A DNA stretch of 64,000 nt. Origin: Squalus acanthias (Eukaryota). The number at the start of each line of letters is the position of its first letter. Position 1 is the first letter of the stretch. This document shows, piece after piece, positions 1-64,000 of the stretch. Position numbers and translations under genes: made by a program. The DNA is taken from positions 56,670,001-56,734,000 of the forward strand of contig CM059432.1 in NCBI GenBank assembly GCA_030390025.1, in the 5' to 3' direction. Under the pieces are notes generated by a model. The model saw only the letters and a program-made list of their open reading frames with translations. It did no database searches and was not told where the DNA came from.

Positions 1-375
1 GTAACCATTCAGGATTTTGTATGGAATGTGTATTCTGTGTGCCCTGATTACAATCATAGTAAATGTGATTCCAATAGCAGTGCAAAAAGAATAACTGTTT
101 CTCTGGCCCTCATTGAAACATATCAGAGAGTAGTCCATTAAGCTGTTGATTATGAGCAGATATAACATTTGAGAAAAACAATGACCAAATGCTAGAAGCA
201 CTTACCGTGCATCACTGAGCAATTCATTTAGATCGCAATCTATTCAGGGCAAAAATAGAAAAATGCTGGAAACACTCATTAGGTCAGACAGTATCTGTAT
301 AAAAAGGAAAAATGTTCAAGTTTCAGGTGAGAAGTTGCACAACACCAGGTTATAGTCCAACAGCTTTATTTGAAA

Positions 376-412
376 TCACAAGCTTTCGGAGTGCTGCTCC
401 TTCGTCAGGTGA
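376..412 (-). ncRNA. Minimal type I hammerhead ribozyme motif (Penelope-type)
   Basis: Minus strand reads UCAC-CUGACGA-AGGAGCAGCACUCC-GAAA-GC-UU-GUGA: CUGANGA/GAAA core, stem I UCAC/GUGA, palindromic stem III AAGCUU. Confidence 0.7.
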
Positions 413-599
413 AGTGAAGAAATACATATGGGCACAGCATATATAGTCAGAGAATACTGCCAGACGACTACAGTTAATCTTTCTAACTGCCCTTTATCAC
501 TCTGCCGAGGTGTGATAAAGGGCAGTTAGAAAGATTAACTGTAGTCGTCTGGTAGTATTCTCTGACTATATATGCTGTGCCCATATGTATTTCTTCACT

Positions 600-636
600 T
601 CACCTGACGAAGGAGCAGCGCTCCGAAAACTTGTGA
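600..636 (+). ncRNA. Minimal hammerhead ribozyme motif, second arm (stem III point mutation)
   Basis: tcac-ctgacga-aggagcagcgctcc-gaaa-ac-tt-gtga; perfect stem II GGAGC/GCUCC. Confidence 0.6.
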
Positions 637-1484
637 TTTCAAATAAAGCTGTTGGACTATAACCTGGTGTTGTGCAACTTCTCACTTTTGTCCACCCCAG
701 TCCAACACCGGCATCTCCGCATCAAGTTTCAGGTGTGTAACTTCATCAGAATATTCACAGCAACTTTGGTTTAAACAGTCTTCGTTGACTCTCCCCCAGG
801 TGGTCTTTGACAGGTCTTTGTATACGTGTTAATGAGGCTGGCTGTCTAGTTAAGAGTAATTGACTTCTCAATAGCAAGACTGTATATAAAAAAAAGCGAG
901 GATATTAAGGTTTGGACATTAATGATAATCTAGTTAGTTTGACCTAGTTGCAACTGATGTGGAGGCAACATGCAACACCATAGACAGGAACACTTGCGTA
1001 ATTTCGATTATGACCACAGATGGTAGAGATTTGAATGTTACTAATCTACCAATAAGAGTTTGCTTTCTACTAATGAAAAGAAAGTAATTCAAAGGAACTT
1101 AACCAATTGGTTTGCCTGCTTAATTTTTGAACAGATTCAAAACTGCAGTATTATTTGAGCTGACTTCAAAAAATGGTTATATTTCAATTCTACTGTAAAA
1201 CACTATATTAATAAATTTGTTTAATAATTTAGTCTAGTCCAACCTTGCTTTGCAAGATTGATTGTCATCTTCTAAAGCAATGTGAGTATGTATTGGCAAT
1301 CCTACATATAAATCCAGAGACGATAAATAAATCTATTGTTTGCCCAGGGCACGTTATACCAGATTAATTTGCATACTAGGTCACGCTTTGGTTCTTAGGG
1401 AGTCAGAGTGCTTGCCTATGGGAGCTGGTTTTTGTATTGAGCATGAGAAAAGCATGTTAAGAGTTTGAATCAGAACTTTGCATA

Positions 1485-1704
1485 TCTTCTTCTTTGGCAG
1501 TCCCTCGGAACCGAGGATGACTTGCTTCCACACTAAGAATGAGTTCTCAGGTGACTAATGAGTCCAATGCGGGACCTACAGTCTCTATCACAGGAGGGGC
1601 AGATGGTGGTTGATGGGGCGGGTGGGTGGGGTGCTTGGGTTGACGTGCGCTCCTTCCGCTGTTTGCGCTTGGCTTCCACTTGCTCCCGGCGAAGAGACTC
1701 GAGG
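1485..1704 (-). mobile_element. RTE-clade LINE 3' end
   Basis: C-terminal CPSCDRDCRSRIGLISHLRTH zinc-finger-like motif typical of RTE, short 3' UTR and (GAA)n-like tail. Continues at 4812. Confidence 0.8.
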
Positions 1705-4700
1705 GGGTGGGGAGGGAAATCTAGAATGCTAAAGAGAAAAGACAAGGAAGCAGTGCAGGAAAGTGATTGGGGTAAGGATAACCAGATTGTGTCAGTAAGG
1801 GACAGAGCGTACAAATAAAGGAGTGCACTAACAAATAGGGTCCGGGTAAGAAAAAATGGTAATAAGACAAATAGGGCCATCGTACAAAAAAATGTTAAGA
1901 TGTCTAAAAATGTTAAAAAGACAAATCTAAAGGCACTGTATCTGAATGCATGAAGCATTCGTAATAAGGTAGACGAATTAACAGCGCAAACAGATGTAAA
2001 TGGATACAATATAATTGCAATTACGGAGACATGGCTGCAGGGTGACCAAGGCTGGGAGCTGAATATCCAAGGATATTCAATATTTAGGAAGGACAGGTAA
2101 AAAGGAAAAGTAGGTGGAGTGGCGTTGTTAGTAAAGGATGAAATCAGAGCAATAGTGAGAAAGGATATTGGCTCAGAAAATCATGGTGTAGAATCAGTCT
2201 GGGTGGAGCTAAGAAGCACCAAGAGACAGAAAACACTGGTGGGAGTTGTCTATAGGTCTCCAAACAGTAGTAGTAATGTAGGGGATGGCATCAAACAGGA
2301 AATTAGAGATGCATGTAACAAGGGTGACTTTAATCTACATATAGACTGGCCAAACCAAATTAGCAATAATACTGTGGAGGTTGAATTCCTGGAGTGTGTA
2401 CGAGATGGTTTTTTAGACCAGTACATTGAGGAGCCAACTAGGGAACAGGCTATCCTAGATTGGGTATTGTGCAATGAGAGAAGGGGTTAATTAATAATAT
2501 TGTGCGGGGTCCTTTAGGGAAGAGTGACTATAACATGATAGAATTCTTCATTAAGATGGAAAGTGAAGAAGTCCAATTCGAAACTAGGGTCCTAAATCTG
2601 AACAAAGGTAACTACGAAGGTATGAGGAGTGAGTTGGCTATGATAGATTGGGGAGCTTAATTGAAAAGCATGACGGTGGATAGGCAATGGCTAACATTTA
2701 AGGAACGAATGCATGAATTGCAACAGTTATACATTCCTTTCTGGCGCAAAAACACAAAAGGACAAGCGGCCCAACCATGGCTAACAAAAGAAATTAAGGA
2801 GAGTATTAGATCCAAAGAGGAGTCATATAAAGTTGCCAGAAAAAGTAGCAAGCCTGAGGATTGGGAGCAGTTTACAGTGCAGCAAAAAAGGACCAAGAGA
2901 TTGATTAAGAGGGGAAAAATAGATTATGAGAGTAAACTTGCAAGGAACATAAAGTGGATTGTAAAAGCTTCTACAAGTATGTAAAAAGAAAAAGATTAGT
3001 GAAGACAAATGTAGGTCCCTTACAGTCAGAAACGGGAGAATTTATAATGGGGAACAAGGAAATGGCGGAGCAATTAAACAAATACTTTGGTTCTGTCTTC
3101 ACGGAAGAGGACACAAATAACTCCCCAGAATTGCTAGGGAACCAAGGGTCTAGTGAGAAGGAGGAATTAAAGGAAATTAGTATTAGTAAAAAAATAGTGC
3201 TGGAGAAATTAATGGGACTGAAAGCCGATAAATCCCCAGGGCCTGATAATCTGCACCCCAGAGTACTAAAAGAGATAGCCATGGAAATAGTGGATGCATT
3301 GGTTGTTATCTTCCAAAATTCTATAGATTATGGAACAGTTCCTGCAGATTGGAGGGTGGCAAATGTAACCCCACTATTTTAAAAAAGGGGGGGGAGAGAG
3401 AAAACGGAGAACTACAGACCGGTTAGCCTAACATCAGTAGCAGGGAAAATGCTAGAGTCTATCAAAAAGGATGTGATAACCGGGCACTTAGAAAATATCA
3501 ACGGGATTAGACAAAGTCAACATGGATTTATGAAAGGGAAATCGTGTTTGACAAACCTACTGGAGTTTTTTGAGGATGTAACTGGTAGAATAGATAAGGG
3601 AGAACCAGTGGATGTGGTGTATTTGGATTTTCAGAAGGCCTTTGATAAAGTCCCACATAAGAGGTTAGTGTGCAAAATTAAAACACATGGGATTGGGGGT
3701 AATATACTGGCATGGATTGAAAATTGGTTAACAGACAGGAAACAGAGAGTAGGAATAAATGGGTCTTTTTCGGGGTGGCAGGTGGTGACTAGTGGGGTAC
3801 CGCAGGGATCAGTGCTTGGGCCCCAGCTATTCACAATATATATCAATGATTTGGATGAGGGAACCAAATGTAATATTTCCAAGTTTGCTGACGACACAAA
3901 ACTAGGTGGGATTGTGAGTTGTGAGGAGGATGCAAAGAGGCTTCAAGGCGATTTAGACAAGTTGAGTGAGTGGGCAAATACATGGCAGATGCAGTATAAC
4001 GTGGATAATTGTGAAGTTATCCACTTCGGTAGGAAAAACAGAAAGGCAGAGTATTATTTAAATGGTGATAGATTGGGAAATGTTGTTGTACAAAGGGACC
4101 TAGGTGTCCTTGTACACCAGTCACTGAAAGCAAACATGCAGGTGCAGCAAGCAATTAGGAAGGCAAATGATGTTGGCGTTCATTGCAAGAGGATTTGAGT
4201 ACAAGAGCAAGGACGTCTTACTACAGTTATACAGGGCCTTGGTGAGACCACACCTGGAGCACTGTGTGCAGTTTTGGTCTCCTTACCTAAGAAAGGATAT
4301 ATTTGCCATAGAGGGAGTGCAGCGAAGATTCACCAGACTGATTCTTGGGATGGCAGGACTGTCGTATGAGGAGAGATTGGGTCGACTAGGCCTGTATTCA
4401 TTCGAGTTTAGAAGAATGAGAGGGGATCTCATTGAAACGTATAAAATTCTGACAGGGCTAGACAGACTGGATGCAGGGAGGATGTTTCCCCTGGCTGGGG
4501 GCTCTAGTACGAGGGGTCACAGTCTCAGGATACGGGGTAGGACATTTAAGACTGAGATGAGGAGAAATGTCTTCACTCAGAGGGTGGTGAACCTGTGGAA
4601 TTCTCTACCACAGAAGGCTGTGGAGGCCAAGTCACTGAAAAATTTAAGAAGGAGATAGATAGATTTCTAGACACAAAAGGCATCAAGGCGTATGAGGAGA

Positions 4701-4812
4701 GAGCGGGAATATGGTATTGAGATAGAGGATCAGCCATGATCGTATTGAATGGCGGAGCAGGCTCGAAGGGCCGAATGGCCTCGTCCTGCTCCTATTTTTC
4801 AATGTTCTATGT
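1705..4812 (+). mobile_element. CR1 LINE, 5'-truncated, ORF2 (APE endonuclease + RT) with frameshifts, inserted in RTE
   Basis: [51 protein letters not shown] and KFADDTK motifs; CR1 3' UTR with (ttctatg) tail. Confidence 0.95.
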
Positions 4813-5253
4813 TCGGCGCCTTCCCGGATGCTTCTCGTCTACTTTGTGCGATCTTGGGCCAGGGATTTCCAGGTGTTGGTAGGGATGTTGCACTTTTTCA
4901 AGGAGGCTTTGAGGGTGTCCTTGAAGCGTTTCTCTGCCCACCCACTCTTGCCCTGTTGGAGCTCTGAGTAGAGCACTTGTTTTGGGAGTCTCATATTGGG
5001 CATGCGGATGATGTGGCCCGTCCATTGGAGTTGATCGAACGTGGTCAGAGCTTCGATGCTGGGGGATGTTGTCCTGAGCGAGAACACTGACGTTGGTGCG
5101 CCTATTCTGCCAATGGATTTGCAGAATCTTGCGGAGGCAGCGTTGGTGGTACCCCTCCAGTGCTTTGAGGTGCCTGCTGTACATGGTCCATGTCTCTGAA
5201 GCATACAGGAGGGCGGGTATCACTGCTGCTCTGTAGACCATGAGCTTAGTGCC
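4812..5253 (-). mobile_element. RTE-clade LINE fragment (upstream part of 1485-1704)
   Basis: VYRAAVIPALLYASETW..YHQRCLRKILQIHWQ..W.GHIIRMP..RLPKQVLYSEL; collinear with 1485-1704. Confidence 0.85.
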
Positions 5254-5656
5254 ATATGCATGAGCTTAGTGCCATGACCATGTGCAGTTTAGTTCACAAT
5301 AAAAAAAATAGAATTATATATATATATATATATTATATATATAAAAACACATGCAAATTACAAATATTTTTTATTGCCTTTCTCATATTTTCTTTCCTCC
5401 TCCCTTTTTATGTGTCATATATCATTTCTTGCTGAGAGAGCAAGTAAGTAACTTAATCCAAGGCTAATCATACTCGAGCTAGCAGCTAAGAGGTGTGTAG
5501 CAGCAGTGTGACATGATTTTGACAATTTTCTCCAACTGTGGAACAAGCCTGTTCAAAATTGGTAATTAACTATAAGAACAAACCAGCATTCTACTTGTAG
5601 AATGTAGCACATTGAAGACTAAGTGTCGTCATTGTGTTTTTTTACTTGAATAGTTT

Positions 5657-6130
5657 AAAAAAAAAAATTTGTTAATTCATTCTCTGATATGGACATCGCT
5701 GGCAAATCCGACATCTGTTGCCCATCCCCAGTTTCGCTTGAGATGGTGGTGGTGAGCCGCCTTATTGAACCACTGAAGTCCATGTGGTGAAGTTACTCCC
5801 ATAGTGCTGTTAGGTAGGAAGTTCCTTCATTGTCAATGGCTCAAAAGTCTTGGCACGGTGGTATATGTCCAAGTTGGAATGGTGTGTGATTTGGAGGGGA
5901 ACTTGGAGGTGATGGTGTTCTCGAGCACCTGCTGCTCTTGTCTTTCTAGGTAGTGGAGGTTGCAGGTTTGGGAGGTGTTACCAAAGATGCCTTGGTGACT
6001 TGCTGCAGTGCATCATGTTGCTCGTACATACTGCAGCCACAGTACGCTGGTGATGGAAGGAGTGGATGTTTAAGGTGATGGTTGAGATGCCAATCAAGTG
6101 GACTGCTTTTTCCTGCCTGGTCTTGTGCTT
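5657..6130 (-). mobile_element. Degraded 3' end of the tRNA-headed LINE family
   Basis: Homologous to 45930-46380 (ggtggtggtgagccgcc, ttggaggggaacttg, ttgctgcagtgcat) with A/T-rich tail. Confidence 0.75.
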
Positions 6131-7504
6131 TAAATGTACAAAAAAATGATAAAAAGAAAACCATGAATGCTAGAAATTGGAAATGAAAATAGAAATTACT
6201 AGAAATGTACAGCAGGCTGATCAGTATCAGCAAGAGAAATATAGGTTAATGCTCCAAGTCCAAAGTAAACCTCTCTTCAGAATGTTTTTAAAATATATGC
6301 AATCATTTGCATACTAACCTGAATTGGGCTCGGGGCAAAGCCCTATGACTAATAATAATCAGAGGTCTGACAGCCAATTGCTAGGGTTGGAAAAATGAAA
6401 GGCAAACAAAAGCAATTGTTTCATGTGGAGCCCAAGAGGGTATGTGACTGGGGGCAATCCTTTACTTGGTACAGTGTTGAATGAGGGGACACCGAGAGGA
6501 GTTTCCATACAACAATAGTACACGTGATGAGTTTAAAACTTCAGCATCACAAAAGTTGAAATAAAAGCAGAAAATGCTGTACAGACCGCATGTGTAAAGG
6601 AAAAAACAAAGGTTGTCATGTTTCAGGTGTGTAACCTTCATAAGTTGATGTTGTTTTGAGTACCACAGTGAGTGAGAAAGTGAATTAAAAGGTCAATATA
6701 TATCCATATTCGGAACCTGAACAGGCTATTTTATTTCCTTGTTGCCTCAGTGACAGTCCGTTAAGTATGTACTTGCTGAATAAGAAATCGGTCAATGGAT
6801 TTTTGAATGTCCATAAAATAGAGGATGAATCAGTTATGGAATTGTGTTGGCAATAGACCTGAGAGCATGTTGCCTGGTTTCTCTCTTGAACAGGACAGGG
6901 TGTGCGATGTAATTGATGCAAGAAAACAACAGAAATATAAAAAATAAATGAACAGAGTTTTAAAAAATCTGTCCCACCATATTATTGTACGTTAACAAGA
7001 AACTTTAAAATGTACAAAAGCAAAATACTGTGGATACTGTGAATCATCTTTGAATGCTGACGATACATTTTTCATTATTTTGAGCCCGGGGTCCCAATTT
7101 TGTTCATGGTTTAAAAGCAGACATATTCTCATGAACTTCAGTGCACTGCATCTTTGCTGTAAGCAGTTAGTGATTCACCTAATTGGGAGGTTCAGTGTAC
7201 ATAACATGAAGATGTGTAGTAAAAATCTTAGTATTCTTAGTGTGCCATAATCAGAATAATTGTAAAATTGTAGATAACTAAAACTTAATCCATTTTAGAT
7301 TGAATACATTTTCAATAGATAGATTGCTGCATAATTAATGTGTGGAAATAAAACTCCTGAAGAAAGAGACCATTAACAAAATAATCAGTCAGTCTATTCA
7401 GAATCTTGGAATTGCTAACTTCACAATGAACTTAAAAGAACAATTTTATACATGCTTTTTTGGTTAAAAGACTTTTTAGCCAACCAGTGAATAGACCAGT
7501 AAAT

Positions 7505-8846
7505 AACCACTTTGTTTCCAATTTCCACCCTTCCCTCACCTTCACATGGTCCATCTCCAACTCTTCCCTTTCCTTCCTCGACTTTTCTGTCTCCATTTCT
7601 GGGGATATGCTATCGAGCAACATCCACAGTAAGCCCACTGACTCTCACAGCTACCTTGACTACACTTCCTCCCACTCCGCTTCCTGTACGGACTCTATTG
7701 CATTCTCCCAGTTTCTCTGTCTCCGTCGCATCTGTTCTGATGATGCCACCTTCCATACTCGCGCAGCCGATATGTCTTTTTCCTCAACCGAGGATTCCTC
7801 TCTACCATGGTTGACAGGACCCTCGACCGTGTCCTTTTTCATTTCCCGCACTTCTGCTCTCAACCCTTCCCCTTCCTCCCAGAACCACGATAGGGTTCCC
7901 GTTGTCCTCGCCTTCCACCCCACCAGCCTCCACATTCAACAGATCATCCGCCGCAGTTTCCGCTACCTCCAGCATGATCCTATCACCAAACACATCTTCC
8001 CCTCCCCTCCCCTTTCAGCATTCTGAAGGGACCGTTCCCTCCGTGATATCCTGGTCCACTCTTCAATCACCCCCAACACCCTTCACCTTCCCGTGTAAGC
8101 GCAGGAGATGCAACACCTCCCCTTTTACTTCCTTCCTTCTCACCGTCCAGGGACCCAAACACTCCTTCTAGGTGAAACAGCGATTTACTTGTACTACTTG
8201 CAATTTAATATACTGTATTTGCTGCTCACGATGTGGTCTCCTCTACACTGGGGAGACCAAACACAGATTGGGTGACCGCTTTGCAGAACACTTCCGTTCA
8301 GTTTGTAAGCGTGACCCCGAGCTTCCGGTCGCCTGTCACTTTAATTCTCCACTCCACTCCTACTCTGAACTCTCTGTCCTCGGCCTCCTTCGCTGTTCCA
8401 ATGAAGTTCAACGTAAGTTTGAGGAACAGCACCTCATCTTTCTGTTAGGCACTTTACAGCCTTTTGGATTCAACATTGAGTCAACAATTTCAGATCATAA
8501 TCACTGCTCCCATTTTTTCGAATGACAGCTGTTGATGTTTCTTTACTTGTCCCATTACCACCTCTTTTTGCTTCGTACAATCATACCTACTGTCATTTAA
8601 TCTCTCGTGCCTTCCACCCTATCACAGACCTTCCCTTTTGCTCTTTCCTCCCCTCCCCCTTTCCCTGCCTCTGCACTTGCTTAGAAACTGTTACATCTCT
8701 AACTTTTTCCAGTTCTGACGAAAGGAAATCGACCTGAAACGTTAACTCTGTTTCTCTCTCCACAGATGCTGCCTGACCTGTTGAGTATTTCCAGCATTTT
8801 CTGTTTTTATTTCAGATTTCCAACATCTGCAGTATTTTGCTTTTGG
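7505..8846 (+). mobile_element. Penelope-like retroelement, 5'-truncated (RT C-terminus, GIY-YIG endonuclease, 3' repeat)
   Basis: FHPSLTFT..SFLD..KPTDSHSYLDYTSSH; FTC...NLIYCICCSRCGLLYTGET..RLGDRFAEH (GIY-YIG); 3' repeat with hammerhead. Confidence 0.9.
8711..8747 (+). ncRNA. Minimal hammerhead ribozyme motif in Penelope 3' repeat
   Basis: agtt-ctgacga-aagg-aaatcga-cct-gaaa-cg-tt-aact: intact core, stem I AGUU/AACU, palindromic stem III AACGUU. Confidence 0.7.
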
Positions 8847-9663
8847 ACCTGTAAATAACCTTCCTTGTACTCAATCCTATCTTTCAGCAGTAAAGTGTGC
8901 CATGTGTACCCACTATGAATTATGCACTCAGCTTTAATTGACAAGTTTGGCCATTTTTTTCAGTAAAATAAACTAGCAAAAATGTTTTATGGTTTTTGCA
9001 ATCTTTATTTTACTCCTTGATCATAATCCAGATACTTCAATTTATTTGGTTTGCATTCTGTTAAAAGTGCATTCCAAGATTCTACAAGCACTTGTGGTAC
9101 AAGAATTGTCAAACTGGCTGTTTGTCCAGACAATATTTCTGTTTCTCTGAGACTGCAATTTCAAAAGTTACTAGAAGATGGAATAGCAAGCCATTTGCTA
9201 TGTGCTTTATCTTGCACCAAGAGCAGAATTAACTTCTGAATTTTTATCAGGGAATGTGCAGAACTTGCTAAACCACATAAAGATACAGAATGGATTTTAA
9301 ACTGAAGCTGCTGACTAAAAATTTGCTTATCAGGAAATATAAATGTCATGTTATCTGTAAGTAGTGCATTAAACTTGAATGTGGCCATTCAAATTGAATT
9401 TGTTGCAGTATTGGAAACATAGCTTTAATAGAGCCAAGCTTTTAGCTTAATTGGTAATGTAGAAGACTATAAAAAGTTTCTAACAAGTCTGTAATCATGA
9501 ATTCACATTAATTTCAACTTCTTTGTCAAATTTTTTGTCTTATAATACTCCTGTGCAGCGCCTTGGGATGTTTTACTATGTTAAAGGCGCTATATAAATA
9601 CAAGTTATTGTTGTTGTTCTGTTTCACAACATATTACAATTTCCAAGAGAATGGACTAGAGTT

Positions 9664-9941
9664 GTTGGTGAGTAAGTGTCGCTTGATAGCACTGTCGACG
9701 ACACCTTCCATCACTTTGCTGATGATTGAAAGTAGACTGATGGGGCGGTAATTGGCTGGATTGGATTTGTCCTGCTTTTTGTGGACAGGACACACCTGGG
9801 CAGTTTTCCACATTGTCGGATAGATGCCAGTGTTATAGCTGTACTGGAACAGCTTGGCTAGAGGTGCGGCTAGTTCTGGAGCACAAGTCTTCAGCACGAC
9901 AGCCGGGATGTTATCGGAGCCCATAGCCTTTGCTGTATCCA
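9664..9941 (-). mobile_element. Internal RT-region fragment of the tRNA-headed LINE family
   Basis: DTAKAMGSDNIPAVVLKTCAPELAAPLAKLFQYSYNTGIYP..NPANYRPISLLS. Confidence 0.85.
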
Positions 9942-9944
9942 TTA

Positions 9945-11070
9945 AAATGTCATGGACAGGTACAAAAAATAATCAAAATGGCTAATGGAATGCTGGCCTT
10001 TATATCTAGAGGACTAGAATAAAAGAAGTTAGAAGTCATGCTACAGCTTTACAAAGCTCTGGTTAGACCACACCTGGAGTACTGTGTTCAGTTCTGGGCA
10101 CCACACTTTAGGAAGGATATATTGGACCTTGGAGGGAGTGCAGCGTAGATTTACTAGAATGATACCTGACCTCCAAGGGTTAAATTACGAGGAGAGATTA
10201 CACAAACTAAGGTTGTATTCCCTGGAATTTAGAAGATGAAAGGATGATTTGATCGACGTTTTCAAGATATTTAGGAGAAATGATAGGGTAGATAGAGAGA
10301 AACTATTTCCACTGGTTGGGGAATCTAGGACTAGGAGACACAGTCTAAAAAATTAGTTGGGTTTATGTCACGATACATGACGTGATCCGGACTCGAGTCG
10401 TCGTTAGCTTGTTCACAGATGTGATTCCCAGTAAAAAAGTAAAAATTTTCCCAGTAAAAAAGTAAAAAAATGTTAAAGCTTTTCGTTTTACATACAGACG
10501 GCAGCTTTTGACACGTTAGAACCCCTGCGACTACACCTCATTGTCTCAGTTGTATCTTGCTATGTCTTTGATGTGGTACCTTCCTGGCTGACTTAATTAA
10601 CTTTATCACACCTCGGCAGATAGTCAGGATGATTTAATTTATTGGTCTGCAATTGTAAAGTACACATGCTTTGTTTTCTATCTATATATGCTTTGGCGAT
10701 TCTGTATCTAATTTACTTCACCTGAGGAAGGAGCAATCGAATAGTTCCGAAAGCTTGTGATTTCAAATAAAACTGTTGGACTATAACCTGGTGTTGTGCG
10801 ACCTCTAAAAAATTAGAGCCAGGCCTTTCAGAAGTGAAGTTAGGAAACACTTCTGCACGCAAAGGGTGGCAGAAGTTTGGAATTCTCTTCTACAAATGGC
10901 AGTTGATGCTGGGTCAATTGTGAATTTTAAATCTGAAATTAATAGATATTTGTTAATCACAGGTATTAAGGGATAGGGGCAAAGGCAGGTATATGGAGTT
11001 AGGTCACAGATCAGCCATGATTTCACTGAATGGCAGAACAGGCTCCAGGGGCTAAATGGCCATGTTCCTG
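9945..11070 (+). mobile_element. CR1 LINE 3' fragment, split by Penelope-type insertion
   Basis: [28 protein letters not shown]; resumes at 10804 and ends in a CR1 3' UTR. Confidence 0.85.
10357..10803 (+). mobile_element. Short Penelope-like insertion with hammerhead and 13-bp TSD
   Basis: TSD tctaaaaaattag (10344-10356, 10804-10816). 3' ~90 bp nearly identical to the arm at 600-680. Hammerhead core ctgagga..gaaagcttgtga at 10718-10760. Confidence 0.8.
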
Positions 11071-11071
11071 T

Positions 11072-11468
11072 AATCTAGCCTGACATTTCAGTGCAGTACT
11101 GAGGTAGTACCGCACTGTCTGAGGTGCCATCTTTCAGATGAAACATTAAACCGGGATGCTATCTTTTGGATGACGTTACATTAAGACTCCCTCTCAGGTG
11201 GACGTAAAAGATTTCATGGCACTATTTGAAGATGAGCAGGAATCTCTCCCGGTATCCTGGTCAACATTTATCCCTTAATCAACATTACTAAAACAGATTT
11301 GGTCATTCATCTCATTGCTGTTTTTGGGATCTTACTGTGCGCAAATTGGCTGCTGCATTCCGCTACATTATAAGAGTGGCTACATTTGAAAAGTACGTCA
11401 TTGGCTGTGAAGCGCTTTGTCCTGAGAGCGTAAAACCCACGATATAAATTCAAGTTTGTTCTTTCTTT
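11072..11468 (+). mobile_element. DeuSINE (SacSINE1/AmnSINE1-like), 5'-truncated
   Basis: Deu-domain-like gatgaaacattaaaccg..aaagatttcatggcactattt..cccggtatcctggtcaacattt and L2-type 3' tail; recognised from memory of the family consensus. Confidence 0.6.
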
Positions 11469-11721
11469 AAGGTTGAGTTACATAAGTGCAACTTCCAGTG
11501 CCTTTCTGTATGTTCAGTGGTGGAGAGGAATTGTTTGTGTCAGATTTTTCGTCAAATTTAGTGAATATTTCTCTTTCCCAAGGTGAGGGGGTGCTCGTTG
11601 AGAAAAGAACAGTTCTGCAGTTTTTGTATGCGGTGTCAGCATGAAACACACTAAGCTTAAAAATAGCACAAGTTAGATGCAGCATAAAGCTACCTGTACT
11701 CTGCATAACAATGAATCTTAA

Positions 11722-11895
11722 GACAAAAGCAAAATACTACGGATGCTGGAAATCTGAAATAAAAACAGAAAATGCTGAAAATACTCAGCAGGTCAGGCAG
11801 CATCTGTGGAGAGAGAAACAGAGTTAATGTTTCAGGTCGATGACCTTTCGTCAAAGCCTGCCTTGATGATTATTTCCAGCATTTTTTGTTTTTAT
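11722..11895 (-). mobile_element. Penelope terminal-repeat fragment with short inverted remnant
   Basis: Reverse complement of 8715-8846, followed by a partial inverted copy (tatttccagcattttttgttttt). Confidence 0.75.
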
Positions 11896-12870
11896 ATAAT
11901 GAATCTTAAAAGCATCTGTACTGCCGCAGTGTAGCAGATCTATTTCCCAGATCTGCTATCCTTCTAGCCATTCTGACTGAAATTGACAATTTCATGCTGA
12001 ATTTTTTTGCAGGATTACTCTTTGAAGTCAAACCTATTTGGATTTGGATTGAAACTGCTGAAATCCAGTTCATCTAGGACCTACTTAGACAGCCTTCAAT
12101 GAATGGAGACTTACATATTCTATTTGTTTGGGCTGGATTTGATCACAGGTCTCAGACAGTGGAGATGAAATTCATCAACACCAATAGTGCAAAATGGGCT
12201 GATAGCGAATCGGCAGCCAGTTTTATACCGCCCACGATTTACTTTTCCATCAATGTCACAAAAAGTGCACGTCCCTTCAAATTATATATTCAGAATATGA
12301 AGTTCTGTTCCCAATTTCTTCTCTCCATTCAGTATTCACATTTGGAGTATGTAACACGGCTCCAAAAGTCGGCTCAACTAAATTGTTACGCAACCTTCAG
12401 CCCTGCAGGAGAGTTCAAATAAGGAGCATAAAAAGATTTAGGTGCATCAGTAGTGATCAATTAATGAATTTTTGTGTGTTTTGAAAGAGAGTAATGGTCA
12501 AGCCTTTGTTTTCATTTGCCAAAACTATTAATCAATTCAATATGTCAAGGATTGTTATTTTGTGAATTAAATTTCATGTGGATTTATTAGTGTTGCAGAT
12601 AAAATAATTGTTCTTGCAAATGGTGCATAGCTCTGATATCCACCCAAGTTGTTAGATTTTAAGTTCACTAAGTGTCTGAATCTTTCATTATTCATCCTGT
12701 TAGTCAATCAACAGCCGTGATATTTAATATTCCATACAATATTTTGCTTTTTTTGTCAGTCAGAGCTAGAAGGTTTTAACTATTCATGTTTAATATAGGA
12801 GGGTGTTTTTAGCATGTCAGTTTCAGAGGCTTAATAGTATGCTAAGAGTTAGAAGTCATAAATACAGAAT

Positions 12871-13653
12871 GGCCCTGAAATTGCTATCGGCGGCGTAGCT
12901 AAGAAGCACGCTGCCAACCTCCGAACGAAATCTGCACTTCCCTGGTGCGAGGCCCCAAACGAAAATTTCCGTTGAAATGCTGCAGAGTTGTGTGCAGCGT
13001 AGTGGCCCACGGATCCCAGGGGCGCACTGTTGTGCATAAGCGTACCTGGGATCACGTGGGGCGGTGCTCCTTTCACTAGCCAATCAGGAAAGAGAAATCT
13101 CCGATGCCTAACATCAATCAACTTATAAATTAAATGGTGTGAATATTTATTTGACAAGTACAGTACTTGGCTTTAAAAAGCACAATGGAATACTTTAGAG
13201 TAAGTACAGTTATTTACTGGAAGACATTGCAAGATTTTAAAAAAAAGGTTAAAACGATTGCATCCCTCAATCCGAGCCTTTACAGCTGCCTGGTAGGTTG
13301 ATACATGGTGCTTTTATGTTATCGTTTTTAATTATTTATACAGTTTTCTCATTTCCCCCCCCCCCCCCCCCCCCATACTGTGCAAACAGGCTCCTGCGCC
13401 TGTTTGCACTAGCCATAAATTTTCAAGCGTAATTGATGCACAGTTGGTGGGCAATTAGCCCAACTCTGTGCCAGCCCATCATTTCAAATGAGGATTTAAC
13501 AGTCACAGCGGATGATCTGTCTACTCGGAACTTGACAGATTGCAAGTTCGCGATTTAGCGCATGCGGAAATCCTGAACTTGCGGTCAATTTCAAAGGTGG
13601 TATGATGGTGTACTTTGAGAGAACGCCGTCATACCGACTGCAAATTCTGCCCC
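12871..13653. mobile_element. PIF/Harbinger-type MITE
   Basis: Imperfect TIRs GGCCCTGAAATTGC / GCAAATTCTGCCCC, 3-bp TSD AAT on both sides, AT-rich core, subterminal hairpins. Confidence 0.75.
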
Positions 13654-15489
13654 AATGAAGCTATGACGTAGAAGTTAAGTAAAATGGCTAAATAAAAGAA
13701 CACTAATACTGTACTTCATAGCTACACTTTATTTGCATTTTTTCTGCTAGAAAATCGGTTTTACAATTGATTTTAAAATGTTAGCCAAAAATAAAGCCAC
13801 TTTCTGAAGCAGAATTCAAAATATTTTAACAGTTAAACTAATTATTATTTGAAATAATCTTTCTACAGGATCAAGCTGTACTGACTAATGTGCAGTTTCA
13901 CATTAGCTGCCTCACTGCATCTTACTCTCTCACACAAAAGCCCTCAATACTTGTTAGATGGTATGTGGTTACAAAACTCTTCTTGAACAAGCGCCTAGCA
14001 TATTTGTCAAGATACTTGAGATGCTTACTTCAGAGTCTGAAGTCTGTCGAAATGCTGGATCTTGCAACATTCCTGCAGGAGCTGTGCTCTTGTTCCACCA
14101 ATCTTTGAACAAAGAAGTTATTTCAAAACTTAATTAAAGTTTGATAACGTGTCACACAGAAGATTTTGTTAGCGAACCGGCACAATGGGCTGAATGGCTG
14201 CCTCCTGTGTTGGAATTTGAGATTAGTTTTTCCTCCTGTCGTCACCCACATCTTCTGTTTGGCATGCCCCCTAATTCGATGTTATTAGCAAATTTTGATG
14301 TTATTCCCTCTATCTCCATTGTTACGAAGTAGATTTCTTGCAAACACTTTTAAGTTGTATTCACAGCAGAAAGGCAAATTTTAAAAGCAGATAAAGTTTA
14401 ATATGAACAGAAACCTGTACCTTTAAACACGGAATAAATGGGTTGTTGTACCACAGGACTAACACATACACTTTCATTGAAGTTTTACTGCACTAGAGAG
14501 CACATAGGTACCCGCCAGGTTCCAACATCTGTTGCAAAGGGCAGTAAAAAAATAACAGCCTGTTTGCTTCAGGCTAAAACTAATGGTTTAATTTACAAGT
14601 AAGATAATTACACAGAAGCATAAAGGCACAACATGGCAGTGATGGTACAAATACTTAAAAAATACAAAGACGACAGAATCCTTAAAGAGTTTAAATGTTT
14701 TCTTTAGAATGTATTCTATACATAGTTCAATTACCTCCAAGTCTAATGTAGGTTTCTCAATATAGATTTTGTATATGGATGTGACAAAAATATGTTTTTG
14801 TCTCTTAATTTTTTAACATAGACTTTGTTAGAAGCAACATGTAAAGGGTTAATGCTCAGTAATACTTCGCTTTATTTGAAACTTACGTTTGGTCCTATTC
14901 CCTGTGTGCAGTGCCACAGAAGTTTGATCAGCATATATGATATATTGTAATGCTCTCTTGCTGTTTATGAGAAATTTGATATATAGGGGGAAAAATTCAT
15001 CCCCTTAGTGCCTCCCTTTAGCGCCAGCAGATGGCGCTAACGGGGCACTAGAGCAGTATCGCCAGGGCGAGGCGAATCCAGCGCCGCACGCCAAATCTCT
15101 CACCCCCTATTGCGTCGCTGGTGAGAGTTATCGCCGGGATTGTCAACGTCAGGTGGATCGTAACGTCAGTGAGTGTGCAATACTAACTGACCACCTGATC
15201 TGCTAAATTGATTGTCGCCACCTACCTTAGTGCCTGGAGTAAACACCGACAGGGAGAGCTGGCGTGAAGCACCAGGAAGCTGGCTCCAGGGACGTTATTT
15301 AAAGTGATCATCAGTAATGACTCACAGCTGTCAAGTTAGTGCAGTTTCAGTGGTTTCTTGTCAGTTTCACATACTCCAACAGTTTCATTCAGTAATTTTA
15401 AGGTTCTTTTGTATGAGGAGTGTTGTGGCAACTAAAAAGTATCTACATTTATTCTTCAAAGAATCAAACTGCTACACTTGGTAACATTA

Positions 15490-16614
15490 ATGGGGGCTGT
15501 ACTGGCATGCCACTTCGCCCTCCAGGATCTACAGCGGAGGGAGCCTAGGCAGCTACAAAGACGGGAACATATGTGCAGAGGGAGGAGGAGGGCCATCAGG
15601 GCTCTTAACAGGAGGCCTTACCCTCCAAGGGTATTCCGAGAGCACTTCTCCTACCTTTAATTAAGTGAGGAGCAGAGTATTAGAAGGCTTCGCTTCACCA
15701 AGGAGGTGCTCACAGAACTCTGCCACCTCCTGCAACCAGACCTCCAGCCTCAGACCAGGGCAACCACGGCTCTCCCAGTGGCAGTCAAGGTCACTGTGGC
15801 CCTCAACATCTTCGCCAGCGGATTCTTCCAGTCTGCAACAGGAGACATAGTTAACATCTCACAGTTCGCCGTCCATCGCTGTGTCCGGGAGGTCACTGAG
15901 GCTCTCTACGGCAGGAGAAGGGACTACATTGGCTTCCCGATCGCCAGAGAGAAGCAGGACGAACGTGCATGTGGCTTTGCCAGGGTAGTGTGTTTCCCCA
16001 TGGTGCAGGGTGCCATTGACTGTGCCCACGTGGCTTTGCGGGCACCACATAACAATCCTAAGATCTTCTGTAACCACAAAGGCTACCACTCACTTACATG
16101 TGCAGTTGGTGTGCGACCACGCACAGCGAATCCTCACCGTCAATGCCCGCTATCCTGGCAGCAGCCACGATGCCTTCATCCTGGGCCAGATTGGTGTGCC
16201 AGCACTCTTCCAGCCACCTCGTCAAGCTCGCGGCTGGCTGGTCTGAGACGAGGGCTATCCGCTCTCCAGCTGGCTCGTGACTCCCCTCCGCAACCCCAAC
16301 ACTCCTGCCCAGCACTCATACAATGAGAGCCATGCTGCCACCAGGAACATCATCGAGCAGACTATCAGCCTGCTGAAGCAACAGTTCCACTGCCTCGACT
16401 GCTTGGGAGGAGCCCTCCAGTACTCGGCTAAGCATGTGTCCCATTTCGTGGTGGTCTGCTGCATTCTCCACAGCCCTTGCCACCAGGGATTGCGGGACCA
16501 CCTCAGGACGAGGAGAAGGAGGAGGAGGAACAGGAGCGAGGGAGGAGGCAGCTACTCAATCGGCCTTCCGGATGGGTGGTCCATGACCTCCTCATCAGAC
16601 TGCGGTTCGAATAA
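15490..16614 (+). pseudogene. Harbinger (HARBI1-like, DDE_Tnp_4) transposase, disrupted
   Basis: [79 protein letters not shown]. Stops at 15658 and 16244 plus frameshifts. Confidence 0.9.
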
Positions 16615-16761
16615 ATTAAACCCCAGATCCCCGTTGCTCACCACATCTCCATCATTCCATCCCTGTTGCAGGCCATATCACAGCGCAAGGCTGAAATGAG
16701 ACACACCACAAAAGAATCCAAACTGAATTAATAAATTTATCGAAAATCAGTGAACACATAT

Positions 16762-18649
16762 TTACAACAAAAATATTAACTGTTCACCCTTGTGCAATCC
16801 CTTAGTGCCTGTCGTTACTGTGCCTTTGCCTACTCTAGTGCTCCTACGAAGTGTTGGCCCAGTGGCTGTAGCAGGACTGGTGGAAGGCTGCTGACTGTCC
16901 ATGCGGGAGACTTCAGATGGCCTTGCAGGACGCTCTCGACCAGCTCTGGACCTGGAAGGCACGATTGTAGACTGCACCACCTCAGCATGGGCAGCAGCAG
17001 TCAGTGCTGACTGGATGACAGGCAGCAACAAGAGCAATGGCGGAGTGGCAGTGGTGGGACCAGGAATGCTGTAGTCCTGCGAGAGGACAGCAGGTTCCTG
17101 CTCCACTGACCCACTTCCACTCCCCCAGGGCAGCACCTCAGCATCCCTAGCAATCTGTTGGAGAACAGATTGTTGGCCTGCTGCGACACTGTGAAAGTCC
17201 CGATCGACAGTGGTAGATCCAGCCATGATGGCAGCAGTCAGAACTTGCATGAGAGCAGTCTGAGATTGGATGCCACCAAGCATAGATTGCATTACAGCAC
17301 TAAGACGTTGCGTCGCTTCCGTCTGTGCTGCAATGGAAGCTGCTAGATCGCCCATCACATGCGGCATCAGTTCTGGGTTGCCACGGTCTCTCTGGGACTC
17401 TACCATCCTTTGCAGACTGGAAATGATGGGCTCCATGGTGTGTGCACTGAGCCTTGTGCAATGTTGGAGGTGGACTCCTCCACGCTCCTTACAATTGCTG
17501 ACAGGCTCTCGGGCACTCTTGCCATTGCACCTATCATCTCCGTGTGCATACCCATCACCCTTCTTCTAAAGGCCTCCCCATCGAGGTCCTTATCTGAGTC
17601 CTGTGCAGCAGAACTCTCCCTCCAGGGAGCTGGGCCCCGAGCTACCCTTTCCCCCTGGCCTTGCTGCAGCCTACTCATCCCCGGTGCCTCACCCTGTGCA
17701 GATCTCGCTACTATACTAGCCTCTAAAGAACGCGTAGTGCCAGTATCTGAGCTGGTGTCTGTGGGTGATACATGCAGTGACGCGGTGTGTTCTTTCTCCT
17801 CCTCTTCTCCCGCCTCGCTCTCTACCGTGCCCTCAGGGACAGGCTGCTCAGGTGTTTACTGATTATCTGAAAGCATAAAGGCACAAGAGTCGAGTTAAGG
17901 TGAGGGGAGGGGGGCAGGAAGAGAGAAATGCATGGATACAGCATGATTAGCTGGAAAGTGCGAAATGCTTGTGGGGTGAGGGGGAAGTGGGAGGCGAGAA
18001 GGAGTCGGGATGAACATACTGTTGTTGTCCCCAAGGGGATCAACGTCGCCAGTGGCCACGGCGCCCACCACCTGGCACCCAATAATCTGCAGCACTCGAT
18101 TCTCCAATGTAGACAGTGGTTGGGTGTTGGCTTGCCCCCGCCTGTGTGCGCCTGCTCCCTCTTGTTGTGAGCCACCTTGGCCTGCAAGAGAAAGGAAAGT
18201 GTGTGAGTGAGTGTGGAGCAATGTGTTTGGGTGATGTGCCTGCCATAGTTGAATAGCTGTCATTACATGCAAGGTGTGAGATGTGGGTGAGAGTGTTGGT
18301 AGGTAGAGCTTGTTGGTGGGTGAGTGCTGGGGGTGTGGCGCTTTGAGTAGTGTGTTAAGATTGTGGTTCAGATGGTGGTATGCAGCATTTGTTGAAGCAA
18401 CCACACACCCTGACCACCTGAGTGAGGTCGTTAAATTTCTTTCTGCACTGTGTGTGGGTCCTGGGGACCACAGTGCTGCCCGAGATGTGCTGCGCTACCT
18501 CCCTCCACATGACGCGGAAGACTTGTGGCGAGGGCCTCCTGCCACTTGCCGGGTAGAACATAGCGCTCCGTCTCTCCACAGCAAAAACCAATGCCTCCAA
18601 TGCTTCATCGCAGAATCTGCAGGCTCTCCCTGAGGCATGGATCTGCCAT
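16762..18649 (-). pseudogene. Harbinger Myb/SANT-like DNA-binding protein gene, three exons, disrupted
   Basis: Exon 1 (~18649-18409) RF.DEALEALV.AVE..W.EVA..RT.TQCRKKFNDL. Exon 2 (18181-18020) AKVAHNKREQAHTGGG. Exon 3 from 17866 is acidic, then coiled-coil. GT..AG sites give compatible phases once one frameshift in exon 2 is allowed for. Confidence 0.8.
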
Positions 18650-18686
18650 GAGTACACCTGGTTCAGTCTTCTGGCTCCTTCTCCTT

Positions 18687-21600
18687 AGAATCACAGAATG
18701 GTTACAGCATGGAAGAAGGCCAATCAGCCTGTCGAGCCCATGCCGGCTCACTGCAAAAGCACTTCAGCTCATCCCACTCCCCCGCCCTTTCCCCGTAGCC
18801 CTGCAAATTTTTTCCCTTCAGGTACTTCTCCCTTTTGAAAGCCGTGATTGAGTCTGCCTCCACCACCCTTTCAGGCAGTGCATTTCAGATCCTAACCACT
18901 CGCTGAGTAAAATGTTTTTCCTCATGTCACCTTTGGTTCTTCTGCCAATCACCTTAAATCTGTGTCCTCTGGTTCTCGACCCTTCTGCCAATGGGAACAG
19001 TTTCTCTCTATCTACTCCGTCTAGACCCCTTATGATTTTGAGCACCTCCATCAAATCTTCTCTGCTCTAAGGAGAACAACCCTAGCTTCTCCAATCTATC
19101 CATGTAACTGAAGTCCCTCATCCCTGGAATCATTCTCGTAAATCTTTTCTGCACCCTCTTTAAAGGCCTTCACATCCTTCCTAAAGTGCGGTGCCCAGAA
19201 TTGGACACAGTTCTCCAGTTGAGGCCAAACCAGTGTTTTATACAGGTTCTTCATAATTTCCATGCTTTTGTACTCTATACCTCTATTCATGAAGCCCAGG
19301 ATCCTGTAAGCTTTTTTAACTGCTTTCTCAACCTGCCCTGCCACCTTCAACGATTTGTGCACATATACCCCTAGGTGTCTCTCTTCATACACCCCCTTTA
19401 GGATTGTACCCTTGAGTTTATATTGCCTCTCTTCATTCTTTCTACCAAAATGTATTACTTCGCATTTTTCTACGTTAAATTTCATCTGCCACATGTCCGC
19501 CCATTCCTCCAGCCTGTCTATGTCCTCTCGAAGTCTATCACTATACTTCCAAGTTTTGTGTCATCTGCAAATTTTGAAATTGTGCACTTTACACCCACAT
19601 CCATGTCATTAATATATATCAAGAAAAGCAGTGGTCCTAGAACCGACCCCTGGGGAACACCACTGCGTACCTTCCTCCAGTCCGAAAAACAACTGTTCTC
19701 TGTTTCCTGTCACTTAGCCAATTCTGTATCCATGCTTCCACTGTTCCATTTATTCTATGGGCTTCAACTTTGCTGGCAAGCCTATTATGTGGCACTTTAT
19801 CAAATGCCTTTTGGAAGTCCATGCACACCACATCAGCCGCATTGCCCTCATCAAACCTCTCTGTTACCTCATCAAAAAACTCGATCAAGTTGGTTAAACA
19901 CGATTTGCCTTCAACAAATCCATGCTGGCTTTCCTTAATTAATCCACACTTGTCCAAGTGACTGTTAGCTTTGTCCTTGATTTTCGTTTCTAAAAGCTTC
20001 CTCACTACTGAGGTTAAACTGATTGGCCTGTAGTTGCTGGGTTCATCTTTACACACTTTTTTGAACAAGGATATAACATTTGCAATTCTCCAGTCTTCTG
20101 GCACCACCCCTGTTTCTAAGGAGGATTGGAAGATTATGGCCAGTACCTCCGTGATTTCTTCCTTCACTTCCATCAACGTCCTAGGATGCATCCCATCTGG
20201 ACCAGGTGACTTATCTACTTTAAATACAGCCAGACTTTCTATTACTGTACCTCCTGTTTATCAATTTTTATCCTATCCAGTATCTCCTCTGCCTCCTCTT
20301 TCACGATGTCTATGGCAGCATCATCTTCCTTGGTGAAGACAGATGCAAAGTACTGATTTAGCACCTCAGCCATACCCCCAGCTTCCATGCGCAGGCCTCC
20401 CTTTTGGTCACTAATCGGCCCCACCCCTCCTCTTACTACCTGTATTCTATTTATATGCCTATAGAAGACTTTTGGATTACCTTTTATGTTGGTTGCCATT
20501 CTATTCGCATACCCTCTCTTTGCCCCTCTTATTTTCTTTTTCACGTCTCCTCTGAACTTTCTATATTTAGCCTGATTCTCAGATGTATTCTCGACCTGAC
20601 ATCTGCTTTTTCTGCTTCATCTTGCTCTCTATCTCTTTCATCATCCAGGGAGCTTTGACTTTAGTTGCCCTACCTTTCCCCCTAGTGGGAAATGTACCTC
20701 GACTGTACCTGAAGTATTTCCTCTTTAAAGGCAGCCCATTGTTCCATTACGGTTTTGCCTGCCAAATTTTTGATTCCAGTTTACCCGGGCCAGATCCATT
20801 CTCATCCTACTGAAATTGTCCTTCCTCCAATTAAGTATATTTACTCTAGATTGCTCCCTATCTTATCACATAGCTAATCTTAACCTTATGATACTGTGAT
20901 CACTGTTCCCTAAATGTTCCCCTACTGACACTAGCTCCATTTGACCTACCTCATTCCCCAGAACCAGATCCAGGAATGCCTCGTTCCTCGTTGGGCTGGA
21001 AACATACTGATCAAGAAAGTTCTCCTGAACACACTTCAGAAATTCTCCCCCCTCTGCCCTTTACACTATTACTATCCCAGTCTATATTAGGATAGTTGAA
21101 GTCCCCCATTATCACTACTCTATGGCCCAGAAATTTGACTCGGAGGCTTGCCGCGGGGGTAAGGATCGCGCGATCTTACCTACCGCGCCTGCCGTTGTGT
21201 TTCGGGCCCACAGGAGCTTCGGGTCCTGGGCCTCTCCCTGGTGCCGGCGCGCAGTGCTTGCGTGTCCCAGGGCGCAGTTAGTGCGATGCGACTCCTGGGA
21301 TCACGTGAGCCATGGCGAGCCAATGGCAGCAGACCATCTTTCATTCATAGATTTGACAGGAGACCTGTCAAATCTATAAATACAAATCGCCCCCAAAAGA
21401 ACAGCTAAACCTCAAATAAATTTTTTTAAAAACCCATCACATTAATAAAATAACTATAGTTAAATAAATTAACCACTTTAAACAAAAATTTAAATTTTTG
21501 AAAAAATTTAAATTCTTTTTAAAAGTTATAAAAATAAACTTACCTTTCTTTAAAGTCTCTAAAAAAGATAAACCTGTTGAAAAAATTTTAAAATTATACT

Positions 21601-23520
21601 TAATTAACTACTTACCTTGTTAAAAGGGGGTCTTACGCCTCCTTTTTACTTGTGTAAAATCTTCCATACTTACCCTCACGTTGAAACCTGAAAAAAAACC
21701 CTAAGTGTGCTGCGTGCGCACAGCTTGTAGTGCGCACGCGGTTCACCTAGGAACCGCCTCCTTCGCCATACCGGAAGTGCCGGTTTCCCGCGCATGCGCA
21801 GTGCATGCAGGAAACCGGCACTTCGGGACCGAATACGGGTGAGTACGCAGCGGGTACTCTCCCGTATTCGGCAGAATTTTTTGGCCATTATTTCTTGCAT
21901 CTCTCTGTAATTTCTCTGTAAATTTGCTCCTCTATTTTTCCCACTAGTTGGCGGCCTATAGAATACACCTAGTAGTGTAATGGCACCTCTATTATTTATT
22001 AACTCGAGCCATATAGTTTCTGTCCTTGAACCCTCCAGTACATCCTCTCTCTCCAGCACTGCCACATCACCTCCTATCTTTCCTTCCCTAACTTTCCTGA
22101 ACACCTTATTTCTAGGAATACTTAATACCCAATCCTGCCCTTTATTGCCACGACATCATATTCCCATGTGGCTATTTTCGCCTGCAGCTCACCAACCTTG
22201 TTTACTATGCTTCGTGCATTCACATATGTACACTGTAAACCTATCTTAGACCATCGTGTGCTCTCTCTTAGTCTGACCCCACCTAATACCTTACTATTTC
22301 TTACTTTAGTGCTATCCGTCTCTCCCAATCCTTTGTGCCCTTTGTTTCTACTTTCTAATGCTGCATCCTGGTGCCCATCCCCCTGCCAACTTAGTTTAAA
22401 CCCTCCCTACCAGCACTAGCAAACCTCCCTGCGAGGATATTGGGGGTCTGTTGAGGACCTGCACAGGTCCCACGTCCCCCAATGCCCCAGGAATCTGAAT
22501 CCCTCCCTCCTGCACCATCTCTCCAGCCACGCATTCATCTGCTCTATCCTTCTATTTCTATACTCACTCATGTGTGACACTGGGAATAATCTAGAGATTA
22601 CTACCTTTGAGCTCCTGCTTTTTAATCTCTTTCCTAGCTCCATTAAATCTGCCTGCAGGACCTCATTCCCTCTTTCTACCTATGTCGTTGGTGCCGATAT
22701 GGAGGCTGTTCACCTCCCCCCTCAGAATGTTCCGCAGCTGCTCGGTGACATCCTTAACCCTGGCACCAGGGAGGCAACATACCATCCTGGAGTCACATCT
22801 GTGGCTGCAGAAATGCCTGTCTGCTCCCCTAAATATCGAATCCCCTACCATTGTTGCTTTCCCTGTCTTCCTCCCCCCCCCCCCCCCCCCCCCCCGTACA
22901 GCTGAGCCACCCGTGGTGCCGTGGACTTGGCTCTGGCTGTACTCCCCAGAGGAACCAACGTCCTCACCAGTACTCAGAAACAGAATACTGATTGGAGAGC
23001 GAGATGCACTCGGGGGACTCCTGCACTACCTGCTTGGTGGTCCTCTTCTGTTTAACGGTCACCCATTCCCTCTCTGCCTGCACACTCCTTAGCTGTGGGG
23101 TGACTACCTCCTGAAACGTGCTATCCACGTAGCTCTCAGCCTCGCGGATGCACCGTAGTGATGCCAGCTGCTGCTCAAGCTCCGAAACCCGGAGTTCGAG
23201 CTCCTCCAGCTGAACACACTTCCTGCACAAGTTGTCCAGGACATGGGAAGCGTCCTGGATTTCCCACATGGCACAGGTTGCGCATTCCCCGGGACTGAGC
23301 TGCCCTGCCATGCCTTTATTTATTCGACTATTAACTAACTTTACAGAAACTTAAGATTAAGATGTACCTAATTCAACTTATTAATATAATATATTATTAA
23401 CAGTTACTAATTTAATATAGTATTAACAGTTACTAATTTAATGTAGTATTAACAATTACTAATCTCCAAGCTCCTGCTTTATCCCTAACCAGCAATTTAA
23501 CCCCGGCCCCTAAGTTGAAG
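18687..23520 (-). mobile_element. Near full-length CR1 LINE (ORF1 zinc finger/leucine zipper/SGNH esterase; ORF2), decayed
   Basis: ORF1 MAGQLSPGECATC..CRKC, VGDSIFRG..CCLPGARVKD..HIGTND; ORF2 EN/RT fragments; (attct) tail at 18687; 26-bp tandem repeat x3 in 5' UTR (~23392-23463). Confidence 0.92.
21124..21886. mobile_element. PIF/Harbinger-type MITE inserted in CR1
   Basis: Ends GGCCCAGAAATT / AATTTTTTGGCC. CR1 EN sequence is continuous across it. Same internal layout as 60458-61222, in reverse. Confidence 0.8.
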
Positions 23521-25229
23521 AGCCCCTCTCTGACTGCTTGCTGAGGCAGCTGCACAGCCAGCAATGCTGAGAATGAGGTTCTGCAGTATCAATGAACCTC
23601 CCCTTTAAGTACTGAAAAAAGCCTGTGGCAATCATGACTTGCATCTGATATTGGTCCACCCTTTGAGTGTAACGCTTGGGCTTTTAAGACTTGAATTAGA
23701 ACTCCAGTCATTTTTTTGAGCAGTGAGCACGAATTTTGCGTGCAGTCTAAAGCATTAGAGCCTGGCGCTAATTCTCCAACTTTTCTACTGACACCGGCCA
23801 TTCCTCGGCTATAATGAATTTCTAGCCCTAAGTCCCTCAAAAAAAGAAAAAAAAACTGCAAATGCTGGAAATCTGAAGCAAAAAAAAATACTGGAAATAT
23901 GCCAAGTATCCAGCATTTAATTTTTTTTGTAAAATCCTCTAGCTGCCATAGGGATGATTGTGCCTTAATAGACTGTAAATTACAGGGTTACATTTATTTT
24001 GGTCACTAGAAACAGGAATATCTGCACCATCATAAAAATAACTACATTGAAATATGATTAGTTTCACCTCTGCATATAAGATTTTAATGACTTCTGAACC
24101 GATGTGTGAGATTTCTGTGCCAATCTTTTACCAGATAGGCGTCTACCATAATTGTGTGGGTGTAACTTGTATATTGTCCAATGTGCACATAATTATATGT
24201 ACAGTACTACTGTAATTGAGGCAAGTAAAAGGATAATATTGAGCTAAAATTTTAAGATAATTTCATTTCAATACTGATTGTACGTCATAAAAATAGCCTC
24301 TTTAACAATTAGAAATTCTGAAGGTACCACATTAATTATTATATAAGTACATCAGCATTTAAATAGCTGAACACTTGGTCTCCAATGTTTGTGTAATATC
24401 TTTTTATCTGAAATGTGATTGCTGCATTGAACAAACATTGTGATTTCTCTGAAAAGTACAGAAGAAAGTTTGGGAAGTGCTGGGGCCATTTCAGCCCATC
24501 AAGTATATTCCTTTTCCCCAGTGGCGTGATTGATTAAGGTACTATCTGATGCAGCACGAAATACTATGAACTAGAAAGGCCAGGTTCCCTAATTTCTGCT
24601 GGAGTAGCATTTGGGGTGCTATAATTGTTTTAATTAGTTTAATAATTTAATTGTTCTGATTTGTTGTAAACACTAAAAGCCCAGCCCCAAAAAAGTGCTC
24701 AGTATCTCTATCCCTGCAATGACACTGCAGACACAAGTGACTTCAAAAGCACCCTGAATCTTCATTGATACATAATTGGAATTAAACTTTAGGGTGGTGG
24801 GGAATTTATAATTGCACACCTCTGTCTTCCAGGGAACTTCCCCAATAGTCTGACAGTTCTACCAAAAGAAGACATTTCCAAACTTTAATTGGTTCCCGCA
24901 TCCCTGGACGACAGAGATAAAGAATTAGCCAGTGTTATTGAGTGTAGTCCAGGGACTTCTGCAGGGGGCGGGTGAGCATTTACGAATCCTGGGTGAGGAC
25001 AGGGTCAATGTGTGATGTTCTCCACAGTTAATAAGCCAGCTATCATACACTTGGTCTAGGCTCACATGAAGAATGGTGACTTCAAGGTTGTTGCAATCTT
25101 GCAACCAAGAATACAGGGCTCTCAGGCTGTTGGATGCAGAACTGATGCACTGACTGTAGATTGCCTCTTGAACTACACATGAAGCCCAATATAAATCTGT
25201 GATAGGAGGCCTCTGGCCATGGAGCTGTC

Positions 25230-26035
25230 CATGAAAGAGCACCATAGCCAACCTGGTGAAGCTACAACACAGGACTATATGCACGCTAAACAGCATGCTA
25301 TAGACAGAGTTAAATGATCCCACAACCAAAGGATCAGATCAACGCTCTGCAGTCCTGCCGCATCCAGCCATGAAGGGTGGTGGACAATTAAATAATTAAC
25401 AGGAGGAGGAGGCTGCATGGACATCCCCATCCTCAATGATGGCGGAGCCCAGCACGTGAGTGCATAAGATAAGACTGAAGCGTTCACAACCATCTTCAGC
25501 TAGAAGTGCTGAGTGGATGATCCATCTCGGCCTCCTCCTGAGGTACCCAGCATCACAGATGCCAGTCTTCAGCCAATTCAATTCACTCAAGAACTTATTG
25601 GATACAGCAAAGGCTATGGGCCCTGACAACATCCCGGCTATAGTGCTGAAGACTTGTGCTCCAGAACTAGCCGTGCCTCTAGCCAAGCTGTTCCAGTACA
25701 GCTACAACACAGGCATGCTCAGTTTGGGTTCTGCCAGGACCATTCGGCTCCAGACCTTATTACAGCCTTGGTCCAAAGATGGACAAAGAGCAGAATTCCA
25801 GAGGTGAGCAGAGTGTGACTGCCCGTGACATCAAGGCAATATTTGACAGTGTGGCACCAAGAAGCCCCAGTAAAATTGAAGTCAATGGGGATCAGGGGGA
25901 AACCTCTCCACTGGCTGGAGTCCTACCTAGCACAAAGGAAGATGGTTGTGGCTGTTAAAGGCCAATCATTGCAGCCTGAGGACATAGCCGCAGGAGTCCC
26001 TTGGCACCGTCCTAGACCCAACCATCTTCAGCTTC
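25230..26035 (+). mobile_element. Internal fragment of the tRNA-headed LINE family (with deletions)
   Basis: LDTAKAMGPDNIPAIVLKTCAPELA; KLKSMGIRGKPLHWLESYLAQRKMVV..AGVP. Confidence 0.85.
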
Positions 26036-27184
26036 TGTTTTATGGGTGTTTCTGACATGCCTGTAAATGGTGCAACATGAGTTGGCAGAGTGCAATGTAA
26101 TACAAATTATTATCAAGGTGCGAACACTGCGACTAGTATTATTATTCCTTTTGTATAGTCTTTATTGCAGCAGTATTTATGATAGTGGACAGTTGTGTCA
26201 AGAAATAGGAAAAATAATGTTTGTATGACACAGTAGGGAGTATTCAAATGTTATTGGTGCAATATTTGCTGTTAATCATAAAATGGTGCTTATTTTATTT
26301 AAACAAAAAAATATACATGCACTTTTGCTGGAAATAGATAATATGATGGTTAAAAGTGGAATATTGTATTTATTCTACCCAAAAGTAAGACTTTTGAAAC
26401 AAGCGAGTTATCAGGGTTTCATCACTTGTGAATATAACATCAAATAATTAATCACTTGAGTACAGGACAAGGGGACAAATGATTGATGCTGTTGTCTAGC
26501 TTTGTGATATTCTAAATAGTATCACCTGTCAGAAGTTCTACAGCCACCCTATAGTCCTAATTATAATTTCTAATTGCAATGCTGTTAGAAAAAACTGTAG
26601 ATATTGCAGTTTTGACCACTGTCAAATGGAAAGGTGTTAAAATTGAGATAATTTGTTAAAACTGAAAATAAGACTGTAGTATTTGAATCCAGACTGCATC
26701 TCGCACTATTTTGACTTTTATATAAATGTCAAAACAGCTAGCTTTAATAATTATTGGAATAATCTTTTAATTGGGTTGTCAACACATTGGCCATCAGTTT
26801 GAAATCATTCGTCTATGAACAGCTTTTTGAATGGGGAAGTGTATGTAGATGAGCATTAGAGATGCCTTGGAAACTAAAACGGAACAGTTTAAAATTAATT
26901 AGTACAATTTCAGCTCAACAACCTTGTTAATTACTCAGTATGCATTTAATTTACTGCACTTTGTAAAGAGGTCATGGTTCAAAATTGGTCTGCCTTGAAT
27001 AAGAAGGCAACTTGAATCAAATTAAAAAATCCTCATTTACATTTTGTATCTAAAGTGAATATAAATCATTTAAAATTATATCAGTTTAAAATAAAGTTTT
27101 GAATTAGTTTTAAAATGGCCTAAGAGATAAAAAATAGCCTCTTTAAAATATAGAATTACAAGTCTAAACACCTCAGATTTTATG

Positions 27185-27340
27185 TTTTTTTAATTCATTC
27201 TTGAGATTTGGGCATTACTGGCAAGGCTGGCATTTATTGCCCATCCCTCATTGCTCTGAGAAGAATATGGTTGGCCACCTTCTGTGACTTGATACACCTG
27301 AGCAACTTGCTAGGCCACTTCAGAGGGCAATTAAGAGTCT
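27185..27340 (-). mobile_element. 3' part of the SINE derived from the tRNA-headed LINE
   Basis: LINE tail (ggcaaggctggcatttattgcccatccct) joined directly to head-proximal sequence (cacttcagagggcaattaagagtc), as in 62594-63015. Confidence 0.7.
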
Positions 27341-29772
27341 ATTACGTCACTGCTCTGCCACTTCTGATGTCGTGAGTCATAAGGACAGCAGGTTTCCAAC
27401 AGCTTCATGGACTCTTTTACTGACATTTTTATTATTCAACTCCCATCTGCTCCAACCTCTAATATGTGTATTCCTATCCCTTCCCCCTGGCCTTCCTTGC
27501 CTTCTGCAACTTGCTCCTCTTGGTTACTCACCTCATTCAATACTATTCTCCTCCTGGACATAGCTATTCTTCTTCTGCACCTTGGGCATCCTCCATCATG
27601 CCCACTGTGGTAATGTCTCTTGTCTCTTTCAGAGCAATTGCCTCACTCCCCCCCCCCTTTCTCAATGAACAGCCACCCAGCTTATTTACTAGGGGTTAAC
27701 CTCTGGTTTAATCACATTTCCTCCTTGTTGACTTCACTGGTGGACCTCAGCCTCTCGCCCTACTCTGTCAATCTCTGTTTTCTCTCGAGAGCAAGACCCA
27801 CCCCATCCACAACTTCATCCTTGATGAGTCTACTGAAGGAAATCTTGCTCATAGACTGACTCTTTCTCCGCTCATTCGCCTGGTAATACATTTCACTGTG
27901 CCCTCCACCCAACTGCTCAGGCGATACTGTGGCATGATCAGCTAGTTCTACTTGGACCTCTCCCTGTATCTCTGGCACATTTCTGTAATTTTAGCACATT
28001 GCCCTCTTCTACCCTTCCCACTCCTTCTTGTCATCTATCCCATCCTATGCCGCACAGTGATTTCTTCACTGAGATCTTCTCCTTATTTTTTACATTAACT
28101 TCAAGGGACGGCTTATTGTAGATGACTTTAATCTTAATGTAACCTCCACTGCCCCCTCTCCTCTGACTTTGACTTTGACATTTCCGACCTGACTCAATCT
28201 CACTGCTCACAAACCCCACCCATTCCCATGGCCATCCACTCAGCCTTGCTATCCCGTGACTTTGCCACATGTGGGGTTTCAATCAGTGACCAAACTATTT
28301 CGGATCACTACCTTATTGAAAACATATTTTTCTTTCACCTACCCCCCCAATGCTGGCAATGGAAATAAGGATTATTAGATTCATTCCAGATTTAAGGGGA
28401 CAGAACTATAAGGAGAAGTTAGCTACCTTAGGACTTTCTCCCTTGAAAAGAAAAGACCGAGGGTGAATTAATAGTCATGGAGTCATAACGGCACAGAAGG
28501 AGGCCATTTGGCCCATCGGGTCCGTGCCGGCTCTCTGTAGAGCAATCCAGTCAGTCCCATTCCCCCGCTCTATCCCCGTAGCCCTGCAAGTTTATTTCCC
28601 TCAAGTGGCTATCCAGTCTCCCCTTGAAAACATTGAGTGTCTCCACTTCCGTCGGCAGCGAGTTCTAGGTCCTTGCCACTTGCTGTGTAAAAAAGTTTTT
28701 CCTCACATGCCCCCCTGTATCTCTTGCCCAAAACCTTAAGTCTTAAGTCCCCTAATCCTTGTGCCATCAACTAGTGGGAACAGCCTTTCCCCGTCTAGCC
28801 TATCCAAACCAGTCGTACTCTTGTACACCTCTATCAAATCACCCCTCAACCTCCTTTGCTCTAACGAAAACAAATCCAGCTTCTCCAACCAGTCCTTGTA
28901 GCTAAGATCCCCCATCCCCGGAACCATTCTGGTAAATCTCCTCTGCACCCTCAAGTACCTTCACATCCTTCCTAAAGTGTGGTGACCAGAACTAGACGCA
29001 ATACTCCAGTTGTGGCCTAACCAATGCTTTATAAAGGTTCAGCATAACTTCTCTACTTTTGTACTCTCTACCTCTATTTATGAAGCCCAAGATGCCAGAT
29101 GCTTTGCTAACCACTCTCTCAATATGTCCTGCCACCTTCAGGGACCTATGCACATTAACTCCCAGGTCCCTCTGTCCCTGCCCACTCTTTAAAGCTGTGC
29201 CATTAAGTGTATATTGCCTCTCCCTGTTCCTTCTGCCAAAATGCATCACCTCACACTTCTCTGTATTAAATTCCATCTGCCACTTGTCTGCCCAGTCTGC
29301 TAGCCTTTCTGTGTCCTGTTGCAGTCAATTGGTATCATCCTCACTGTTTGCCACACACCCAAGTTTGGTGTCATCGGCAAATTTCGAAATTCTACTCTGT
29401 ATTCCAATATCCAGGTCATTTATAAAGATATATATCAAAAAAAGCAGTGGCCCCAGCACTGACCCTTGGGGAACACCATTGTCTACCATCCTCCAGTCTG
29501 AAAAACAGCCATTTACCACAACTCGCTGTTTTCTGTCCTTAAGCCAATTCCTTATCCAAGCTGCCACTGACCCACCTATTCCATGAGCCTCAATTTTGTT
29601 AACCAGCCTTCTGTGTTGTACTTTGTCAAACGCCTTTCTAAAATCCATGTAGACAACATCCATTGCATTCCCTTCATCAATCCTCCCTGTTACTTCATCA
29701 AAAAACTCAATTAGATTAGTCAAACATGATCTGCCTTTTACAAATCCGTGTTGGCTCTCCTTAATTAGCTTA

Positions 29773-32221
29773 AACATGGAAACATAGAAGATAGGAGCAG
29801 GAGTAGGCCATTCGGCCCCTCGAGCCTGCTCCGCCATTCGATGAGATCATGGCTGATCATCCAAACTCAGTACCCTGTACCTGCCTTCTCCCCATATCAT
29901 AGAAACATAGAAACATAGAATCTAGGAGCAGGAGTAGGCCATTCGGCCCGTCGAGCCTGCTCCACCATTCAATACGATCATGGCTGATCATCCAAATCCA
30001 GTACCCTGTCCCTGCTTTAATCCCCACAGTACACATATCCCACCCTACCCCCGTAACCCCACGTATTTAATTCCCCCTAACATATCCCATCCTATCCCCA
30101 TAACCCCACATATTTAATCCCCCCCTAACACTAAAGATCAATTTATCATAGCCAAATCAACCTAACCCGCACATTTTTGGACTGTGGGAGGAAACCGGAG
30201 CACCCGGAGGAAACCCACGCAGACACGGGGAGAAAGTGCAAACTCCTTGATACCTTTAGCTTTAAGAAATATATCTAACTCATTCTTGAATATATTTAAT
30301 GACTTGGCCTCAACTACCTTCTGTGGCAGAGAATTCCACAGGTTCACCACTCTCTGGGTGAAGAAATTCTTCCTCATTTCTGTCCTTAGATTATGACCCC
30401 TGGTTCTGGACTCTCCGACCATCGGGAACATTCTTCCTGCATCTAGTTTGTCCAGACCTGTCAGAATTTTATATGTTTCGATGAGATCCCCTCTCATTCT
30501 TCTATACTCCAGCGAATATAAGCCCAATCGACCCAATCTCTCCTCATATGTCATTCCTGCCATCCCAGGTATCAGCCTTGTGAATCTTCGCTGAACTCCT
30601 TCCATGGCAAGAACATCCTTCCTCAGATAAGGCGACCAAAACTGCACACAGTACTCAAGGTGTGGTCTCACCAAGGCCCTGCACAACTGCAGCAAGACAT
30701 CCCTGTTCCTATACTCAAACCCTTTCGCTATGAAGGCCAACATACCATTTGCCTTCTTCACCGCCTGCTGCACCTGCATGCTTACTTTCAGCGACTGGTG
30801 CACAAGGACACCCAGGTCTCGTTGCACTTCCCCTTCTCACAATCTATTGCCATTCAGATAATAGTCTGCCTTTCTGTTTTTGACACCAAAGTGGATAACC
30901 TCGCATTTATCCACGTTATATTGCATCTGCCACGCTTCTGCCCACTCACCCAACCTGCCCAAATCATCCTGGAGTTTCTCGGTATCCTCCTCACAGCACA
31001 CACTCCCACCCAGCTTTGTGTCATCTGCAAACTTGGAGATATTACATTTAGTTCCCTTATCTAGATCATTAATGTATATTGTGAATAGCTGGGGTCCAAG
31101 GACCGATCCCTGCGGTACCCCACTAGTCACTGCTTGCCACTCGGAAAAAGACCCATTAATTCCTACTCTCTGCTTTCTGTCCGCCAACCAGTTCTCTATC
31201 CAAGTCAATACCTTGCCCCCAATCCCATGTGCCTTAACTTTACATGCTAATCTCTTATGCGGGACCTTATCGAAAGCCTTTTGAAAGTCCAAATACACCA
31301 CATCTACTGGTTCTCCCTTATCTATTTTCCCAGTTACATCCTCAAAAAATTCCAGTAGATTAGTCAAGCACGATTTACCTTTTGTAAATCCATGTTGACT
31401 TTGTCCGATCCTGTCACTGTTTTTCAAGTGCTCAGCTATTACATCTTTTATAATGGACTCTAGCATTTTCCCCACTACCGATGTCAGGCTTACCGGTCTG
31501 TAATTCCCCGCTTTCTCTCTACCACCCTTTTTGAATAGTGGGGTAACATTAGCTACCCTCCAATCCATGGGTACAGTTCCAGATTCCATCGAATGTTGGA
31601 AGATGATCAGCAATGCATCTACTATTTCTAGGGCCACTTCCTTAAGTACCCTAGGATGTAGATTATCAGGCCCTGGGGATTTATCGGCCTTCAATCCCGT
31701 CAATTTCCCTAACACCATTTCCCTGCAAATACTGATTTCTTTCAGTTCCTCCCTTTCATCAGACCGTATGTTCTCCAACATCTCTGGGAGGTTATTTGTG
31801 TCCTCCTTTGTGAAGACAGAACCAAAATATGCATTTAATTGGTCGGCCATTTCTTTGTTCCCCATTATAACTTCCCCCGCTTCTGACTGTAAGGGACCTA
31901 CACTTGATTTCACTAATCTTTTTCTCTTCACATATCTATAAAAGCTCTTACAGTCAGTTTTTATGTTCCCAGCAAGCTTACTTTCATATTCTATTTCCCC
32001 TTCTTAATTAATCCCTTTGTCCTTCTTTGTTGAATCCTAAACTGCTCCCAATCCTCAGGGTTACCGCTTTTTCTGGCCAATTTATATTGCCTCTCCTTGA
32101 ATCTTATGCTATCCCTAATTTCCCTTGTTAGCCATGGTTGAGTCACCCTTTTTGTTTTATTCTTATGCCACACTGGGATGAACAAATTCTGTAGTTCATC
32201 CATGCAGTCTTTGAACCTCTC
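29773..32221 (-). mobile_element. CR1 LINE 'B', 5'-truncated, relatively young
   Basis: 364-aa and 221-aa ORF2 segments with RT motifs; (tttctatg)n tail at 29773-29790. Confidence 0.93.
29898..30246 (-). mobile_element. 5'-truncated V-SINE (HE1-like) with CR1-derived tail, inserted in the 3' end of CR1 'B'
   Basis: V-domain GGAGTTTGCAC.TTCTCCCCGTGTCTGCGTGGGTTTCCTCCGGGTGCTCCGGTTTCCTCCCACAGTCCAAA, then CR1-like tail and (tttctatg)n. Confidence 0.8.
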
Positions 32222-33575
32222 CAAGTGCCCGTTAATTTTTTCCTTGATTATTGTTTATAAAACTTTACCCACCACTGATGTTAAACTGACCGGCCTGTAG
32301 TTACTAGGATTGTCCTTGCACCCTTTCTTGAACAATGGTGTCTCATTTGTCACTTTGCAATCCTCAGGCACCTCCCCCGCACCGAGGGAAGATTGGAAAA
32401 TTATGGCAAGCCCTTCTGCTGTCTCCTCCCCCAATTCCCTTAGCAACCTGGGATGCAAGCCATCTGGACCAGGCGACTTATCCACTCTAAGCATACCCAG
32501 TCTTTCTAGTACATCCTGTCTATCAATTTTCACCCCTACCTTTTACACTTCTACCGATATTTTGTCAGCATCCACCTCCTTGGTAAACACCGATACAAAG
32601 TACTCATTGAGTATTCTAGCCTTGCCCTGCGCCTCTAAGCATATATCACCTTCTTTGTCCCTAATAGGCCCCACCCCGCCTCTTCTACCGGCATGTAAGC
32701 AGTAAGCGGGTAGTAAGATTTTTGGGTTCCCTTTTATGTTAACCGCCATTCTACTCTCATATTCTCTCTTTGCCAGTCTTATTTTCATCTTCACTTCCCC
32801 TCTCAACTTATTGTATTTGGTCTGGTTCTCCCTTGAAGAATTCACCTGACATTCATCATACACCCTCTTTTTTTTGTTTTATCATCTTCTCTATCTCCTT
32901 CGTCATCCAAGGAGCCCTTGCTTTGGTTCCCTTACCCTTCCTTCTTGTTGGAATGTACCTAGCCTGTACTTGAAACATCTCCTCCTTAAAGATCACCCAT
33001 TGTCCTGTTACAGTTTTTACTGTCAGTCTTTGGTTCCATTTTACCCTGGCTAGATCCTTGCGCATCCCATTGAAGTTAGCCCTATTCCAGTTTAGAAGGA
33101 CCACTCTAGATTGTTCCTTGCTCCTCTCCATTGCTAATCTAAATCTTATGATACGATGATCACTCGTATCCAAGTGTTCTCCAACAGACACTTGGTCGAC
33201 CTGGCCCACCTCATTCCCCAGCACCAGATCCAGCAATGCCTCCTTCCTAGTTGGGCCAAGAACATACTGGTCAAGGAAATTCTCCTGAACACATTTCAGA
33301 AATTCCTCCCCCTCCTTTCCCTTTACCGTAGCATTATCCCAATCGATATTTGAGTAATTGAAGTCCCCCAATATCACCACTCTATAGCTCTTGCATATCT
33401 CTGCGATTTCCCTGCAGATTTGCTCCTCTACCTCCTTCTCACTATTTGGATGCCTGTAGAAAACCCCCAATAGCGTGATCATACCCTTTTTGCTCCTCAA
33501 CTCTAACCAAATGGATTCTGTCCTTGTCCCCTCAAGAACATTCTCCCTTTCTAACACTACAATGTCTTCCTTAAT

Positions 33576-35817
33576 AATAAATGCATCTATACTTTTCGCT
33601 TCAACCACTCCCTGTGGTCGTGAGTTCCACATTCTCACCACTCTCTGGGTAAAGAAGTTTCTTCTGAATTCCCTATTGGATTTCTTGGTGACTTTCTTTG
33701 TTGATGGCCTCTAGTTATGCTCTTCCCCACAAGTGGAAACATTCTCTCTCTATCCACTCTATCAAGACCTTTCATAATTTTAAAGACCTCTATTAGGTCA
33801 CCCCTCAGCCTTTTTTCAAAAGAGACTCAGCCTGTTCATCCTTTCCTGATGTGTATACCCTTGCATTTCTGGTATCATCCTTGTAAATCTTCTCTGCACC
33901 CTCTCCAGTGCCTCTTAAAGGGGGTTCAGGAACAGAGTGACCTGGGGTATATGTGCACTAATCTTTGAAGGTGACAGGACAAGTTGAGAAGGCTGTTAAT
34001 AAAACCAAGGATCCCATATTCTTTTTTAAAGAGGCGTAGAGTATAAAAGCAAGAAAGTTTTGCTAAACCTTTATAAAACATTGGTTAGGCTTCAGTTGGA
34101 GTATTGTGCTCTATTCTGGGCACCACACTTTAGGAAGGATGTCAAGGCCTAAGAGAGGGTGTAAGATTTGCTAGAATGGTACCAGGGATGAGGGACTTCA
34201 GTTATGTGGAGAGACTACAGAAACTGTGGTTGTTCTCCTTAGAGCAGAGAAGGTTAAGGGGAGATTTGATAGAGGTTCGGTTTTGATAAGGAGAAACAGT
34301 TTCCCGTGGATGAAGGGTCGGTAACCAGAGGAGACAGATTGAAGGTGATTGGCATAAGAACTAGAGGCGACAGGGGGTGGGAGTGGGGCGAGAAATTGAG
34401 TTGTTGTGATCTGGAACGCACTGCCTAAAAGGGTGGTTGAAGCAGATTCAGCAGTAACTTTCAAAGGGGAATTGGATAAATACTTGAAAGGGAAAGTTTT
34501 ACAGGGCTATGGGAAAAGAGCAGGGGCGTGAGACTAAATGAATAGTTCTACCAAAGAACCAACACAGGCACGATGGGCCGAATGGCTGCCTCCTGTACTG
34601 TCTCATTCTGTGATTCTAGGTAACTAGGTCGAAGAGGTAAGTTTTATGGAAGGTCTTAAAGGAGGAGAGAGAGGTGGAGAGATTTAGGGAGGGAATTCCA
34701 GAGATGGCTGAAGGCACGGCTCCCCTATCTTCTCCAATGACCTTTTGGCTGCTTTGATAGCTTTTGTTGCCTTCACCTGAGCTTGATACCTTATCCCTGC
34801 ACTTCTGAGAACTAATTTATTTTAGTCTGAAAAGTCAATTTATCCTTGTACATGACCAGCTAGCTACTTTTATTTGTTTTACCATGTGCCCTTCTTTTGA
34901 CTCAAGGGACATACATAACCTCCTTTCGCATTAGGATGGTTTTAAAGGTATTCAATTTTTCTGTTTTGCTGGTGATATCCCCGCCCAATCGATCCGGTTC
35001 AAGTCCTCTGCCATCTTGGCAAATCCCGCTCTCTTGAAATCTGGAACTAACATAACATTTTCAGCAACTTTGGTTCGGCTGACTTAAACTCTGCGTGTCT
35101 CAGTAAGGATTCTTCAATCTGGTTGAAGAGACATGCTGTTGCTTGTCCTGTTCACACAGATCCCAGATCCCCTGTAGAGAGCGCTGCACTGGATCAGACT
35201 CCCGATAACTAAGTTGCTGCGCAAAAGCCCAGTAGAAGTTTGTGGGCAGCTGTAAGTGTAATGAATGACATTCGCCGCTGATCATGAAATCCGGGCCATT
35301 GTGGTCACTGTTGCCCAGGTGTTTCCCCAGGTGGAGATCTGGTACTGCAATAGGATCACCATTAAAAACTAAATCAAGTCCCCAATTACCTGCAGTTTTC
35401 TCAGTCTCCGTGTTGGGAAACAATCATTTATGACATCTGCAAATCTTTCAGCTGTCAATACTAGATGACTCAGCATTGGACTATTGAATGGCTTGGAAAT
35501 TAAAATCCCCCCCTTTACATAGACATTACCTGATTTTATATTCCTTTGTATTTGGATGCCCACAGATTACCAGATTTTATTAAATGTAATCTTATGATTC
35601 ACCATGGGATTTGAACGCTCAACCAGTGGGTTACTAGTCCAGTACTATGAGAGTTGAGTATATTCAAGGCCGAGATAGATTTTTGGACTCTTGGGGAATC
35701 GAGGGATATGGGGAATTGGGTGGGAGGGTGGCGTTGAGGTCTAAGATCAGCCATGATATTGAATGGTGGAGCAGGCTCGAGGGGCCGTATGGCCAACTCC
35801 TGCTCCTAATTCTTATG
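33576..35817. mobile_element. Composite insert of CR1 (- and +), L2-like, older CR1, MITE and SINE-head fragments ending in a CR1 tail
   Basis: Bounded by ttaat (33571-33575, 35818-35822) within the CR1 'A' EN domain; ends in a plus-strand CR1 3' UTR ...cctaattcttatg. Confidence 0.7.
35060..35297. mobile_element. Short Harbinger-type MITE remnant
   Basis: Right TIR gaaatccgggcc, flanked by ATT on both sides; end resembles the 47945 element; left TIR degraded. Confidence 0.55.
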
Positions 35818-37279
35818 TTAATCAGCACTGCCACCCCACCTCCCTTTTTTCCTTCCCTATTTTTTTCTGAACACCTTGTACCCTTGAATATTAAGTGCCC
35901 AGTCCTCACTGTTTTTAAGCCACGTTTCTGTTATTGCAACAACATCATATTGCCACACGGCTAATTGTGCTTGTAGCTCGCCAACCTTATTCACCACACT
36001 TTGTGCGTTTACGTACATGCATTCTAAACCCATTTTTGAATTTTTCATAGTCTTTCTTAGTCCGCTCCTATCTAATATTGTACTACTTCCACCTCTAGTA
36101 CTACTTTCTTCTCTAGTACTGTGCAACACACTCACTCTTTCATGCGCCTTATTCCTCTCTTCTACTCCTATATGCTGGTGCCCATCCCCCTGCCAAGCTA
36201 GTTTAATTCATCCCCAACAGCACCAGCAAACCTCCCTGCGAGAATATTGGTCCCGGCTCTGTTGAGGTGTTACCCGTCCGGCTTGTCCAGGTCCCACCTT
36301 CTCCAGAAACGGTCCCAATGCCTCAGGAATCTAAAGCCCTCCCTCCTGCACCATCTCTCCAGCCACGCATTCGTCTGTCCTATCCTCCTATTCCAGTACT
36401 CACTAGCATGTGGCACCGGGAATAATCCGGAGATTACTACCTTTGAGGTCCTGCTTTTTAATCTCTCTCCTCGCTCCCTAAACTTTGCCTGCAGAACCTC
36501 ATCCCTCTTTCTGCCTATGTCTTTGGTACCGTATGGACAACGACCTCTGTCTGTTCACCCTCCCCCGTCAGAGTGTCCTGCAGCCGCTCAGTGACATCCT
36601 TGACCCTGGCACCAGGGAGGCAACATATCATCCTGGAGTCACGTCTGCGGCCGCAGAAACGCCTGTCTGCTCCCCTAACTATCGAATCCCCTACCACTAT
36701 TGCTCTTCCACTCTTTTTCCTCCCCTCCTGTGCAGCTGAGCCACCCGTGGTACCTTGGACTTGTCTCTGGCTGCACTCCCCAGTGAACCCATCACCCGTA
36801 CCAGTACACAGAACAGAATACTGGTTGGAGAGCGAGATGCACTCTGGGGACTCCTGCACTACCTGCCTGGTCCTCCTCTTCTGTCTGGCGGTCACCCATT
36901 CCCTCTCTGCCTGCATACTCTTAAGCTGCGGGGTGACCACTTCCAGAAATGTGCTATCCACGTAACTCTCAGCCTCGTGGATGCACCGCAGTGACTCCAG
37001 CTGCTGCTCAAGCTCTGAAACGTGGATGTCGAGCTGCCGTAGCTGGTGACACTTCCTGCACATGTGGTCATCCAGGCTACGCGAAGCGTCCAGGACTTTC
37101 CACATGGCACAGGATGTGCACTCCATGGGACTGAGCTGCCCTGCCATGCCTCTATTTAATAGACTAAAAACTAACGAAGCAGAAATAAACTTAAAACTTA
37201 AAAAAAAACACTCACCAGCTACTCACCAATCAGCTCCTTCCCTTGTGCCGACATCACTTTTTCTACTCTGACGTCACTC

Positions 37280-37560
37280 CTTCGGATTGTGCCTCTGTTG
37301 AGCCGCTGCCTCTTTTGCTCGGTTTCCGCTCTGGTCTTGCCCAGGTCCGCTGCCTCCACTTTCTCTCGCGCTCTTCACAGCGCCGCTGCTCCTGCTCCTC
37401 TCGCTGCTGCTCCCGCTCCTCTCCTCTCGCTGCTCCTCTCGCGCTCTTTACAGCGCCGCTGATCCTGCTCCTCCTCTCGCCGCTCTTCTCGCGCTCTTTA
37501 TAGTGCCACTCCTCTCGTCGCTCCTCTCACGCTCTTTATAGCGCTGCTGCTCCCGCAGTA
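37280..37560 (-). repeat. GC-rich imperfect tandem repeats in CR1 5' UTR
   Basis: Recurring ctcctctcgcgctctt(t)acagcgccgctg units; CRE palindrome tgacgtca at 37269-37276. Confidence 0.65.
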
Positions 37561-37562
37561 TT

Positions 37563-38553
37563 GCTGCTACCGAGCCACTCTTGGTGATGGACATTGAAGT
37601 CCCCCAACATTCTGTGCCCTTGCTACCCTCAGTACTTTTTCCAAGTGGTGTTCAACATGAAGGATTACTGATTCATCAGCTGAGGGAGGGCGGTAGGTGG
37701 TAATCAGCAGGAGGTTTCCTTGACCATGTTTGACTTGAAGTCGTGAGACTTTATAGGGTCTGGAGTCAATGTTGAGGACTCCCAGGACCACTCCCTCCTG
37801 ACTGTATACCACTGTGACACCACCTCTGGTGGGTCTGTCCTGCCAGTGGGACAGGGCATACCCAGGGATGGTGATGGAGGAGTCTGGGACAGTGGCTGAA
37901 ATGTATGATTCTGTGAATATGACTATGTCAGGCTGTTGCTTGACTAGTCTGTGGGACAGCTCTCCCAATTTTGGCACAAATCCCCAGGAGGACTTTGCAG
38001 GGCCGACTGGGCTGGGTGTGTCTTTGTCGTGTCCGAATCCGGTGCCTAGGTTGATGCTGGGCGGCCTATTCGGTTTTATTCTTATTATTGTTTTTTGTAG
38101 TGGTTTGGTGCAACTGAGTGTCTGGCTAGGGGATTTCAGAGGGCAGTCGAGAGTGAACCACATTGCTGTTGGTCTTTAGTCACATAGGCTGGACTGGCTA
38201 AGGACGGCAGATTTCCTTCACCAAAGGACATTAGTGAACCAGTTAGGTTTTTACAACAATCTGGCACTAGCTTTTCATTTCCAGATTTATTTAATTAACT
38301 TAGTTTAAATTCCCCAGCTGCCGTGGTGAGATTTGAACTCATGGTTCATTAGTCCAGGCCTCTGGATTACTACAAAAAGAAAATACTGCAGATGCTGGAA
38401 ATCTGAAATAAAAACAGAAAATGCTGGAGACACTCAGCAGGTCAGGCAGCATCTGTGAAGAGAGAAACAGAGTTAACTTTTCAGGTCAATGACCTTTCGT
38501 CAGAACATTTGGATTACTAGTCCAGTAACATAACTATTATGCTACCCTACCAC
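37563..38553 (-). mobile_element. 5' end of a LINE: tRNA-derived Pol III head fused directly to APE endonuclease ORF
   Basis: A-box-like TAGCATAATAGTT (~38544-38532), B-box GAGTTCAAATCT (~38340-38329), then ATG at 38163 opening 198 aa with GFVPKLGEL..QPDIVIFTES, DRPTRGGVTVVY, TTYRPPS. Confidence 0.85.
38373..38509 (-). mobile_element. Penelope terminal-repeat insertion with 10-bp TSD inside the tRNA head
   Basis: TSD tggattacta (38363-38372, 38510-38519); reverse complement of 8712-8845 including the hammerhead core. Confidence 0.85.
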
Positions 38554-38589
38554 TAATTCTCCCTTTCAAGCGAGCACATCTCCAGCGTC

Positions 38590-39068
38590 GGAACGTAGAA
38601 CAGTAGTAGGCCATTCAGTCCCTCGAGCCTGTTCCACCATTGAATGGGATCATCTTAACTCCATCCAACCTGTCTTAGCTCCATATCCTTTTATACCCTT
38701 GTCCAGCAAAAATCTATTGATCTCAGATTTAAAATTATTAATTGAACTAGCATCTACTGCTTTTTGTGGGAGACAGTTCCACACTTCTTGCATCATTTGC
38801 ATGAAGAAGTGTTTCCTAATTTCTCTCCTGAATGGCCTGGCTCTGATTTTAAAGTTATGCCTCCTTGTCCTAGATTCCTCCACCAGTGGAAAAAGTTTCT
38901 CTCTATCTACCCTATCAATTCCTTTCAAAATCCTAAAAGCCTCAATCAAATCACGCCTTAACCTTCTATATTCCAGGGAATACAAGGTTAGTTTATGTAA
39001 TCTCACCTCGTAATCTAACCCTTGGAGCCCTGGTAACATTCTGGTGAATCTGTGCTGCAATCCTTCCA
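38590..39068 (-). mobile_element. CR1 3' fragment
   Basis: LEGLQHRFTRMLPGL..YSLEYRRLRRDLIE..WNCLPQKAV and 3' UTR. Confidence 0.85.
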
Positions 39069-39219
39069 AAAGGCTTTTCCTCCCACTCTTAATACCTTCA
39101 GAGTTTCCCAAGGATCTATTCTAGCCCCCTCGTTTCCTTTCCTTTCTTTACATGCTGCCCCACAGAAGCATTATCTGCAGGCATTGGGTCAGTTTCCCTA
39201 ATTACGCTAATGATTTCAT

Positions 39220-40852
39220 CGAATCATAGAATGGTTAAAGCACAGAAGGAGGCCATTCGGCCCGTCGAGCCCGTGCCGGCTCTCTGCAAGAGCACTTCAG
39301 CTCGTCCCACTCCCCCGTCCTTTCCCCGGAGCCCTACAAATTATTTTCCTTCAGGTACTTATCCAATTCCCTTTTGAAAGCCATGATTGAGTCTGCATCC
39401 ACCATCCTTTCAGGCAGTGCATTCCAGATCCTAACCACTCGCTGCATAAAAAAGTTTTTCCTCATGTCGCCTTTGGTTCTTTTGCCAATCACCTTAAATC
39501 TTTGTCCTCTGGTTCTCGACCCTTCTGCCGCCAATGGGAACAGTTTCTCTCTATCTACTCTGTCTAGACTCCTCGTGATTTTGAACACCTCTATCAAATC
39601 TCCTCTCAACCTTATCTGCTCCATAGAGAACAACCCCAGCTTCTACAGTCTATCCACATAACTGAAGTCCCTCATCCCTGGAATCATTCTCGTAAATCTT
39701 TTCTGCACCCTCTCTAAGGCCTTCACAGCCTTCCTAAAGTGCGGTGCCCAGAATTGGACACAATACTCCAGTTGAGCCCGAACCAGTGTTTTATAAATGT
39801 TCATCATAACTTCCTTGCTTTTGTGCTCTATGCCTCTATTTATGAAGCCCAGGATCCCGTATGCTTTTTTAACCACTCTCTCAACCTGCCCTGCCACCTT
39901 CAACGATTTGTGCACATATACCCCAGGTCTCTCTGTTCATGCACACCCTTTAGGATTGTACCCTTTAATTTATATTGCCACTCCTCGTTCTTCCTACCAA
40001 AATGTATCACTTTGCACTTTTCTGCGTTAAATTTCATCTGCCACGTGTCTGCCCATTCCACCAGCCTGTCTATGTCTTCTTGAAGTCTATCACTATTCTC
40101 CTCACTGTTCACTATACTTCCAAGTTTTGTGTCATCTGCAAATTTTGAAATCGTGCCTTGTACTCCCAAGTCCAAGTTATTAATATATATCAAGAAATGC
40201 AGTGGTCCTAGAACCGACCCCTGGGGACCACCACTATATACCTTCCTCCAGTCCGAAAAACAACCGTTCACCACTACTCTCTGTTTCCTGTCACTTAGCC
40301 AATTCCGTATCCATGGGCTTCATCCTTTTGTTCCATGGGCTTCAACTTTGCTGGCAAGATTATTATGTGGCACTTTGTCAAACGCCTTTTGGAAATCCAT
40401 GTACACCACGTCAACCGCATTGCCCTCATCAACCCTCTCTGTTACCTCATCAAAAAACTTAATCAAGTTGGTTAAATACGATTTGCCTTTAACAGATATG
40501 TGCTAGCTTTCCTTAATTAATCCACACTTGTCCAAGTGACTGTTAACTTTGTCCCTGATTATCATTTCTGAAAGCTTCCCCACTACCGAGGTTAAACTGA
40601 CTGGCCTGTAGTTGCTAGGTTTATCCTTGCACCCTTTTTTGAACAAGGGTGTAACATTTGCAATTCTCCAGTCCTCTGGTACCACCCCCATATTTAAGGA
40701 GGATTGGAAGATTATGGCCAGTACCTCCGCGATTTCCACCTTAACCTTCCTCAGCATCCTAGGATGCATCCCATCCGGTCCTGGTGACTTATCAACTTTA
40801 AGTACAGACAGCCTTTCCAGTACCTCCTGTTTATCAATTTTTACCTCATCCA
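39220..40852 (-). mobile_element. CR1 LINE, 5'-truncated (RT and 3' end)
   Basis: [35 protein letters not shown]; (attctatg) tail. Confidence 0.92.
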
Positions 40853-41754
40853 CATCTCATGCAGAATTTGCTGCTCCACATCTGCACCACCATCAATTCC
40901 AAGACTACTGTGCTATCCTCTCCTGTCCCTACACAATCACCCAGGAGAGAAAAAAAAAGAGAAAAACATTAGATCAATCTAAGAAAAAACTTTTAGAAAA
41001 TTCCACTCTGACCCTTGAAGATGATCAAGTAAGTCCAGATGACCACAATGACTGGATAACATAATTCTCACCTAATGACTCACCTAACTTCTATATGTAA
41101 AGATGTTTGCCACTCTCAGGAACTCATGCTGCTCCATTTTGAATTCTTCACAGACCTACAAGCACTGCACATGCCAGCAGTTCATTACAGAGGTGGACAG
41201 CTCTCTGCAAAAAGTCGTACCCCATCGAATCTAACTTGGTTCTGTGCTTTCAGAACTTAAATATGTCCCCTCCCTAACCTATCTAGTTTAAATACCCTAT
41301 CTCATTGAATCAAGTCTTAATACTTTCATTATTTTAAAGATCTGAATCACAACTCCTCAGAGTTCATGGAACCACTTGTTTTCCTATGCCAACGGCTTTT
41401 TATCCAAGCTTTTTTCAAGTAGTCAACATTTTAGGGCTGTACCAACTTTTTATGGCTGGTAGATAGCTTTTGGTAATTTTCTAGGTTGGCATGTAAGAAT
41501 ACTTCACGTAGAACAAGTGGAAAGGCCCAGTGAGTATGCAGGCCTGGCTGCAGCTGTATATCCTGTAGTCTCCTTCATTATGGCCTTCACCTTGAGAAAG
41601 ATCTAGAAGTTCTCTGAATCTTTTCATATAAATCTTCTCCTGTTTCTGGCAAATTTAGTACATGTAGTCAAGTAAGAAATGCAGAAGAAGGCCTTAAAGA
41701 AAGTGATACCAGCAGTGACAACTGTTTAATTGAAAAAAGCAACACAGTTAATCG

Positions 41755-42625
41755 AGTTCCATTCACAACTCTTCAGATAATGAAGCAGTCCACACCTGCA
41801 TGCAAAAAACCTGGACGGTATTCATGCTTGGGCTGATAAGTGGCAAGTAACATTCGCGCCACACAAGTGCCAGGCAATGACTATCTCCAACAAGCGAGAT
41901 TCTAACCATTGCCCCTTGTCATTCAATGGCATTACCATTGCCGAATCCCCCACCATCAACATCCTGGGGGTCACCATTGACCAGAAACTTAACTGGACCA
42001 GCCACATAAATACTGTGGCCACAAATGTAGGTCAGAGGCTGGGTATTCTGCGGCGAGTGTCTCACCTCCTGACTCCCCAAAGCCTCTCCACCATCTACAA
42101 GGCACAAGTGAAGAATGTGTTGGAATACTCTCCACTTGCCTAGATGAGTGCCGCTCCAACAGCACTCAAGAAGCTCAACACCATCCAGAACAAAGCAGCC
42201 TACTTGATTGGCACCCCATCCACCACCTTAAACATCCACTGCCTCCCCCACGGCGCACCGTGGCTGCAGTGTGTACCATCTACAAGATGCACTGCAACAA
42301 CTCGCCAAGGCTTCTTCGACAGCACCTCCCAAACCCACGACTTCTACCACCTAGAAAGACGAGGGCAGCAGGCGCATGGGAACACCACCACCTCCAAGTT
42401 CCCCACCATCCTGACTTGGGAATATATCGCCGTTCCTTCACCGTCGCTGGGTCAAAGTCTTGGAACTCCCTACCTAACAGCACTGAGAGAGTACCTTCAC
42501 CACAAGGACTGCAGCGGTTCAAGAAGGCGGCTCACCACCACCTTCTCAATGGCAATTATTAATGGACAATTAATACTGGCCTTGCCAGCGACGCTCACGT
42601 CCTAGGAACGAAGATAAAAAAAAAA
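41755..42625 (+). mobile_element. 3' part of the tRNA-headed LINE family
   Basis: WADKWQVTFAPHKCQ, ILGVTIDQKLNWTSHI, EYSPLA, SWNSLP, FKKAAHHHLL; tail ggccttgccagcgacgc and poly-A. Confidence 0.9.
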
Positions 42626-42804
42626 GATTAGTAGAGATGGTTTTGTAAAGTTACTGAGCTCTGGTATGGGGGAACTGAATACTCACAAACACAAGTGAAA
42701 GTGAAGGAACTGGTTAATAATGGAATCAGCTAAGTTAATTCAGCTGTCTTGCATCGTCTGAATCAATTATTCCACTAAGTCAGGACCTGTGCTATTAGGA
42801 CATG

Positions 42805-43399
42805 GGAGTAGAGTTTCCGCTTTGGGTGCAATTGAGGAAACGGGTGCAAATTGCACCCATTTTGGAAAGTGTTTTTTTCTCGCGTTTCCGCTCAAACTTA
42901 TTTGCATATCATCGAATGCAAAAACTGCTATGAACCAGCGCAATTGGGCAGCGTTTTAAAACGTAATTTAAAAAAAAAATTTGCTTTAAAAAAATAATGC
43001 CTTGATATATTTAAGAGTGGTAGCTAGGTGCAGTTTTGATTAATACAGCTTAAAATGGGTTTATCAGAAAAAAATAATCATTTTTCAATCTAATGAAAAT
43101 GACTTTAAAAAAAAATACAGAACTATTTCCGAGTTATTTTGGGGTACAGTAGTCAGTTTTGAGGTAAGTTAACATAAAATTGCATTGAAGATCTTTTAAA
43201 GCTTTCCTATTAGTGTCCTTACACCCAAAAGAATCAGCTTAATTTTTAGAACCTCCTCGAAGGCCCACAAACAAGCGCAATTAGCGGAAACTACCAATGT
43301 CGATTAATTCACCTTGGGGGTGTGGCCAGTTTTGTGGGCGGGGCCTGCTTCTCGAGCAATGTTTTGTAAACTAGCGCAATCGAGCGGAAACTCCAAGCC
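42805..43399. mobile_element. Harbinger-type MITE
   Basis: TIRs GGAGTAGAGTTTCCGC / GCGGAAACTCCAAGCC (13/16), internal repeats of gtttccgc, flanks ATG/ATA. Confidence 0.65.
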
Positions 43400-45929
43400 A
43401 TATATCCAGAAAATCAACAGTAATGGACAGATAATCAATCCAATTAAACATTTGTGTCGCATTTTGATTTTTTTTACAAGCATTGTTGATGGTTAGACTT
43501 GCACTTCAAACATGTGTCAAATGATATTTTTGTGTTCCAGTGGGCACCCTCTTTGTCTGCTACTGAGATGCACTGGGCTCTATTTCTTCTAGTGACATAA
43601 GGAGTTTTCCCCTATCCTCCATGCATGGCTGGAGATGTAAGGAATATGTTAAGCAGCTCAATAGAAATACACAATTCCCTTTATATACTGTGCCAGTGGT
43701 CAACTTCTGTTCTTTTTATCCTGCCTAACAATGCGTTTTATGCATCTCTCTGATGAGCTTAATTGATTTCCTTTCATAATAACATTCCTCTCGTACTTTC
43801 TTGGTAATCCTCTGGCAGAGAAGGTTTTTTTTTACTGTACACAATATATAACTCACGCTTCCAATTTACTTTATATAAATGAGTTTTAACGGGAATAATT
43901 TTTGTTCGAAATAATTGCAGCAGAAGTGGCAGGTACACTACACAATCCGAACAGTTTACTGAAAAGCTACTTCAAGCTGCAGCTGTTGAATACCCATAAC
44001 TATTGTATTGGCTGTCTTAAGATTCAGTAATTGCAGGGAGATTGCTTCGGTCAACAGCAGCTTTAGTTAGTTAGATCTCTTCGAGATAGAAGAGGGATGA
44101 AGTCCTTTCAATAATTTCTTAATGGGTCACAATTTCACAAACCCGGCTTGTGGAACTCTTACCACCATGTCTTCCTCCTTTAAGCCTCCTCTTGCACACA
44201 AAATGCATGTTTTGTTGAGCAGACTTTCTGTACGAAACTGACTGACTTGGCATTTAAAAGTTGGCCACAGAAAGAGCTAGATTACAAACATTGTCAACAG
44301 TAGATAAATCATAGGTGTGAGATTGTGAGTCAGCTACGTACCTGAGGTATCATCTGCTCCCAAAAACATGAACACAGTTAAAACCAGCAAGCTGAGTTTG
44401 TTAATTGGCCAAAAAATGAGGGGAAATAAACTGGCAATGTGTGAGCTGGCAATATGTTTGATACTTGCAGGTTTTCAAGGCATGGGGAAAAGGATGGTTG
44501 AGTCAACAAAAGGACAGGTTGGGAAGGTCCATTTTCCTCTTTGTGACTTTGCTGATGATGGTGACAGTAAAAGATGTGGAACTTACTTTCTCTCTATTCT
44601 GTGGATAAAAACGATGGCTTGGGGTGATTATAGTTGAGACTGTGGTCTGGTCTTCAGTGGGCCAAAGCTCCACCCATGCATGGGAAAATGGTGAAGGGAA
44701 AAATGCAGTAACCTATTTAGTACATGGCTGATATTGCTGCATAAGCAGTATATCTGCCTGGTGTTTAATGTTGGCATCTGGGGGAAATTCTGCAATGCTT
44801 CACTCCTGGTATGGAGCACCACTTTTTGTGAGCACAGGTTGCAGAATTACCTTCATCAAGTTTATATGACTATCTCCACCCTGTGACACGAAACGTCTCA
44901 CAAAATTAATCCTCCAGCAACTGCTTAGTAGACGTGGAAATATTTTTTTTAAAGGTACAGTTTTGTTCCTTGGATAGAATTGGAGTTTCTATAAGCGCAA
45001 GAATGGGATTAAGTAGGGAGAAGTCATACAACATCTAGGCTTGGAGCAGCACAACGTCAGACCTGCCAACAGGGAGAAACATGATGACATTTGGACTGAT
45101 GGCAGGGAGAGTCAGGTCAGTATTGGGACTTGGCAAGCACAACAGTGGGATTTGGGCAGGGAGAGGCAGCACAACATTAATGCTCAAGCAGGAGAAGCAA
45201 GCTTGCAATATTGGGACACAGACAGGAAATTTAGCAGTATGTTAGGTACTCAGTTATTACCAAAGACCAAGAGCCAAGTCTATAACTATAAAAAGACACA
45301 ATTCTAAGAGACAAGGGTAAAATTGAAACATGTGAATTGGAGGTGTATATTTATCAACATTTCAATGGTTGTTAAATGGAGCAAGAATAATTCTTGACAT
45401 GCTAAGATCAGCAAGCTCAGACTAAACAAGTGTGGCACGAAATGGATTAAAAAACAAATTCAAAGTGAAATAAAGAGGAAAATTGACTTCTACAAATTCT
45501 GCAGATAGTAAGGAGAAGAGGCTTACTGCGATGACGATTGATCCAGACAGAAACAAGTTCATCAGAGAGGCTTAAAAAAGCATAACTGCAGGGGCAAAGT
45601 ATAGTAGTAAATCATTCTTTCAGTAATAAAACAACAAGAGGACTGTCAGAGAAGAGGTGAGAACATTAAAAGATTCAAATAGTTTGGGATAGAGCAGCAT
45701 TTGGAGGAACAGCAGGGTAGAAGGTGGCAGTTTTGAAGAGGAAAGAGCAATTAATGATGTCTGCAAACAATAAACTGAGATTGTTGTGGTAAGGAGCTAG
45801 GTTGCAAGAAGATTTGGGGTGTCGAGGCTAACGGGAGAATCTACAGCCTATTTTGGGGTTGAGCTGTGGTCAGATATGGGTGAAGAGAAATGAAGGAAGG
45901 GAATTCAAAAAAAATTTTAAAAAAATAAT

Positions 45930-47260
45930 TTATAGGATGTGGGCGTCGCTGGCAAGGCCAGCATTTATTGCCCATCCCTAATTGCCCTTGAGAAGGTGGT
46001 GGTGAGCCGCCGCCTTGAACCGCTGCAGTCCGTGTGGTGAAGGTACTGTTAGGTAGGGAGTTCCAGGATTTTGACCCAGCGACGATGAAGGATCGGCGAT
46101 ATACTTCTAAGTCAGGATGGTGTGTGACTTGGAGGGGAACTTGTAGGTGATGGTGTTCCCATGTGCCTGCTGCCCTTGTCCTTCTAGGTGGTAGAGGTCA
46201 CGGGTTTGGGCGGTGCTGCCGAAGAAACCTTGGCGAGTTGCTGCAGTGCATGTTGTAGATGGTACACACTGCAGCCACGGTACGCCGGTGGTGGAGGGAA
46301 TGACTGTCTAAGGTGGTGGATGGGGTGCCAATTAAGTGGGCTGCTTTGTCCTGGATGGCGTCGAGCTTCTTGAGTGTTGTTGGAGCTGCACTCATCCAGG
46401 CAAGTGGCGAGTATTCCATCACACTCCTTACTTGTACCTTGTAGATGGTGGAAAGGCTTTGGGGAGTCAGGAGGTGAGATACTCTCTGCAGAATACCTAG
46501 CTTCTTACCTGCTCTTATTGCCACAGTATTTATGTGGCTGGTCCAGTTAAGTTTCTGGTCAATTCTGACCCCCAGGATGTTGATGGTGGGGGATTCGGCG
46601 ATGGTAATGCTGTTGAATGTCATGGGAAGGTGGTTAGACTCTCGCTTGTTGGAGATAGTCATTGTCTGGCACTTGTGTGGCGCGAATGTTACCTGCCACT
46701 TATCAGCCCAAGTCTGAACGTCGTCCAGGTCTTGTTGCATGCGGGCATGGACTGCTTCATTATCTGAGGAGTTGTGAATGGCGCTGAATACTGTGCAATC
46801 ATCAGCGAACATCCCCATTTCTGACCTTATGTTGGAGAGAAGATCATTGATGAAGCAGCTGAAGATGGTTGGGCCTAGGACACTGCCCTGAGGAACTCCT
46901 GCAGCGATGTCCTGGGGCTGTGATGATTGACCTTCAACCACCACAACCATCTTCCTTTGTGCTAGGTATGACTCCAGCCAGTGGAGTGTTTTCCCCCTGA
47001 TTCCCATTGACTTCAGTTTTATTAGGGCTCATTGATGCCACACTTGGTCAAATGCTGTTATGAGGTCGGGAGCCGAGTGCTCTTGGCGGAACCCAAACTG
47101 GGCATCACTGAGCAGGTTTTTGGTGAGTAAGTGCCGCTTGATAGCACTGTCGATGACACCTTCCATCATTTTGCTGATGATTGAGAGTAGACTGATGGGG
47201 CGGTAATTGGCCGGGTTGGATTCGTCCTGCTTTTTTTGGACAGGACATAGCTGGGCAATG
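45930..47260 (-). mobile_element. RT and 3' end of the tRNA-headed LINE family (best-preserved copy)
   Basis: 269-aa ORF with [23 protein letters not shown]; upstream NYRPISLLS and QFGFR; full 3' tail. Confidence 0.92.
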
Positions 47261-47620
47261 ATGGTAGAATGTTGGAGGAGGCAGTATGTGTTAGAAAAAA
47301 AGAGTTTGGTGTTGTCCTTACCCTCCAGGATGATCCTAGAGCAGTGTGAGGTTTTGGCCTGAGGCAAGGAGAGGCAATATTATTTGAAGTGGTTAACTTA
47401 GATTTGGTAATGGATGACAAGGCCAGTCATGGGCCTTCAAATCTGTAGCCCTTAGATTTGAAGATATCATTGTGGGTGTTGTACCTGAGAAATGCAGTAC
47501 AAGGAGACAGTGGTGTCAAGGTAGGTAGAGAACAGTGGAGAGGTAGTTTAGAATTAGGTTGTTGGTGAGGGAGCTGCGGGGGATTACTTTTTCCCCAGAG
47601 CTGAGAGTTGGGATTTGTTA
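47260..47620 (-). mobile_element. Degraded L2-like LINE fragment
   Basis: AKTSHCSRIILEGKDNTKLFFS resembles the L2 ORF2 linker; heavily decayed. Confidence 0.4.
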
Positions 47621-47944
47621 GAGAGGTGGCGAGTGATCAGTGATAATAAAACATGCAGTGAAAAAAATAGCTCGACAAACTTTTTCTGAACAGGTTTATG
47701 TGCAGCTGTTGACACTGGTCTCTCTGTTTAATGGAAGAACATTTTGTACCTAATACAATTTTTTAATGTAACATATTTATGTAGCAAACAAAATAGAGGA
47801 ATAAAAAGTTCCTGAATATAATTTATTTAAGACTTTCAAATTTATAATAGTTCTTTACTTGCCTTTTTCTCAGAAAATGAAGCAGTAAAGTTATTCAAGT
47901 CTAATTTTAGTAAAAATTTGACATAAAAAAGGCTTGTAGTCATT

Positions 47945-50230
47945 GGCCCGGAATTTGCGGTCAGTGGCGAAGCAAAGGCGTTCGCCACTGGCCCCGAAAA
48001 AAGTTGTCCACAAAGATCTTGCAATCTCTGTGGCGAGAAGTTTACTTTTTATGATGCGCACGTGAGATCAGTGCAGTGTAGTGGGAATCCCATAGTGTGA
48101 TCTGCTGTGACGTCAACAAGCTGTCTCAGCAGCCAATCACAATGCAGAATTCTTACAAACAGGGAACTAGGAAGTGAAGAAGTTGCTTTATTCTGACTTT
48201 TTAAAAATGTTAGTGAAATAAAGATTGAGGCTCTCATGGAGAAAAGGTGAACCAGAAATAAATAAGAACAAACTTTAAAAAATATGTATATTTTTTAAGT
48301 TTCTTAAAAATTGTAATTTTTATTAGAATGGAGAAATTTGACACTCCACAAAATTAAAATTAGTTTTTCAAGGCCATAACGTTTGTTTAGCAGTCATTAC
48401 GCTGTTAAAACCCTAGTTATACCTAATCCAACAAGGCCTAACTTTTAATGAGGTATTTAAGAACGATATTACTGCAGAAAAGCCCAAGTTTTTTACAGTT
48501 TCACTGATTTCCCTGATTACTCTGATTGCCGGCTATGTTGCGGGGTGGGGGTTGAAGCTACCTGACAGGTCAGAATTGAGATTGAAATTTTGTTTTTTTA
48601 CTTATTATTCCCTTTCTTCATTAACTCAACAACTTACTCCTTAGAGGTCAATATTGAATGAAGGAAATTGTTTGGATGTAACAAGCTCTTATAGTGTTTG
48701 CATGGTTAACTGATGATGAACACTTAGATAAACATAATTTAATAGGACAAAGTCAGCATGGCTTTATGAAGGGGAAGTCATGTCTGACAAATTTGCTTGA
48801 GTTCTTTGAGGACATAACGTACAGGGTGGATAAAGGAGAACCAATGTACGTAGTGAATTTAGACTTCCAGAAGGCATTCGACAAGGTGCCACATAAAAGA
48901 TTATTGCTCAAGATAAAAAATCACTGGATTGGGGGGAATATTCTGGCATGGGTGGAGGATTGGTTATCTAACAGGAAGCAGAGAGTTGGGATAAATGGTT
49001 CATTCTCGGACTGGCAACCAGTAGCCAGTGGTGTTCTGCAGGGGTCGCTGCTGGGTCCCCAACTCTTTACAATCTATATTAACGATTTGGAGGAGGGGAC
49101 CGAGTGTAACATATCAAAGTTTGCAGATGATACAAAGATGGGAGGGGAAAGTAGAAAGTGAGGAGGACATAAAAAACCTACAAGGGGATATAGACAGGCT
49201 GGGTGAGTGGGCGGAGATTTGGCAGATGCAATGCAATATTGGAAAATGTGAGGTTATGCACTTTGGCAGGAAAAATCAGAGAGCAAGTTATTATCTTAAT
49301 GGCGAGAAACTGGAAAGTACTGCAGTACAAAGGGCTCTGGGGGTCCTGGTGCAAGAAAATCAAAAAGTTAGTATGCAGGTGCAGCAGGTGATCAAGAAGG
49401 CCAACGGAATGTTGGCTTTTATTGCTAGGGGGATAGATTATAAAAACAGGGAGGTATTGCTGCAGTTATATAAGGTATTGGTGAGACCGCACCTGGAATA
49501 CTGCATACAGTTTTGGTGTCCATACTTAAGAAAAGACATACTTGCTCTCGAGGCAGTACAAAGAAGGTTCACTCGGTTAATCCCCGGGATGAGGGGGTGG
49601 ACATATGAGGAGAGGTTGAGTAGATTGGGACTCTACTCATTGGAGTTCAGAAGAATGAGAGGCGATCTTATTGAAACATATAAGATTGTGAAGGGGCTTG
49701 ATCGGGTGGATGCGGTAAGGATGTTCCCAAGGATGGGTGAAACTAGAACTAGGGGGCATAATCTTAGAATAAGGGGCTGCTCTTTCAAAACTGAGATGAG
49801 GAGAAACTTCTTCACTCAGAGGGTAGTAGGTCTGTGGAATTTGCTGCCCCAGGAAGCTGTGGAAGCTACATCATTAAATAAATTTAAAACAGAAATAGAC
49901 AGTTTCCTAGAAGTAAAGGGAATTAGGGGTTACGGGGAGCGGGCAGGAAATTGGACATGAGGCTGCGTTCGAATCGGTCAAGGCCCTGTGGGTGGCGTAA
50001 CAGGCCCAGGGGCTGAGTGGCCAGGTCATGCTCCTACTTCTTGTGTTCTTTAGATTTGAGGTTAGGATCAGATCAGCCATGATCTTGTTGAATGGCGGAG
50101 CAGGCTCGGGGGGCCGATTGGCCTACTCCTGCTCCTGTTTCTTATGTTCTTATGACATCATGCGCTAACACAGAAACTCTTGATAAATAGAGCTCACCGC
50201 TAACATTATGGATTTACTGAAGATTTTGGC
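47945..50230. mobile_element. Harbinger-type MITE interrupted by CR1
   Basis: Left TIR GGCCCGGAATTTGCGGT after ATT; tgacgtca and ccaat motifs; AT-rich core; degraded right end near 50230 is tentative. Confidence 0.55.
48717..50154 (+). mobile_element. CR1 LINE, 5'-truncated, with doubled 3' UTR
   Basis: [32 protein letters not shown], 310-aa C-terminal ORF, (ttcttatg)2 tail. Confidence 0.93.
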
Positions 50231-51589
50231 AATAAGCAGTATTTTCCTACAGAGCCTATTTTTATCAGAACTTAGTCACCCTTAAAGGCTGTTTAAAGGG
50301 ACTTTTTTAAATTCTAAGCCCATTCTATGTTCAATTGTATATGATGATAAAACATAATTGCCATTAGCCAATCAAAAAGTAAGCACTATAATTATGACTC
50401 CATTTTTCATCTGTGACGTGCAGTATCCCTGAGGTATTCATTTGAAATAGCCATTGTGTACTTGCATTAAATTTTAAGTGTTCAAGGCAATTATTTATAA
50501 TAAGGTTAAGTATTCACTTTTAATATTTTATAAGGCAAGATTAAGAAAGTGCTGCAATATGCTCAAAATATTGTAGCACTAATCTTATCTGTACGATGGT
50601 ACTTCTGTGGAATATGTTTAAAACTGATTTTTTTCTCGAGTAATTTTTAAAAGGAAGATTTCATCTAATTTAAGCAGAGTTGACGCAGGATTGAATATAT
50701 TTATAACTCTATTTCTGTGTATGCGTGAATCTCTCTGTCTATTTTTTCTGTCTCTTTCCCTCCCTCTCTCTCTCTCGTGTACACACACACATCTCCTCCA
50801 GCATTGCTCATGCTGAGTCAGAGGTTTTATAAAAACAAGGGTGTTTTGCCAAGTGTATGACCAAGGAAACAAAGTCATCACCATTGGGAGTAGCACTGAG
50901 AACTGGGAGCGCTGGGAAGGAGTACCAGAGTCTGGCAGCAGTGGAATGTGGTCTTGGGGTCAATCAAAGTAGGACATTGAATTGTGATAACAGAAAATGC
51001 TCACTAAAACAAGATTTTTAACAATACATATATGGTGTGGCATTGCTCAGTGAATCAGAAAATATATTGTTTTATAACAATTGGGGTTGTTTATGCCATG
51101 TAGAGGGATGCTGAATAAGTCAACTTCCATATATTACATGGTATTCTGGGATTGTTTACTGGGGTTTGGGGAATAATTTCCATCACTGCTCATTATTCTG
51201 GGAAAATGTAAAGGTCAGCTGTGGAGAAGGAACTTGGGATTTGGCAGAACTGTGGCAGTGTAATTTTGGGCTCACTGGTGAAATCCTAGTGTCAATCAGT
51301 AATGAGAGGAGGAGGAAGAAGGCATAGGCCTGACAGCACTGGGTGCAAGTAGGGCATCCCATGTCTGATTGCACTTATTTGCTATGTTCTAAGAGATTTT
51401 TCACCTCACCCAATTTTTTGCTCCATTGACTTCAGTGGAGTGTAATATTGGGTGGGTTGAAAAATGGGCATCTCACCCAAACCTGCCTGCTCCTGCAAAG
51501 CGGGTGACGTTAAAATTATCCTCTTTCTCTATCAGTGTGTATCACTGCCTGCTTCTGTGTATTTGTCTCTCACAGTTGTAAGTAATTAG

Positions 51590-52141
51590 AATGTGGTATA
51601 TTCAAGCAAATAATGTGGTATATTCAAGCAAATAATGTGGTATATTCAAGCAAATAATGTGGTATATTCAAGCAAATAATGTGGTATATTCAAGCAACTA
51701 ATGTGGTATATTCAAGCAAATAATCTGGTATATTCAAGCAAATACAGGAAACTCTTTATTAACCGGCACCCAAATATCCGGAAATCTCTCTTAACCGGCA
51801 AAATTCTTGAGTAGGTAACCGGGGTTTTCCTTCATCTCTCGTTTAAAATTAACTTTAAAAAAAACCCCGAGGCGTTTGCCTTGTATCGGAGCGTGGAGAT
51901 TGGGAGGGGAATGTGCAGCCCGGGTAGGCAGCGGACACGACAGATGGTCAGCTGGTGGTCCCCGGGGAGACGGAGCTCCGAATGCAGGCGCATGTCAATG
52001 TGTACGGGGCTCTCGTACGTTGGGAGATATAACTCTCCGTTATCCGGACTTTTTGATTAACCGGCACCACGCCGGTCCCGTCGGTGCCGGTTAATAAAGA
52101 GTTTCCTGGCATGTGTTATATTCAAGCAAATAATATGGTAT
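51590..52141 (+). repeat. 22-bp minisatellite (aatgtggtatattcaagcaaat), seven units plus ~1.5 units beyond the MITE
   Basis: Direct reading of units 51590-51743 and 52111-52141. Confidence 0.95.
51745..52108. mobile_element. pogo/Tc1-mariner-type MITE
   Basis: Perfect 26-bp TIR CAGGAAACTCTTTATTAACCGGCACC; TA on left flank (right flank reads GC); internal repeats of ttaaccggca. Confidence 0.85.
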
Positions 52142-52909
52142 GAAAAATAAGAAGGAATATATTCAACCACCTCGTCAGGAATATACTGTTAAATGTTCCA
52201 AAAAGAGAAAGTAATCACTGACTATTCCTTCTTATTTCCTTCAGTGGTTTAACTGGGCATGTATGACATGTCCACACTCACTCCAACAAATACATACTAA
52301 TATACCAGCAGCACCATCACGTGACCAGCTGGTCCTGCAGCTGCATTTTGCTTCAGCCAAAAATGCTCTGTATATCACGGAGTAACTACCACTCCCTAGT
52401 TCTATTTCGCCCTCTATCTGTCCCTCTTATCTATCTGTTTCTATTTCACAATCTCATATTCAGTTCTCACGTTGCTAAATTTAACTGTTCTTTTCCTCGT
52501 TGGACATAACTCAATGCCCCTCTTTCTCCCCTTCCATCTTACTTATATTTTAATCCCCCACTTTTGATATCTAACAGCAAATATATCATCATAGTTCAGA
52601 ATTATTATTAATGCTGATTTGTTTAGTCAAATGAAATTGTCAAATACTTTACAAAAATTATATTAAAATATGCAATTTGCACCAATTCTATAAAACACTA
52701 AAATATATTTAAATTTGTGTACAGTCTAATCTATTACACAATATTTTAAATTGGCTTTATTCCTAAACTTTTAAAGTTATATTTTCAAGTACAGATTATC
52801 CTCATTTTCCAATTAATAATTTCATTTCAGTTTCTATATCCAGTGTAATCTATTTTGCATTGATTTATTTTTCACCATCATTTATTACGTCCCTATCTTA
52901 ACTAATAAT

Positions 52910-55900
52910 GGCCTGAAAATTGCGGTCAGGGGCTTGCTGCCCGCGTACGCCTCCGAACCGCAAGAAAACTACGTTTCTTAAATAGCGGGATTATATTTGC
53001 TATCCTCCAATCTGCAGGAACCGTTCCAGAATCTATGGAATTTTGGAAGATGACAACCAATGCGTCCACTATCCCAATGGCCACCTCTTTCAAAACCCTA
53101 GGATGTAGGTCATCCGCGCCTTGGGATTTATCGACTTTTAGTCCCATTAATTTTGCTTGTACTGTTTTTTTACTAATAATAATTTCTTTAAGTTCCTCAT
53201 TCTCGCCACACCTTGGTTTTCTCGTATTTCTGGGAGGTTTTTTGTGTCTTCCTCCATGAAGACAGAAACAAAGTATTTATTTAATTTCTCTGCCATTTCC
53301 TCATTCCCCATTATAAATTCTCCCATCTCTGACTGTAAAGGACCTACGTTTACCTTTGCCAGTCTTTTCCTTTTCACATACCTATAGAAGCTTTTATAAT
53401 CCGTTTTTATATTTTTCGCTAGTTTGTGCTCATATTCCATTTTCCCTTTCTTTATCAATTTCTTGGTCCCCCTTTGCTGATTTCTAAAAAGATCCCAATC
53501 CTCAGGCTGACCGCTTTGTCTGGCAACTTTATAAGCTTCCTCCTTTGACTTAATATTAGCTTTAATTTCTTTTGTTAGCCATGGTTGGATCACTTTTCCT
53601 TTTGGCTTTTTATGCCCTCGAGGAATATATGTTTGTTGTAAATTATGCATTGTTTCCTTGAATGTTAGCCATTGTATGTCCACCTTCATACCTTTTAGTG
53701 TAGTCTCCCAATCTACCATAGCCAACTTGTCCCTCATACTCTTGTAGTTTCCTCTGTTTAGATTGGACTACATCACTCTCAAATTTAATGTAAAATTCAA
53801 TCATATTACGGTCACTTGTCCCGATAGGCCTCTTTACCGCGAGATTATTGATTAGCCCTTTCTCATTACACAGTACCAGATCCAGAATAGCCTGTTCCCT
53901 GGTTGGTTCCTCCACATACTGATCCAGGAAACCATCTCGCATGCATTCCAAAAATTTGTCCTCCACACCATTAGTGGTAATTTGATTTGCCCAGTCAATA
54001 TGTAGATTAAAGTCCCCCATGATTACCGTATTGCCCTTGTTACGTGTACTTTTAATTTCTGGATTGATACTGTGCCCTACATTACCACTACTGTTTGGTG
54101 GCCTATACACAACTCCCACCAATGTTTTCCGCCCTTTGCTGTTTCTTAGCTTCACCCAAACTGATTCCACTTCTACATTACGATCTGCCAAGCCAAGATC
54201 TTTTATCTCTACCGTACCGATCTCATCCCTTATTAACAGCGCTACGCCACCTCCTTTTCCTTTTTGTCTGTCCTTCCTAACTGTTGAGTACCCTGGAACA
54301 TTCAGTTCCCAGCTTTGGTTACCCTGCAACCATGTCTCTAATGGCAATTACATCATACCCATTTACTTCTATTAGTGCCATTAATTCATCCACCTTGTTG
54401 CGAATGCTCCGTGCATTTAGATAAAGTACCTTCAACATTGCCTGTTTAATATTTTTCTGCACTTTGACCCTCTTTACCGTTGGCCTTTGTTTCTGCTCCC
54501 TACTAGTTTTGCTGACTACTTTTCTAACTTCCATTTCCAGCTTTGTCTCTGTCTCTCTTCTTTCTGGGTCACACTTAGGTTCCCAGCCCCCTGACAAACT
54601 AGTTTAAATCCTTCCCAACAGCACTAGCAAACCCCCCTGCAAGGATATTGGTCCCGGTTCTGCCGAGGTGTAATCCGTCCAGCTTGTACAGGTCCCACCT
54701 TCCCCAGAATCGATCCCAATGCCTCAGGAATTTAAAGCCCTCCCTCCTACACTATCTCTCCAGCCACGCATTCATCTGGTCTATTCTCCTATTTCTGCTG
54801 TCGCTAGCACATGGCACTGGGAGTAATCCTGAGATTACTACCTTTGAGATCATGCTTTTTAATTTATTTTCTAGCTCCCGATATTCTGCTTGCAGGACCT
54901 CGTCCCTCTTTCTACCTATGTCGTTGGTACCGATATGGACCACGACCTCTGGCTGTTCACCCTCCCCCTTCAGAATGTCCTGCAGCCGCTCAGTGACATC
55001 CTTGACCCTGGCACCAGGGAGGCAACATACCATCCTGGAGTCACGTCTGCGGCCACAGAAACGTCTATCTGTTCCCCTTACAATAGAATCCCCTATCACT
55101 ATTGCTCTCCCACTCTTTTTCCTCCCCTCCTGTGCAGCTGAGCCACTCATAGTGCCATGGACTTGGCTCTTGCTGCATTCCCCTGAGAAACCATCTCCCC
55201 TAGCAGTATCCAAAACGGAAAATCTGTTGGAGAGGGAAATGGACCCAGGGGACTCCTGCACTACCTTCCTAGTTCTTTTACTCTGTCTGGCGGTCACCCA
55301 TTCCCTTTCTGCCTGTTCACTCTTTACCTGCGGTGTGACCACCTTGTTATACGTGCTATCCACGTAGATCTCAGCCTCGCGGATGTTCCACAGTGACTTC
55401 AGCCGCAGCTCCAGATCCGAAACGCGGATTTCGAGTAGCTGCAGCTGGAGACACTTCCTGCACATATGTTTGTCCTGGACACTGAAAGTGTCCCTGACTT
55501 CCCAAATAACACAAGAGGAGCACTCCACACTGCCGAGCTGCCCTGCCATGTCTTACCCTTAATTTACTCCCTTTACTTCCTCTAAATTAAAGAATATTAA
55601 ATACACTAGGGACGTTACTTCACCTTACACACTACTTACTCTAAACTAGAGACCTTACTTTTACTTTAACGGCTATTTAAGAAAGGAGGGAGAGAGAAAA
55701 CGGGGAACTACAGACCTGTTAGCCTCACATCAGTAGTTGGGAAAATGCTGGAATCTATTATAAAGGATGCAATAACTGGGCACTTACAAACCAATAGTAA
55801 GATTGGGCAGAGTCAACATGGATTTATGAAAGGGAAATCCTGTTTGACAAACCTATTGGAGTTCTTTGAGGATGTAACTAGTGGAGTAGACAAAGGGAAC

Positions 55901-57260
55901 AGGTAGATGTGGTGTATCTGGATTTTAAGAAGGCCTTCGATAAGGTCCCACACAAGAGGTTGGTGAACAAAATTAGGGCACATGGAATTGGGGGTAATAT
56001 ACTAGCATGGATTGAGAATTGGTTAACAGACAGAAAACAAAGAGTAGGGATAAACAGGTCTTTTTCAGGATGGCAGGCTGTGATTAGTGGGGTACCGCAA
56101 GGATCGGTGCTTGGGCCCCAGCTATTCACAATCTATATCAATGATTTGGATGAGGGGACTAAATGTAACATTTCCAAATTTGCTGATGTTACAAAGCTCG
56201 GTGGCAGTGTCAGTTGTGAAGAGGATGTGAAGAGGCTTCAAGGGGATCTCGACAGGCTCAGTGAGTGGGCGAGAACATGGCAGATGTAATATAATGTGGA
56301 TAAATGCAAAGTTATCTACTTTGGTAGAAAAAACAGAAAGGCAGAGTATTTCCTAAATGGTGAAAGATTGGGGAATGCAGATGCTCAAAGGGACCTGGGT
56401 GTCCTTGTACATGAGTCACTGAAAGTGAATGTGCAGGTGCAGCAAGCCATTAAGAAAGCAAATGGTATGCTGGCCTTCATTACAAGAGGATTTGAGTACA
56501 GGAGTAAAGAAGTCTTACTCCAATTATATAGGGCCTTGGTGAGACCACACCTGGAGTACTGTGTACAATTTTGGTCTCCTTACCTAAGGAAGGATATACT
56601 TGCCATAGAGGGAGTGCAACGAAGGTTCACGAGATTGATTCCTGGGATGGCGGGACTATCGTATAAGAGATTGACTAAACTAGGCCTGTATTCTTTTGAA
56701 TGCAGAAGAATGAGAGGGGATCTCATTGAAACATACAAAATTATTACAGGGCTTGATAGGATGGATGCTGGGAGCATGGTTCCATTGGCTGGGGAGCTTA
56801 GAACCAGGGACCACAGCCTCAGGATAAAGGGTAGGCCATTCAGGACTGAGATGAGAAGAAATTTCTTCACTCAGAGGGTGGTGAATCTTTGGAATTCTCT
56901 ACCCCAGAGGGCTGTGGAGGCTCAGTCATTGGGTATATTCAAAACAGACGTCGATAGATTTCTGACTAGTAAGGGCATCAAGGGATATGGCGATAGGGCC
57001 GGTGAATGGCGTTGAGGCAGAAGATCAGCCATGATCTCATTGAATGGCGGTGCATGCTTGAAGGGCCGAATGGCCTACTCCTGCTCCTATTTCTTATGTA
57101 CTTACCTGATGGCTCTGGAGCTTCGGATTCTTGCGGTCCTGGGCCTGCAGGCGAATGCCTGTGTAAAGTCCCATGCATCCCAGGGGTGCGTGCGGTTTGC
57201 AAGCGTCTCTGGGATCACGTGGGCCAGGCCAACCAATGACAGGGATTCCTATGATGCTTA
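52910..57260. mobile_element. Harbinger-type MITE left portion (52910-52973 plus 57099-57260), split by inverted CR1
   Basis: TIR GGCCTGAAAATTGCGGT after AAT; resumes tacttacctg..ctgggatcacgtggg..ccaat as in sister MITEs; right end missing. Confidence 0.7.
52974..57098. mobile_element. Near full-length CR1 with 5' inversion (52974-55671 minus; 55672-57098 plus)
   Basis: Minus part runs 5' UTR, ORF1, EN and ends ..IIPLFKK; plus part begins LFKKGGREKTGNYRPVSLTS and runs to the tail. Confidence 0.9.
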
Positions 57261-58627
57261 TGGTTGAACACCATTTGGAGGAAGCACTGAGGGTAGCAAG
57301 GGGCACAGCATATACTCTGAGTGGAGGACTTTAATGTCCATCACCAAGAGTGGCTTGGTTGTACCACCATTGACCAAGCTGGCCGAGTCCTGAAGGACAT
57401 AGCTACCAGACTGGGCTTGTGGCAGGAGGTGAGAAAACCAGCACGGGATTAACTTACTTGACCTCGTCCTCACCAATCTACCTGTTGTAGATGCATCTGT
57501 CCATGACAGGTATTGGTAGGAGTGACCACCGCACAGAGCTTGTGGAGATCTATTCCCGTCTTCACACTGAAGATATCCTCCATTGTGTCATGTGGCACTA
57601 CCACCATGCTAAGTGAAATAAAGTAAGAACTGATCTCGCAGTTCAAAACTGGGCATCCATGAGGCACATGTGGGCCATCAGCAGCAACAGAATTGTATTC
57701 CGCCACAATTTGTAACCTCATGGTCCGGCATATCCCTCACTCCTCCATCACCATCAAGCCAGATGACCAACCCTGGTTCAATGAGGAGCATAGAAGAGCA
57801 TGCCAGCAGCAGCACCAAGCTTATCTTGTCAGAATTGGGGCTGTTTGCTGATGAATGCATAGTGTTAAGCTCCATTCACAATTCCTCAGACATTGAAGCA
57901 GTCTATGCCTGCATGATGAAGACCTGGACAATATCCAGGCTTGGACTGATAAGTGGCAAGTAACATTTGTGCTACACATTTGCCAGGCAATGACCATCTC
58001 TAACAAGAAAGAGTTTAACTACCTCTCCATGACATTCAATGACATTACCATCGCAAGAACCCCCCCCCGCCCCCCCCCCCCTGGCCATCAACCACGTTGG
58101 GGGGTGGGGGGAAACCATTGACCAGAAACTCAATTGGACAAGCCACATAAATTCCATAGCTACTAGAGCAGGTCAGACGCTATGAATTTTGCGGTCAGTG
58201 GCTCACTCCTAACTCCTCAAAGCCTTTCCATCACCTAAAAGGCACAAGTCAGGAGTGTGATGGAATACTCTCCACTCGCCTGGATGAGTGCAGCTCCAAC
58301 AACACTCAAGAAGCTCAACGCCATCCAGGAAAAAGCAATCTGCCTGATCGGCACTTCACCCACTATCCTAATCATCCACCCCCTTGACCACCGGGCGTAC
58401 CGAGGCTGCGCTGTGTATTATCTACAGGATGCAATGCAGCAACTCGCCAAGGCTTCTTTGACAGCACCTAACAAACCCGCGACCTCCACCACCTAGAAGG
58501 ACAAGGGCAACAGGTGCATGGGAACACCATCACCTGCAAGTTCCAGACCAAGTTAGACACCACCCTGACCAGAACATATATCGTCCTTCCTTCATTGTTG
58601 CTGAGTCAAAATCCTCAAACTCTCTAA
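57261..58627 (+). mobile_element. Degraded, internally deleted copy of the tRNA-headed LINE family
   Basis: VEHHLEEALRVAR, DFNVHH, LLDLVLTN, SDH (EN); then LFADEC, EYSPLAWMSAAPTTLKKL. Confidence 0.85.
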
Positions 58628-60457
58628 ATGAATGAATTCTGTTGGGAATTATGACCTGTAAAAAAGAAAGCATGAAATTTTAAATTTATTTGGGTTGATC
58701 TAACATAATTTACAATCTTTTTGGCTCATGCCTGCAAAGATGGATGAAATGTTAACAATCACTGTTGCCGTTACATATTACAATCAAACAGTAAATTTTA
58801 ATTGGCATTGGAAATGTTTTTAAGTAGCTTACGACGGACTTGATAAAGGACACTTTTTATTTTTAATTTGCCCTAGTGAACTTTCCATATGCCTCAAATT
58901 GTACTTTGAACTTTACCTGGAGCAAATGAGCCATTAAAAGGAACAAAAGTGCACATTTAGACTGTTAATAAAGAAGAAGGGACTGCAACAGGTCACAAAG
59001 CCTTGGAGGAAATGAAGTAAGAAAGGATCAGAGATAGTGGAAATCAATATTGATATTACTTGAAATGAAAACAAGTTGTTTTGTCTGATTATGCTCCTGT
59101 GAAGCTCCTTGCGATGTTTTACTTCATTAAAGGTGCTATATAAATGCAAGTTGTTTTTTTAAGCTTCCACAATTTGATAGGGTAAGGAGGGATGACATGT
59201 TGTACCATAATACAGTATTGTCAATGGTACAAATACAAGAATAAGTTGTTGACCAAACAACTTATCTCAGGAATTTTCTGAACACTCTGTTAGTCATATG
59301 TAGTGAGACTTTTAACAATTGGCAAACAGAATAATGAATGCTCTAATTCTGGTGCCAAATCAAACAACTCTGCGTTGACACATAGAATCATAGAATGGTT
59401 ACATATATTCGTTGTATTTTGATTCCATGCAATGTTGCCTCTTCTGCAATTTGGACTAAGATCCTGGAACTGGTGGAATTTTATCTAGAATGGCAGGAAA
59501 AATACCTCATGTTCTCATCCAGCCCCTCTCCACCTCATCATTTTGCTCCTCCTCAGAGGAGTACGATTCCATGGAATACCAGAGGAAAGAGGAAACAGTT
59601 TCTCAGTGTTACTTTACCTAAAGATTCAGTCACATTTCTTTAACTCCTGCATAGCCTCACGGATGGCACGCAGCATCTTGGAGAACCTGGATACTCGCAT
59701 GAGTGAATGAGCCTGATTTGAATGGAGAACCTCGCTTCAGTTCCCTTTCTGTAATTTGTTGAATAGCAGAGCTTCCGTGCCTTTGTTTTTGATGACAGTT
59801 TTGAAAGTCACCCTCTCTAGTTACCTGAATACTCCATGTGAATAATTAAGTTTGAAAAACAGAATGGTACTTCACATTAAAGGAAAGTAATCTGTTTAAT
59901 AATTAATAAGGCTTGTTCTTCCTCAATGTTAATATTGTGTTGTATGAAGACAAAGATCTTTGAAGTAAATGTCAGTTTTGTTTTCTTAAAGGTTGTCTTG
60001 GTTACAAGAGCTTTAATTAAGACAGTAAAATGAGCTGAAGTGGACTGTTGTTGTGATGAACTATTTACCCCTTGAAGGCTACGTCTGTTTTGAGCTGTAA
60101 CGGCTCCAAGGCTTAATGCAGAAAATTTGAGGATTTATTTAATGTAGATATCGTTGTTGAAAGCAAGAACTGAATAAGCTGTTCACATGTTTTGATTGAT
60201 AGTCACATTTGATCTGTGTTGGGGCAAACAAATGACAAACATGGCTACAACAGCTGGTTGAAGAGTGGAGTTCTAAGTAAAGTTCACTGTTGGCACTGGT
60301 TTTCTGCAAAGACTATATCTGGTCTCTAATGTATGCTTATACCCCTGTTTGGCTAGTGCAGGGAAACCATGCAGACCAGTAGAATTGATGATAGCCTATT
60401 CAGTGTTCACTCTCTGACACCAAAGGGATGTAGCTAGGCAGTTGGTCCTCTAACATT

Positions 60458-61222
60458 GGGCCGGATATTCCGATCCCTACGGGTGTGTACGCGCTGTGTA
60501 CACACCCGTAGGGACATCGGAAATGCCGGTTTCAGGCATGCACAGCACATGCGCTGAAAACCGGCATTTCCGATCTGTCAAGAATGCTCTTGACAGATTG
60601 GACGCCTGCCCTGGAGAAGGGCCTCTGCGGGCGGATAGTTCCGCTTTTTGGAGACCCTCCGCCCGCAGAAAACCCTTAGAATTCTTATGCCTGGTAAAAG
60701 CAGGCGTAAGGCCTGCTTTTTACCAGGATAAGAGTTGAAAAAAGTAAAAAAAAATGTTTTTCACTCATTTATTATTTAAAAATACTTTTTAAAAATAAAA
60801 AAAGGTAAGTTTATTTTTAGCCCCGTGAAAAACTTTAATTATTTTTTTCAAAAAATTAAATTTTTGTTTAAAATTTTTAATTTATTGTAATTTCAACTAA
60901 TTTTAAAAATGTGATTTAAAAAAATGTATTTAATGTTTTAAAGTGTTTTTGGGGTGATCTCCATTCATATATTTGACAGGTCTATCTGTCAAGTGTATGA
61001 AGGGAGATTCCCTTCTTTGATTGGCTCCCCATGGCCCACGTGATCCCAGGGACGCTTGCGAAATGCATGCGCCCCTGGGATACGTGGGCCCTGCGCACTT
61101 GGAGTTGGAGAGGCCCAGCATCGGAACTATACGCACCTCGGGAGCCCTCAGGTACGTGTGTAGATTTTTTCCAGATCGGAGGCCTCCACACGCGGGAAGC
61201 CTCCGATCGGAAAATATGGCCC
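60458..61222. mobile_element. PIF/Harbinger-type MITE, intact
   Basis: TIRs GGGCCGGATATTCCGATC / GATCGGAAAATATGGCCC (15/18) and perfect ATT TSD. Confidence 0.88.
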
Positions 61223-61559
61223 ATTAATATACAGTAGATTTTACCAAGTAAAGGGCATAATGTGGGCCTAACCAGACAGAAAAATGGGTGGAGACCCATA
61301 TGCCAAATTTCTGTTCATCTTGTACCCCATTCAGTTTGCCACTAATAACACTAAAATTAGCCCTGGTAACATTATTTAGATGTCCACAAAATTACCTGGT
61401 GTCTCGGCATTCAGATATCTACACTCCCATAAAAAGTAGTTATCCAAAGCTGTTTATGGAAGTGCATTGAAAGGATTAGTAGACCACTGACTGCAGGGGC
61501 AGTGTATTTCAACCAACACGAGTGAGGTGTGGTGCTGTTAGAACCATTTGGATGTTGTT

Positions 61560-61665
61560 TTTCCAGTTCTGACACAAGGTCATTGACCTGAAACCTTAAC
61601 TCTGTTTTTCTCTCCACAGATACCTGACCTGCTGAGTATTTCCAGCATTTTCTGTTTTTATTTTG
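61560..61665 (+). mobile_element. Penelope terminal-repeat fragment (hammerhead core mutated)
   Basis: Matches 8706-8812; core reads ctgacac instead of ctganga. Confidence 0.75.
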
Positions 61666-62593
61666 TATTGCTTTTTCATACTGTTGGCACACAAACACGA
61701 AGCAGAAGTTTTAAGATAAACATGGTTTTTGTGAATCATAGTTATAGATGTATTCACTTAGTTTGTTCAAGAAGAAGTTACATAACAAATAAGCTGCTGA
61801 AAACTTTTTAAAACTTAATTTTATTCAAAGGAACATTGTGAGGCATGCCCAGGTGTTGTCTTACATGAAGTCTGTTTTCTTCAAGACTGTTGCAACCATT
61901 TTTATGAGATGATGGGGATGTAACTTGGTGTCAATGCATTTAACTGATTTTATTCAAATATTCCTGTGACTGCATTTAAGGAAGCCCCAGACTTTGAAAA
62001 CTCAATAGGGGGTTTGGATTGAATGGTCATGGGACTTCCTCAATTTAAAAAAATATATTGAGAAGCCCATATATCGGAATTTTCTCCAATGTCCTGTTGT
62101 GATGTGCGATGTGGACTTGTTTTTTTGTATGCGTGTGTTGCCCAGTTCAGTTTTGTAACTTTGAAAGCTGTTTTCAGTTTATTTACACACTTCTGGTGGA
62201 GGTCCCTTTGTTACTGTGCAGTCATGAGGGAGAGCACCCACACATTCCATATTCGAATTGTCGACATCCACTGGGAAATGTGAAAAGTGACATAATCAAT
62301 AAGTAGCAAACTGATGCTGTCAGTTAGGATCGACAGAGCGTAGAATATTCAGCTCCCTGTGATGGTCTTACGAACCACATTTTGTCCATTTTTTTTTTTA
62401 AATGACTGCAGTTTGTAATAATTTTTATTTTCAGTACAAGAAAATACACCTTTTTGACAGCATTAAAGAACAATATAGGTTCAGAATTATGGTTGACAGT
62501 AAAAGCAGAGGAACATTTATTGAGTTTGTATGACATTTTCTGTCTTTAACAGAGATGTTAACCTGTTTATTCCAAATTGGTTAATTTCTGTCT

Positions 62594-63015
62594 ACGGGGT
62601 ATGATAGCATAGTGTTTAGGGTACTGGACTAGTAATCCGGAGGCCTGGACTCATGATCTGGAGACATGAGTTCAAATCCCACCATGGCCGCTGGGGAATT
62701 TAAATTCAGTTAATTAAATAAATCTGGAATAGAATCAGTAATGGTGACCATGAAACTACCAGATTGTCGTAAAAACCCATCTGGTTCACTAATGTCCTTT
62801 AGGGAAGGAAATCTGCCGTCCTTACCCGGTCTAGCCTATATGTGACCCCAGACCCACAGCAATGTGGTTGACTCTTAACTGCCCTCTGAAATGGTCGAGC
62901 AAGCCACTCAGTTGTATAAGGCGGATCACCACCACCTTCTCAAGTTCAATTAGGGATGGGCAATAAATGCTGGCCTTGCCTGCGACGCCCACATCCCATG
63001 AATGAATAAAAAAAA
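62594..63015 (+). mobile_element. Full-length tRNA-derived SINE sharing both head and tail with the tRNA-headed LINE
   Basis: A box tagcatagtgtt (62605), B box gagttcaaatccc (62668). Body matches 38553-38110 (minus). Tail matches the LINE 3' end. Poly-A and ~80-bp flanking duplication. Confidence 0.9.
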
Positions 63016-64000
63016 TGTTTATTGAGTTTGTATGACATTTCTCTGTCTTTAACAGAGATGTTAACCTGTTTATTTCAAATTAATTAATTTCTGTCTTAAA
63101 GTTGCTGTTTGTCATCTGCTATCACAAACAGTTATTTATAGCCTTGATGATCTAAGGTGTAAAATCAGAAAATGTTTGAAATGCGCAGAGATTTGGTCAG
63201 CAACTAAAAGTGAAAATGACATTAATATTTTGATCGGAACACCATTTTGATGTTGGCTTCCAATAATATTGACTCACCCTTGTCCCTCCTGAGGCTATTT
63301 AAAATAAAAGATTATTTAAAATAGTTGCATCATTGTACGTTAAACCCAGGAAATCTCCCAACTGCGTCTGACCTGTCATGAGATCTGGGATAGGGACAAA
63401 TGCAATAGTTGAGTCCATTTTGTCTTGTCAATGTAGAATGTACTGCTAGTTGGAGTTGTTGTAGGTGTGTGTTGTAGAAGGTTTCAGTTCACAAATTAAC
63501 ATCATGTTCCTGCAGTTAGATTCTCAATCTAAGGAATTGTATTGAAGTTGGATACAACTACTCTACTTTCCTATTTTAAATATCTGTAACCTTTCTAAAG
63601 GAAATTATTTTTGGCATAAAAGGCAGATTACAGTAGGCTGCAAAATGCCACAAAAATTGTCACTAAATTTTCTCAAGGGCACATGTCCTATCACCCCATA
63701 AAAATAAATCTCATGCCTTTAGCATTCACAGTCTCCTTCTGTAATCTCGAAATCCACTACTGTTCTTTTGTGTACTTAGTTTTTTTTCCCCTTGCAATAA
63801 CAGTGATGAAATGTTTGGCATATCTGCTTTCTAAGTTTATGACAAGCTCGTGACACACTTTATTTATGACTAACTTCTTATCTTCACATGCCATAGGCTT
63901 GTATTCAGGGCAGTCTTGAACTGTCAGCTTTTTGGGAGCTGTGACAGTTTTTTTTTAAAGGTGTTGATCAGTTTTTCCTTGTTTTCTGAATTAGCATTTA

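Follow-up and report, generated by a model that had tools for sequence, protein, structure and literature searches.

A tRNA-derived head on a protein-coding CR1-group LINE of a shark: a candidate RNA polymerase III-transcribed retrotransposon

As a working rule, LINEs use RNA polymerase II (Pol II) and SINEs RNA polymerase III (Pol III), with Pol III units being short and non-coding. Non-LTR elements are likewise described as transcribed by Pol II and SINEs by Pol III, with the shortness of Pol III elements tied to processivity (Kojima 2024, PMC10886601), and SINEs are held to be unable to encode a protein (Kojima 2018, PMC5786205). Among LINEs, the Zenon or CR1-Zenon elements resemble the shark element described below in having a CR1-group endonuclease-reverse transcriptase (EN-RT), a length of about 3.3-3.5 kb and high-copy 5'+3' deletion derivatives (PMC6740152, PMC4016481). 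Persaeus, the deletion partner of Zenon, keeps part of the Zenon 5' UTR; unlike the shark derivative, it is stated to have neither tRNA homology nor a Pol III promoter (PMC6740152). Lepidopteran CR1-type elements can have one ORF, so that the lack of an ORF1 is not unusual for this branch (PMC6740152). A 'CR1-Zenon like LINE' class, given without structure, has been reported from the whale shark (10.1101/443036), and the shark family is therefore probably catalogued as a repeat.

Heads derived from tRNA are known from the shark SINEs HE1, SacSINE1 and the CmiSINEs and from the MetaSINEs, as in the shark LINE, but these elements are all described as non-coding, with HER1 or L2-2_CM as partners, whereas the shark LINE is coding (PMC5499810, PMC4824008). 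The MetaSINE superfamily is marked by a 66-bp Meta domain that follows a tRNA-Thr-like head. Its heads resemble tRNA-Thr most, and in the shark head the first loop is AGT (Thr), a likeness drawn from descriptions (PMC4824008); six short motifs compared with one supplement of the MetaSINE paper gave no match (PMC4824008). No published description of a tRNA head or of Pol III transcription for the shark family was found in searches confined to the literature. Here we analyze a locus within a 64,000-nucleotide stretch of the Squalus acanthias genome (the window), in which a predicted tRNA-type promoter head, normally found only on short non-coding SINEs, stands on a protein-coding LINE. This LINE may be a rare protein-coding unit read by Pol III.

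Architecture of the element and its copies in the window

The window, at G000:C8:56670001-56734000, belongs to a 3.7-Gb genome and is dense in CR1-type LINE fragments. The locus at 37563..38553 is a decayed copy of a 3.28-kb CR1-group LINE with a single ORF (EN-RT, 968 codons). Its parts, and the other members of the family in the window, are as follows.

38510..38553, minus strand: 5' part of the tRNA-derived head, with the A box (38544-38533, degenerate here) and the first anticodon-like arm, loop AGT (Thr)
38373..38509: later Penelope-type insertion, foreign to the LINE family, with a 10-nt target duplication
38320..38372, minus strand: remainder of the head, with the duplicated anticodon-like arm and the B box (38340-38330)
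38110..38319, minus strand: leader or body, common to the short derivative, with AATAAA at 38291 and an out-of-frame ATG at 38163
37993..38109, minus strand: spacer of about 38 codons from the last in-frame stop to the endonuclease; shared variants fit the EN frame better
37563..37992, minus strand: N-terminal part of the APE endonuclease, in which this copy has its own 11-nt deletion near 37985; it ends at about 37560 against other sequence
57263..58625, plus strand: LINE-family fragment, consensus 791-1353 joined to 2392-3147 by an internal deletion, linking EN to RT
25247..26036, plus strand: LINE-family fragment, consensus 1365-1863 and 2037-2363
9661..9941, minus strand: LINE-family fragment, consensus 1746-2026
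45935..47257, minus strand: LINE-family fragment from RT to the 3' end, consensus 1885-2098 and 2160-3278
41755..42625, plus strand: 5'-truncated copy, consensus 2432 to the 3' end
5657..6130, minus strand: old 5'-truncated copy, 78% identical to the consensus
62596..63015, plus strand: 400-nt SINE-like internal-deletion derivative, in which head and leader run as far as about consensus 329 and are followed at once by the final 80 nt with poly(A)

Most of this layout had been proposed in a sequence-only reading of the window, and its main elements hold. The minus strand does run from A box to B box to leader, with 167 nt from the B box to the ATG at 38163, and the intervening Penelope-type sequence is indeed an insert: it is 92% identical to 8712-8845 and to 11724-11853, and a 10-nt duplication flanks it at 38510-38519 and 38363-38372. 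The six other fragments that had been grouped with the locus all align to one family consensus, at 78-96% identity. The overlap claimed between the copy at 57261 and the EN end is found between 37656-37569 and 57263-57359 (81% identity), in a copy with an internal deletion. The reported lack of an ORF1 is likewise confirmed, the longest frame upstream of EN being one of 76 codons from an ATG, with no Pfam match. The element at 62596-63015 belongs to the same family and was absent from the earlier list.

Other repeats were seen alongside. Segment 8712-8845 stands after a GIY-YIG-like frame at 8172-8525 (domain assigned by eye), within a Penelope-type element at 7436-8845 that has RT and GIY-YIG-like frames and whose 3' end is the source of the 38373 insert and of copies at 11724, 23844 and 61566. 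A CR1 5' end with an esterase-type ORF1 and a purine-rich repeat (36515-37560) abuts the cut end of the EN copy. GC-rich sequence at 15661-17862 contains frames resembling a PIF/Harbinger transposase on the plus strand, with a Myb-like partner region nearby (both by eye).

The head, the short derivatives and the family across the genome

A genome search was carried out with the EN region only (37590-38110); 40 of 7095 candidates were scored and 30 loci returned, one of them the query locus. Every one of the 29 non-self copies so selected continues upstream into the same leader. The start of the head is reached within 25 nt by 13 of the 29 and within 5 nt by nine, with unrelated flanks beyond, and copy starts pile up at tRNA position +1, counted from the A box. 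None of the 29 has an alternative 5' end, and the 16 shorter ones end at scattered points with no common upstream sequence. The expectation that 5'-complete copies begin with the tRNA head is thus borne out, and the worry that the fusion might be unique to this locus is removed by the same junction in 29/29 EN-selected loci on many contigs. The fusion of head and ORF is a property of the family and not a local accident. As a head-EN fusion it is seen in this genome only; among the pieces listed from contigs of other species none bridges leader and EN, and pieces from two organisms end inside the spacer.

In the consensus head the A box and the B box are both canonical; between them stands an anticodon-like arm (loop AGT), repeated once in tandem. 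The Rfam tRNA model matches the head of sister copies at 16.9 and 18.1 bits, below its gathering score of 29 because one arm of the head is duplicated. ARAGORN found no tRNA in the window; run at relaxed score on metagenome loci it gave scattered chance matches only, which were discarded. One full-length copy (L061, which represents L041 at greater length) measures 3.26 kb between head and poly(A); its B box is gone and it carries late stops. On G000:C22, at 27.61-27.68 Mb, seven near-identical head-plus-leader fragments (L008, L012-L014, L017, L018, L021) share the same upstream flank and lie about 4-7 kb apart, a tandem array carrying the Pol III head.

The short element at 62596 is flanked by a 78-nt direct repeat (62516-62593 and 63018-63096), which, if it is a target-site duplication, is of unusual length. 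When 12 copies were searched automatically for target duplications, nothing convincing came out, and this 78-nt repeat, later found by alignment, was missed. In eleven short elements the head and leader are retained as far as consensus 324-393, and the point of junction with the tail varies; the variety of joints, and the spacer retained in some, indicate that the long element underwent such deletions repeatedly. Contigs of four runs, drawn from four organisms (presumed RNA, with starts and strand not visible) cover all 30 element bins, include head-tail joints of the same kind, and rise in depth toward the 3' end. Set against the usual definition of a tRNA-derived SINE, the LINE has the head with A and B boxes at its 5' end, but at 3.28 kb it is neither short nor non-coding, which only the 400-nt derivative is. 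The 5' end has the construction of a SINE, but the element functions in the manner of a LINE and does not belong to the SINEs.

A similar picture would arise if a SINE with the same head had happened to insert immediately upstream of a truncated LINE, at this locus or at a few loci, and a SINE-like element with that head is present in the window. The junction is, however, identical in all 29 EN-selected loci across many contigs, on which ground a local SINE-LINE chimera was ruled out, and the short elements, with their varied joints and occasional LINE spacer, point to descent from the long element. Chance insertion is hardly credible as an explanation.

In a tree of 107 RT domains, built with no labelled references, the consensus groups with P0001-P0003, P0005, L062, L063 and L066 (support 0.97), far from the CR1s of the window; P0001-P0003 are single-ORF proteins at about 41% identity. 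The moth protein P0012, which we take to be a Zenon protein, has the shark LINE consensus as its best match in the homologue set (33%), and the ESM Atlas returned generic RT clusters only. The family has a poly(A) tail and frequent 5' truncation. Its copies have a median identity of 93.5% to the consensus (50 long matches). No intact copy was seen: stops fall within the matched 726 residues in 59 of the 62 best-scoring copies, and just after them in the reference copy. The family may be dormant in this genome. Gene models of Heptranchias, Mobula and Pristiophorus contain pieces of it, with protein identities of 67-84%. Five proteins from several sharks and a ray (P0004, P0037, P0051, P0064, P0066) are LINE-family fragments in host gene models, either exonised or mis-predicted.

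Loss of T tracts from the sense strand

Vertebrate Pol III terminates at four or more Ts. The earlier count by eye, which gave no sense-strand TTTT in the five better-preserved copies and no TTT in 41761-42610, is reproduced. The two decayed copies, at 57261 and 5657, have one internal T4 each, as reported, and the latter has a second run at its edge; the neighbouring CR1s are T4-rich as claimed, ten CR1 stretches carrying 1-6 each. These counts had suggested a purge of terminators, a depletion that is strong once interrupted T tracts are counted and not significant for TTTT alone under codon-aware nulls. The consensus sense strand has no T4 against 4.0 expected by composition (P 0.012) and 7 T3 against 20.3, but the absence of T4 has P 0.16-0.18 under synonymous-codon permutation and P 0.07 under a third-base redraw.

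We define T-dense sites as five-base windows with at least four Ts, a statistic picked after the results for T4 alone were known; it covers T4 with its neighbour as well as T3VT, TVT3, T2VT2, T3VT2 and T2VT3. The consensus has 1 such window against 20.7 expected, and the same count for the other bases is close to expectation (A, 76 vs 76; C, 94 vs 92; G, 45 vs 39). Within the ORF there is a single T-dense window, where synonymous permutation leads one to expect 10.2 (0/2000 permutations), a redraw of third bases 12.8 (P 0.0005) and a shuffle of codon order 10.0 (P 0.002). T-dense windows are missing evenly along the element. Sub-optimal terminators of human Pol III comprise T3VT2, T2VT3, T3VT, TVT3 and T2VT2 (PMC3141230), and the purged set matches them. 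The sole surviving T-dense window is a T2CT2 at consensus position 2975, a sequence at which human Pol III terminates with 15% efficiency (PMC3141230).

Codon choice follows the same pattern. At synonymous T/C sites, with CpG contexts dropped, T is used in 77/256, 25/115 and 2/37 cases when the resulting run has length 1, 2 and 3 or more, a fall from 0.30 to 0.22 to 0.05 (Fisher P 7e-4), and the A/G mirror is flat. In 21 CR1 frames from the window, used as a control, T use is 0.55, 0.57 and 0.49. Further controls came from 80 metagenome loci, of which 48 offered a clean frame of at least 600 residues; in these EN-RT frames, distant at about 25-47% identity, the synonymous T-use ratio is 0.61-1.51 (0.18 in the shark LINE) and the observed/expected ratio of T-dense windows 0.61-1.62 (0.05-0.06 in the shark LINE). 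Eight CR1 stretches of the window have T-dense windows near or above expectation. Phe content is 2.1%, compared with 3.0-3.9% in five homologues. Splice-donor and AATAAA motifs are not depleted in the consensus. Both T and TT are scarce in the element as a whole (T 0.20, TT odds 0.70).

Genomic copies contain 20 T4 runs in 97 kb (0.21 per kb, vs 3.1 per kb in CR1), scattered so that one or two copies share each site, as expected of decay after insertion. The nearest relatives with upstream DNA, L062 and L063, have ordinary T4 counts, and no B-box pattern was found within 828-900 nt upstream of their ORF. The T-tract purge is strand-specific, T-specific and absent from controls; from this specificity, and from its survival under codon-aware nulls when non-canonical terminators are included, we infer support for transcription of the whole element by Pol III.

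Coding frame, proposed mechanism and relation to known systems

The consensus was built from 108 aligned pieces, among them one full-length locus (L061); 27-53 copies cover its first 2.2 kb, and its remaining 3' third rests on 8-19. Its 3.28 kb contain one stop-to-stop frame of 968 codons with APE endonuclease and RT, and Pfam matches Exo_endo_phos_2 and RVT_1 on L061. Variants shared by at least four copies comprise 41 synonymous and 30 other changes, against 448 and 1003 among all variants, which indicates source elements under purifying selection.

The point on which the sequence-only reading must be corrected is the start codon. The ATG at 38163, taken there to open the endonuclease ORF, begins in the family a frame of 76 codons whose phase differs from that of EN; it is joined to EN in 4/37 copies, through deletions of 11, 11, 17 and 26 nt, this locus being an 11-nt case, and it was ruled out as the family start. 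The first Met of the family EN-RT frame is residue 287, with no AUG earlier. Translation of the ORF is therefore a more open matter than that reading supposed. Within the 38-codon spacer, shared variants number 9 synonymous and 10 not in the EN frame, against 3 and 15, plus 1 stop, in the ATG frame; these small numbers suggest that translation enters the EN frame soon after the last in-frame stop.

Eight ATGs precede the EN-RT frame, two AATAAA lie in the leader, and an in-phase AUG-GCC-stop mini-frame stands just upstream of the last-stop region. At consensus 304-342 (window 38130-38095, degenerate here) this in-phase AUG-GCC-UAG and a second stop are each followed by CAA, as in leaky-stop contexts; some copies have CAG or TAC in place of the stops. 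Rfam gave no IRES or ribozyme match, HDV-like ones included, in the 5' region of two copies, and seven 5' windows showed no unusually stable fold (z from -1.7 to +2.0), leaving cap-independent entry without structural support. A candidate near-cognate ACG is present in about half of the copies, as expected for a CpG site, and no canonical -1 slippery heptamer was found by eye. The distant EN-RT homologues P0006-P0009 and P0011 have what we assume to be a 2A-like motif before the endonuclease, which the shark LINE family does not have.

Four things are observed directly, namely the architecture, the 5' boundary at the tRNA start, the single EN-RT frame and the strand-specific loss of T tracts. 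Building on them, we propose that in sharks and rays a tRNA-derived SINE head became attached, probably through a template switch, to an autonomous LINE of the CR1 group, which Pol III would thereafter have transcribed over its whole length from the internal A and B boxes. TFIIIC and TFIIIB would bind there, and initiation would fall at the first bases of the element; the purge of canonical and interrupted T tracts would permit read-through of 3.3 kb, and, as with Alu, the polymerase would stop at whichever T run comes first in the flanking DNA. With less assurance, the same uncapped RNA may serve as mRNA, through cap-free, non-AUG entry within the 38-codon spacer before the endonuclease; candidates are the near-cognate ACG, which lies four codons beyond the last stop, reinitiation once the AUG-GCC-stop mini-frame has been read, and a -1 shift by ribosomes that leave the 76-codon upstream frame. 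The protein would then copy its own RNA by target-primed reverse transcription, which is established for LINEs, and internal deletions that keep head, leader and tail would yield ready-made SINEs. We assign a probability of roughly 0.55 to this reading, an autonomous LINE transcribed by Pol III whose single uncapped RNA is both translated and copied. Full-length transcription by Pol III, taken by itself, is judged from the sequence to be quite probable. The fuller picture of a natural 3.3-kb protein-coding Pol III unit, with an uncapped RNA that is both mRNA and template, a coding sequence of 2.9 kb that was recoded, even in its phenylalanine content, so as to lose Pol III terminators, and SINEs arising by deletion, would have about even odds. 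The limit of about 1.3 kb or less that Pol III processivity is said to set on such elements (Kojima 2024, PMC10886601) counts against a 3.3-kb Pol III reading.

Pol III might instead make only the RNA that is reverse transcribed, the protein coming from capped Pol II transcripts, either read through from host promoters or due to Pol II activity of the same head, and acting in trans. Such an arrangement accounts for the 5' boundary and the T-tract purge equally well and dispenses with an IRES, of which none was found; the abundant short derivatives show that the protein works in trans. A frame with no AUG, behind eight upstream ATGs and two leader AATAAA, is nevertheless a poor fit to a scanned, capped mRNA, and a 968-codon frame would be harder to keep under selection without cis preference, so that we regard this arrangement as unlikely, if worth keeping in view.

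Alternatively, the element could be an ordinary Pol II LINE, its head a Pol II promoter or a passenger and its T tracts avoided for other reasons, such as splicing signals, U-rich decay or immune sensing, or codon bias. SINE-derived Pol II promoters are known, and the low T and TT content of the whole element fits this account. So does the view that non-LTR elements are transcribed by Pol II (PMC10886601). Against it, the depletion persists when amino acids and codon usage are held constant in the nulls; it is T-specific and not pyrimidine-specific, C tracts being normal; splice donors are undepleted; and neighbouring CR1s in the same nucleus have no such loss. Exclusive use of Pol II is for these reasons distinctly improbable.

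Were the preferred reading, transcription by Pol III with translation of the same RNA, to hold, a high-copy LINE family would break the Pol II/Pol III rule and provide a natural test of how far Pol III can read and of how uncapped vertebrate RNA is translated. It would also exemplify the movement of SINE heads and bodies between SINEs and LINEs, here from LINE to SINE by simple deletion. The sequence predicts that a single change in the B box, or a single T5 introduced synonymously, would be enough to silence the element. The mechanism, if shown, would be a real exception.

Parts of the proposal have counterparts elsewhere. R2 is a non-LTR element proposed to be translated from uncapped RNA. 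L1Tc of Trypanosoma cruzi is another for which such translation has been proposed, as here, but it has an internal Pol II promoter and an HDV-like ribozyme, and the shark LINE has no ribozyme match (PMC3185411). The TRIMp3 elements Cassandra, Helenus and Ajax are, like the shark LINE, retroelements other than SINEs with a Pol III promoter derived from a small RNA; unlike it, they are non-autonomous LTR elements of 311-1263 bp with no coding capacity (PMC10886601). The available text of a Repbase survey of SINEs and LINEs describes LINE 5' parts inside SINEs and no tRNA-headed LINE (Kojima 2018, PMC5786205). Among its SINEs, Bov-tA, CoeSINE4 and SINE2-1_ACar combine a tRNA head with a LINE 5' part and a LINE 3' part, as does the derivative at 62596; in those systems only the non-coding SINE bears the head, its LINE partner (RTE, Vingi) being headless, whereas in the shark the protein-coding parent itself is headed (PMC5786205).
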